From assembly GCA_965235115.1 (NCBI GenBank), contig OZ249436.1, forward strand, positions 13,704,001 through 13,764,000: a stretch of 60,000 nucleotides of DNA. Direction: 5' to 3'. The first letter of the stretch is position 1; each line of letters begins with the position of its first letter. Both the position numbers and the translations under genes were made by a program. The notes beneath the pieces were generated by a model. The model was not told the origin of the DNA. It worked only from the letters and a program-made list of their open reading frames with translations, and ran no database searches. Below are positions 1 through 60,000 of the stretch, one piece after another. This stretch comes from Laetmonice hystrix. Lineage: Eukaryota.

Positions 1-3000
1 ATCGATGTGACGGTTCCAGCATCATAGACCACCAACGACCGACTGATTGTCATGTCCGTAGGAAGGACGCATTGATCCACACACGGATGCTCACTGACAT
101 CAAAAGTGTCACTGCCAAGTTCTCGAGCAGCAGGCAGATCGTGGTGGGGAGGGGTGGGGGTCTAGAGGTAGCTCCTCTGGGCAGATCGAGCCGGGGCAGA
201 ACGCACGTCATTCTCTGGTCTCCCGTCTCGCAGTGGTATTTGCTGAACGTCACGTGACGGCTAGCGGCGTTGGAATTGACAAGGGGATTGGACCAAGGAG
301 ACATCAATGTTTCTTGTACCCGTTCCTGCTGAACCATTACCTCGACTGGGGCCGGCGGTGGAAACGACTACAGCCCATAACATAATCATATTAAAAATAG
401 TAATAACTGACATATTGACGGCGTCCATTTTAATTAGGAATTAATAGAGCTCTTGTCAGACAAAGATAAAGAGGGGGTATTATAGTCACTTTATTGTTCA
501 GCTATGTCCAAATGCCAGGTTGGAATTTTTGTCGTAGATATATTAGGTCCCTATATGAATGTAGTTTTCAATAATGTGCTCATTTGTTTTTGACGATGAC
601 CTTACTGAATAGACTACTAAATTATGGACAGTCAGCAAAGATGGGACCCTTTTAAAACAATGTTTATGCATATTTACTGACCACGTTTAATACGACTTCT
701 TACCTAATGTCAGCAACAACACTCAAAAAGGAGTCAATGACAAAAGTGTTTCGATTTTTAGGCTTTTAATGCTTTAGAGTCTCTCTTTTTTTGAATTTTG
801 AAAAGGATAAGAACGTAAAGTATGCTATGTTTGATCTTATGTTTTCTGTCTTCACGCCGTGTTGGCGTCTGCCGTGAGGCGCCTGTTGCAGACCGCTGTC
901 GGGCACCACATCGGCAAGTGTAAATCAAGAACCGAACGCTACTTGTGCTGCGTCACTTCAACAGCAGACGACATCCGTTTGTCTCCGAGCAGGCTTCCCG
1001 CGTCTGTCTCCTTCTCCAGCACGAGCCTGGCTTCCAACTGGGTCGTCGTGGTCTATGAGCGAGACAGTCGCCTGACGCCTGATCCTAGTGCATACAACAA
1101 GTCGCGATAATGACCGCTTACAGGCTGAACATTGGCAATGGCTATTATCATGTCGCCTTGATTGGCCTAACTACTGAGGGGCGACGGTTGCCCAAGTGGG
1201 CCTCTGAATCTTATGGCGTCGTTTCTATTTGTTTTCTACCAGTTATAGTTAGGAGCCGACACCTTTATGCACGAGTCTGGCCAGGTGTGTAGCTGAAGCG
1301 GGGTTTTGGAAATATGTAACGAGGTAGAGCCACAGATCGTTGTTGAGATGCCGGGCGGGCCATTCCTCTCGTGCCGGGCGGGAATCCAACGTGGCGCTGA
1401 GAGGCCCGCGAGCAGCGCCACGTTGCGGCCACAGACAGCAGGAGGCGAGAGGCTGTATATATGGTGCAGCTGGCACCTTTTTCTCCTCTCCGCAATACCG
1501 GCTGCGCTGACATGGTGCATATCTTTGGAGTCTTGGAAGAATATCTTCGAAACAACAGATGTTGTAACTTTGCTAGTTAAATGCTAGTTTCCTCGGTGGC
1601 TGATTCTGTTTCAACACGACTGTTTGAGCTGTTCCCTAATAGTCACGTGGCTATGTGATTCTCCGATCGGCTCAGACCGGGCGGACATGTTGAATGCGTC
1701 TTGAAGGATCACCGGCACGCCTTCCAGCAAATGGAAAGAAAAATGGTGTCATTATGGAGAAACCTGAATGCGATTAGACCACTCGCTACGAACCCTAATT
1801 GCTTTCGTTTTCATTTTTCATTGGCTTCTCAATTCCCGTATTTTTCCTAGCTTGAAATGATGCCTTGAACTCAATATCTGACATTCCCAGAGGAACTGCT
1901 TTCATTAAAAGGTGCGCCATGTGGAATGGTCCCCAAACGGATGCCTCTGTCGGATTTGGGACAGAGACGCCACAAGGAAGAGCATGGTATAGCAGATCTA
2001 GAGGGGCCATCGCTTGAAGTCGCTGCGCGTCGACGATAGGTACTCGGTGGGATTCCCACCATCTTCTCAGAACCAGCTCCACACATAGTTTCTGGCGACT
2101 GTTCTTGGCAGGGCATATCGAGTCCATAGCTGTCTATGCCCTGGGGAAAATATACATCTTCCTCAATTCCTTTAACGCGGTTCAAGCAGCTCCCCAAGGC
2201 ACGATCAAGCAATTGAGGAAATGCACCAATGATGGTTTGCCTCACAGAGGATGAGCTGCGATATGTGGTAATTTTCTGTGGTCATTTGGCAAGGAGCACA
2301 CGGCTCTGCCCCCGTCCCCTTCACCTCCCCCCTCCCCCTCCCCACCCCAAGACGGAAATAGGACACGTGGTGGATAAAATAAACAAGCGGGTGATGAGGA
2401 GGTGGAGGCAGGGCGGTATCCGGCCCTAGGGATGTTATCTGTGCCTCTACCAGCCGCTGCCAGCCGCCGGCGGGGCTGATTCTCAGCAAGTGGATCGATC
2501 CGACTCGATCATGTACGTCCATTTAATGTGTTGATCACGTCCGGTCGGTGGCTGAACTCAGGACGGCTTACCGTGGCGTCACAAGGCGTGACCGAACTCG
2601 TGACGACTGGTGGCGCCCTGTCACGTGGGGCGGTACATTGCGCAATGCGGCGCCGCTATCTACCGGCAGCCACGTGCTCCCACGAGTACACACTATTTAT
2701 CCCTGGACCAACCCGCCAGCAGACTGTCTGTCAAAAGTCTGCTGGCTCGCCATTCCGCTCTAAAGGACATAGGTTATTACTCACCTGAAGTTCACAGACA
2801 GTCAAAGACCGCGTGTTTTCAAGAGAAACAGTTTCACTCAGATTGCAGAAAGCGTTGGACTTCCTTTATGCGGTATAGATGGGGCAGGGATGCTATTCCA
2901 TTAATTACAAGCTCTTCGCAACTTTTGCCGCGAGATATTCTTTATACTCTAGTAGTTGTAATAAAAATACTGAACGGTTAATTTATGTATCACATACGGT

Positions 3001-3618
3001 GGCCGATACAGGCCATTTGTGCTGCTTATACATACACGTGCCGCCAGGGGGCGATTATCTACTTGTGCAAAGGTCGACTGTAAGAAACGGAACGAATAAT
3101 TTACGGGGACATTTGTAATTGTCAGCGTTTCCTTACAACATCTCACAGACATACACATGTACGCAGATTTCACGACCAACAGTTAGTGGCTTCAATCAGA
3201 AGGTTTATTACCTGGTTGTCAAAATGATATACGCGTTCGTCGATTACACAACCCAGAAAACATGTTTGTGATAATGGACCAGGAGGTGTAATTCACAGTC
3301 AGGTTGAATGAAGTGCTTTCTGTTCTGACGGACGGGGCGAGATATGAACAAATGATAAAACTTTAACCAAATTACATCACCTAATGAGCAACATGCGTGA
3401 ACCAGTAAACTATAGCGCTAACGACGTTTCTGTTGTTAACCATTGATTTGCGTGATTGATATTTAAGGGTATCACTTTGTACATTTTAATGGCTCCTGTT
3501 AATGTTGCAAGACGATCGCCAGGCTGCGTGCTTTATCTGCATTGTCCTTATAACACACCTTGTAGTTCTCCGAACAGACGTGAGCTATTCATTTCGCCTT
3601 TTCTTTTCTTTTATCAAG

Positions 3619-3728
3619 GCATGGAATGACTACAATCTCCGATGGAATGAAACCGAGTATGGCGGAATCAAAAGTATACGGGTCCCACCGAAATTCCTTT
3701 GGAAACCCGACATTCTCATGTACAATAG
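3619..3728 (+). CDS. CHRNA7: nAChR alpha7-like exon (CHRNA7 exon 4 equivalent), [36 protein letters not shown]
   Basis: Pyrimidine tract and AG at 3617-3618, donor AG|gtatgt at 3729; 110 nt. Confidence 0.95.
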
Positions 3729-6700
3729 GTATGTCAGCATCAACCCACTACCACGGCGTCAAGGTCGTAACCATGACTACAGCTCCCATATTACCTCAAG
3801 GCTGAAGGAGAGGGCAATGAGAATTACTTACGTAGTTTACCATTATCATTAAAGTAGGTCATCAGGAATGAAGTAAATTAATGAGTGAGGGAAACCTGAT
3901 TTTCTTTCGTCGACATAAAATAAATATAAAAGAGGTGGAATTAATTGAGAGTGAAAAGAGGTATGTGCAGCAACGTTACATTATGTGCAGCAACGTTACA
4001 TTAGGAGCCATAATAATGTTAACGACAACAGTTTATTGATATACGGACATTAACCATCTCAAATTAAAGTACTCTGAGATCCACGAACCGTTTAATTGGC
4101 TGAGGAATGATAGCGTTGCCTGTTCTTTGTTTGCGGTTGATGTGTTTCCCATACCTATAAACACATAAACACTGTGTTTCAGCGCTGACGAGGATATCGA
4201 CAGCACCTTCCCGACCAATGTCGTCGTTTCATCGAACGGTGACTGTCTCTGGGTTCCCCCGGGACTCTTCCTCAGCACGTGTAAAATAGATATAACATGG
4301 TTCCCATTCGATGATCAGAAATGTAATATGAAATTTGGTTCATGGACATACGATGGTTCGGCCATAGACCTCCAGCTTCAAAACGAAGGAGGCGACATAT
4401 CCAGTTTCATACCCAACGGAGAGTGGCAACTAGTCGGTGAGACTTGGTTTTCTCCCTTAATCCATGGAGTCGTAACTATTCATTAAACGGTAAATACATG
4501 AGTCTTGAAACGGATTTTAATGTAGCACTTTTCAGTGAAAAATCTTCAGGTGTATACCTGAAGTAATCAAACCGTCCTTTATTTTATATGTATAAAATTT
4601 CCGACAACAGAATTTGTGAAAATGGCGCAAATACGGGAATATCTTTCAACGTAACATTTTTACCCTGCCCTTAGAAGATGATAGACTGTAAAGAAACAGT
4701 CACATAACTGTTAGTATAATGGTACGGCTTAGAGATGTAGACAGAGGGCGCATGCTCAGTAGATAAGTGCGCTGATTGGCCGATAAATGTAGAATATTAT
4801 ATTGATTCCTTGATTTAGGTCATTGATACACCTAGAGCCACCGTATATTGCCGAGATACAGACTAACATATTATTGCTTTAAGCTTAGCTTCACCAATAC
4901 TTCATCATGTCCTCCTATTTTGTGAACAATGCAATGTTGTCAGAACGTCCGAAGGCATCCTAAACTAGAGGTTTTAATCAGGGAAGTATGAGGTAGGATT
5001 ATATTCGTATGAGACAGATTAAAGTCCTGAGGAAAACAGTACTTTGAGGTAAGCGCCTTGTGTGGCCATACCCAGGAGGGCGGCTACTTCAGTCAAAAAA
5101 ACTCTTTCCAACTTGTACATGCCCATAGAAACAACCCAAACCTAACCAATACTGATGTACATTAACAAGGTATATAACCCACTAATGGTATTCTTTATTA
5201 TGATCAAGATGAAATCCTTCTATTTACATGTGGAAACTTTTACCCCTTTCGCTGCCTCTAATAACCAACAACCTACTCCCCATTCTGTATAGCGTCAACA
5301 CCTCAAATGGAGCTTTCTCGTGGCCACAATTTTTTTAAATGAAGAGAATTTACCACAAATGTAACGTGAACTGCTCGTCTTTTGGTTCTCCCTACGTTAC
5401 ATGGCGCTCGGCCTGCCAAACTTCCTTCACTTGGGCACAAGTTCGTTTCATGGAACATTCCTTGGCAATCTCGGTCAGGTGTTTGTACATTTTCACAAAT
5501 GCACATGTCAATAAAGAAAACGGTCTCCGACGTTCGTGACTGACCACCTTGCTATTGTCGTTTTCCGAACCCTTCAGTAATTGTCCTAACTTGGCGTTGT
5601 TGTGAGTACGCGAACGTTTTTTTTATACATTAACCGTTATCAAGAATGCATAACTAATCCAACGTGACCTTTATTACATTTGATAACTGACGTATTCAAT
5701 CATGCTCCATGGGACATGCCAATGTTGCAATTGCTCAAATTAGTCTAGACGATTTAAAAAAAGGTTACTCTGATTTGATTTCGGTTTTTAGCTTTTAGAG
5801 CTGTTTTTACTAAAGGTTCCTTTTGCATAATATTTATCTCCTCCGGTTGTTTGCTTGGTGCGGTTTACAATCGTCGGTTGAAAAAGTGTTATCGCTAACC
5901 TTTTCGTAACGTGATTGCTTGGAGATACTGTTTATCGCGTGGAAAAATTGCATATGTTTCTCCCAGATGAGTGTAGTTGTTTGCTTTGTAATGCTTCATT
6001 ATCCGATTCTTTGTTCTGGTTACGTTTATTTGCGAGGCTGAATCCTGACGTTAAAATCATAACTACTATACCAGCGTGGTTGTGGATGATTCCCCCACTG
6101 TCCTCCGTTCGGCTCCGTTTGGATCGCATGTGAGAAGCACGGGAGCAAGGCAGCATTGGGCATGTGCAACGGATAGTGGGTGGAAGTAATACGGTGTCCT
6201 ATCTTTGCAGATGTCCCTGCCAAGAGGAATGTTGTACAGTACGACTGTTGCCCAGAGCAGTATATCGATATTACATTTACCATCAAAATAAGGCGCAGAA
6301 AGCTCTACTACGTTTTTAACTTGGTTGTTCCCTGCCTCATGCTTTCCCTACTATCGCTATTGGTATTCGCGATGCCCCCGGATGCAGGAGAAAAAATTAC
6401 CTGTGGTAGGTTTCAAAACAGTTTTTATCTTTTGAAAAAGGCGACGCCATCGTTTGACTTGTGTCTCGGTTATCTTCTTTGTTTCTAGGTGTACCAGCTA
6501 AGCGCAGTGTTGTACAGTACGAATGCTGTCCCGAACAATATATAGATATTACGTTTACTATCCACATACGACGGAGAACGCTGTATTATGGATTTAACTT
6601 GATAATCCCCTGTGTTTTGATATCATCAATGGCACTGCTGACTTTCGTCCTCCCGCCTGACGCGGGGGAGAAGATATCACTAGGTAAGACAGCTCCAATG

Positions 6701-9700
6701 TGACGTCACAGTCATGGCGATGACGTTGTTTAACTGCACTGATCAGATCTGTGTCGTTGGTCGGAGACGCTATGACGTCATATATGTTATGTACTCACTG
6801 CATGTTTCGATATAGACAGGGTCCTGAGGCTAAAAAAATGGCCTAGATCTATAATATGTTGGATAATCATTAGGAAAGGCTTTCGGTAAATCAAAAATGG
6901 TTCCAAGCACTATAGATTTATAATACGAAAAAAAGAGGGAAAAGAAAAAGCTTTCAAACCATTATTTCTTTTTACTAAAAGAGTTTTTTTGTATTCGAAA
7001 CATCTGATCTTGATAAGTTTATATTATTATATTAGCATTGACATGGAACATTTCTTCTAACATCATGAAGATCTTTAACGTCTAATCCCTTTAGAGCATC
7101 TATTTCAGGTTGCGCGCGCAGCTAGCTCAGTACCATGGGAATCCTCATCGATATAATAATGTCTGGAAAAATACATGATATAAACATTATGATGTAAAAC
7201 AGCCAGATCTTGTTTAGAACTTACTACACCACGTTGATTTCTACTGCAGTAAAAATGTAAAAAAAATAACAGTGCTGTTAAAGATATTATGTAGACGGAA
7301 TCTCAAATGCCACTACAGTTGTGGACATTTTGTATTGAGCTATTGGGAACGGTTACAAAGTACTACAGCATGCTGACATAAACGATATCCCCGTCCACTA
7401 AGTATACTTTACACAGCGCTTAAAATCTGCTCCATAAGGATTCCCCCAGGAGGAATCTGTTGCGCATGCACCTATCGGATGTGGCAGTGATGTATGCATT
7501 ATTATGTGTACAATGTCCATTGTATTGTGTAACTCTTGTAGCATGATCTACCTCTGTCAGGCGCGAATGGTGACTGGTGTCACTTTTACCGAGTTTCTAT
7601 CCGAAACAACACGCGGCTGTTGAGAATTTGAACTACGTATCACTGGTATTTCTTTATAATAAAACTTCATGCAGTGGACAGCTAGCTCATCCGGGACCTA
7701 GCAGACGAAAAGGGGGTTAAGAGAAGCTAAAGGCAATAGAGAGTGGACAAGTTGACCATTCGACGCGCAGTACACTGACGAACAAATCTAGGCGCACAGT
7801 GTCCATGTGTTGTGCCCCGACTGTTGGCACATATTATTCGTGATCGCATATAGGTCCCCTATTGTATTATGGGTATATTAATGTAGTTTGTGCCAGCCCT
7901 TGTCACCTTCAAGTAGTCCACGTATGTATTGCGTGTAAACTGTACTTGATGGGATTATCCAATATGCTAGACTTTTACCCTCTTTTTTCACATTATTATC
8001 GTGTATTTATTGTACTACATGTGTAGTTCCCTGTTGTGTAGAATTCATAGTACATATACATGTATTTCTGTTTGGGGCTTACACATATATCATGCAGGTT
8101 TTCCAAGCAGTGGTTGGCTCAGCTGCACAGGGTCCAGTCTTTGAGATAAAATGGTCAAGTTCCAGTACAAAAGAGTTTAATGGTCACATACTGAAGCTTA
8201 AGGCCGTTCATTTAAATCAAACCGTTATTGGCAGTTTATTAAAATAATAATAATAATAATAATATTAATGTGAGATGACCACTTGACTGGCTGCCCCAAC
8301 CCTGTGGCCCAGCCGAGCTAGGAGCCTGTAACAATGGTATTATCTGTAAACCCTGAACCCGTTACCGCCGCCGAGTGTGAACAGAGCGGTTCACTGGGCC
8401 AAAGGTGGAGAGTGTTACCTCGACTGAACTGTGTAATGTTCTCTTCGTTCCAGGCGTCACTATTCTCCTGTCTCTCACTGTGTTTCTCCTGCTGGTAGCA
8501 GAAACAATGCCCCCAACCTCGGATGCGGTGCCACTCATAGGTGAGGGATGCCCCATCAAATTGATACCTCGTTCTAATGCACTATACGAGTAGCCCATGA
8601 GGACAGAGATGGACCTAATGGAATAAAAACTAACGTACTCAAACTGTTCTCTAGCTGAGCAGACTGCTCTACATGCGCCTCTTCTTCTGACTCCGTTTAC
8701 TAACAGTCCGTGCTCGTTTCTTGACAACAAATCATGTATTTTTTGTGTTTGATTTTCACGAGAATGTTACATAGCTAACAAATATTTTGTCTACAATTTT
8801 TTTGGAAGAGTGTGTTCACCCCAAAACCACATCCACCCCCTCACCCTGCCGGCAACCCCTTCCTAATACCAGCAACTCCTCCCCTAACACCCGCATGTTC
8901 GCAGTTAACCCCGGATCCGTTTGGGCGTTCTTCCTGTCCATCTACAGTACAACGTGAAGAACTTTCTAATTAACACACTTTTTGATGATATTATTATGGT
9001 TATCGTCACCCTGAATCAGCTGAACCGTACGGAGAAGTTTTGTGTGGTTGTTTTTTTGTAATAAAATGCCGCTTAGTGAGGCGGCCTCAGTCCTATTCGC
9101 AATCACCACGTGCATGGTAAAGTTCGGGAAGCGAAGTTTAACAGTGCTCAGCGCTACACGCGGATGAAAACAAAGAACGCTCAAAAGGAAGATGGCGCTG
9201 ACCTCCGACCGTCCCATTTGGTATGTATCCGCCAGTCATAAACAAATAGCATGGAGGATTTGTTTATGAAGCAAAATACATACTGACCGCATGGTCTCCC
9301 ATCGGCGTCTAATAACCCTAGTCTATAGTATGCTTTTGTGGCGTAATAATAGTAACAAAACATTTCGGAATCTTTTCGCATTAACCATTTAGAACATTAT
9401 GACCGGAAAAATCTAGGGTTGTCTTAGGGAAGGGAACGATACCCAGGGAAATAAAACAAACGGGTTGAGCATTAGGAATGTTGACAAGTGGATTAGATAA
9501 ACAGAGCCATTTATAACTATGGAAATATGAAAAGTATTGGTGGTGGTGGTGGTGTAAGACTTGGTTACCATTGCCATTTGTTACCATTGCCTTTGGTTAT
9601 CATTGCCTTTGGTTACCATTGCCATTGGTTACCATTGCCTTTGGTTATCATTACCTTTGGTTACCATTGCCATTGGTTACCATTGCCTTTGGTTACCATT

Positions 9701-12371
9701 GCCATTTGTTACCATTGCCTTTGGTTATCATTGCCTTTGGTTACCATTGCCATTGGTTACCATCGCCATTGGTTACCATTGCCTTTGGTTACCATTGCCT
9801 TTGGTTACCATTGCCATTGGTTACCATTGCCTTAGCTGTGCATGTAGGAATACATAGGACGGTACCAATAAGGAGGGGTTAACGTGAAGCCATACTTTCT
9901 TGTTTTTTGTTGTTTTTTTTTGCTCTCCATCCGCCTCATTCACTGGTGTTCCTAGGCTCGCACATAACGCTGAAAGGGTTGAAATTAAGCTTTTTTAACC
10001 AAATGCTTTTGACGCGTACTTGGCAGATGTTGTGCCCTTTGGCATATGGTGAAATATTCCTGTAACATGTGTGTCCTTCGCTTTCAAAAACATGAAGATG
10101 TGGTTTTGAACAGAGAACCCGTATCTCCACGAATGCTGTGGAGATCAAAATGCACATGGTGATAGTGACAAGGATTGGTGTTCATCTTGATATTCCGATG
10201 TAACCTACATTCATCTTCTAAAAATCAACGACGTACTTTTAATCCATGTCCAAGTTCATTTGTTTTCATGGCACCCTAGAAAGAGTTTGGTGGGGCAGGG
10301 GTATTGCTGGCTTCCAGAAGGGGAAGAACCAGTTCTTTCTCTCTCCAGTGTCTGTCCTTCAGGAGAAGTCCCCTTCTTTTCCAAGACTAATTGTGTAGCT
10401 CCGAGCGGGCGTCCCCTGTGTTGACCGGAAACGTCAACCTGTCCGTGACCTGGTCACATCCGGGTGTAGCGGTGGATGTAGCTAGGGGTCGAGCACACCA
10501 CGTCATTCACCGAAAATGGCGCAACCATTTCTTACTGCCGGTATACTTTATTATTTTGTTTCTACACGACGGTAGGTATGAGAGGCTACGCTGTAGAGAC
10601 AACCCCGCTGATTTCATGCTATAAAAATTAAACTGGAAGAAAAGTTCCGACTGAAACAAATTATTGTTTGACCACATTTGGTCCCGGAATGAAGTCATTG
10701 TGGCGTACCTATGGTTTATTTGTTTGACTTATTAATTTATTTACTAAAAATATCGAATGATTGGGTAATTTATATTAATGCCTTTTCAAGGTTCGTAGTA
10801 TATAATATTATTCGTTAACAGTGTTACATGCATACCATTATTCACACAGTAATATTTTAGTAGAATTAGGTTCCACTAACTCGGTACAGTCATTATATAC
10901 AATTATGGTGCTTCTCTGACGGTTAATTGTACTGATGCTTATTATAGGGTCGCTGTAATAATTCGTACAAATCTTCAATCTGCACGCAACATGAAACGCA
11001 AACATGTGTTATCAGTTCGGCAAGCCAAATTAAACCAAAATATGAAGCAACTCTGTATAAATATAATTATAGTCCCTACTGTAGGCTGGCATCCCATTGG
11101 ATGTGCCAAAAATAGACAATGATTGTTCAAAAACTGGGAAGCGCTGTCGCGTAACAGGATGTAAGGCTCAGTATGCTTGCGTTACTTGTTACCATGCTCC
11201 CACTTACTTTGTGTAAGATAATATCAGGACTTTACATAGTATCAGTCGCTCAGTCATTCAGGAAATACTATTATGTTCACCCTGTATGTGAAAGGGCATG
11301 ACCTGAACAATGGAATTGATATCTTAGGCAATAATAATTGCTTGATTGACAGCAAAGACAAAATCATCTCATAGCACTAATACAATATTAAAGGACAAAT
11401 CAGCTACTTTAATCATTTCTGGCTGTCGGCTTACGAGTTGTGCTGATTCCACTGCAGTGATCGTTCATTACACGTTATGTCTTACTTGTACACTGATTTC
11501 CTTAGCCTCTCCAACCTCTGTACAATGTTCTCACGGTAAGTGCAGAGTATGTGTCTCTTTACGGGCTTGATCAGAATGTTTATGTATTTGTTGTTGGATT
11601 AAACTGCGCCTTATATATTCTAGGTATGTATTTTGCGTGCATCATGTTGATGTGTTCGTTGTCAGTCGTCTTCACCGTACTCGTCCTCAATTATCATCAT
11701 CGAACTCCCGACACGCACGAGATGCCCCAGTGGGTGAGTAATGTGACCGCACCTTCCTTACATAATTACTCCAGTATTGGTGTTCATGTCTTGTCAAATT
11801 CTAAGTGATCAAACGTGAGTTTCTACTGCAGAGTAATTGTGGTGCTGCGGTGTAACTAGCCGGAGTTGCAGAGTAATTGTGGTGCTGTGGTGTAACTAGC
11901 CGGAGTTTTGCTGCACATTTCTAGGTGAAGAAAGGTGTGTGCGAGTGGTTAGCCTGGTTTCTACGAATGAAGAGGCCAGGACGAGATATTTCACGGAAGA
12001 AACTCATTCAAAATGCCAAGATGCGGGACCTTGAGCTACGGGAACGTTCCTCGAAGAGTTTGCTCGCAAATGTTCTCGACTTAGATGACGACTTCCGGGC
12101 TAACAGTACGCCTCATTACACAAACGTCAAAATCGGAAATGATGACAATTCGTTGCACATGTACCCTGGAAAAATCGAGTTACGAGAGATTCTCAAGGAA
12201 GTGCGTTTTTTAACAGAGAAGATGAAGAAAGACGAAGATTTTGATGAGCAATGTAATGACTGGAAATTTGCCGCAATGGTCATAGACCGACTATGTTTGT
12301 GGATGTTTACTATGTTTACCATAGTTTCCACATTCGCCATTTTGTTTTCCGCGCCGCACATCATGGCGTAA
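3619..12371 (+). CDS. CHRNA7: Nicotinic acetylcholine receptor alpha7-like subunit gene, 5'-partial, spliced: join(3619..3728,4183..4436,[6211..6405 or 6489..6683],8454..8540,11624..11733,11925..12371)
   Basis: Exons join in frame through GT-AG introns. They encode loop [10 protein letters not shown], Cys-loop [15 protein letters not shown], loop B WTYDG, loop C YxCC, GEK cation filter, M2 and M4. Exon sizes 110/195/87/110 match CHRNA7 exons 4/7/8/9 as I recall them. The symbol indicates family, not proven orthology. Confidence 0.95.
4183..4436 (+). CDS. CHRNA7: nAChR alpha7-like exon (CHRNA7 exons 5+6 equivalent) with Cys-loop and loop B
   Basis: tttcag| acceptor, G|gtgaga donor; translates [59 protein letters not shown]...NGEWQLV. 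Confidence 0.95.
6211..6405 (+). CDS. CHRNA7: nAChR alternative exon 7a (loop C, M1, M1-M2 linker)
   Basis: ctttgcag| acceptor, G|gtaggt donor, 195 nt, phase 1-1, no stops: [65 protein letters not shown]. Confidence 0.88.
6489..6683 (+). CDS. CHRNA7: nAChR alternative exon 7b (canonical alpha7-like loop C, M1, M1-M2 linker)
   Basis: tttctag| acceptor, G|gtaaga donor, 195 nt, phase 1-1: [65 protein letters not shown]. Confidence 0.95.
8454..8540 (+). CDS. CHRNA7: nAChR exon 8 (M2 and M2-M3 loop)
   Basis: ttccag| acceptor, G|gtgagg donor; 87 nt; [29 protein letters not shown]. Confidence 0.95.
9561..9832. repeat. Intronic minisatellite, 16-bp unit TTGGTTACCATTGCC(A/T), ~17 copies
   Basis: Direct periodicity; explains the repetitive three-frame ORFs here. 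Confidence 0.95.
11624..11733 (+). CDS. CHRNA7: nAChR exon 9 (M3 and start of intracellular loop)
   Basis: ttctag| acceptor, TGG|gtgagt donor; 110 nt; [37 protein letters not shown]. Confidence 0.95.
11827..11907. repeat. 40-bp tandem duplication in the last intron
   Basis: tgcagagtaattgtggtgctg(c/t)ggtgtaactagccggagt x2. Confidence 0.9.
11925..12371 (+). CDS. CHRNA7: nAChR terminal coding exon (intracellular loop, MA helix, M4, stop)
   Basis: ttctag| acceptor; [17 protein letters not shown] and [14 protein letters not shown] motifs; ends [11 protein letters not shown]. Confidence 0.95.
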
Positions 12372-14455
12372 CATCTGATTAACCTAGTTTCTTCATTTAG
12401 CGTAATCTGCAAGGATTTGTTTCTTCATTTAGCGTAATCTACAAGGATTTGTTTTGATGTTTTGGTGTATCAGTGCGCTATGAGAAGTCGATGTGATGAT
12501 ATCAGGCCAAGGTGCCAATCTGCGAACACTATCTATGTGACTGCTGATTTCACCGATCATCGCAACACGTGCGACAGACGCTGTGTGAGACTTGTATTTG
12601 ATCAGAGGTGATGATGAACCTCCGATGGATGCCCTAGCGGGACGTGTCTATAGGAAAACGGGTGTACATATAGACTTTTGTTGTTCTGTCGAATGATGAC
12701 GACGTCAATGATCGAGTCTTGATGGTTTGACTATTTTCCTCTGGAGTCTGTGTATTAGCTTTACGAAGTTCTTTTCGTCGGGCAAGTTTTTTAGAAGGAC
12801 GCCAGACTTATGTATCTCCTTCAACCGTTGATGTCAATCTTTACCAAGGCTAATTGGCTTTGTCTCTGGTCGAGTCTGGCCATACCTCAGCCTATACTGC
12901 ATAGAGATTCTCAACATAAGCGCCATCACTGTCAGAGTTCTGGCTTAAAAAATGAGCACAGATCGTGGTCACGTGATGGGCTGATGTAGTTCCATTTACT
13001 GCGATGCGTGGAACGCACAGCAAACTTTGGCCCTCGAGGCTGCTATACGACCGCTAGCAAAGGTGTTGTTGTGGTTTGAATCCGGCACTCTTTCCAACAA
13101 ATGATGAGTTACTCTGGGTTAACTGGAGGATAATGCATTATATACCATTATCATTGCTGACGTCAAGGGCTTCCCGGGTCAACGATTTTGTAAGATAACT
13201 ATTCCAAGTGTACAGAGTATGTGTATATATTCATGGTACCAATTATACGCGTAGAATACCGCCATATTGCCACATGTCAGATTCCCCCAGGTACGTATTA
13301 AATTAGTGAAAAGCTTTGCTTAAAAAAGTAAGACCCCAAACGAATGCTTACCTGTGTTGCCTGTGTGTATTGCATTCATATCAACGATGTAAAGTAGTTT
13401 TAGTTCAATTAATTATTTGATTTTATTACACTGAAAAAACTTTATCCATGACCCATGCCAGCACGAGTACAAGAAATAAGCTATACCTGAACAGGAGGCA
13501 TTCCAATGTTACCCCTGAGAGCGACTCTGCACATGTTAATTATTTTTTCCCATCTGTATTTTAAGTTGACTCAGCATAATCAGTCTGTAAGCCTTTCTAT
13601 AATCCGAGATCCTGTCACAGAAGAACGTTTACTTTTCTGCAAATAGTCTTGGTTATTAGTTTTTTCTTCTTATTTTCAGAGGTAGGCGTTGAAGCTCTAG
13701 TGTAAATAGGAATCGTGGCAATAATAATTGCATACCAGCCTCAACAAGTATCAGATATGCCAGGGTTAAGTTGTTTGAGTTTGTTTAGCACGCAGGCTAT
13801 GTAAGGTCTGCTGCTAGCACAGGAAGCCTCCAGATGAGGTCTCCCGTATGAACTCGGTGATCTTTCAGAGACATCATTCTGAGTTGGCCTTTCACGTGGT
13901 GGGGAAAAGGCAATCGGGTGCGGATCTCGAGCGGGCACGTGTGGCTGGCCGTGAGGAAAGGTAGCGTCACTTGTGATATCAACCATTTGCGAGAGAGAGG
14001 AGGCGGCGCCGTGTCAGCCTTTGTAGGTGATAAGAGGTACACGTGGCTAAAAGGCGAGTCTACAGGCCTCGCTTCTGGCGAGGGCGTGTTGATTCCTGTG
14101 GTAGGGATCCATGACAAGTAGCGCCGAAAGGTAGGGGCTGGGGCAAGGGGGTAACTTCCCCAGGGATTTTTGTTATATGATGGGACGAGGGCTCGGCACT
14201 AAACATTGACCCGGGGCCGTCCTGGCTCTTCGTGCCCCCGTCTCTGACAGGAACGTTGTGTTGTTTGAGGGCAGTTCTCAGAGACTTGAATACTTTGTTC
14301 AGTTTTTAATGTCTTAGTGGTGTATTGTGCCTGGGATGGGGGAGGTTGTGTTAATACCAAGGAAAACGTCGGAACGAAATGGCGTCTCAATGGTATTGAT
14401 TTTTAACCTATATCCGCACAGGGGGTCTATCATATTATAGGCAGTCTGAGTAAAG

Positions 14456-14895
14456 CCACAGATTACCATACACAAACAGATTGGAAACGGCCATAGTAAT
14501 GACGTGAAACAAAGATGGCGTCACAATTCAGCGATTTGTCAGTGGCGACACCATGCGTCGGAGGAGATAAACTAAACGTCCTCCATAGGAAAAGCATGGC
14601 GTGACAGGTTTAGGACAACATATCTGACAAATGACCTGCATTTGGTGGCATGTGTAAAAAAAATACGGTACTCGGATGCCCAGGGTAGCCATATTTTCCC
14701 GCTAGGCTACCAACCTATGTCCAAAATGGGACTGAGGACGTTCCCAGTCGGGCTCATGCATAACTTGCCATAGGCGCATTGTAGTTGATCTCATCCGTCG
14801 CCAGATGTCGCTAGTGGTCACGGGCGAAAACCGGAAGTTTCAAATCGGCCTAGGCCTATATCGTTTCCAATCTGTTTGTGTATGCTAATCTGTGG
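14456..14895. mobile_element. MITE, ~34-bp TIRs, 5-bp TSD TAAAG
   Basis: CCACAGATTACCATACACAAACAGATTGGAAACG ... CGTTTCCAATCTGTTTGTGTATGCTAATCTGTGG (1 mismatch); TAAAG at 14451-14455 and 14896-14900. Confidence 0.9.
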
Positions 14896-16265
14896 TAAAG
14901 CTGAGCTTTAGTTTCCATGAATTATATAGCTGAGTATATTCGATATCAGTTTCAACCCTGGTATAGGTAACCAACACATTTAGATCTAAGCATGAAGGGT
15001 GTATAGAGAAAATGTGATAACGGCAGTGAATAAATTTACTGATGGGAGACTCTGGTCCTTCACACTCTGGGCCTGGCATTTGTATTCAGACTATACAGTC
15101 GAAACACGTTCCCAGGACAACATCGCATATCATCTCCTGTCGGCAGTAAACGGCGACGTGAACATCGCTACGTTGTGCAGCAGTTTTAATTAGCATACAG
15201 TCAATGTGACGTGGTGTCAAATGGCACCCGGAAAGACGGCCTGTATACGGCATCACTTAGCCTACTATAATCTACCTGCTGACGTTACTGAGCCGCCGCT
15301 GATGTAACTATCTGCAGAAATGGTCGGTTTTGGAAACATACATAGTAACAACAAAAAGGTCTTACGAAATGGTAAAAAATGGTAGGCCTGGGTGTAGTTT
15401 GGTTGTATTTTTGTTAAGGAACATTATCGAAAATCATTTAGGCCTAGATGCACAACTCCGAGGGTATATAGGGCAAAAGCGTTGCTCGTTACCCTATAAT
15501 TCTGCAATGAATCGGGTAGAGGGTATTGCGGAAATCAGGAATAAGCTTGAGTTTTCCCGTGTCAAACTGTGTTGTCGTTGATATGAAATTTTCATAGAAT
15601 TCAATGTTTCTGCAGTCCTTTTATTCCCCTTGTTGGTGAAAAGTGTTTCCACAAACGCTACTCACATATACAAAGTGAAGGGGGGGGGGGGGGTCAGCCA
15701 CGTATACAAAGTGAAGGGGGGAGGTGGGTCAGCCCCTTAAATATGGCGGTCTATTTTACGTGTTGATACCAAGGCCACCAGTTTTGGGTCAACGATTAAT
15801 TTCTAGTTTACCTCAGAACCTTTCCTTGCGTGATTCTGTACGTGGATTTGATATTTAAAGTGGTTATGATTTCGTATTTTGACTCATGTACGATGTTGTA
15901 CAAACGGCCGCTTGTTGAAATTTTCACTATCAGTGGGCCCTTTCTTTGTCTCGCACACGTCTGTGATTTCATTTCGACCAATTAGTCTCGTGTATTAGGT
16001 ATGCCATTATCGACGTACGGTTGTTATATTATATACCAACTCAATATTTGGTTCTTCTACAGTTGTAGTGAGAGAATTATGCTTTCAAACTAAGAACTGT
16101 TGTGCGTTTTGATAATAAATTGTTTCCAAACCTAAACGTTTCCTCCTCTTGTATATTATTCGTGTGTTCATCGGAGTTTCTCATCCATCAACATTTATAC
16201 TTTGACATTACTCCCTTTCATTTTCAACATTGTGCGTGTATACATATGACACGAATTACATTTAA

Positions 16266-17623
16266 AGGAGAAGTCCAGTCAAAAATCACATTTGGACAGC
16301 TGCAAGCTTAGGCCTCTATATGCACTCACCTTTCAGAGTAGTGGTTGGAAATAAATGTCCCCCCATTCCAAGAAGTCATATGTTGTGTCAACCGTGTCAA
16401 AATCACTGGCTTGCCGGAAGTGACGTTCCGGGGCTAATCTATTGCATGCCGGGGCTAGGCTAGACTAGACTAAAGTAAAGGCAGCCGAGGCGGGTCGGCA
16501 AAATCAACGGGGGTCAGTCCCACAGTCACAGTCACAACTAAACAGGTCTGTGCTTAACTGCCCACAGGATCGAGTCTGACACTGCCAGCACCCGCCCGCG
16601 GTCGAAGCCACGGTCAGGGCCCGGCCCAGTGGCCCTGCGGGTGCCGTCAACATCACGAATGCAGGCGGCCGAAACCCACGGCTGGAGCTTGCCCAGATCC
16701 GTGTCCACCATGATATATCCCCTGACATCGGTAGGCTTAATTCCTAGCCATTCCTCATCACTATGATCGATGGTTTTCGTCTATGTTCTGACAAATTTTG
16801 CTTATATAAATAAGCTGTCAACGTTCGCTCAACGCAACAGGTGCATCAGTTTTTCGTTCCTCCCGAACTGGAGAGCAGTGGTTGGAGCATGCGCAATGTG
16901 AGATTAGCCCAAGCAGCAGACCACGCTCACATTCGCGCCCATTTGCTGAAATGAACGCTCATAGATCCTGCACGGGACTCTGGGCAAACCGCAGGGGGTA
17001 ACGAGGACACCGGGGCGAACTAGTTTCACCGCAGTACATGGAAGACATGGCTTCCCGCATGACACCAGTCAAACCGGCGGCGGTTAAGCTCAAGACAGTC
17101 AACCAGCGTAAGTTTAATTCAAGACCTGTTCAACAACATCAGCGATCTTGCCGACTGGCACGCACTACTTTGTATCCACGGTGTAGTAATTGACGAGTGT
17201 GACGAGTGAGGTGGCGCGGATGCTCCTAATCGGGCCGTGAGTGATATGTAATCTGTGAGAGTGCTTTCCCCGCACGAACGAAGATTGCCGAAGATTGCCG
17301 AAAGGACTCGAGTGTGAGAATGGGAGCAGACAGCTATGGCCGCCATCACCAGCGGATCAGGGTCTAAAGCCCGGGATACACGGGGCAACTCGTCGCATGC
17401 AACCGCGTTGCCTCAGGGGGAGGCGACGCGTCGCCCCAAAATCCAACATGTTGGATTTTGGGGCGACGCGTCGCCCCTCCCTCAGGCGACGCGACACAGG
17501 CAGATACACGGGGCGACTGGTTGCATGCTATTTGAGCACCAATTGTGTTCAAATCTTTTTTAAATTGCTTAGAATATCACGGCCTGTGTGCCTTGCCTGT
17601 ACACACTGGCGGTGGACTTTCCT
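16266..17623. mobile_element. Putative non-autonomous Kolobok/T2-type DNA transposon (TTAA TSD)
   Basis: TTAA|AGGAGAAGTCCA ... TGGACTTTCCT|TTAA; short imperfect TIRs with one indel. Confidence 0.5.
17368..17529. mobile_element. Truncated PIF/Harbinger-type MITE containing a perfect 54-bp palindrome (17422-17475)
   Basis: TAA|AGCCCGGGATACACGGGG start, internal direct repeat GATACACGGGG, palindrome ggcgacgcgtcgccccaaaatccaaca|tgttggattttggggcgacgcgtcgcc; no right terminus seen. Confidence 0.55.
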
Positions 17624-17676
17624 TTAATTGTCTTTGAGAAGAGTAAGATGGTGTTGATTGCCGCATTCACAGAGCT

Positions 17677-17724
17677 GAAGAAGAAGAAGAAGAAGAAGAA
17701 GAAGAAGAAGAAGAAGAAGAAGAA
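17677..17724. repeat. (GAA)16 microsatellite
   Basis: Direct reading; source of the poly-K/F/L ORFs. Confidence 0.97.
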
Positions 17725-18057
17725 GCTTTGCCCACTGGCACAATGGGACGTTTGCGCCACAACGTTTATCATGTGATATGTTCTGTGTGTCGAGCCTGAG
17801 GCGTCCTAATCTCATCGTATTAGCTTTATAGTCTTTATTTTGTCTATGAATGCCGATTATTGTCCAATTGTCCGAATCGTCATCATGACTTACATTATAG
17901 AGTATAGGTGGAGCCTCAGAGCAACCAATAGTGGTCTATGGCCCTGTGAAACTGCCGTTCAGTGGTTCCACCTGGTGTCAGTTTACTATTTGACACGCGT
18001 ATGATACTAAATTCTACACGGAGGCTCTCTTAGGATGTCAGATTTTTCACGTTTTTC

Positions 18058-18108
18058 TACGATACGATACGAAATACGATACGAAATACGATACGATACG
18101 ATACGAAA
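18058..18108. repeat. Imperfect (TACGA)n microsatellite
   Basis: tacgatacgatacgaaatacgatacgaaatacgatacgatacgatacgaaa. Confidence 0.85.
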
Positions 18109-18814
18109 TAATGTAGAGCAACACTTGTCCGTTATTATCGAAAATTTCTTTAAAGAATGTACTAACGAATCCCGGAGCAACGGGGCAGGTGTGACAGAAA
18201 CAGCACAGGGGTTGATCACGATATTAAAATATTTCTCAGCGAAATCACAAACCTTAAGGTAGTGCACGTTGTAGGTAAACATTTAAGCATACTTTTAAAA
18301 TGCATTTTGTCTTGATTCGTAATAACGACATAGCCATGTCATAATAATGTCGCAATAACGACATACTAAGTAACATTCTGACTACGGAGAACTCGAAATG
18401 GGAGAAAAAGGGGGAGATATTCCCAAAGCCAGAGATTGCTCCTACGCCATTTGACGAGGGTTAGGCTACGTGCATACACACGTGTATCATTGGGCACACG
18501 CCACAAAACGTGCACTGTCACGTTTGCGCGCATAAATTCCATGCAAGTCATGTCACCCCCTTTTTGATAAGTGTCGTACGGGCCTGAGATGTGTCTGTTA
18601 ATCCGGCAATTGTTAGCTAGGTGTGTCCAGTACCGGACACATCTAGCTAACATTTGCGGACATATATATATATTACGTTTTGCGGACATTATCTGGTATC
18701 GGACATAACTAGCCGTTCGGACATATCTCGCCAGAACAGGTGTCGATCTGTAACGGGTGATTCATCTATTGGGAAAATGTCTTCAGGAAGAAGAGGCGTC
18801 CTCTGCTCATGTAA

Positions 18815-19067
18815 AGCTGCTTTCACATGCATTCGGTGTGCGGTGTGCGGCGTGCGGTATGCGGCGTGCGTTTTTGTTAATAATGTAACCAATGTAAATC
18901 GCCGCACACCGCAAACCGGAGGCATGTGAACGGTTACATCTATTTTCAGTTGTTCCATTTGAGCAAAAACGCACGCCGCACGCCGCACGCCGCACGCCGC
19001 ACGCCGCACGCCGCATGCCGCACGCCGCACGCCGCACGCCGCAAACCGTGTGCATGTGAAAGCGGCT
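18815..19067. mobile_element. PIF/Harbinger (Tourist-like) MITE with TAA TSD and internal 7-bp CGCCGCA repeats
   Basis: TAA|AGCTGCTTTCACATGCA ... TGCATGTGAAAGCGGCT|TAA; subterminal 7-mers inverted between the arms. Confidence 0.88.
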
Positions 19068-21099
19068 TAAACCTACGGAACCTCATGCAAAATGAAAGGT
19101 TAGTACTTGTGTTGCCGCCAGGTGGCAAAGATTGAACACCCGGTTTGTTGCTCTATACGCCAGGTGTCAGCACTGTGGGTGGGCTCGCCAGCTCCCGTCA
19201 GATCGCGATGGTTGGTTCTCGATAGGGTAATGCATTTTCTCACCAAGAGCCATTGGTTGGATTCAAGTAGGAGAGTACAAGGCTGGGGGGGGGGGGGGGG
19301 GGGGCTGCGGGCACACTCCTCAGGCACGCAGGATACTCGTAATCTACTCACAGAGACAGCCAAGATCCACCTGCTCAAGATAAAATAACTCGAATAATAA
19401 AAATTGCTCGTGCAAGACAGATTAAACAACTTTGCGTAGCCCCAAGATTGCAGGAAAAAGGCACCACTTTAATTCGATTTTTTTTTCGGGGGCAAGGCTT
19501 CGGACAATGGTGGTATTCCCGCGGAAGTAGTGCCCCTACGCGAGTGGCCTGGCACTATAGTCGTATACGACTGAACAGGTGCATTTATGTTGTTTCCATA
19601 TGCGATTTCAATCCGAACAGTATTTATTGAGAACGGGCCAGTTAAACTTGGACTACTATTTTTACGGCCTCCGCTTTCGCTCCTATGGAGGCGCCCCATA
19701 GTGACTACTATTTTGGACGGACTACTAGTAATTGCGCCACACCGGTAGGCCCTACAGGTCTGTGACTCAACTCGACGATAGGTGGCGTGGCTGTATGAAG
19801 ATGGCGGCCTCTAACGTCAGGTTTCCGAAAGTCCCAACCCTTGGTTCTGTATTGTCCCGTTGTTTGGATTCAGTCCCGTTCACCCATGGTAATACAAATG
19901 TAACATTGGATAAGACTACCCCGAGGTAACGCAGATGGGCTTCCTGGTTTAGAGTGATTCCATCCATATACCAGGCAGCGTTATTGAGCATGTTTCTTCC
20001 AAAAATAGGCCTACTGACTGTCTAATTAGGGTTAAAGCTCAAACATGTTCGCATAGGCCTATATAACTGTATGCCGTATCTTTTAGTATTTTAATTGGCG
20101 TGTCCCTTTCCTTTTAATCATGTAGTCACTGCTCTCTATCGTATTTATCGTATTTATACAACCAGTATTGAGTTCCAATACATCAGTAATCTAAACAAAC
20201 CAAGAGAATAGGCCTACTGTGCAGTAAACTTTTGAGTAGGACCCGAGGGCGTACCTACGTCATGTTTCTTTATTGGAGTCATGTCTTTAATTTAACAGCG
20301 CGAAGGTTAACAGGGATGAACATTCGACTTTTAAACAAAAGCAAAAAATTGAAATAAATGAAGATTCAAACAAATATTCCTTCTCGTTCTGGATCAAGAC
20401 GCCCGGCTGAGTTAGTGTCGCCTTCTGTAGTTAGATGTCGCTGTCGTACCCGGAGAGGAATTTACGTGGACTGCGTGCTCGATCCAATGACGATTGAAAC
20501 GCCCTCCTGAGTCATCCTGTCTTAAATGTTGCTGTCAGACCTGAACGGAAATGCATGTGTTTCTACGACCGACTACCCTGCCACCTGCTGGATTTGATCC
20601 ATGACATCACGTCGGTAGTCTTGCTTACTTGGTGGCATCGTTTATTTTATTTTATGTTTTCACTGGTTTAATCGTTTAACCTTTAAGGTTTTTTTTTATT
20701 AAGGTTTATTTGATTATTTTCATGATGCCGTTTTTATCTTGGCCTTTTCCATAACCATCTCATGTGTTCATCTTGTCATTCATTTTGCGCATTTTACCCG
20801 TTTTAATTTTTTTCATTGTTTAAACCATTTCATTGTTTAAACCATTTCATTTCAATGTTTAAACATTTAATTGTTTAAACCATTGTAATTCACACATTGT
20901 TCGACCTCCCTGTCAGTCCTGGTTACTCTGTGCCTTACTACCTTCAGCACAAGTGTGTGGCCGATGTTTTTATAGATTTAAACATGTAAATGCCATTGTC
21001 AGTTTTGTTACTCTGTCCTGCCCTCATAGCCATCCGATCTACCCCCCACTCCTACACCAACTTTAAAGTGTAGGCATAAGCTTCACCAACGTCACCAGT

Positions 21100-23560
21100 T
21101 CAACGATACCGTTTTTATATCGTCTTCCTTTGTCATTTTCTTTCTTTGTTTTACTGTTTGTTGTTTTGATATTCGTTCTGCAGCACCTGGCTGTTGTGTA
21201 TTTATGACAAGTTCATTCATTGCAAGTTAAAACTTATATTAACTTAAACTAAACTTAACCTAACTTACCCTTACTAAAAGTGAAGCATGGACATGGACAC
21301 AACATATGAAAACATATGAAACATAATGAAAATACTACATCTCAAAACTGAAAGAATCAATAGTAAACGATGCAAGTATCATACATGGCTCAAACTTCAA
21401 CCCATTCAACATCCACAGCCCCAAATCTGCTGCAATATTTGAAAGCAAACCAACACAACTTTCTCAAGGCAAACTAAGGGTAGCATATTTTCCATGATGT
21501 TTTCAAATTCATTCGAACGTAGATCACCACACAACAACCACTTGTGAAGCTTGTGCAATACAAATTGAACCATTATCACGCGAATCTCTGAGGTATAAGG
21601 CAAGCAACATAAAAATTAAACCCCACAAACATCTTATTCAAAAAGACATTCAAAACATCGAAAATATCAATAGAATCAGGGAAATAAATAAAATCAATCG
21701 CCCCACCAAAATCATCAAAATAATCACCCATCAGCGTGTGAAAATATCAACCTATAGCGGCGACTCAAATGACATACATGACCGTTTGCTTTGAGTATTC
21801 CTGAGCATTTTCCTAGTCTGTGTGCATGTATAACCGCTTTTTACGAATCCACACCTAACTCCATGATTCATAGGGTACCATCTTCACCAGTTTAGGATTT
21901 ATGTTGTATTTTTTGATGAATTTGTCTTTGTTCAACTGTTTTGATATTCATTCTGCAGCACCTGGCTGCTGTGCATTATACCAACCACATTCGGCATAAG
22001 GTTGTGGCATTACTGATGCCTTTATAGGTTATATCTTGTTTAAACGTCGTTATTCGTGTTGTGCATGTCTCTGTCTGAACTGTTATATTCACACCCTGCT
22101 CTCTCATTCAGATTTTGCTGCACGAGTCTTCTCTTTTTTTTTCTTCCTTTTTTTTTACTGTGTCACTATCTTTGATTTTCATTTTCGAAATGGACAGTGA
22201 CATTGGCTGCATGTGATGGAAACTAAACACCTTCGCTTTTCCATGTTTCGCCAAAGTATTATCGATGATGAGTTTTTGAAGTCACTTCTTTATATTCAAG
22301 TGTCATGTGTCTACGTTTTGTCTTATTATATAACCTTTGAAGAATCACAAGAGACCAAACAATTGACACTTTATTAATTGAGACTTCGTCACCTTTGGAA
22401 GTTAACTTAACTTATACTTAACTAAACCTAACATATACATAAGTTAAACAACATGAAACCTACAAAGCAAAAAACGATCAAACATAGAAGACAAAACACA
22501 TTAGACAGTATTTCAAACATAGCCACAATCAACTTTCAACATATGAAAATACAACATGTATATAAAAACATTGAAATAATCAGTGTAGGTACACGATGCA
22601 AGTATCATACATGGGACAAACCTCAACCCACTGCATCAACATCCTCAGCTCCTAATCTGCTGCAGTAGGCCTACTTGAAAGCAAACCAACACACCATGCT
22701 CAAGGAATGCAATATTACATGATGACGTTTCAAATTCATTCGAACATAAGCAGCATAAACATTAACCCCAACAAACATCTTATTAAAACATTAAAGCATT
22801 CAAAACATCGGAAACATAAATAGAATCAGGGAAATAAATGAAATCAAATGCACACAAATACGTAATCAAACCGATCAACCACTAGTGTGTGAAAATACCA
22901 AACCAGCATAAACATGCCTAATACATGTTCGACTCATATACAAGTACACCGTATCATACATTTGACTGTTTGGCTTGAGTAGCATTCTCCTGAACATTGT
23001 TCATCGTTTGTGGAACCCCAGAGTATGGCGACACCCTTTTATACAAATCCACGGTCAGTTTAGTATTGATGTTGTCTTTCTCGGTCATTTTCTTTTTGCG
23101 CTTGACATTACATTTTGTCGTTTTCATATTCATTCTGCAGCACCTGGCTGCTGTGTGCATTGTACCAACCATATTCAGTGCAAGTCTGTGGCATTCCTGA
23201 TGCCGTTATAGGTTATATCTTGTTTAAACTTCGTTATTTGTTTCACGTTTAACCGATACATCAGTACTTTCAAGTCTTTTTATTAAACCCAATTGTATGT
23301 GGCGATGATTGCCGATTTCATAAACTCTGAAGAAACACAAGAGATCAAAGAATTGACATGTTATTAATTGAGACTTATACTTATCTTAAACCAAACATAA
23401 CCTAACTTATGCTTAACTTAAACTAAACCATGGACCTGAACAGAATCAAACTTCAACATATTAAAATATTACATCCAGGTAGGTGTAGTGTAGGTAAACG
23501 ATGCAAGTATCATGCATAGGTCAAACTGCAACCCACTTTACTTGAAAGCAAACCAACACT
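21100..23560. repeat. Three diverged tandem modules of ~0.8-1.2 kb
   Basis: TTCTGCAGCACCTGGCTG at 21176, 21951, 23133; GATGCAAGTATCAT at 21369, 22595, 23500 (partial copy at 24417); TTGAAAGCAAACCAACAC in each module; boundaries approximate. Confidence 0.8.
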
Positions 23561-24505
23561 CATCTCTTTGAATAATCGTGTCCTCAAGGGCAGCGGGCAG
23601 GAAGGTAAGCACTAAGGTGAACAGTAGACATTCAAGCAAGAGGGTATACCGACGGGCAGGCAAGCTGAAAGACAGGCCAGCAGGCAGACAGACACACAGA
23701 TTACCGAGCAGGAAGGCAGGCAGGTAGTAAGGCAGACAGACAGGCAGGAAGGAACGATCGCAGACAGGCAGGTAGTCAAGCAGGCGGTAAGGCAGGCAGG
23801 CAGGCGGCCAGGTAGTGAAAGCAGGCACGCAGGAAAGCAGGGGATTGGCCAGGCAGGACGGCACGCAGATTGGCACACCTAGGCACACCGCTCCACACAC
23901 CCACCCACCCACCCAAAACCCCACATTACCACATGTCCACTAGAGTACCCAGCGGACCACCCCCCCAACCAGACAACCCGCCCAACCGGCCACCCATCTG
24001 ACCACACACCCACCCTGAAACCCATCGATCCACGCGACAAACCTAAAAACCAACCCGAAAGGCAACCCATCCGACCGTCCGAGCAACCGACCAACCACTC
24101 AACTCAGCAGCAGCCATCTTTTCTACACCTCCTACTGAATGGACAACCGGCATCTTATAGCCTGAAAAAAAACATGAACTCAAAACAACCATCAATATGT
24201 GGAAAATATACAAAATCGTATGCATTTGATCAAGGTACCATACATAACATAAGGACAAGCACACAGAACGTTTAAACATCATTAAAACTGTCATCTATCA
24301 TGATATCAACACTTGCTAATACAGTCATACAAGTATCAAACAAGGTATTAAAACTAAAACAATAAACTCAACATGTGAAAATATCAAGTCAACATGCATG
24401 GTCATACACAGTAACTGATGCAAGTATCATACAAGATTATTAAACTTAAAAAAAATACATCATAACATTAAAACAAGCAATAATAAACATACAACCAAAT
24501 AATTT

Positions 24506-25040
24506 CATGTTGGCACCCTAGGCTTGTGTCTTTTTATCGTTTTTCTGTATGCACCAGTTTTTGTCAGCGATTTCGTGTTTAAACCTCAGCATGTTGACAT
24601 CCTTGATTTGTTTCTTTTTATCGTTATACTGATGTACCAGTTTTTGTCAGCGATTTCGTGTTTAAAACCTGAGCATGTTGACATGCTTGATTTGTGCCTT
24701 TTTATTGTTATACTGATGCACCAGTTTTTGTCAGCGATTTCATGCTTAAACCTGAGCATGTTGGCACCCTTGGTTTGTGTCTTTATTATACTCATTCACC
24801 ACTTTTTTCAGCGATCTCATGTTTAACCCTGAGTCATGTTGACACCCTTGGTTTGTGTCGTTATTGTTATAGTGATGCACCAATTTGTCAGCGATTTCTG
24901 TATAAACATGAACACGTTGGCACCCTTGGTTTGTATTTTTACTCATTCACCAGTTTTTTTTTCAGCGATTTTATGTTTAAACCTGAGTCATGTTGACACC
25001 CTTGGTTTGTGTCTTTATTGTTACACTGATGTACCAGTTT
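24506..25040. repeat. Degenerate ~80-bp tandem repeat, ~6.5 copies
   Basis: catgttg(g/a)cacccttggtttgtgtcttt...cagcgattt...aaacctgag recurs every 75-84 bp. Confidence 0.85.
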
Positions 25041-25807
25041 CTTAAAGAGGCCAAGGAACCTATTTTCACACGTTCAAAGAGTCCTACACTAACCCATTCA
25101 GACTTACAATCAAAACTTAAAAACAAATCATAAGCTATACAATAAACTATGATGCACACAATTGTGTAATACACATTGATTTAAACATCATCACGTGAAT
25201 CATAATCATCAAAATAAGAAAAGATTAAATCAACAGGTGTCCTGTTTCAGTGGCAGTGTACGAAAGCCAAGGAAAACCTTATGTTTGCACTGTTCAAATA
25301 TACAAAAACATGAGGAACTTAAATTTAAACACAACTTAAATAAACCCTAACAACAATCTAGCCCTTAAGATGCCCTTTACCTTTCGTAAAAAGTCAAACC
25401 TTAGCATTGGATCTCACGGTTACTTTCTCAGGATTAAGAAGGCCAGAATGTTGCCTGAAAAAAGCAAGCATACAAAAAATTATACTATGCCCTATTCAGA
25501 CAGCAAATGGATAGTATGATCAACATGACAAATCTGAAGAATACAGGTTAATAAGGTATAGGCATAAGTTAAGCAGGCAGCCATTTGGGAAAGTAAGGCA
25601 GCCGTAGGGCAGGGACATGGCCAGGCAGACAAGCATGCAGTTTTGCAGGGATTGGCCTCACGCAACCACACAGTCAGCCACCCACCTACTAACCCGAGCT
25701 TACCACCAACCAGCCCACCATCTGACCGCCTGCCACCTGACGTGTCCACCCACTGACCCAACCACCCATCTGATCACTCCTGCTCGACCACCAAAGCTCC
25801 TTTTTTA

Positions 25808-25985
25808 GGGGAGTGGCGGTGGCCTAGTGAGCATGGATGTCGACACCTTATGCTATGCGAATGGGTGCAGTAATCTTAGGGCCTGGGTTCGATTCCTGTA
25901 GAGGACTATACAACTTTTCTCTTTAGGGACATTGTCAAAGTAATTGGGTTACCCCTGATGCCCGTGCATTTCAAAAGAAAAATAC
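25808..25985 (+). mobile_element. tRNA-derived SINE-like element (Pol III A and B boxes)
   Basis: A box TGGCCTAGTGAG 25820-25831, B box GGTTCGATTCC 25886-25896, A-rich end; no acceptor stem, so not a tRNA; no TSD seen. Confidence 0.55.
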
Positions 25986-27353
25986 AGCCTAGTTACCTGA
26001 AAACCAACAGGAAAACCAGCCCATCTAACTACCTATGCTCCCCAACCAAACAACGCACTATCTAATTAACTAACCAACGAAGCAATTAATTATCATATGA
26101 ATATTTATAATCTAGGCCCTAATAATGCTCCAAGAATGAAATTAGGCCTATCATCAAGCCAAAAATGTTAATTCACGTACCTTTTCTGCAGATTCTGCAG
26201 GTTTTAGGGCGTGCTTTCCAACTTGTCAGCCTTTAGTTATCATCTGCTTGCATACTGACCACCTCAAGGAAGCTCGGGTTATGAATTTGGGAAGATAAAT
26301 ATTTAAAATATGAAATTAAACCTGAAGGGAACAGTTTCAGCAACAATAATCAACAGTTTTTATGGTGAGAAAACACCTTTCAGCAGCAAGATATATAATA
26401 AAATAATTAAAATTTGAAATGAAACCTGAAAGGAACAGTTTTTATGGCAGCAAGTAACTGACAAACTTTGTCTCATCGAGGTCCGAATGGAATACGAACC
26501 TGAGAGGCCAAGGAGCTCAGGGGCCTGGCTCACTTGATCACTGCAATTGTTCTGTCAGAAATGTTCACGAAAAGGCATAGAAGCTGAAGGTGAACTAATG
26601 TCATAGTCGGCTATCTACTTCCCTGACCACCGGATCTGGCGTCTGAACAACACATGATTACCCACTGGTGACATCTATAAGCATCTTTGGCACAGGATGC
26701 CGGCTGTCGGAGCGAGGAGGAACCCTTGCCGAACAGTCCCGTACATTGCCCCTCCTCTCTGGGACACACTGCCCCCCAATCTGTATGGCCAATGAACAGT
26801 TTGAACTAGAACTAATGTCATAGTTGACTGCCCGATTCTAACAACTTTTACCAGCAGCATATGAGGACAGACTACGAAAGGTGGCGGGTTAGGACAAACA
26901 CCGTCAGACTCCACTGCAGTAGATTGAAGCCTGCTGACCACTCCACTGTGACTCGACATATTACAACGCGACAGTTACCCAGACAGCGGCCAGTGTGAAC
27001 ATTCCAACTTGGCAAATAAGGTATAGTTTAACAATTGTTTATACATCACAGTACAGTGACGTCAACCTAGCGTTTGGACAACTTACCGCCCAATCTACCC
27101 ACCATCTATCAACCAACCAGCTAAGTAATTAAACAACCAACCAATCATTTTCCCCTTTTCGTGACAGGTTCCAGGTAGATGGACAACTGAAAACAAGAAA
27201 GGTTGGATGGTTAATAAAATGATTTAAAATGATACACACGTAAATCGACAATACTAACTTATACTTGTGTCTTGTACTGACTGTCTTGTAATGGAATTGG
27301 ACCAATTTGTCAAAAAAGGGAGCCTATGCCCATTTGTTGATAGGGGCCTGCAT

Positions 27354-28003
27354 TGTTACAACCGCTAATGTAATAACGCCCACTATTGTAATAACTGGGG
27401 TGCTAGGGGGGTACCAGGGAAGTACCACCAGAGTACCGGACAGGACCAGGGGAGCATTTTTGGGGTACCCTCTGAGTACCCTCTGGGTACGCCCTGGGTA
27501 CCCAGAGGGTACCAACCGGGGGGTACACGGGAAATACTACTGGAGTACCGGACAGGACCAGGTGAGCATTTTGGGGGTACCCCCTGAGTACCATCTGGGT
27601 ACCCCCTGGGTACCCTCAGGTACCGATCTGGTCGGTAGCCCTTGAACAAAGTTTTATTACAATAGCGGTTGCGAATTCTGGCGAACGCAACCGCTATTGT
27701 AATAACTGGGGTGCTAAGGGGTACCAGGGAAGTACCACCAGAGTACCGGACAGGACCAGGGGAGCATTACCCAGATGGTACTCAGGGGGTACCCCCAAAA
27801 TGCTCACCTGGTCCTGTCCAGTACTTCAGTAGTATTTCCCTGCATGGTACCCCCCGGTTGGTACCGGGTACCCAGAGGGTACTCAGAGGGTACCCCAAAA
27901 ATGCTCCCCTGGTCCTGTCCGGTACTCTGGTGGTACTTCCCTGGTACCCCCTAGCACCCCAGTTATTACAATAGTGGTCAATATTACATTAGCGGTTGTA
28001 ACA
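27354..28003. mobile_element. Foldback-type non-autonomous DNA element, TGT...ACA termini, 6-bp TSD CTGCAT
   Basis: CTGCAT|TGTTACAACCGCTAATGTAAT ... ATTACATTAGCGGTTGTAACA|CTGCAT; ~250-bp inverted arms rich in GGTACC; internal partial third arm copy. Confidence 0.88.
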
Positions 28004-30681
28004 CTGCATTCCTGAAAATATCTGAGAACTGATGTGAGAATTCCTCGGACGGTTTGACAATTACTAAAGTAAGGAGTAGCCAAGTTCATAAAAGCTCTTC
28101 AACGACACAAACTTTGCACCTGCACCTGATCGATCAGAAACTCACCTTTATCAAGCTGTGGCCCATGCTTGATGGAAACCAGCAGAGTAGGCCTACGCTA
28201 CCTGGAAATTAAATAAACGCAAAGAGTAAATAAACCCGTCACAAAACATCGCTGTTTTAACTTATTAGCATCTTAACATGACTTCAACGTACACGATCTG
28301 TTCCCCTATAATAATTCCTTCCGTTTAAATTAAACAGGTATTCAGATTCTACCTCACATTACATGATCAGGCGTGCATTGTAGGCCTAGGTGCTGGACCT
28401 GGACCTGGGACGAATGTCTTTCCAATGAAAAATTAGGCCTATGCCTACCTCTGATCACACGCAAGACCTGTGCAGTTTTCGTCGCTACCAGCAAGTGAGG
28501 TTTTGTGAAGCAGTCGAGTTCTTCGTTCGGTTGAATTTGAATTGGTTTCAATGACGTGCAGTAGCCCTACAATCTCACTGTGGGAATGCCAGGTAACGAC
28601 TGACGAATGGCACTCAAACCAGATCGAACCGGCGAATTTCCCCCCCACGCATGCGCATCGACAAGTGTAATGAATATTCATGTAGTTCTGCTGCAATGTG
28701 TGACAGAGTCGGCTCTCATTGTAAAGCCATTGTGCAGAATTGCATGCTTCACTGAATTGTTGGAAATGCACACATTCAAGCTCGCGTATATCAACAATGA
28801 GCGGTCATCCACTGCAAAATTAAACCGATCTTTGACCGAAATTATCTATCCGTGAGATATTATATATTTATTCATTCATTTAGTAAATGCTCGTCATCTT
28901 CAGGGCGAGAACGGCGGATATAATATCAGTCCTGTTGCCGACATGCTGTGCTAAATCGGTCACGTCGTTCGTCCCACTTTGCTGATCTGCCCATGTCACC
29001 ACTTGTTGAGTCTCCTAGACCCCACCGCCGCACTACCCCCCCCCCCCCCCAGCTGACCCCCTCCCACCCAAGTACGGTCCACCAACCGTCCATTGTTTTT
29101 GTATACATATCCACTGCGCCTACGCCACCTGTAATCCACCTATGTAGTCGGGGTGGGAGGGGGTCGGATGGCAAGGAGGCGCCAACACAATTATGTAATC
29201 CACTGGGCCCGATTCCATGTACACAACTCACAATGTTATACACGTACTTTTGCCCCGGCCAGCACAATGTTCTACCTGGGTGGTAAATATTGGAAGGGGG
29301 CCTGGAAAACCTCGTTATCAGATATTTAGCCTGGTTGAATATGCGCCCCCCCTTCAAAAAAATCTTGATACCTTGAGGGGGTTAGAAAACATATTCCTGG
29401 TGACTCATGTATAGAGCAAGATTTAATTATAACTACATGTATGTAAAGGTGGATTCATGAAAGGTAGCCTATAATCAGTGTGGTTTTCACGGGAAAGCCG
29501 ACTGGTGGGATGTCACAGGCGCAAGGTTCTGGGAGACGGTATTGTGTCAGGCCACAGTCGTTATACATGTACTACTGGTGACTTATGATTGTATCAGTGA
29601 GTGTGCGGCTATAATATCGTGTTCTGGTGATTATGTAGTCTAATTCTAACTGTCTTCGCTATGAACTGAAAGGGGGAGGTGTGATAAAAAAATGTTCCAA
29701 ATATTATGACACTGGGGTAAAAATTAGCCTATAGAAGTTAGTCAAGAAAAGTGTTCTAGAATGTTTTGGCCCACCCGATATACCCCGAGGACATTTACCC
29801 CCTAGGACTTCGACACCCTCGGACTCGCCCCCCCCCCATAACAGGACATTAATTGTCCCATTACACTATGCTGTTATATCTTCGCTTGTTATTTATTATA
29901 TTCATCTCTAATATGACTTCTACCACTCTTTCCTGTTTGATGGAGTAAACGTGCAAAAAAGAGGACGGAGTGACTAAACTAAACCTTTCAATATCATTAT
30001 TACAGAATATATAAATTTAAGGTGTAAATGGCTCATGAGTCATTGATTGCGAACGCACTTATGTTGAATTTAATACCAGACGGCAGCATTCCTAGGAATG
30101 ACAACTGCAGTGGTGCAGAGCCTTGGACACCTACATAGACCATGATAGCCTACATGATACTAACACTGGGGTAAAATCTTAAATCCGGGGGCGTCTTTCC
30201 CGGAGGGGGCGTCTCGCCCCGCTCTACTCTACACGAAAAGACGTTAGAAACATAGCAGTTGCTTGGTTAAGGAAACAATCCCACTTTAAAAAATGGGGAC
30301 CACTTGGGTGGTTTTGCTCATAATTTTGTGTGGGATGAGTATCCGGAAGGTTTTGCAGGTTCAGAATGGGGCGATCATAAAGGTATCAATGCATTTCGGT
30401 GCTATATCGGTCATATCGTGCTGTGTGGACATATCGTGCCGTTTTGGATGAAAAACTGCAGACAATGCATATCGTGCCGGTCGGACATATCGTGCCAGGC
30501 GGACATATCGTGCCACAACAGGGTCGATCCCCTACCTCCCTTTCTCAATTTCTGTTGTTACATGATTCTACTATTAAGGCAATTCGTTAATATATCTCCG
30601 TGTATCCTTCGTTCAAATGGCCTCCCGTTAGTCTATTGCCAGTCAGCTGTGTGTCAGCTGTGTGCCGCTATGTGGCAACTC

Positions 30682-31114
30682 CACGATAGGGGGCGCCTCG
30701 GGAGGTCGTCTGTTGATCATACCTTTGTATTTCCGCATTATATGGCTATAAAGTTATTTCTAAATCTTAAGTACGGAAGATCAGTGCGTAAAACAACTCC
30801 TAAATCATACGCACATCTAAAAGGCGTCCTCCCAACACTGATATAATAGGCCTTTTTTGATATTCTGTCTGGAAGTGTGCCTCTGTGTAATGAAGACACG
30901 ATAGGGGGCGCCTCGGAAGGTCGTCTGTTGATCATACCTTTGTATTTCCGCATTGTTTGGCTATAAAATTATTTCTAAATCTTAAGTACGGAAGATCAGT
31001 GCGTAAAACAACTCCTAAATCATACGCACATCTAACAGGCGTTCTCCCAACACTGACATAGGCCTAGGCCTCTTTTGATAACCTGTCTGAAAGTGTACCT
31101 CTGTGTAATGAAGA
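30682..31114. repeat. Tandem duplication of ~215 bp (two near-identical copies)
   Basis: cacgatagggggcgcctcg...aatgaaga starting at 30682 and 30897. Confidence 0.92.
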
Positions 31115-33415
31115 CGCCAGTCCTGTTGTTCACCAACCTTGAATCACGATATATACAAAACGGAGCCATTCAGAATTAGAAAACATACATCGTATAATTT
31201 TTTTTCTTCTAAAACCCTTTTTCTGAAAACATATATTGGGAAAGGGAGGAGCGCGATTCAGAAATATCGTGTTTCCCAAGTTATGGTATCAGAATAATAG
31301 TCTATAACAAATTGCAAGATCCATGTTTGATTCATCTGTTCTTGTAAACTTTTCTAGATATGGATGGCCATCCCAACCCGTGTGTTCCTGCTTTTTGCAT
31401 ATACGTTCTGCGGTAAAATAATTTGATCATTTCGAAGATAAGGCGGCCAGTGTCTCCCAATTGTGTAGTCTAAAATATACCCATGTGTAATAAGGTGTCG
31501 TATTCCCGAACCTTTTATTACTTCTCTTTAGATTAACAGAAATCTGAGCGCATTAGGCCTCAAGAATACAACTGTGTCATGATCAGGTTATGAATACCTA
31601 TAAGTAATTGAGAACTGTTCAAATTGTACTTTATGATGTACTATCCCTTTCTTTCTAAGTATTTCCTTTTTCGTAATCGATATCGTCATTGTTAAATCTG
31701 TTGAAATCGACGAGAATGCTCGGAAATGGCAAGGACCTAAATTCGGAGTCTTCCAAGAAAAGATTCGAGAAAACGGAGCATGCCTTGAGAGCCAAAGATG
31801 GCTCATATGACGGCAGGACTAAATACTATTGATTACAGCAGACGGGTTGGAAGTTGACCGATCTTGTCCCCACATTACTTCGGTTTACATAGCCGGCCAA
31901 TGCCATCGCGTGAGGAGAGCTCATTTTCATGTTAAAATAGTATGTTGCTTGCAAATGATGGCGCCCATTGGGTGGCTTCAATGGTGGCTTCAAATGGAGG
32001 AGTTATTCATTCTACACGGTGATACGATGTCGTCAAGAAGTGATCTCCCACGATCCTGATGCGTTGAAAGTTTATCGACCGGTCGGACGTGGTGATAAAG
32101 ATAGGCTAATTCGGGTAGAATTAAGGCTCCCATTAGATTGGAGTGGCTCGTTCATTATCGGCCATCCAATCAACGGCCCATTGCCCCAGCACGGCTACAA
32201 CACGCAGTTGTAGAGCATTACCATTGGCTCTCGGCTCACTGTCTCCCGCCAATAATGGACTTAACGCACTCTTCAAGGACATTTTACTATATTAGGAACA
32301 CGAGTGGACGCATATATCTACTACAGGCGAAACGACCTGGCGAGCGAATGCCTTGAAATTCAGGCAACTGTCGGGTATGGTGTATAGCTGAAATGTGATC
32401 ATACTTTTATAATGTAGCTTCAAAGACATCTATCTATACGCTGCGCCATCGCCTATTTGTGGTAGACGATCTGTTTACCTTTCTAGATTTACCCGAGTCG
32501 TTTGGTGAAGACATTGGAGATGTAGATATCATTCTAAAATATTCTTGGTGGAAATGCCTTTCATGTGTGCCGATGGGTTACCGTAACATGTGAAGTGATT
32601 AATGGACAGCGGCATCGTGTTTCTGTAAAGTAATTTCTCCCTGCCCGTTCCGTGGTTGACCGCTGTGGCAGGCCCAGCAGCAGGTCGGTGGCACCAATAG
32701 CAGGTCGGTGGCACCAATAGCAGGTCGGTGGTACTAGCGTGTTGTGGGTACGGCAGATTGCTTCAATGCGGTTTTCAGATTGGTGACGAACGACCGCGAC
32801 ATGCGGGCCAGTCTTCAGTGTCTCCAGTCCCTGAAGTCATTCCAGTACTGATGTTAGCCTGTCTAGAGACGTTACACATGTCAATTCAGCCTACTTTCCT
32901 TTAACCTTGGTACCTTTCGTTAGAAAACCATTTAACTTTTCGACGAATTCATGCCAATACACCAGACTCTGACCATCTTTATATAAAAGTTAAACGGGAA
33001 ATGGAGCACTCATCTTTGGACAACTACGATATCAGTACAATACATATTATGTCTATACTGACGGGTAGAAAAAAGTCGTAACTAGTTTCGTAATTCGCGA
33101 CTTAGCGGGGAAAGCTTAGTAACGTACCAAGAGGTCACGCCAACAGTCTAACTATGGTATTCATAATATTAAAACATAAATGATAATCTAGAATGGGAAA
33201 TACCTCAATCAGATAAACCCTAACATCGCTTGCTACATTGGGAAAAATATCCATTGTAATCTATTATGGTTCAAAGCAATCATTGTGCGCCTCCTTTTTC
33301 AACACAGGTATATGTTATAGACTGCTAATTTACTGCAGGACTAGGGACGCCATCTAGCGGTGTTTATATTGCCGTAAAGCCCGTGTTTTGAAAGTCGGGA
33401 AAAGCACGTCACCAT

Positions 33416-35241
33416 GTTCTTGTATTCCGTCATTCCCGGCGTGACCGATTCCCTGGGACGTTCTTGTATTCCGTCATTCCCGGCGTGACCGATTCCCTGG
33501 GACGTTCTTGTATTCCGTCATTGCCGGCGTGACCGATTCTCTGGGACGTTCTTGTATTCCGTCATTGCCGGCGTGACCGATTCCCTGGGACGTTCTTGTA
33601 TTCCGTCATTGCCGGCGTGACCGATTCTCTGGGACGTTCTTGTATTCCGTCATTGCCGGCGTGACCGATTCCCTGGGACGTTCTTGTATTCCGTCATTGC
33701 CGGCGTGACCGATTCCCTGGGACGTTCTTGTATTCCGTCATTCCCGGCGTGACCGATTCCCTGGGACGTTCTTGTATTCCGTCATTCCCGGCTTGACCGA
33801 TTCCCTGGGACGTTCTTGTATTCCGTCATTCCCGGCGTGACCGATTCCCTGGGACGTTCTTGCATTCCGTCATTCCCGGCGTGACCGATTCCCTGGGACG
33901 TTCTTGTATTCCGTCATTGCCGGCGTGACCGATTGCCTGGGACGTTCTTGTATTCCGTCATTGCCGGCGTGACCGATTTCCTGGGACGTTCTTGTATTCC
34001 GTCATTGCCGGCGTGACCGATTCCCTGGGACGTTCTTGTATTCCGTCATTCCCGGCGTGACCGATTGCCGGGGACGTTCTTGTATTCCGTCATTCCCGGC
34101 GTGACCGATTGCCTGGGACGTTCTTGTATTCCGTCATTGCCGGCGTGACCGATTCCCTGGGACGTTCTTGTATTCCGTCATTCCCGGCGTGACCGATTCC
34201 CTGGGACGTTCTTGTATTCCGTCATTGCCGGCGTGACCGATTCCCTGGGACGTTCTTGTATTCCGTCATTGCCGGCGTGACCGATTCCCTGGGACGTTCT
34301 TGTATTCCGTCATTCCCGGCGTGACCGATTCCCTGGGACGTTCTTGTATTCCGTCATTCCCGCCGTGACCGATTGCCTGGGACGTTCTTGTATTCCGTCA
34401 TTGCCGGCGTGACCGATTGCCTGGGACGTTCTTGTATTCCGTCATTCCCGGCGTGACCGATTCCCTGGGACGTTCTTGTATTCCGTCATTGCCGGCGTGA
34501 CCGATTCCCTGGGACGTTCTTGTATTCCGTCATTGCCGGCGTGACCATTCCCTGGGACGTTCTTGTATTCCGTCATTCCCGGCGTGACCGATTCCCTGGG
34601 ACGTTCTTGTATTCCGTCATTGCCGGCGTGACCGATTGCCTGGGACGTTCTTGTATTCCGTCATTCCCGGCGTGACCGATTGCCTGGGACGTTCTTGCAT
34701 TCCGTCATTCCCGGCGTGACCGATTGCCTGGGACGTTCTTGTATTCCGTCATTGCCGGCGTGACCGATTGCCTGGGACGTTCTTGTATTCCGTCATTGCC
34801 GGCGTGACCGATTGCCTGGGACGGTCTTGTATTCCGTCATTCCCGGCGTGACCGATTGCCTGGGACGTTCTTGTATTCCGTCATTCCCGGCGTGACCATT
34901 CCCTGGGACGTTCTTGTATTCCGTCATTACCGGTGTGACCGATTCCCTGGGACGTTCTTGTATTCCGTCATTGCCGGCGTGACCGATTGCCTGGGACGTT
35001 CTTGTATTCCGTCATTCCCGGCGTGACCGATTCCCTGGGACGTTCTTGTATTCCGTCATTGCCGGCGTGACCATTCCCTGGGACGTTCTTGTATTCCGTC
35101 ATTACCGGTGTGACCGATTCCCTGGGACGTTCTTGTATTCCGTCATTGCCGGCGTGACCGATTGCCTGGGACGTTCTTGTATTCCGTCATTCCCGGCGTG
35201 ACCGATTCCCTGGGACGTTCTTGTATTCCGTCATTCCCGGC
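33416..35241. repeat. Minisatellite, 44-bp unit TTCTTGTATTCCGTCATT(C/G)CCGGCGTGACCGATT(C/G)CCTGGGACG, ~41 copies
   Basis: Strict 44-bp period with no unique spacers. Confidence 0.98.
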
Positions 35242-35789
35242 ACGCCTGAGATAATCTGATCGGACCAGCCGGCAGGGGTCGAGTTGATCGCTATGATTGA
35301 CACCGGCAATGATTATCTCGAGAATATCTACTTTCAGTACCCTGGTGACAAGGTAGGCCAATCCCACCGTGGCAGACCGTCGACGATGTCTGCAATCGTA
35401 GGTAATTAGCTTCTCACATATCATATTCTAGTCGGGTTGAGACACGAGAATAAAGGTCGCCGATTTGATGAAGGCAAGCTGATTTAATTTCCAGCTTGTT
35501 AGAGATAGGACTGCTAACATATTCAGGAGTGCAGTGACGGGCCATACCCCATGGCGCCCGCTGTGGACGACTCTCTGGACCGATAACCATAGAGAACGAA
35601 AACAGACTTCTGACGCGAATACTAAATCTAACAGGGAACCAGCCTGGACGAGGCCCTCCAGGGACAGACAGGCAAGATCAGGAATTACCGGGGGTACCAT
35701 TTGAAAGGCGAATATTTCAAAATAAACCAAAAGAGGGTACACGAGTCATAAACTAAAGAACAAACGAATCCAGATAGTCTGTTGTTTGA

Positions 35790-35990
35790 AGTATGTATAT
35801 GGACCAAGAGGCAGTAAAACAAAAACGAATGCATGCATAGATCAGGATGACTGATGCCACATGTGCCAGCTATGTTTGAAATACGGTCAAATTCCTTCAC
35901 CTCTCATACACTGGCACGATGGACCTTACCCCCTAAAGACTTGACCTTTTGTACGACCTCAGAAACTTTGCTGCGGGAGACCGGGCGTAC
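35790..35990 (+). mobile_element. Decayed CR1/L2-type LINE ORF2 C-terminal fragment
   Basis: IRSNSFTSHTLARWTLPPKDL resembles the R.nsF..R....WN.LP motif, preceded by PRGSKTK (TRGH..K-like). Confidence 0.4.
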
Positions 35991-36489
35991 CTCCGGATCT
36001 GATGGCCATGATTTATGGTGTGGTATTGACCATAAACCTATAGGTTTATAAACCGTCAGAAGATGTGAAAATATGGCGTGCTCTACTCGTCCAAGTCATA
36101 AGTTATGTATGTTTGTGAGGGTGGCGTGTCGATTATCTCATGGGGTCGTTCTTCGAATGAATAATAACCATCACCTTATCTGTCTATGCCTCGGCGACTA
36201 TTGGGATTCCAGCAAATTGTTACGGAGATCAGCAATCCTGCGGCGCCATCTCAATGTAGCGGAACCAGCGACGCTCTTCCTGGTTAGAGGTGCGGATGTT
36301 TACATTGTTGGCCTACGAAATCTGTGCCGAATTAATTGTTATTGTTTATTTAAACCTAACTCTGAAGTTAATTAAATTCCTATTAGATTATACTGTGGGT
36401 TGGGGGTCGTTCACGAGGGAATTCATCCCAAATCTCACTCCCTTGTCCTCAAATTATTGAATATGACGGACCTCGTGCTGACCTTTCCT

Positions 36490-36700
36490 ATAACAGCTTA
36501 TCCAAGGTTACAAATATATTGATGTCCTGCTCTGGCACAGTTGAATAGATTATACGTTGGGAAGTGCTACTGTGTATAACAGTACCAGTGTGATACTCTG
36601 ACTGCATGGGTTTGGGTGATATACGTATTTCACTTGGATAATAAACAAAGAAAACGTCCTGAGGGCGTGCTTTGGTACAGGACCTGAACCACACGGTGTA
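36490..36700 (-). mobile_element. Decayed non-LTR reverse transcriptase fragment
   Basis: SGPVPKHALRTFSLFII resembles GVPQGSVLGPLLF; followed after a frameshift by YHTGTVIHSS (YADDT-like) and QDI. Confidence 0.4.
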
Positions 36701-39530
36701 ATTACACGCAAGGAGTGGTCGTATTCAATGTAATCCCAAAGCCTAAAAAACAAGCACACTACAATGTGACCACCATGTATATTCATTAAGTATGGCTAGT
36801 GTTTACTTATGGTATATATCTATACTACATATCCTGAAAACGATTGTCCTACTCCTTAAAATGATATATTAAGGGGTTGAGCCAATCTATATTGGATACC
36901 CTATACTGGCCATTGTGTGTCAGCAGGAAGGCCTCTCATTCGAACGGGTAAACGCTCACAAATCAATGAACAAAAGAAAAGTAGACTTTTACAAGTTTTA
37001 AGAAATTTTTAATCACAGAGCCAGTGAGAAAAGCTTTGATGTGTGTGGGAAGAGAAGAAGAGTTCCATGCCTACATTCAAAATCGATCAAAATAATATGC
37101 AGATATTAAACGAGCATTATGCAGTCATGCAGAAGGAATATCGATTCATACCGTGACTTTTCGGAAGCTATGGTGGATGTCTTCTATAACAGCAATATGT
37201 ATCACCAGCGGCTGCTATACATATTCCCTTTAAACATAGGCTGATTATATGGCCATGAAATCCGGCCATTGGTAGCGAAGTGATCTATAGATGAAAGGCA
37301 AAGGAGACGAATCTCATGATTTCCACCAACCTACCACATTGGTTATATATAAGTGTCATTATACGTACCTACTGAAAACAACGTGAACTGATATCAACAG
37401 TACGGGAATTACCCGAATTATAAGAAATCTTTTTACAAACATCTGGTAACGCCATGATTATCAGAAAAATGAAGATCAGGGTCGAGATAGATTTTGGCTT
37501 CAGTGAACATGTCAGTTTGTCCGGGGGGCACGTAAACCCAGCACGGCGAGTACCCCGCCTGCTGTGACACGAGCACGACGGTGGGCGCTGCCGCGAGATG
37601 TGCCGCGAGATTTTCCAGCCACGGCGTGATTAGATATCCATTGTGGTCGCCAGAGGGCGCATCATGCTCTGTGTGAGACGTAAGTAGAATGGACCGTTCA
37701 CCTTGGCGTGTGACACGCGAACATGACAATACAATGATTTTTTATCAGACCTTAATACTCTGGCATCCAGTAAGTGCCATTAACCATTCTGGTGCCAGCT
37801 TTCAAATTATAGACACTTCTTATGAATTAATGGAGTATGACTATGGAAGATAGGCAGCGCAAAGACCAAGCAGAAGAACATAGTGATCATGAAAACATGC
37901 GTTTGGGGCATCTTCTCTTCAATGTCATGTAGAAACGACAATATGTGATTTAATATACATGCGATGGAATGTATAATCTCAATGCACTATGATGTGATCG
38001 TTTGTAAGAAACTCACTCAGAATACAGCGTAGTTATTTATAGCAGTCCTAGGATTTTTATAACTATACTGTAGGCCTACCTTGTTAGATAGGTTAGGGAG
38101 GCTTTGTTTACTTATAAACTTTGTTTAATGAATGCTAATCGGCTGATTGGTTGATTATTGTTGCTTTTCTTCTCACTTCTTCCGCGTTATATGGCTGTGA
38201 TATACCGGCTCTCATATTTAATATTTAATTAATGCAAACACTATCTCTCAAATTAATCAATTAACATTACTTGGTAACATTAATATCTAAACAAGTGTAG
38301 GCCCTATACTTACTGAAACCTTGTGACGGTATTTTATTATTCTGAGTTGATCATAATGTTGTGTTCCGTTACACACCATCATTTGTAGTTTGTACACCTC
38401 GTCGTATCGAGGCCCCTCAGTGGTGGTTATAATGGCAAAATGTTGAAACAGCTTCCTGAATACAGAATGTCTGGCCATTGTCCCGCGGCCAACAACGGGC
38501 ATTGTCGCCACCAAACCTACCCTCCTATAGCAGACGCCGACGGCTGCGGAGACAGGCTGGAATTGGTTCGTTCAGAACGTTCTCATCTTACGATCTCCTT
38601 GTATGCCACCAATCACGGCCGAATATCAAAGATATAGAGGCAGGTTGGGGCGTGGGTTAATAAAAACATAACACTGCCGCAAAGCCAAGGGAACGGAGGT
38701 CAAAGTCGGTGGCGTCGTTTATATAAATAAACGTACACTTTTTTAAACCGATGTACCCAAAGTCATAGTGCGGGGCGAAACCCACAACGTTCGTCCTCCT
38801 TTTTCTCCATTATCTCAGGAGGCATTTAGCCTGTAGATCGATAGGATCATTTGCTGTGGCCATTCCAGAGTTAATACATACGTTTGGTATTGGGCTATTT
38901 TCATCTATATGGCTGTGCCAATCGATACCCAGAGAGACGCACGCGAGACGTGGTATCTTATATAGGAGGAATCGATTGTTTTATGTATACGCTCGAGTGC
39001 GTGGAACAGTGCGTGAAAGTGTTGTAAATAATAAGGTGCACTTCGCAAAGAAGTGATCAATATCTCTTTCCTTTCTGGAAAAGTTGCAGATTACTTTGCT
39101 ATTCATACGGATTGTCTTTCCCATCTTTATATCTCTAATTGGCAAAATGATACGACATCCCATCAGTCAAATATCATAGATGATGAATCTAGAATGAGTT
39201 GAAATAAGGCCGAGACACAAAACAGAATCTTCTTTCGGGCTGGAAAAATATAGAGGAAGTCTTCAAATTAAGGATACGGTATCGATTTTCGGAAAATGTC
39301 TGATTATTAGCTTACCATCCACCAAATAATACATTTACATGGTATCAGGTTCGATTAGCTCTGTCTTCTCATTGCAATTCTGCTTTTCAAAAGGATAAAT
39401 ATAGAAGGTTGCATGCGGGAGGGGATAACGGATGGACGTATCAAGGTTGGATCAATTTAACATCCCCCAAACACGGCTACACGCGTCATGACTCAAATAC
39501 TTGTTGAAGTGATGCGGAAATGTCTTTGAA

Positions 39531-40261
39531 CAAACACATACAACAGATGTGTGATAAACCTATACATAAGGTAGCAATATTAACATCAATACATACACAG
39601 ACAACAAATGTGTGATAAACCTGTACACAAGGTAGCAATATTAACATCAATACAAACACAGACAACAGATGTGTGATAAACCTATACACACTGACAACAA
39701 ATGTGTGATAAACCTATACACAAGGTAGCAATATTAACATCAATACAAACACAGACAATAGATGTGTGATAAACCTATACACAAGGTAGCAATATTAACA
39801 TCAATACAAACACAGACAACAGATGTGTGATAAACCTATACACACTGACAACAAATTTGTGATAAACCTATACACAAGGTAGCAATATTAACATCAATAC
39901 AAACACAGACAACAGATGTGTGATAAACCTATACACAAGGTAGCAATATTAACATCACTACATACACAGACAACAAATGTGTGATAAACCTATACACAAG
40001 GGAGCAATATTGACATCAATACAAACACAGACAACAGATGTGTGATAAACCTAAATATACACAAGGTAGCAATATTAACATCAATACAAACACAGACAAC
40101 AGATGTGTGATAAATCTAAATATACACAAGGTAGCAATATTAACATCAATACAAACACAGACAACAGATGTGTGATAAACCTATACACAAGGTAGAAATA
40201 TTAACATCAATACAAACACACACAACAGAAACATTATACAAGGTAGCAATATTAACATCAA
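39531..40261. repeat. Minisatellite, ~61-bp unit with length variants, ~12 copies
   Basis: acacagacaacagatgtgtgataaacctatacacaaggtagcaatattaacatcaataca repeated. Confidence 0.95.
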
Positions 40262-41774
40262 GAGATAATTCTCGATCCTCGAGCCATTTCTTTCCACAAA
40301 ATGTCATGGATGGATAATCAGACAGACAATTAAATCGGAAATAGCTAGAGGAATGATCACATCGTACTAGAATAAAATATTCTGATATCTTCGTTCTTAG
40401 TGTCGGATGATCGCAAACACAGATTGTGTCTGTACAGTCGCCTTCACCGCACTCACGCAGGAGAATCTGTTTCTACTTAGATCGAGGCAGTACATTGATG
40501 GTTGACTGCTGTTGATTTTCAACAAATCAAGACTCTAGAGCTGTGTATCCATCAGAGACGGGATCCGTCCACATAAATGTTTTGTGCATTCATTGCCCAT
40601 TAACTTGGTTTAAATGGGACAACGCCTAGAGGGGTTAATCCTGTAAAGAGGCTTCCTTCCGGGCACCGGTGATGCAGTTGTCCAAATGTAGAAATTATCT
40701 TAAATATTAGTGACAGCAAACACAGCAACTGCGAACATTTGAGAGTCGAAGTTATTGACAGAGTTGATTTTATACCATATAGCTTAAATATTTTCATATT
40801 GTGCTATATATTTCTGAGGTAAGGTACCTTCTTTGCAAATGTCTATTTTCTTTATGAATATGCAACCATTTGAATTATTAGAAGTACGGTGAAAGACCAT
40901 CACAGGAGCTGTAATTATTTGGAAAGCGATAGAAAGAGAAGACAGATAGGGTGTGTTTTACTCAATGCCTCTTTGGAGTGCATGTCTGACCACCATCAAA
41001 GGTTAACAAGCTCTGGCCACCAGCGTGCTTTGGAGTGAGTGGGCTTCTTTCGCTGACAATAATACAAAGGACATGGCCAGATGTCAGTTCTCATACGTTT
41101 ACATTGTGTATCTGTTTTTGTCCACTTCTGCTCATAAAGCCACTTAATTCAGCAGTATCTTCACAAGAGAGCGGAAACATTTGATTCTGTGAGAGTAAAA
41201 GCTTTACTTGAAGAAACAATTTTCATCCTGTATTAAATCAACTATCTTTTTACACCGTCTGACTTTTTCTGAAAAGTTGATAATTGCATGCAATCTTGAT
41301 GCAGATGCTACGGCGGGTTGCGCATGAACGTTCATCAATACGGCATGGTCCACTGCCGTCTCGCTAACGTCACTGTGTTGAACTTCCAGACGTAATTGAA
41401 GCATAGATTGAAGGCATCTAGCAGGATGCGACAATCCTGCATTTTATGTGTCAAACAAAGCCGAGCAGCGAGCCGGGCGTCGGAAACTAGATGGCCCGCG
41501 AGGATCCCCATGGGGGATGACTTTGTATTTGCCCATCTCGTATATTATTCACAAAGGAATAGCGTGTTATTATAATTGTTACGTGCGATTCCGTTTTTGA
41601 CAGTATGTCATCATGAGTGGAAGGCGACCATCGCAGGCACAGAGCGCATGCGTATTGCCGCTCAAGAGCAAAACCCTGGAGGAATGGGCTTGGCAAGAGA
41701 AGAGCCCGGGCTGGGCCGGGGACAGGATTGGGCAGGGCAGGGCAGGGCCAGGCCAGGCTGGGCAGGGCAGGGCC

Positions 41775-41861
41775 GGGGCCCTTGCACAAATTCCCGCTCG
41801 CAAAAATTGCCATTGAATTTCAATGGCAATTTTAGCGAGTGGGAATTTATGCAAGGACCCC
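41775..41861. repeat. Imperfect ~87-bp palindrome, probably the core of a MITE
   Basis: ggggcccttgcacaaattcccgctcgcaaaaattgccattgaa-t-ttcaatggcaattttagcgagtgggaatttatgcaaggacccc, preceded by GGGCA repeats. Confidence 0.8.
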
Positions 41862-42960
41862 GCAGGCGGGGCAGGGGCGGCGAGCCCCGTCTCTCGCATC
41901 AAACGTCCAGCAGCGATTAGCCGATAGTCAACACGAGAGGCCCTTTACCACTGCTCGGTCTATTCGTTACCTATCTCTCGTCTTTCAAATATGTCTTTAG
42001 GGCGGACATAAATATAAAGATAGGAAGGTTCGCATGGCCGCTGTATGGGTCATACGCCGATGGGTCGCGGTGGGTGCGGCATGAGCCTGCTGGGGGTTGT
42101 CCGAGTGGACTGGGGGTCGTACAAACCTACACTTGCCCATGTCCTCGGTACAAAACACTTTTACCATTCATAATCATGGGGCTGCCTCCCCAAGGCTGCC
42201 CGGAGAGTATAAGGGTAAATAGTCAATAGTAAGGGGATTAGGCCGCCTAGGGATCAATATGTAGGTTGGACGAGGAGGGGGCACTTTGACCACCCATTCC
42301 CGGACAAGCCCGGAGACAAGCCCCGGATGTAACAAGGTTTATGATAGACTTGACACAGATATAGATATTCAGGCCTCTGCCGATCGAATATGCGCTACAG
42401 TCGAAGGGAACAATATGCCGACCATATCTACCCAGCATTCAAGCAGATAAAAATACTAATCCTTAGTTCCTTCGCCATAAAACTGGCGGTACCGCACAGG
42501 TTTTACAAAATAACAAGACAGTGCTTGATCACGTATTCCATAAATAATGCATTGTCTTTTCCTTACATAGTGCGATCAGTATTATGACAAATGATAAAAA
42601 TTCCAGTAAAACAAAGTTGGCTTGACATCTGATACACGTGGCGATGTTGATATCAAGCAGAATATTGATAAATGGGCATTAGGTCGTTGGCTGCCGACAA
42701 TTGTGTTGTGTTTTACATAATTCTATATCCCAAGATAAATAGATAAAGCCCATTTCGAAATCAAATCTGGGACTGAAAGCTACACGGACCGTGGAAGCCA
42801 TGTCTTTCATGCATCAATATTACTTTGTGTTTTGATTACCCCGTTCGTAACGGTTGTGAATGTTTCATGCCGAGAGCCGAGTTGACACAAGGTGGTTCAA
42901 AAGACGAGTCCATCTGTGAGGGTCGGGTTTTAATCACGACATTCGCCAGATCGTGTGATC

Positions 42961-43090
42961 ATGGAGCCGACTGAAGCCAACTCTCCACGGCTCGATCTAA
43001 TCATGACTTGATACACACACCACATTGAAGTGTCCTTGAAGTCATCACAGGTCGTCCCGGGTACCACACTGATGACCTTTTCATTATACA
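42961..43090 (+). mobile_element. Decayed LINE apurinic-like endonuclease fragment
   Basis: MEPTEANSPRLDLIMT*...QVVPG resembles the EPTR...LDLILT...V.PG.SDH motif. Confidence 0.45.
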
Positions 43091-43449
43091 CAGTGACTAC
43101 AAATGGGATGTATGCTTTGTAGAAGTATCATGAAAAGTCTCTGATTTAACACAGTTCCGAATGTCAGGAACGCCTCTAAAATACAAAGTTGTACGATTAA
43201 ACAGGTTAAAGTCTAAATCAATTAAATCCTTCTACCGAATGGTGGCGCCACCAGCTTTGTCTTACAAGAATATTCGGTTTGCTGTAGATTAACCACATGT
43301 TAGTGGAAGGAATCTTGTATGTGTAACCAGCCTTTCTGTGGTTTCAACTTTCATGAGGTGAACACATGCAATAGTACCTAAATGTAGCCTATATTGTTGG
43401 GGGGGGGGGGGGGTAACAGTAAGAATCCCGTCGGTCACTCACTATGATA

Positions 43450-43690
43450 CAGCCCCCCCCCCCGACCGGACATGAGCAGCTAGCCGTTCACCGCCGCTAT
43501 CAGCATGACGAGAAGTCAAAACGAATCGATGGTCCAATTGTTCCGACCCTCTGGGAGTATCAGTTAATATCTGACCATCTAGAGTCAAGCTTGGAATGGC
43601 TTCACTAGCCAGACGTGTCTGTAATGGTTCCAACAAGTAATTGTCATGGACTTCACCATACATCAGGGTAAGGTATTGCACCCTGGAGGT
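43450..43690 (-). mobile_element. Decayed LINE endonuclease fragment
   Basis: DNYLLEPLQTR...PSLTLDGQILT...LDH resembles CR1 endonuclease motifs. Confidence 0.35.
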
Positions 43691-45762
43691 CACACCAACA
43701 ATGAGTGTTTCATTCTAGGCTCCCGGCCACTCTGATGGCCTGATCTCAGACCAATGACTGCGCTACAGATCAAGACACGGTCTTCCTCACCACCATGCTC
43801 TGAGCTAATCGTATGGATAGCATCGCATGATACGGATTGTTGCATCTACTATAGCGTCCACAGGCATCTGTTACAGAAATTGTAAATCTACTGCTAGTCC
43901 TCAGTGACATGGAAAGCCGCCTACTTAAATAACCAATTTTCGTATCGTTGTTGCGAAGCAATGATATGAATGTGTATATGGGTATGACCATGGCGCCAGT
44001 AATGGTTTAGGATTTCTTACGAGGAGACATACTGCTGTCCACTGTCTGGATTGATCCTGCTCAACATTACCTTCAGCACGCGATCGCATGGATTTGATCC
44101 AATAATACTGAATTGCACAGAGACATCGCCGATACCTTCTACCATTGTTGTTTAACGCTTCCGTAGCGCCCAATATGGACCTGCAACGTAGGTCTAGACA
44201 TAAGGAAGCACACATCGGGTCGATCGACACTTTAGGCTCTGCCATGTTACTTGGCCCTATGTTACAATTCAAACTCCTGATTACCAAGCTAATAGGACCG
44301 TATATTGGGTATACCTGACATCAATATGACCACATGCCGTAGATGCCGTACTACTGTTTGTTAATCGTTTATAATCGGCTGTTGTTTGTGACGAGCCGGT
44401 TTCGCCGCGCCACTTGTCCCAGAAGGGCAGTCTGTTATGCAATGTTTGCGGCTGGTGGGAGAGATAGCGTTTATTCTTCATTAGTTATGTGCCACCCATT
44501 AACCGTGCATCCGTCTGCCACACTGGTGAAACCGTTTTGATGTCTTCAGTGGCAGTAAGTGATCGATGTCGTCTCCATTCTCTCCTAAAGTAGCATTCTC
44601 ACCTCGATAAACACGTTCCTCATTCTGGCAGCCAGTCAAAAACTACTTCTTTCAATGATATTCTCTTGATCAATTACTAGTGTTTGGGGCAATTAAACCA
44701 ATTGTCAATATCGGCAAGTAACTTCTATGTCTGACATCTCTATAAAAAGGCGTTGGTCTTGTGTTAAATCTAATAACTAGAGATTGCCCAGTTGCCCATT
44801 TATTAAAGTCGAAGGGTTGATGATGTGGAGTCTCCTGCTGTTATTTTAATCAGAATGATTATGGGTTATAACAGGGATGAAGGAAATCTCCGGCTTTGAA
44901 TTGTACTAGGAAACGGTTATACCTCAAAGCTCACGTAATATGAAACAAAATTCACGAAATTCTTAAAAAATGTGGAAGGGTTCATAAAGTGAAAGAGGCA
45001 ATTTCTGATTGATTCATTTTGTCTGTTTCATGTTTCCTTCCTATTATATTAAGAAGACGAAGATGCATTCATCTATTTTTGTTTTTGTGCCCCCATGAAA
45101 CGTGATATTTGAAACAATTCAAATTATGAGAGTGCCCACATAAAATTATTTCAAGGTCTATTTTTATAGGAGATGATAGAAAAACAATTGCAATGGGGCC
45201 TTTATTTGATCAAACTCAATCAGATCAGGAAGATGTGACTGCATGGGCTTCACTTCTTTCCGCTCTGGAGTAATGTTAGCCAGAAAGTGCTCGCAGCAGT
45301 AGGTAGATTATATCTCACATTCAGGGGGAACCATGGCAGTTCGTAATTCATGTTATTTAATCCCTTTTTGGCTTCTGTCGGATCAGTCCCAAAAGGCCAT
45401 TTTCAGTTGTCAATAATTAGAGCTGTGTTTTTCTCCTCAAACGCCAGGTCTGATATTTGGTTTTGGTTGTGGGGCCGAATGTCAGGGAATCTTGTTAATT
45501 ATGAACCATTGGATGTCGCCATGATAAATCATAATGATTCCCTCCAGTATTCCACCCTGTAACAAGGATTCTAGTTTTGGAATCCACCCTGGAAATAAAT
45601 GACTCATGTTCAAAGTTTCATCAATTTCATCTTTTTGTCAAGTCACTGCCGCTCAAGTGGTTTGTAAATTTACGATAATAGTTGTTTTCCAAAGCATTGC
45701 ACTGTCTGGGAAAATCCCATGAATTTATTTACTTCCGGTTGTAGACAACTGAAAATTCAGAC

Positions 45763-45949
45763 CGATTATTACTGTTGTATATTGGCGTGTATATATTTCA
45801 CATAATGCATGCGATTATTACTGTTGTATATTGGCGTGTATATATTTCACATAATGCATGCGATTATTACTGTTGTATATTGGCGTGTATATATTTCACA
45901 TAATGCATGCGATTATTACTGTTGTATATTGGCGTGTATATATTTCACA
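45763..45949. repeat. 49-bp tandem repeat, ~3.8 copies
   Basis: cgattattactgttgtatattggcgtgtatatatttcacataatgcatg. Confidence 0.95.
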
Positions 45950-45993
45950 CCTACAACATCCATACATGCATGTTGGTGTATATATGCATGTCC

Positions 45994-46196
45994 CAGTGGG
46001 GGAATCTAGGATTTTGATAAGGGGGGGGGGGGCAACCAGGATTTTGATAAGGGGGGCATCAGGATTTTGATAAGGGAGGCCCACCTAATTTATTTCCTCG
46101 CTATGCTCGGCATTTGATTTTGACTGTACTAATGCATCTTCATCCAACCAAAAAAAAGAAGGAAAATCTAAGGGGGGCCCCATGGATCCCCCACTG
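45994..46196. mobile_element. Short MITE with CAGTGGGGG termini and 6-bp TSD ATGTCC (hAT-like termini)
   Basis: ATGTCC|CAGTGGGGGAATC ... GGATCCCCCACTG|ATGTCC; internal aggattttgataaggg x3. Confidence 0.8.
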
Positions 46197-46863
46197 ATGT
46201 CCATATGTACTTCTACACATGTTGAACTAATTCTATGCAGAAACATATAAATATGTTGTAGGAATTATAAATCTGTATAGAAAGGAGACCGACCAAAACA
46301 CCATTCCGATCACTCTTTGTCGTATGTCTAGGTTTCTTGTCCAGTCGGTTAAGCTGGAACTCATAGATGACACGCTTAAACTGTATGCGTAAAGTATAGT
46401 TGGTCCAGTAGTGAGCACTGAACCCTGAGGCCAGACGACGATAGTCACAGTGACGGGAACGGACATGAGATATACTAGAATCCAGGTTGGGCGAGATCGA
46501 GCATTCTAGAGGCAAAGTAACTCGTATTAAATGATCAAGATTACTTCAGAAAGTTAATGAAATACGGCAACTATCAAATACGAGACATCTAAGGATGGGG
46601 GGTGGGGGCTTTCTTAATCTGTGTTAGTATCAATGCCTCAGCTCTGAGGATGTGTCAGTACCTCCACGTCACTTACTGAACGGGCACTTTCACACGTATA
46701 CTAGGTACTTGGAAAATACTTTGTGCAGATGGTAGACCTTCTATGCTGTCTTGAAACCGTGCTCACGGTTTCGCTTGCAGGTGTCTGCACATAGGCCTAT
46801 CACCAACAATGGAGCTCGACATATCTGCGTCATTTCAAATGATACGTCACTCCTCCTACTTCC

Positions 46864-47949
46864 TGCCTGTCACTGCGGCTGTCAGTATCTGAACGCCCAT
46901 GTCCTGACCTCGTATCCCATTCCGACAACAGACCATAACAACTCAGTGTGCCTGTCACTGCGGCTATCAGTATCTGAACGCCCATGTCCGTGTATCCCGA
47001 CAACAGACCATAACAACTCAGTGTGCCTGTCACTGCGGCTATCAGTATCTGAACGCCCATGTCCGTGTATCCCATTCCGACAACAGACCATAACAACTCA
47101 GTGTGCCTGTCACTGCGGCTATCAGTATCTGAACGCCCATGTCCGTGTATCCCATTCCGACAACAGACCATAACAACTCAGTGTGCCTGTCACTGCGGCT
47201 ATCAGTATCTGAACGCCCATGTCCGTGTATCCCATTCCGACAACAGACCATAACAACTCAGTGTGCCTGTCACTGCGGCTATCAGTATCTGAACGCCCAT
47301 GTCCTCGTATCCCGACAACAGACCATAACAACTCAGTGTGCCTGTCACTGCGGCTATCAGTATCTGAACGCCCATGTCCTTGTATCCCATTCCGACAACA
47401 GACCATAACAACTCAGTGTGCCTGTCACTGCGGCTATCAGTATCTGAACGCCCATGTCCTCGTATCCCGACAACAGACCATAACAACTCAGTGTGCCTGT
47501 CACTGCGGCTATCAGTATCTGAACGACCATGTTCTTGTATCCCACAACAGACCATAACAACTCAGTGTGCCTGTCACTGCGGCTATCAGTATCTGAACGC
47601 CCATGTCCTTGTATCCCATTCCGACAACAGACCATAACAACTCAGTGTGCCTGTCACTGCGGCTATCAGTATCTGAACGCCCATGTCCTCGTATCCCATT
47701 CCGACAACAGACCAGAACAACTCAGTGTGCCTGTCACTGCGGCTATCAGTATCTGAACGACCATGTTCTTGTATCCCACAACAGACCATAACAACTCAGT
47801 GTGCCTGTCACTGCGGCTATTAGTATCTGAACGCCCATGTCCTCGTATCCCGACAACAGACCATAATAACTCAGTGTGCCTGTCACTGCGGCTATCAGTA
47901 TCTGAACGCCCATGTTCTTGTATCCCGACAACAGACCATAACAACTCAG
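46864..47949. repeat. Minisatellite, 73-80-bp unit, ~14 copies
   Basis: tgcctgtcactgcggctatcagtatctgaacgcccatgtcc..gtatccc(attcc)gacaacagaccataacaactcagtg. Confidence 0.97.
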
Positions 47950-50900
47950 CGTGATAATAACTCGTGCTGACACTGTATGCAACCAAGCTCATACAGACCT
48001 CTGTAATTTTCGTTGTATAACTCTATATCATATGTGGCAGTTATACATTTTTAGTGTTATCCAGCAGAATGAAGCCACAGCGACATTCATGATTTTGACA
48101 AGGTCTACTGCAGTGTAAATGAAACAAAAAAGGCGACAAATCATTATCTATACGTTTAATGATATACGTTGATAATACTTGTATAATAACCACGGGTTCA
48201 AAGATACATTTGGTCGTGTATCGTTTCATATCTTAAGGAATGATATATGAGAGAAATGACTGAACGACTGAGGAGAGACACTCTCAAGGGCAGGGACCCC
48301 GACAACCGCAGCCAAGGCCAGGAAATTCTGGACAAATCTTGTGTTGAATCCAATGAGATACGTTCGTGAGATGAGTTGATCATCCAAACCTAGCAAAGCT
48401 GGTGTTTATTTCTCATATTCCAACCCATGTGCTCATGATTAGTCATCTGGGACCGCGGGAATGCATCAAGAGACAGCAAACAAATCAGACTTTACGGTTC
48501 TCTCAAGCTGACAGACTTGAACCTCACAAATTTTGAATAATAAGCCATCATTATTGCCTTTTTAACATTCTGTACATAATCATCATGTAAAGGCATCAAA
48601 TCCTGACAGATTTAAACTAATGCCGTAACACATGGCCCTCACGTATAGCCTATACGCTGGACAAGTTGAGGTTCAGCTGTGGAATCTAAAGCTGTCATAA
48701 ATCAGGTGTATTGCAGTCGGTGCCTGTAATTCAGTGTAATGCCCCATATTGGACTACACGTATCAGCTTTCTTTCTAAATCAGTGTGATTTATTTACGCT
48801 TCTAGTTATGGAGTTCTAACTCTAGCACCAACTGCAAAAGTCTTAGACGGATTTCCTATATTTCAAATATGAAACGTACTTTTCTTCTTTAGCAACATGA
48901 TATTTAAATATGGCGCTCAAATAATGAAAACAAATGTAAGAAAATTACAAGTTCAGTCGCCCGAGCACGGCCCGTGGCGTTTACAAACCACCGCCATGGC
49001 AAACCGGCGTGGCTGCGTGGAGCGAAGGAAGGCAATATTACCGATGGCACACGCTGCTCCGTATTACAACTACATGTGTAGTTGTTTTGTTTCCAATTTA
49101 TTACGAGATAGCAGGTAAATCAAGAATGTTTAATATGAGAGGGGGTCGATTTTGTGGCTTTTAATTTGACGGGGCCGCGTTAACGAGTTCGTTCGAACGC
49201 AATTCGTCGCTGGGTCCTATCCAACACAGTTACCGGGAAATTAAAAGTCACTTGAACTGGACGTCATAATTGGAAACTCTACTTATTGTTTCACTCTCTT
49301 CACTGTCCCCCAGAGGAGGTAATAAGACCATTCGAGCAATTCCAATTTTCGGAAGAAAACGACATAACGCTAACCATTGAGAATACCAGAGAAGCCAAAT
49401 GTTTGTATTCGTAAAACCGATACTCTACTTGTCAGCGACCAGTTTCCAGTGAAATGGTAAATCCAAATATCGCGAAAGAAGCCAGAACTTGTGGCTGTTT
49501 TTTCCTGTCGTGGCTGCCGCCTTTGGTTATGAATGGGCCACCTCGTCCGATGGTCTGGTTGAAAACGTTATGGCTCCTGCCACCGGTCCGCTGGGCGGTC
49601 GGGCGGCGGCGGTAAGGCCGGTTAGGCTAGGATATTATGTTACGGAATCCGCTCGACCACACAGGCTGGCAGGGATCGGTCATTGAGTTGGTCAGCTCGA
49701 CTGGCTCTGACCAAACGTCTGCCGGCCCTTCGATTAGGAAATTCCCCATGAAGTTGGCGTAATCATCACGCTGCTGTCTCGGATCTTACACAAGGGTTGC
49801 GGTCCCGTCTATAGATAATCCGGGAGACCGTTCAGGGGCGGTGATAAAGTAGTCAGTAACGTCCCTTTCTTTTATAGGTCAGCGTCATCCACACGCAAAG
49901 ACCAGCATATTTACTGTCTTATTGCAGTGGATCAACCTGTATTGTCTGCTCGGAAGCAACAAGACAACCAACATGACTGTAGTGTTTGATCACCGACTGA
50001 ATGCACAATTGAGTATTTGACTGGAATCGACTTGACCTAGTCGTATGCCCCTGACGGTTGCTGCAGAAGAGTAATCGCGTTTGGTGGAGTAATTGATTGA
50101 TATCAGTCCACCCAAAGATTTCATTCCAAGCCCAGCGAGGCAGCTAGATCAATCGACCATGCTGCTACTGCCAGCCAGTGCTTAGGGAGTGGCAATCAGC
50201 AGCACTAACATTCATTCTATTCCAGCGTCTACTACTAGTTTACATGTGGGAAATAGTAGACTCGAAGAGATTTCATTGAGTACAAGTCTCATTGTCCTTG
50301 GGATGATATTCATGACTGCATTCTGCAGGAAAAGTGAGCATATGAAGGTCAACTACCCTTAAATGATCGGACAGTCTGCCGTACTGATGTGTCGTGAGCC
50401 TCTTTAGGCATACCTCACGACTACTCAGCCTTTGCCTTTAAAAGTTCACCGAATTGGGGGTTCAAATTTTAATTAAACATTATACTACCTACAGAAGTCC
50501 TAAGTCACTTACAACACCATCTTGAAGTCGTTATTGCTTGCATTTATTTGAGGAAACACGTGACGTAACAAGACTGGTATCTCTTCCGATATCCATATAT
50601 CCCATCTGTATTATACTCTGTTCGCCAACAACATATTGGTATCCAATAAGTTGTCACCGTTTCCACATGAATTAATAAAATCGGAGCAGCAGTCACCTTT
50701 GCGTATCAAAAGAGCTGCAACGATTACCATAATGCACAATGATTAGGCCGTCCTGTGCCTGCCCGAAGGCAAATATTGCGTGATTTTCAATGGAAGAGCC
50801 CCTCTATGCACGCTCACGTGCATCGTGTTATTGTGACTTTATTTTGAGTACGTATTTATTTGGTGGAACGGTTTTCTTCCCTCGGGCAATTTGCACTCTT

Positions 50901-51605
50901 TGCTAAGAGAGTGCAGAGAAAGAGAAACACAATCGACCGCTTTGATGTTGAAAGAAATGACGCTGAAGAAAGGAAACTGGCCATCCACCCTGATTTCAGG
51001 AGGGAAAGAACTTCTAGACCGCACATAACAGATGCAAGTTAAGACACCGGCAGCTATCTTAAGAGCGCTATCTTTATAAACATGGTTAATTTGGGCGCCA
51101 CTTTAAGCCTGGCTTCTCCTTACGAGAAACGTCGAGACTGAATAAAGCGACCTACATCTCGAACCTCGACAGTGATAGTGAGTCTACGGGAGAGATAACG
51201 ACATAACAATCCAGTACAACTGAAGAACCTTGAATAAACTTTTAATATCATTCACCTTTCTCTATGAGATAATGACCTGAATTTGGTAATGATATGCTAC
51301 GTGTAGTTCAATGGAGAGAATGTGATAACACATTCTCGACACTTTCAGATCGGATTCTAACTTGGAATTTGATTGACACTAATGACTGAGATTTTGAGAA
51401 GTGATCTGAACATATTCAGACCCACGTGACAGCTATGTACGGATGCAATAACAGGATGCTATATGTCAACAAAGAAAAAGAGAACGAAACAGCTCGGTCA
51501 ATATTTTAACTTTCATATTATACCATATACAGTTCAATTCAACTCCGCACACTCCACTCTAAAGAACTCTCCTCGCTGGTCCCGCTATGTTGATTCTATA
51601 AGCAG

Positions 51606-52487
51606 CTAGACGTCGAATTCAATGCCAATCCAAACAATCTCAAGTGTCACTCGTAACGCCTCTCCGTCCAGTCCAGACAGCGTTTTCACGGTGGCTTCGC
51701 TCCTGCGAATTTTCAGCACGTGCTCCTCGCGCTCCAACTCAGAAACCCTCAACACTTGGTCTTTATCATCATAATAAATGTATATTTGTTCGAGAACCGC
51801 CCATAAAGCATGACAACGTTTGACAAGGCGTACCATGTCATCCGTTTGGTCACATTTATCGACTCTTGTAACAGGAGTTTCACGATCGACTGGACTGTCT
51901 AGTTTAGACGGCTTCGATTCAACACTCGTATCCGTTCCTGTTAGAGGCGCCTCAGCAACATGTTGGTCTGTGTTATTTTTATCTTCCACCAGGGAAACTA
52001 GGCCAGGGCGGCTCTGGCTAATGTTTTGGGGAGTTGATGTCTGCTCACCTGTAGGGGACTCTGTCTCATGTATTTTTTCCTCGAGAGGTTCACGATCACT
52101 AGAGGTAGGATCCGAGCTCGAATGCCGATTGTCGTCAGTGTCACTGTCTGAAAGGTCGGTATCGGACGAGTCAGTGGAAGATGATATCCACTGTTCGTCT
52201 GCGCTCTCCGCTATGGCCCGCTCCAGGGCAGCCATAGTGATGTCCTCCGGTGAGGAATACGTTGCCCCAGTACTCCATCTCCTACTGGGGTTCTTAGCAT
52301 CGCCACGGCCAGTCGGACGAATACGTGTGGTACACCGACAACGTGGACTGGCCACCGTACTCCACGTTAACTTCAGTGTAGTACTCGCTCCATCCCCGAA
52401 TATCTCATAGGTCAGGTGTTTGTGAGACTCGCAGTGCATTTTGCTAAGAAAAGCAGTCACAGCCGTAGGTAGTCCATAGAGTTCCAT
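51606..52487 (-). CDS. Intronless hypothetical protein, 293 aa (MELYGLPTAV...WIGIEFDV)
   Basis: Longest ORF in the window; ATG in strong Kozak context CCAACATGG; compact N-terminal segment, acidic Ser/Asp/Thr-rich linker, likely helical C-terminus. Confidence 0.6.
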   Translation of the reverse strand: MELYGLPTAVTAFLSKMHCESHKHLTYEIFGDGASTTLKLTWSTVASPRCRCTTRIRPTGRGDAKNPSRRWSTGATYSSPEDITMAALERAIAESADEQWISSSTDSSDTDLSDSDTDDNRHSSSDPTSSDREPLEEKIHETESPTGEQTSTPQNISQSRPGLVSLVEDKNNTDQHVAEAPLTGTDTSVESKPSKLDSPVDRETPVTRVDKCDQTDDMVRLVKRCHALWAVLEQIYIYYDDKDQVLRVSELEREEHVLKIRRSEATVKTLSGLDGEALRVTLEIVWIGIEFDV

Positions 52488-54219
52488 GTTGGAAATACTA
52501 CATTCAATAGCGCGTTCAATACTACATTCTGCGATGCTATCTCTGAGAAAAGTTACGTGAGGCACGTGCAGGGTTAGGCCATCGGTCTTACTCAGGTATT
52601 CCAGCTAGGCCTACCACCACGCCGAAATCCCGAAGGTCACTACTAGAAGTATGTTATCCCTTGGCTCACTCGTGGGCGCTTGCTACTACAGCAGCAGCAA
52701 AAAAATCCATTGCATGCAGGAGAAAGCCTCTGTCAATATGGGTGCCCAGCAGACAAGACCTCGCGACACGGTCTCATCCTATTTTTGGAGCGGGTTATTT
52801 TTTTTGGTCTTCAGTCACCGAGTCGGGGTAAATGTACATGGGCCACGCCTTAGGGGTCAACATAAACAATGGCAGACGTTTACACTCTGTCGAGTAACCT
52901 AGAACAGTTACTACCCTAGGCCATCTATTGCGTATCACCGCGGCAGTCACAGCTTGAACATTGTAATAATAGCTTTCTAATCTCTCCAGCCTCTTCTTGG
53001 CTCGTTGATCTCCAGAACGAATGGGTTCCTGGTCAGTTGGATAATAAAAAGTTCGATGTCAGGTCACCCTGAAGTATGATCAATGGGTATTTAGGTGACC
53101 GGAGAAATACAACTGTTACTGGTGCATCACTCAGGCAAGCAGCCCGACCGTACTCTATACCTAGGTCCTATCCATAGTGAACTTTGTGAAGAAATATTTC
53201 TACATAGCATGCAGGTCCATGCTTCATGTAGCTTATCCATCACTGATGATTTGGAAAGAAACTAAACATAGTCAAGATCCTCATAACACCTCTATACAGG
53301 CACCAGGGTAGTTCGGGAAACATAAATCAGGGTGTCATGTCATAATATGTAGACAAAATGCTGATTAATCCCCACATTCTAAGAGTGAGGTTACTGTGTG
53401 GTACCTGGAATTGTTGTACAAAAGATAAAATCCATTGACTCTGAATTCGACGGGAATCGTTTGAACTCCATACTCGTTATTTGGGAAAACATTTAGCTTT
53501 TTTCTTTTCATAAATAAATTATGTAGCAAACCCTTAATTGGGACAAGATTTTTTTAGCGGATTATAACGTTTGCTCAAGGTTATCTTTATACATTAGGCG
53601 AAACTTTGGGTGTTCGAAGACTCGGATTTGACGCTTTCAATGAGGGATTGGGCCACGCCATTCCACTTCTCTTGATGTTTCCTTGGTAGACATCAGCTCT
53701 CCCAGTAACTGATGCTTCCCTTCCATGTTTCAGCCCGGGTTTGGGGGCTACCTGACACCAACAACAGCTTGCTACCACTCCAACGGTTTCATTCGACCGA
53801 CCTGCATGCTTATTGTACCTAAATGTACGATCCACCTGTCTGTCAGGTGGCGAGCGCTATGCTAGTCCGCCACCTTCCGACCACAAACTGATCCATGGCA
53901 GCTCCATGGAGCTGGAGGAGATCTGATCCATTGCCTCGCCCATCGACAGCCGCCAGTCGCTGCAAGACCTTGCGTTGATGATAGGCTTGCATACCGAATT
54001 GGTTACGATCTCTCACCGTACATTTTCATCAGTTCGGTCTATGTTTTGGCCCGACGTGCCATTACTTTGTAATCATATCGACGTCAGTTGGGCTCGTATA
54101 AAGACAGATACACGTGTTCCAGTCGGGTTCCCTGGCCCTTGTAGATGAGAAATTGGCATACGGTACATCCCGTAAATGATAAATACAGGCCGTTTTACAG
54201 GGCAATCACAATGTGAATC

Positions 54220-54318
54220 ATGCACATGTAATTCGTGTAAATATTCCTCATGAGGACACCGGACATTGATTACACACGAGTGTCCTCCTTTCTCCCTTGT
54301 GACGAAGCGCTCAATCAT
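54220..54318 (-). mobile_element. Possible decayed non-LTR retrotransposon fragment (post-RT region)
   Basis: IERFVTREKGGHSCVINV resembles the RLY.PRKEGGRGL..V motif. Confidence 0.3.
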
Positions 54319-55300
54319 AAAGTCTATAATTTCATATGAAACAAGATAGTGGCTGCTTACAGGCAGGAAGGGAGCCAGATAAAAAGCTGGCTAGTTACAC
54401 TAGCACCTCAAAGCTGGGTCCACTTTTCTATGTGTCGTAGATCGCCCTTCTAGGAAACGTGATGGGGTTCTCCGAAGATTGTCAGCATATAAAATATATA
54501 TAACTTCAAGGCGGCTCTCTATAGGTTTGCCGCCACATGAGCTGGTGTTTTGACGCTGAGGGTAGATCATAGCGGGACCAGTCCGAGTTTTGGCAGGCCA
54601 ACTGACACTGCCAGACACGTACGTTAGAGCCCTTTGCCATGTTCCCCACCTACCGCTCGTGGTAAGGGCTGCCCTCTGAGGCTCTTTCTGACACGTAGAG
54701 CAATAAGGTCAATGATTCAAGGCGTACCCTCCCCCCCAAACCACCTCCTACGTAGCGTCACCACGCCTCACCCAGTTCTTGTTGCTGGGTTACCGCCGTT
54801 CGGCGCCCAGGGTCAGCCACAAGCGTCATTCAAGTTGGCGGGCCCAGTAGTGTGAAAACTCCCACAGCCTAAAAGGACGAACTGGGTGCCACGAAGGAAC
54901 GGGACACAACGCCTAGCGATGCCAATTGGTTGTCACGCAAGATCATTACCTGAACGGCAACCAGGAGTGAAAAAGGGGCTCGGGTAGTCAATCACTTGGC
55001 TGTGAGAGCACACACTGTGGCGAACGTCAAGTCGACCTGCCCATTTGTTATCATTTACAGTAGGTCCACGGATCTGGCTCTTTCAGTCTGCTTGGGGCCC
55101 GACGGCTTAGGTTCCCAATTATGGCGTTTGACATATACACCAAAGGAAAGTCGCTAATTCTCCCGAGGTCATTAAAAAACGCGCGTAAAAACAGCCAAAA
55201 CGTGAAATTCTAGCCCCATGTAATCTTGGGGTATAGGGATCTAGTGCAAACTTGTTTTTTCTTTCTTCTTTTATCGTTAGTACCGGAACGTTTAATAGCA

Positions 55301-55329
55301 TAGGGTTAGGGTTAAGGTTAGGGTTAGGG
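55301..55329. repeat. Short interstitial (TTAGGG)n-like tract
   Basis: tagggttagggttaaggttagggttaggg. Confidence 0.8.
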
Positions 55330-56085
55330 CTAATAGACAGGATACCTTCTATCATCATCACGCCCTGTGGGCAGGGAAAAAGTTAATATCATTCCTCCGG
55401 TTTATTGCCGAGGCATCCTTCAGTTAAAGGTAATCGATCACCCTACGGCCGCCGATTTTGGCGAAGCGCTGTCCCCATCGGCCTACGAATCTGCGTATTT
55501 CAAGCTTACCTGATCTCGAATCTATCCCACTGGACTGATAAAACATTCTGTCGTATCCATAACATTCTTGTGCTAGGTCTATTAGAGTCATAATGAGGCG
55601 ATATGTCCCATATTTATTCATCTCAATGGACTGAGAACCGAGAACGACCGCCATGGCCGCGTTAGCATTGTTAGGGCGGTCGTTACTATAGCAACGGGAT
55701 TGGGCGCATGCGTTGCCTCACACTGCTCCGCCAGCCCTCCCCCCATAATCCAAATAAGGGCATGATGTGATTCGCGTGCTCTCGTCTCTAGCCAAATGGG
55801 TCAACGCTTAATTAATTAATTAAAAATATTGTCGATATGGACGCGCCATGGTACCAGACTGCTAAAAAAAACCCTTAAAATAATTGTTTTTACTCAAGTT
55901 TTGTTGAATTGACTGCGTTTATTTCAATTTTCGGATCAATTACCTTTAAAGGGTGACAACATTAAGATATACCTTTGACATCAAATCTCCATGAACGAAG
56001 TTTAGAAATCTTTCTTTAAAATGTATACTACTTTCCAGTGATACAGAAGTAAAGTCAAAGTTTGCATCAGAATCAAAGACAAGAC

Positions 56086-56575
56086 AACGATGATACCACT
56101 GGTGTTTGCTCCAGATATTATAATGGACATGAAAGACGACGATGATACCACTGGTATTTGCTCCAGAGATATTATAATGAACATGAAAGACGACGATGAT
56201 ACCACTGGTGTTTGCTCCAGAGATATTATAATGGACATGAAAGACGACGATGATACCACTGGTGTTTGCTCCAGATATTATAATGGACATGAAAGACGAC
56301 GATGATACCACTGGTATTTGCTCCAGAGATATTATAATGAACATGAAAGAAGACGATGATACCACTGGTGTTTGCTCCAGAGATATTATAATGGACATGA
56401 AAGACGACGATGATACCACTGGTGTTTGCTCCAGAGATATTATAATGGACATGAAAGACGACGATCATACCACTGCTGTTTGCTCCAGAAATATTATAAT
56501 GGACATGAAAGACGACGATCATACCACTGCTGTTTGCTCCAGAGATATTATAATGGACATGAAAGAAGACGATGT
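56086..56575. repeat. Minisatellite, 52/54-bp unit, ~9 copies
   Basis: acgatgataccactggtgtttgctccag(ag)atattataatggacatgaaagacg. Confidence 0.96.
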
Positions 56576-58846
56576 AATTGGATGCATAATATTCATGACA
56601 AACACGTTCGAGTGTCTAACTTCGTAAAGATCGTCCTATTTTATGGATGCTTCAACGGGAAGGGCGCGCAATCTTTGACTTTTAACCCTTTTTTCATTAG
56701 ATTTTTTAAAGAGAAACTTGATTCATGATCTTATGATGAACAAGAAGCGGAGGTGTGCCTCCAACCACTTTGGGTGCACCTGTTAACTGTAAGTGTAGCG
56801 AGAAGCCTCGTCACCTGCCATCGAAACACTTCCACACCAGCTGACTAACACATGGCTGTTATCTACTGTCTCGGTCTGCGCGCCCAACTCGCCATTTTTT
56901 TTTTATAAAGTGCACCAAAAGTACGGCGTACTTTGGCAGAACACAGTTTACTGACACAAACGAGCTCTGCTCGCTGAGGATATTTCTCCTCTCGCGGGGA
57001 TAATCCGATTTTACTGACGCTGCAGTTTATCTCTTCCGATATCTGCCAACAGGCACAGATTATCTGAGTGGGAACTCGGGTTGCTTATCAGCCAAGAGAA
57101 GTCTGCCTGGCTGACTGTGGTATAGAGCTATACATGTGGATAGCTGCATACGATGACTATAAATAAATGGAAAAAAGGCGGGGTATCTGTCTCTATAGTT
57201 TTTGTTTCTCCTGCTTTTCTGGGCAATTATATTTTCCAACTATATTTTCTTGATCTTTCCTTCTTTTAAACCGCTTTCTACCTCCCTCATAGTTTTCCCA
57301 TAATTTATTCATGACAAATAAAGAACAAATTGAAAAAAACAAAGCTCCTGTTTTTCGTCAAAGAGGCAAAAACCTTGAAATGTATACATGCCTTGGCCTA
57401 TACATCGGTCTTCTTAGGGGCGTACGGGTGTTCAGAGAGAACGTTATCTTGACACCGATGAACACGCCAATCTCAACCAGAAGGAGAAGACGTCATTCAA
57501 AGTGATGAAGTCATGTTGAGTGCTCCACTCAATGTCTGCCCCCTCTCCACCGTACACCTCACAACTCCAGCAGGGCAGGCCCGATGACGCACGTTACATA
57601 TGTTAAGCACGCCTCTTCATGATGCCAACTGTTGGATGCTATCGACGAACCCCAGCTTGGCAGCAGGTGGGCCATCAGGACCTCTCTTCTTAAAAAAAGT
57701 ACTAAGGGCTCTGAATTTCTATTTCTGCCATGGTAGTTTGGCCTCGAGAATGATAAAGTCGGTTATAGATTGCCCACATGACCTCCAATGAAGTTGCCCC
57801 CGTCGGAAGACGTGAAGCCGTCGGGAAAACGAATATGATACAGCTGACCTGATGGGGAAACGATCCGACCTCAGAATGTCTAAAACGGACTCCTGTTGTA
57901 GATGTAGGACTCATGTCTTCAGTGGTTCCGCAGAGACACTTCAGGAGAATGTTTTAATGATACAGTCGTCATTACAAATCAAATTGTCAACTTTCCCAAT
58001 CCATCATGAAGCATGGAAACAGAATTAACCATAGAGGTTTGAACGTCGATGCCTTTAATAAACAGTAATCGTCGAAATGATCATAAATTGAAGAAGAGGG
58101 GGAAACGACCAAACAAAACCAACAACCAAACTTTAAAGCAATAAAAATGTATAATACTACGCCATTTTGAAAATGATAACGATAACACCTCTGCCACTTT
58201 CACGTTCACCTGTTCACGTTTTACGCCTGTAGCTCTGGGCCTGTCTTACATCCGAGGGTATTTCCCAACCGGAAATGAAATGACCTCGGACGGACCCTTC
58301 TGAATGGAACTGGCAGGAAGAATGCGCATATAATAATCATGCTTGTGGGAGAGACAATATTAATCACCGGATAATAATCATGCTTATGGGAGAGACAATA
58401 TCAGTTACCGGATATATACCTTATGTCTATACTGAATAAACATGTCTGTAAGCGCCTCTCTTTGTTTGGACTTAATGACATCCCTTCTAATTTCCTTACA
58501 AATCAGATCATTTGGTCGTCCAAATGAAATGTAAAAAAGTCACTTTAGTTAATATTGCTTAATACAGATCACCGAAGCTCTAGTAACGACTGTTAGTCAT
58601 TTCCTGTGCTTGGGGAGTTTACTGATGAGAAAGAAAAACAGACAGAAAGGCATGCCATCAATGTCCTGTGGGAGGACCTCGAAATCATAGCACTTTTCTT
58701 TAACCCCCATCAATCACACTTATCAATCGTACTAATTGTTACAAATATTCATGATGATGGAAGCATGTTTGGGGCGGCGTCATCTACCCCCAGCAGAGAT
58801 TGCAATCCGTCTCTGATTACCCGGGTGCTTACATTACCCCAGACGA

Positions 58847-59571
58847 ACTCTCCCACCTATGGCTGAGAGTCTCCCACCTATGGCTGAGTCTCACACCTAT
58901 GGTTGAGTCTCCCACCTATGGCTGAGAGTCTCCCACCTATGGCTGAGTCTCACACCTATGGCTGAGAGTCTCACACCTATGGCTGAGTCTCCCACCTATG
59001 GCTGAGAGTCTCCCACCTATGGGCGAGAGTCTCACACCTATGGTTGAGTCTCACACCTATGGCTGAGTCTCACACCTATGGCTGAGAGTCTCACACCTAT
59101 GGCTGAGTCTCACACCTATGGCTGAGAGTCTCACACCTATGGCTGAGTCTCCCACCTATGGCTGAGAGTCTCACACCTATGGCTGAGTCTCACACCTATG
59201 GTTGAGTCTCACACCTATGGCTGAGAGTCTCCCACCTATGGCTGAGTCTCACACCTATGGCTGAGAGTCTCACACCTATGGCTGAGTCTCCCACCTATGG
59301 CTGAGAGTCTCCCACCTATGGGCGAGAGTCTCACACCTATGGTTGAGTCTCACACCTATGGCTGAGTCTCACACCTATGGCTGAGAGTCTCACACCTATG
59401 GCTGAGTCTCACACCTATGGCTGAGAGTCTCACACCTATGGCTGAGTCTCCCACCTATGGCTGAGAGTCTCACACCTATGGGCGAGAGTCTCACACCTAT
59501 GGTTGAGTCTCACACCTATGGTTGAGTCTCACACCTATGGCTGAGAGTCTCACACCTATGGCTGAGAGTCT
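58847..59571. repeat. Minisatellite, mixed 19/21-bp units CTC(A/C)CACCTATGGCTGAG(AG)T, ~36 copies
   Basis: Direct periodicity. Confidence 0.97.
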
Positions 59572-59802
59572 CAATCGTGCATGCATGCTTTAGGTCTGCT
59601 CGCCATCAAAATGTTAAACTGATTTAATATGTATGCATTCCGTGACAGTGATGGCTGAAATTGATTGAAATCCCTGATCATCTTATTTAGGAAACTGTTG
59701 GTGGTGCTGCCGCTACTCATGATGACAACACGACAGTGTTTCTGTTGATCATGGTAAGATACTGTAGCAATGGCGTGAAGACATTGAATGCTCGCAGTGT
59801 TC

Positions 59803-59920
59803 AGAGAGAGAGAGAGAGATAGAGAGACGGACAGACAGACAGACAGATAGGGAGACAGAGTCAGAGAGTGACAGAGTGTGATAGGGTGTGACAGAGAGAT
59901 AGACATAGAGACACAGAGAC
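59803..59920. repeat. Compound (GA)n/(GACA)n microsatellite
   Basis: Direct reading. Confidence 0.85.
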
Positions 59921-60000
59921 AAAAAAGACTTCAACGGGATATGAACCTATCAATAGCCACGATTACTAAAAAATATGGCGCACAGTCGAACTATTGACTT

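What the first reader, a model, noticed from the sequence alone, without database searches (positions are those of the whole stretch)
6211..6683. Tandem duplicated exon 7 of an alpha7-type nAChR: candidate mutually exclusive exons swapping loop C, M1 and the pore filter as one module
Seen: two copies, each exactly 195 nt, phase 1-1, with canonical splice sites and no stops. They are diverged at many synonymous positions while keeping [14 protein letters not shown], the M1 proline and PPDAGEK, which suggests both are under purifying selection. Known: mutually exclusive exons in insect nAChRs involve alpha6 exons 3 and 8 and alpha4 exon 4; I do not know of a described pair for this exon. Inference: one gene yields two receptor isoforms differing in agonist-site loop C, gating interface and pore entrance.
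Basis: partly seen in the sequence, partly recalled or inferred. Interest (0 to 1): 0.85.

Follow-up and report, generated by a model that had tools for sequence, protein, structure and literature searches.

The report
Twin alternative exons, nicotinic receptor gene
A worm-like animal's alpha7-type acetylcholine receptor gene holds two old, well-kept versions of the exon for its first membrane helix, probably used one at a time to make two channel types; a ribbon-worm genome annotation shows this splice choice, but no paper I found describes it.

Summary
Exons 6211-6405 (7a) and 6489-6683 (7b) are each 195 nt, have AG/GT borders, share one phase, have no stops, and lie 83 nt apart. They are 66% identical in DNA and 72% in protein.

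Both are under strong purifying selection, between copies and between species (pN 0.05-0.16, synonymous sites saturated).

The same a/b pair occurs in four unnamed metagenome loci and in gene models of Capitella, Owenia and Macrostomum. RefSeq isoforms of the nemertean Lineus longissimus swap exactly this exon. Other unnamed animals have a gene with only the 7a type.

Mutually exclusive use is therefore well supported by comparison. It is unproven here, because no RNA run exists for this genome.

The loop C contact residues and the -1' glutamate are identical in both copies. The type-specific differences lie in pre-M1, M1 and M2 positions 2'/3'.

The gene also has a tandem exon 3 pair upstream of the window, as in insect alpha6, but a single M2 exon.

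I found no paper on this exon pair. The scan earlier noted analogous exon-7 pairs in arthropods; my tree places those as separate duplications.

Verdict: a new variant of a known kind, of moderate interest.

The parts
3619..3728 (+). Exon 4 of the alpha7-like nAChR gene (110 nt, AWNDYNLRW...MYN). Single copy.
   Evidence: tblastn with Lineus P0020 and Capitella P0003; borders read; no second copy.
4183..4436 (+). Fused exon 5/6 (254 nt) with the Cys-loop C-x13-C ([15 protein letters not shown]). Its donor at 4436 is the shared upstream junction for 7a and 7b.
   Evidence: Pfam Neur_chan_LBD, E 5.4e-26.
4824..4860 (+). Intronic arm complementary to the 7b acceptor region (6460-6496). A candidate docking-type RNA pairing; a lead only.
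   Evidence: Longest inverted repeat in 4437-8453: 37 nt, 73% complementary, as two ~10-bp helices. Duplex energy was reached by 1 of 40 shuffled targets.
6211..6405 (+). Exon 7a (195 nt): loop C, pre-M1, M1, the M1-M2 loop and M2 up to 3'. This is the divergent type ([19 protein letters not shown]).
   Evidence: Orthologous 7a-type exons in L009-L012, Capitella, Owenia, Macrostomum, Lineus X6/X3 and Watersipora. pN 0.11-0.16 against saturated pS.
6294..6326 (+). Core of exon 7a (codons 28-38, [11 protein letters not shown]) with conserved synonymous sites. A candidate RNA-level splicing control element.
   Evidence: 8 of 11 third bases are invariant in 4 pair-bearing species, against 3 of 29 elsewhere in the exon; permutation p 0.0056. 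7b shows no such cluster, p 0.36. In L009 and L012 an intronic 17-mer is complementary to this site.
6406..6488 (+). 83-nt spacer intron between 7a and 7b. It has a GTAGGT donor, a TTGAC branch-like site about 52 nt from the donor, and a pyrimidine tract.
   Evidence: Spacers in relatives are 76, 81, 106 and 177 nt.
6489..6683 (+). Exon 7b (195 nt): the canonical type ([30 protein letters not shown]).
   Evidence: Aligns without gaps to human alpha7 residues 178-241, E 4e-25. pN 0.05-0.09 between species.
8454..8540 (+). Exon 8 (87 nt, M2: [28 protein letters not shown]). Shared downstream junction. Single copy. This is the counterpart of insect alpha6 exon 8.
   Evidence: papers PMC6393475 and PMC2064938 (passages).
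11624..11733 (+). Exon 9 (110 nt, M3).
11925..12371 (+). Last exon (cytoplasmic loop, M4, stop TAA at 12369-12371).
   Evidence: Pfam Neur_chan_memb, E 4.3e-15.

Best explanation
The two 195-nt exons are alternative, mutually exclusive versions of the loop C/M1 exon of an alpha7-like nicotinic acetylcholine receptor subunit gene in a spiralian, probably annelid, genome. This gene is the spiralian counterpart of the insect alpha6/alpha7 group. A transcript joins exon 6 (donor 4436) to either 7a or 7b and then to the M2 exon (8454). That gives two subunits of equal length. With the exon 3a/3b pair found upstream, the gene could make four combinations.

The two forms keep the same agonist contacts in loop C and the same -1' glutamate. 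They differ at the junction residue (Asp or Gly), at two pre-M1 residues, at 12 M1 residues and at M2 2' (Thr/Ser) and 3' (Cys/Leu). The likely effect is therefore on gating or desensitisation, the inner pore mouth, transmembrane modulator or lipid sites, or assembly. Agonist recognition is unlikely to change.

Shown here: the anatomy; selection on both copies; recurrence of the pair in other spiralians; an annotated swap in Lineus; 7a-only genes elsewhere; and an RNA-level constraint inside 7a. Inferred: exclusivity in this species, the way it is enforced (a short spacer and/or RNA pairing) and the functional difference.
For: Anatomy and selection between copies. Gene map.

Tandem a/b pairs: L009, L010, L011 and L012, with intact AG/GT at all 8 extra exons, and the Capitella, Owenia and Macrostomum models.

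Selection between species: for 7a, window against 10 loci gives pN 0.11-0.16 and pS 0.68-1.01. For 7b, against 4 loci, pN 0.05-0.09 and pS 0.69-0.79.

Lineus RefSeq isoforms are all 480 aa. X6 differs from X1 at 24 residues, all within 207-270, which is a 7a-type exon. X3 carries the same swap.

Of the 303 proteins held, 4 models join a 7a-type exon directly to both exon 6 and the M2 exon: Lineus X6 and X3, Watersipora, and Macrostomum P0274.

Loci such as L001, L005, L007 and L008 run exon 6, then 7a-type, then the M2 exon, with no 7b. A 7a-type exon can therefore serve alone.

The type-specific signal lies in the M1 half. Between species a-a identity is 0.69, b-b 0.93 and a-b 0.56. In the loop C half a-a (0.62) equals a-b (0.63). 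The tree on the M1 half splits 16 7a-type rows from 20 7b-type rows with SH-aLRT 91.

Synonymous sites of 7a codons 28-38 are conserved (p 0.0056), while 7b shows no cluster. In L009 and L012 an intronic 17-mer is complementary to that site.

The same gene has an exon 3 pair. RefSeq isoforms of five other spiralian species in four genera (Tubulanus, two Haliotis, Aplysia, Biomphalaria), as well as Lineus, treat exon 3 as either-or.
Against: There is no RNA evidence for this species. One search listed 3 holders, none on record as RNA. One search shows DNA contigs only and no joints.

Co-inclusion (+195 nt) and double skipping both keep the reading frame, so nonsense-mediated decay would not enforce exclusivity.

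Automated models of Capitella, Owenia, Macrostomum (P0008, P0010, P0009) and 4 of 4 Panulirus isoforms contain both copies in series. I read these as annotation errors but cannot show it.

The 83-nt spacer, and the 177-nt one in L012, may be long enough to be spliced as an ordinary intron, so steric exclusion is unproven.

RNA pairing in the window is at best marginal. The 7b-acceptor duplex was reached by 1 of 40 shuffles, and the best 7a-core duplex by 24 of 40.

The Lineus isoforms are Gnomon models. That their variants need transcript support is recalled, not checked.
Confidence: 0.75

Rival explanations
1. 7a is an unused or nearly unused relic of an exon duplication (a pseudo-exon), and only 7b makes receptor.
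For: 7b is the more conserved copy: b-b identity is 0.93 in the M1 half and pN 0.05-0.09. It equals the canonical alpha7 sequence. Most full-length models and transcripts in the searches carry a 7b-type exon. No RNA is available here.
Against: 7a keeps an open frame, AG/GT borders and pN 0.11-0.16 across species whose synonymous sites are saturated. 7a-type exons are the only exon 7 in other animals' genes and in the Lineus X6/X3, Watersipora and Macrostomum P0274 models.
Confidence: 0.05
2. The exons are not exclusive. Either 7a is an optional cassette included together with 7b, or both are constitutively included, giving a subunit with a doubled loop C/M1 segment.
For: 195 nt is a multiple of 3, so co-inclusion stays in frame. 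The 83-nt spacer has consensus-like splice signals. Several database models contain both copies.
Against: A second M1 would invert the membrane topology of M2-M4 (inference from pentameric channel architecture). Lineus isoforms keep 480 aa with one exon each. Genes with 7a alone and models with 7b alone exist. The models that hold both copies are automated predictions.
Confidence: 0.07
3. About origin only: the pairs in different phyla arose by separate duplications, at least in flatworms, and the shared 7a features are convergent or an effect of long branches. They would then not stem from one duplication before the spiralian phyla split.
For: AU tests do not reject within-species clades. For Lineus a+b, p is 0.22. 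For the six Macrostomum rows the constrained tree is 2.95 lnL units better, p 0.62. On the M1 half alone p is 0.09. Both copies of the arthropod pairs fall inside the arthropod clade (support 94/95), so this exon has been duplicated more than once.
Against: 7a-type rows from annelid-like loci, Owenia, Lineus, Watersipora and Macrostomum lie on one side of a branch (72/83 on all columns; SH-aLRT 91 on the M1 half). They share RRRK and EK-x-[TS]-[CFM]. The groups were named after I had seen the sequences.
Confidence: 0.3

Closest known systems
Insect nAChR alpha6 mutually exclusive exons 3a/3b and 8a/8b/8c (Jin et al. 2007, PMC1919356; PMC6393475; PMC2064938; passages read. Grauso 2002 recalled only.)
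   Same: An alpha7-like subunit gene with tandem, same-length, homologous alternative exons. The exon 3 (loop D, 45 nt) pair is present in this gene too (L071:6120-6164 and 6268-6312).
   Different: Insect exon 8 encodes TM2. Here that exon (8454-8540) is single, and the duplicated exon is the one before it (loop C/M1). None of the papers I searched describes an alternative pair for this exon.
RefSeq isoforms X1-X4 and X6 of 'neuronal acetylcholine receptor subunit alpha-7-like' of Lineus longissimus (XP_064652926, XP_064652936, XP_064652944, XP_064652952, XP_064652968)
   Same: The same exon is swapped as a block (residues 207-270) between a 7b-type and a 7a-type version at constant length, alongside an exon 3 swap.
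   Different: A different phylum (Nemertea). These are annotation only, the genomic arrangement was not seen here, and Lineus also has an exon 4 alternative (X4) that this window lacks.
Arthropod alpha7-type genes with two copies of the loop C/M1 exon (earlier scan findings e1-7594537, e1-7495576, e1-7495578; Periplaneta, Anabrus and Panulirus models)
   Same: The same exon is duplicated in tandem in an alpha7-type gene.
   Different: Both arthropod copies group inside the arthropod clade (94/95) and lack the RRRK / EK-x-[TS]-[CFM] marks. They are therefore probably separate duplications.
Vertebrate CHRNA7 exon 7
   Same: 7b aligns without gaps to human alpha7 residues 178-241. The exon sizes 45, 110, 195, 87 and 110 nt match CHRNA7 exons 3, 4, 7, 8 and 9 as I recall them.
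   Different: In vertebrates the exon is single and constitutive (recalled).
RDL GABA receptor exons 3 and 6, and insect alpha4 exon 4/4' (mentioned in PMC2064938, passages)
   Same: Mutually exclusive exons in Cys-loop receptor genes that tune channel properties.
   Different: Other genes and other exons; those swaps alter ligand-binding loops, not M1.

Membership tests
Alpha-type, alpha7-like nicotinic acetylcholine receptor subunit (Cys-loop / pentameric ligand-gated channel) | Neur_chan_LBD and Neur_chan_memb domains | tested here: met
   Pfam: exon 5/6 matches PF02931, E 5.4e-26. The last exon matches PF02932, E 4.3e-15. 7b scores 31.8 bits against PF02932 (cut-off 28.1). 7a alone scores 25.5 bits, below the cut-off for this 64-aa piece.
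Alpha-type, alpha7-like nicotinic acetylcholine receptor subunit (Cys-loop / pentameric ligand-gated channel) | Cys-loop with 13 residues between the cysteines | tested here: met
   [15 protein letters not shown] in exon 4183-4436.
Alpha-type, alpha7-like nicotinic acetylcholine receptor subunit (Cys-loop / pentameric ligand-gated channel) | Vicinal Cys-Cys in loop C (alpha subunit) and a GEK motif before M2 (cation channel) | tested here: met
   Both are present in 7a and in 7b.
Alpha-type, alpha7-like nicotinic acetylcholine receptor subunit (Cys-loop / pentameric ligand-gated channel) | Closest solved relatives are alpha7 and not other subunits | tested here: met
   7b against the PDB: alpha7 chains E 4e-25 to 1e-24, next alpha3 at 1.6e-16. 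Named database relatives are 'alpha-7-like' or 'acr-16-like'.
Mutually exclusive (tandem-duplicated) exon pair | Adjacent homologous exons of equal length and phase with intact splice sites | tested here: met
   the same holds in 4 related loci.
Mutually exclusive (tandem-duplicated) exon pair | Both copies kept by purifying selection | tested here: met
   pN 0.05-0.16 with saturated pS.
Mutually exclusive (tandem-duplicated) exon pair | Mature transcripts contain exactly one of the two | not testable with these tools
   No RNA run for this genome, and DNA contigs only. Indirect support: Lineus isoform models carry one exon each. Several other automated models carry both.
Mutually exclusive (tandem-duplicated) exon pair | A mechanism that prevents joint inclusion (steric, RNA pairing, incompatible splice sites or NMD) | tested here: inconclusive
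   NMD is excluded because 195 is a multiple of 3. No U12-type signals. Spacers are short, 76-106 nt in 4 of 5 loci but 177 nt in L012. Window RNA pairing is marginal. In L009 and L012 an intronic complement to the 7a core is shared, and the 7a core has constrained synonymous sites.
Ortholog of the insect alpha6 gene architecture | Alternative exon 3 pair (loop D, 45 nt) | tested here: met
   L071:6120-6164 and 6268-6312, both with AG/GT borders, 103 nt apart.
Ortholog of the insect alpha6 gene architecture | Alternative exon 8 (TM2) copies | tested here: not met
   Only one M2 exon was found in the window at loose thresholds.
Ortholog of the insect alpha6 gene architecture | Whole-protein phylogeny placing it with alpha6 and not alpha5/alpha7 | not tested
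   Only exon-7 trees were built.

The most novel reading that the evidence does not exclude
The 7a/7b pair dates back at least to the common ancestor of annelids, nemerteans, bryozoans and flatworms. It acts as 'two subunits from one gene': the forms share one agonist site but have different M1 and inner-pore modules, and they may co-assemble or set distinct gating and modulator profiles. In one lineage (the L001-type loci) the switch was resolved into a gene that carries only 7a. The choice would be governed by an RNA element inside 7a (6294-6326) that pairs with intron 6.
Probability: 0.25. Interest if true: 0.7.

Novelty: new variant of a known kind. Interest (0 to 1): 0.5.

Why it matters
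Alternative exons of insect alpha6 (exons 3 and 8) are a textbook case of receptor diversification, and they matter for spinosad resistance.

This finding shows that spiralian alpha7-like genes diversify a different module. They hold the agonist contacts constant and swap M1 together with the first turn of M2. That is a natural chimera experiment on the part of the channel that couples binding to gating and that, in vertebrate alpha7, hosts transmembrane modulators (recalled).

It also flags a systematic annotation error, because several public gene models string both copies together. And it gives a possible case of an alternative-exon pair being replaced by a single-form gene in some lineages.

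Tried and rejected
RNA evidence. The look-up of sequencing runs listed no RNA holder: 3 runs of one sample, kind unknown, all holding intron words. Laid on 4100-8600 they behave as DNA contigs, with no joints.

Isoforms hidden in 90% clusters. I read members of 30 clusters. Only Lineus showed an exon-7 swap. The unnamed full-length transcripts I checked all carry 7b-type or other paralog exons.

Conserved intron blocks. Alignments of the 7a upstream flank, the spacer and the 7b downstream flank from 5 loci showed nothing conserved beyond the splice-site neighbourhoods (TGT[CA]TTTGCAG before 7a, GTAGGT after it).

Local folding of the spacer and of the pairing arms was no better than shuffles.

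Duplex scans put the best partner of the 7b acceptor region in the first few hundred nt of intron 6 in 3 of 3 loci. The z-scores (-3.1 to -3.8) are what a best-of-N gives, and the positional criterion is post hoc.

A window search for the L009/L012 intronic 17-mer found only exon 7a itself on the opposite strand.

The AU test for the Lineus pair on the M1 half could not run, because rows were identical and the script stopped.

I rejected an assembly artefact (66% identity) and a U12/U2 incompatibility (both introns are GT-AG with no U12-type donor).

The earlier-findings look-ups by place and by sequence gave nothing.
Full report
OBSERVATION

The window holds two tandem exons, 6211-6405 (7a) and 6489-6683 (7b). 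Each is 195 nt, follows AG and precedes GT. Each reads as 2 nt + 64 codons + 1 nt and has no stop.
- They are 129/195 identical in DNA and 46/64 in protein.
- By Nei-Gojobori, pN is 0.16 and pS 0.92. Synonymous sites are saturated while the protein is kept.
- The spacer between them is 83 nt.
- DNA contigs of three runs of one sample cross both exons with no difference inside them. The sample may be the assembly's own.
- At 66% identity the pair cannot be an assembly duplication.

THE GENE

tblastn with a Lineus protein and a Capitella protein maps an alpha7-like nicotinic receptor gene on the + strand:

| Exon | Coordinates | Length | Content |
|---|---|---|---|
| 4 | 3619-3728 | 110 nt | |
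| 5/6 fused | 4183-4436 | 254 nt | Cys-loop |
| 7a | 6211-6405 | 195 nt | loop C to start of M2 |
| 7b | 6489-6683 | 195 nt | loop C to start of M2 |
| 8 | 8454-8540 | 87 nt | M2 |
| 9 | 11624-11733 | 110 nt | M3 |
| last | 11925-12371 | | cytoplasmic loop, M4, stop |

- Pfam and the PDB agree with this reading. 7b aligns without a gap to human alpha7 residues 178-241 at E 4e-25, while the next subunit type (alpha3) reaches 1.6e-16.
- The window lies at C1:13704001-13764000 of a 627-Mb assembly in 35 contigs. That assembly has at least 70 matches to this exon, but no second 7a-type copy. The best matches after 7a itself are 7b at 73% and a C18 paralog at 69%.
- Upstream of the window I found exon 2 and two 45-nt copies of exon 3 (L071:6120-6164 and 6268-6312), 103 nt apart, both with AG/GT.
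- Exons 4, 8 and 9 are single.

COMPARATIVE EVIDENCE

The search with 7b returned proteins scoring far more than 64 residues can give, because they contain both copies in series. These are:
- read-through ORFs on unnamed contigs (P0001, P0002, P0005, P0006, P0012);
- gene models of Capitella teleta, Owenia fusiformis and Macrostomum lignano.

One metagenome scan gave 58 loci.
- Four of them (L009-L012) carry a 7a-type exon followed by a 7b-type exon. Both are 195 nt with AG/GT, and the spacers are 76, 81, 106 and 177 nt.
- Between the window and these loci synonymous sites are saturated (pS 0.68-1.0). pN is 0.11-0.16 for 7a and 0.05-0.09 for 7b.

Neither copy is therefore decaying.

A further group of loci (for example L001, L005, L007, L008) has exon 6, then a 7a-type exon, then the M2 exon, with no 7b between. 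A 7a-type exon can thus be the only exon 7 of a conserved gene.

ANNOTATED SWAP

Isoforms that differ by 18-24 residues are hidden inside 90% clusters, so I read cluster members and compared isoforms of equal length.
- In Lineus longissimus all five isoforms read have 480 residues.
- X6 differs from X1 at 24 positions, all within 207-270, where a 7b-type exon is replaced by a 7a-type one. X3 has the same swap plus the exon 3 swap. X4 swaps exon 4.
- In Tubulanus, two Haliotis species, Aplysia and Biomphalaria the equal-length isoforms differ only in exon 3.
- Among all 303 proteins held, four models join a 7a-type exon directly to both exon 6 and M2: Lineus X6 and X3, Watersipora, and Macrostomum P0274.
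- Against this, Capitella, Owenia, several Macrostomum models and 4 of 4 Panulirus isoforms string both copies together. I take these for prediction errors but cannot prove it.

WHAT DIFFERS

Of the 18 differing residues, 2 are in the loop C part (N/S, D/E), 2 in pre-M1 (K/H, K/T), 12 in M1 and 2 at M2 2' (T/S) and 3' (C/L). The split codon at the upstream junction adds Asp against Gly. The loop C Tyr, Cys-Cys, PEQY and the -1' Glu are identical.

| Comparison | Loop C half | M1 half |
|---|---|---|
| a-a between species | 0.62 | 0.69 |
| b-b between species | 0.71 | 0.93 |
| a-b between species | 0.63 | 0.56 |
| a-b within a species | 0.62-0.90 | 0.31-0.69 |

So across species the loop C half tracks the species and the M1 half tracks the exon type. 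Synonymous sites in the loop C half of the window's copies are diverged. The shared loop C is therefore kept by selection, not by recent gene conversion.

The swap changes the membrane module, not the agonist site. The prime numbering of M2 and the link of alpha7 M1 residues to modulator binding are from my own knowledge.

AGE

In a tree of 55 exon peptides the 18 spiralian 7a-type rows lie on one side of a branch, with support 72/83 and in 76% of bootstrap trees.
- Both copies of the arthropod pairs (Periplaneta, Anabrus, Panulirus) fall inside the arthropod clade (94/95). Those pairs look like separate duplications.
- On the M1 half alone (50 rows; 5 rows left out: the Lineus paralog and both copies of the two ctgP5/P6 contigs) 7a and 7b split with SH-aLRT 91.
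- AU tests do not reject per-species clades: Lineus p 0.22; Macrostomum p 0.62 on all columns and 0.09 on the M1 half.

A single duplication before annelids, nemerteans, bryozoans and flatworms parted is favoured but not established. The groups were named after I had seen the sequences.

MECHANISM OF CHOICE

- NMD cannot police the choice, because 195 is a multiple of 3.
- The splice sites are ordinary GT-AG.
- The spacer is by far the shortest intron of the gene apart from the 103-nt exon 3a/3b spacer. Branch-like sites lie 27-52 nt from the 7a donor in 4 of 5 loci by my reading. L012 has 177 nt, so steric exclusion cannot be general.
- Inside 7a, codons 28-38 (6294-6326) keep 8 of 11 third bases invariant in the four pair-bearing species, against 3 of 29 elsewhere (permutation p 0.0056). 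7b shows no such cluster, p 0.36.
- In L009 and L012 an identical intronic 17-mer upstream is complementary to exactly this site.
- In the window only an 11-bp match exists (5308-5318 with 6297-6307), and it is no better than shuffles (24 of 40).
- The longest inverted repeat of the region pairs 4824-4860 with the 7b acceptor (6460-6496). Its duplex energy is reached by 1 of 40 shuffles.

I conclude that an RNA-level signal in 7a is likely. The pairing model is a lead only.

LITERATURE

Passages in PMC6393475 and PMC2064938 state that insect alpha6 has alternative exons 3 and 8 and that exon 8 covers TM2. PMC1919356 (passages) dates those pairs to before the insect orders diverged. A tick alpha6 paper (PMC13578988, passages) reports only exon 3 variants. 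PMC6896357 on lophotrochozoan nAChRs does not discuss splicing; its single match for 'splic' is in the reference list.

Six searches that combined mutually exclusive exons or exon duplication with nicotinic receptor, alpha7, loop C/TM1 or spiralian taxa listed no paper on an alternative loop C/M1 exon. This covers only the held library.

EARLIER SCAN NOTES

The scan had already noted tandem loop C/M1 exons in arthropod alpha7-type genes. I confirmed that such pairs exist in public arthropod models. I found them to be probably independent of the spiralian pair.

VERDICT

This is a real, conserved, very probably mutually exclusive exon pair. It is a new variant of the known alternative-exon theme of alpha6/alpha7-like receptor genes, it is visible in one RefSeq annotation, and I found no paper describing it. 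Exclusivity in this species and the functional difference remain to be shown with RNA and electrophysiology.

Noticed in passing
L071:6120-6164 and L071:6268-6312 (3.7-3.9 kb upstream of the window start): The same gene has two 45-nt copies of exon 3 (loop D; DEKNQILTSNIWLNM and DEKNQIINTNIWLNL), 103 nt apart. This is the counterpart of insect alpha6 exons 3a/3b. The spacer holds three CACGTG palindromes.
   Followed up: partly
L001-L008, L013-L023, L036-L038, L051: Unnamed metagenome contigs carry an orthologous-looking gene with only the 7a-type exon between exon 6 and the M2 exon. In many of them this exon is itself split by a new intron inside M1, at varying places. This recalls earlier scan note e1-7495578.
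   Followed up: partly
L009:4460-4476 and L012:346-362: An identical intronic 17-mer sits upstream of 7a in two species whose introns otherwise do not align. It is complementary to the conserved core of exon 7a. L009 has a second, weaker copy at 4586-4597.
   Followed up: partly
window 6698-6711 and 6770-6783: Two TGACGTCA palindromes (CRE-like) lie just downstream of the 7b donor and form a 14-nt inverted pair. TGACGTCA also occurs upstream of 7a in L011 and L012.
   Followed up: no
window 9561-9833; 33416-35241; 46864-47953; 58849-59573: Tandem repeats: a 16-nt unit x17 inside the M2-M3 intron, which produces long spurious ORFs; a 44-nt satellite x41.6; an 80-nt unit x13; and a 40-nt unit x18.
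   Followed up: no
G000 genome, e.g. C1:55.53-55.65 Mb, C10:25.66-25.69 Mb, C12:10.6-12.9 Mb: At least 70 matches to the loop C/M1 exon across the assembly, several in local clusters. The nAChR family is expanded, as reported for lophotrochozoans.
   Followed up: no
window 51606-52604 (- strand): The longest open frame in the rest of the window (332 aa, acidic and Ser-rich) has no Pfam match.
   Followed up: partly
Public models P0003 (Capitella), P0007 (Owenia), P0008/P0010 (Macrostomum), P0217 and its 3 cluster mates (Panulirus): These database gene models include both copies of the exon in series, and Capitella's also includes both exon 3 copies. They are probably mis-annotated mutually exclusive exons.
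   Followed up: partly
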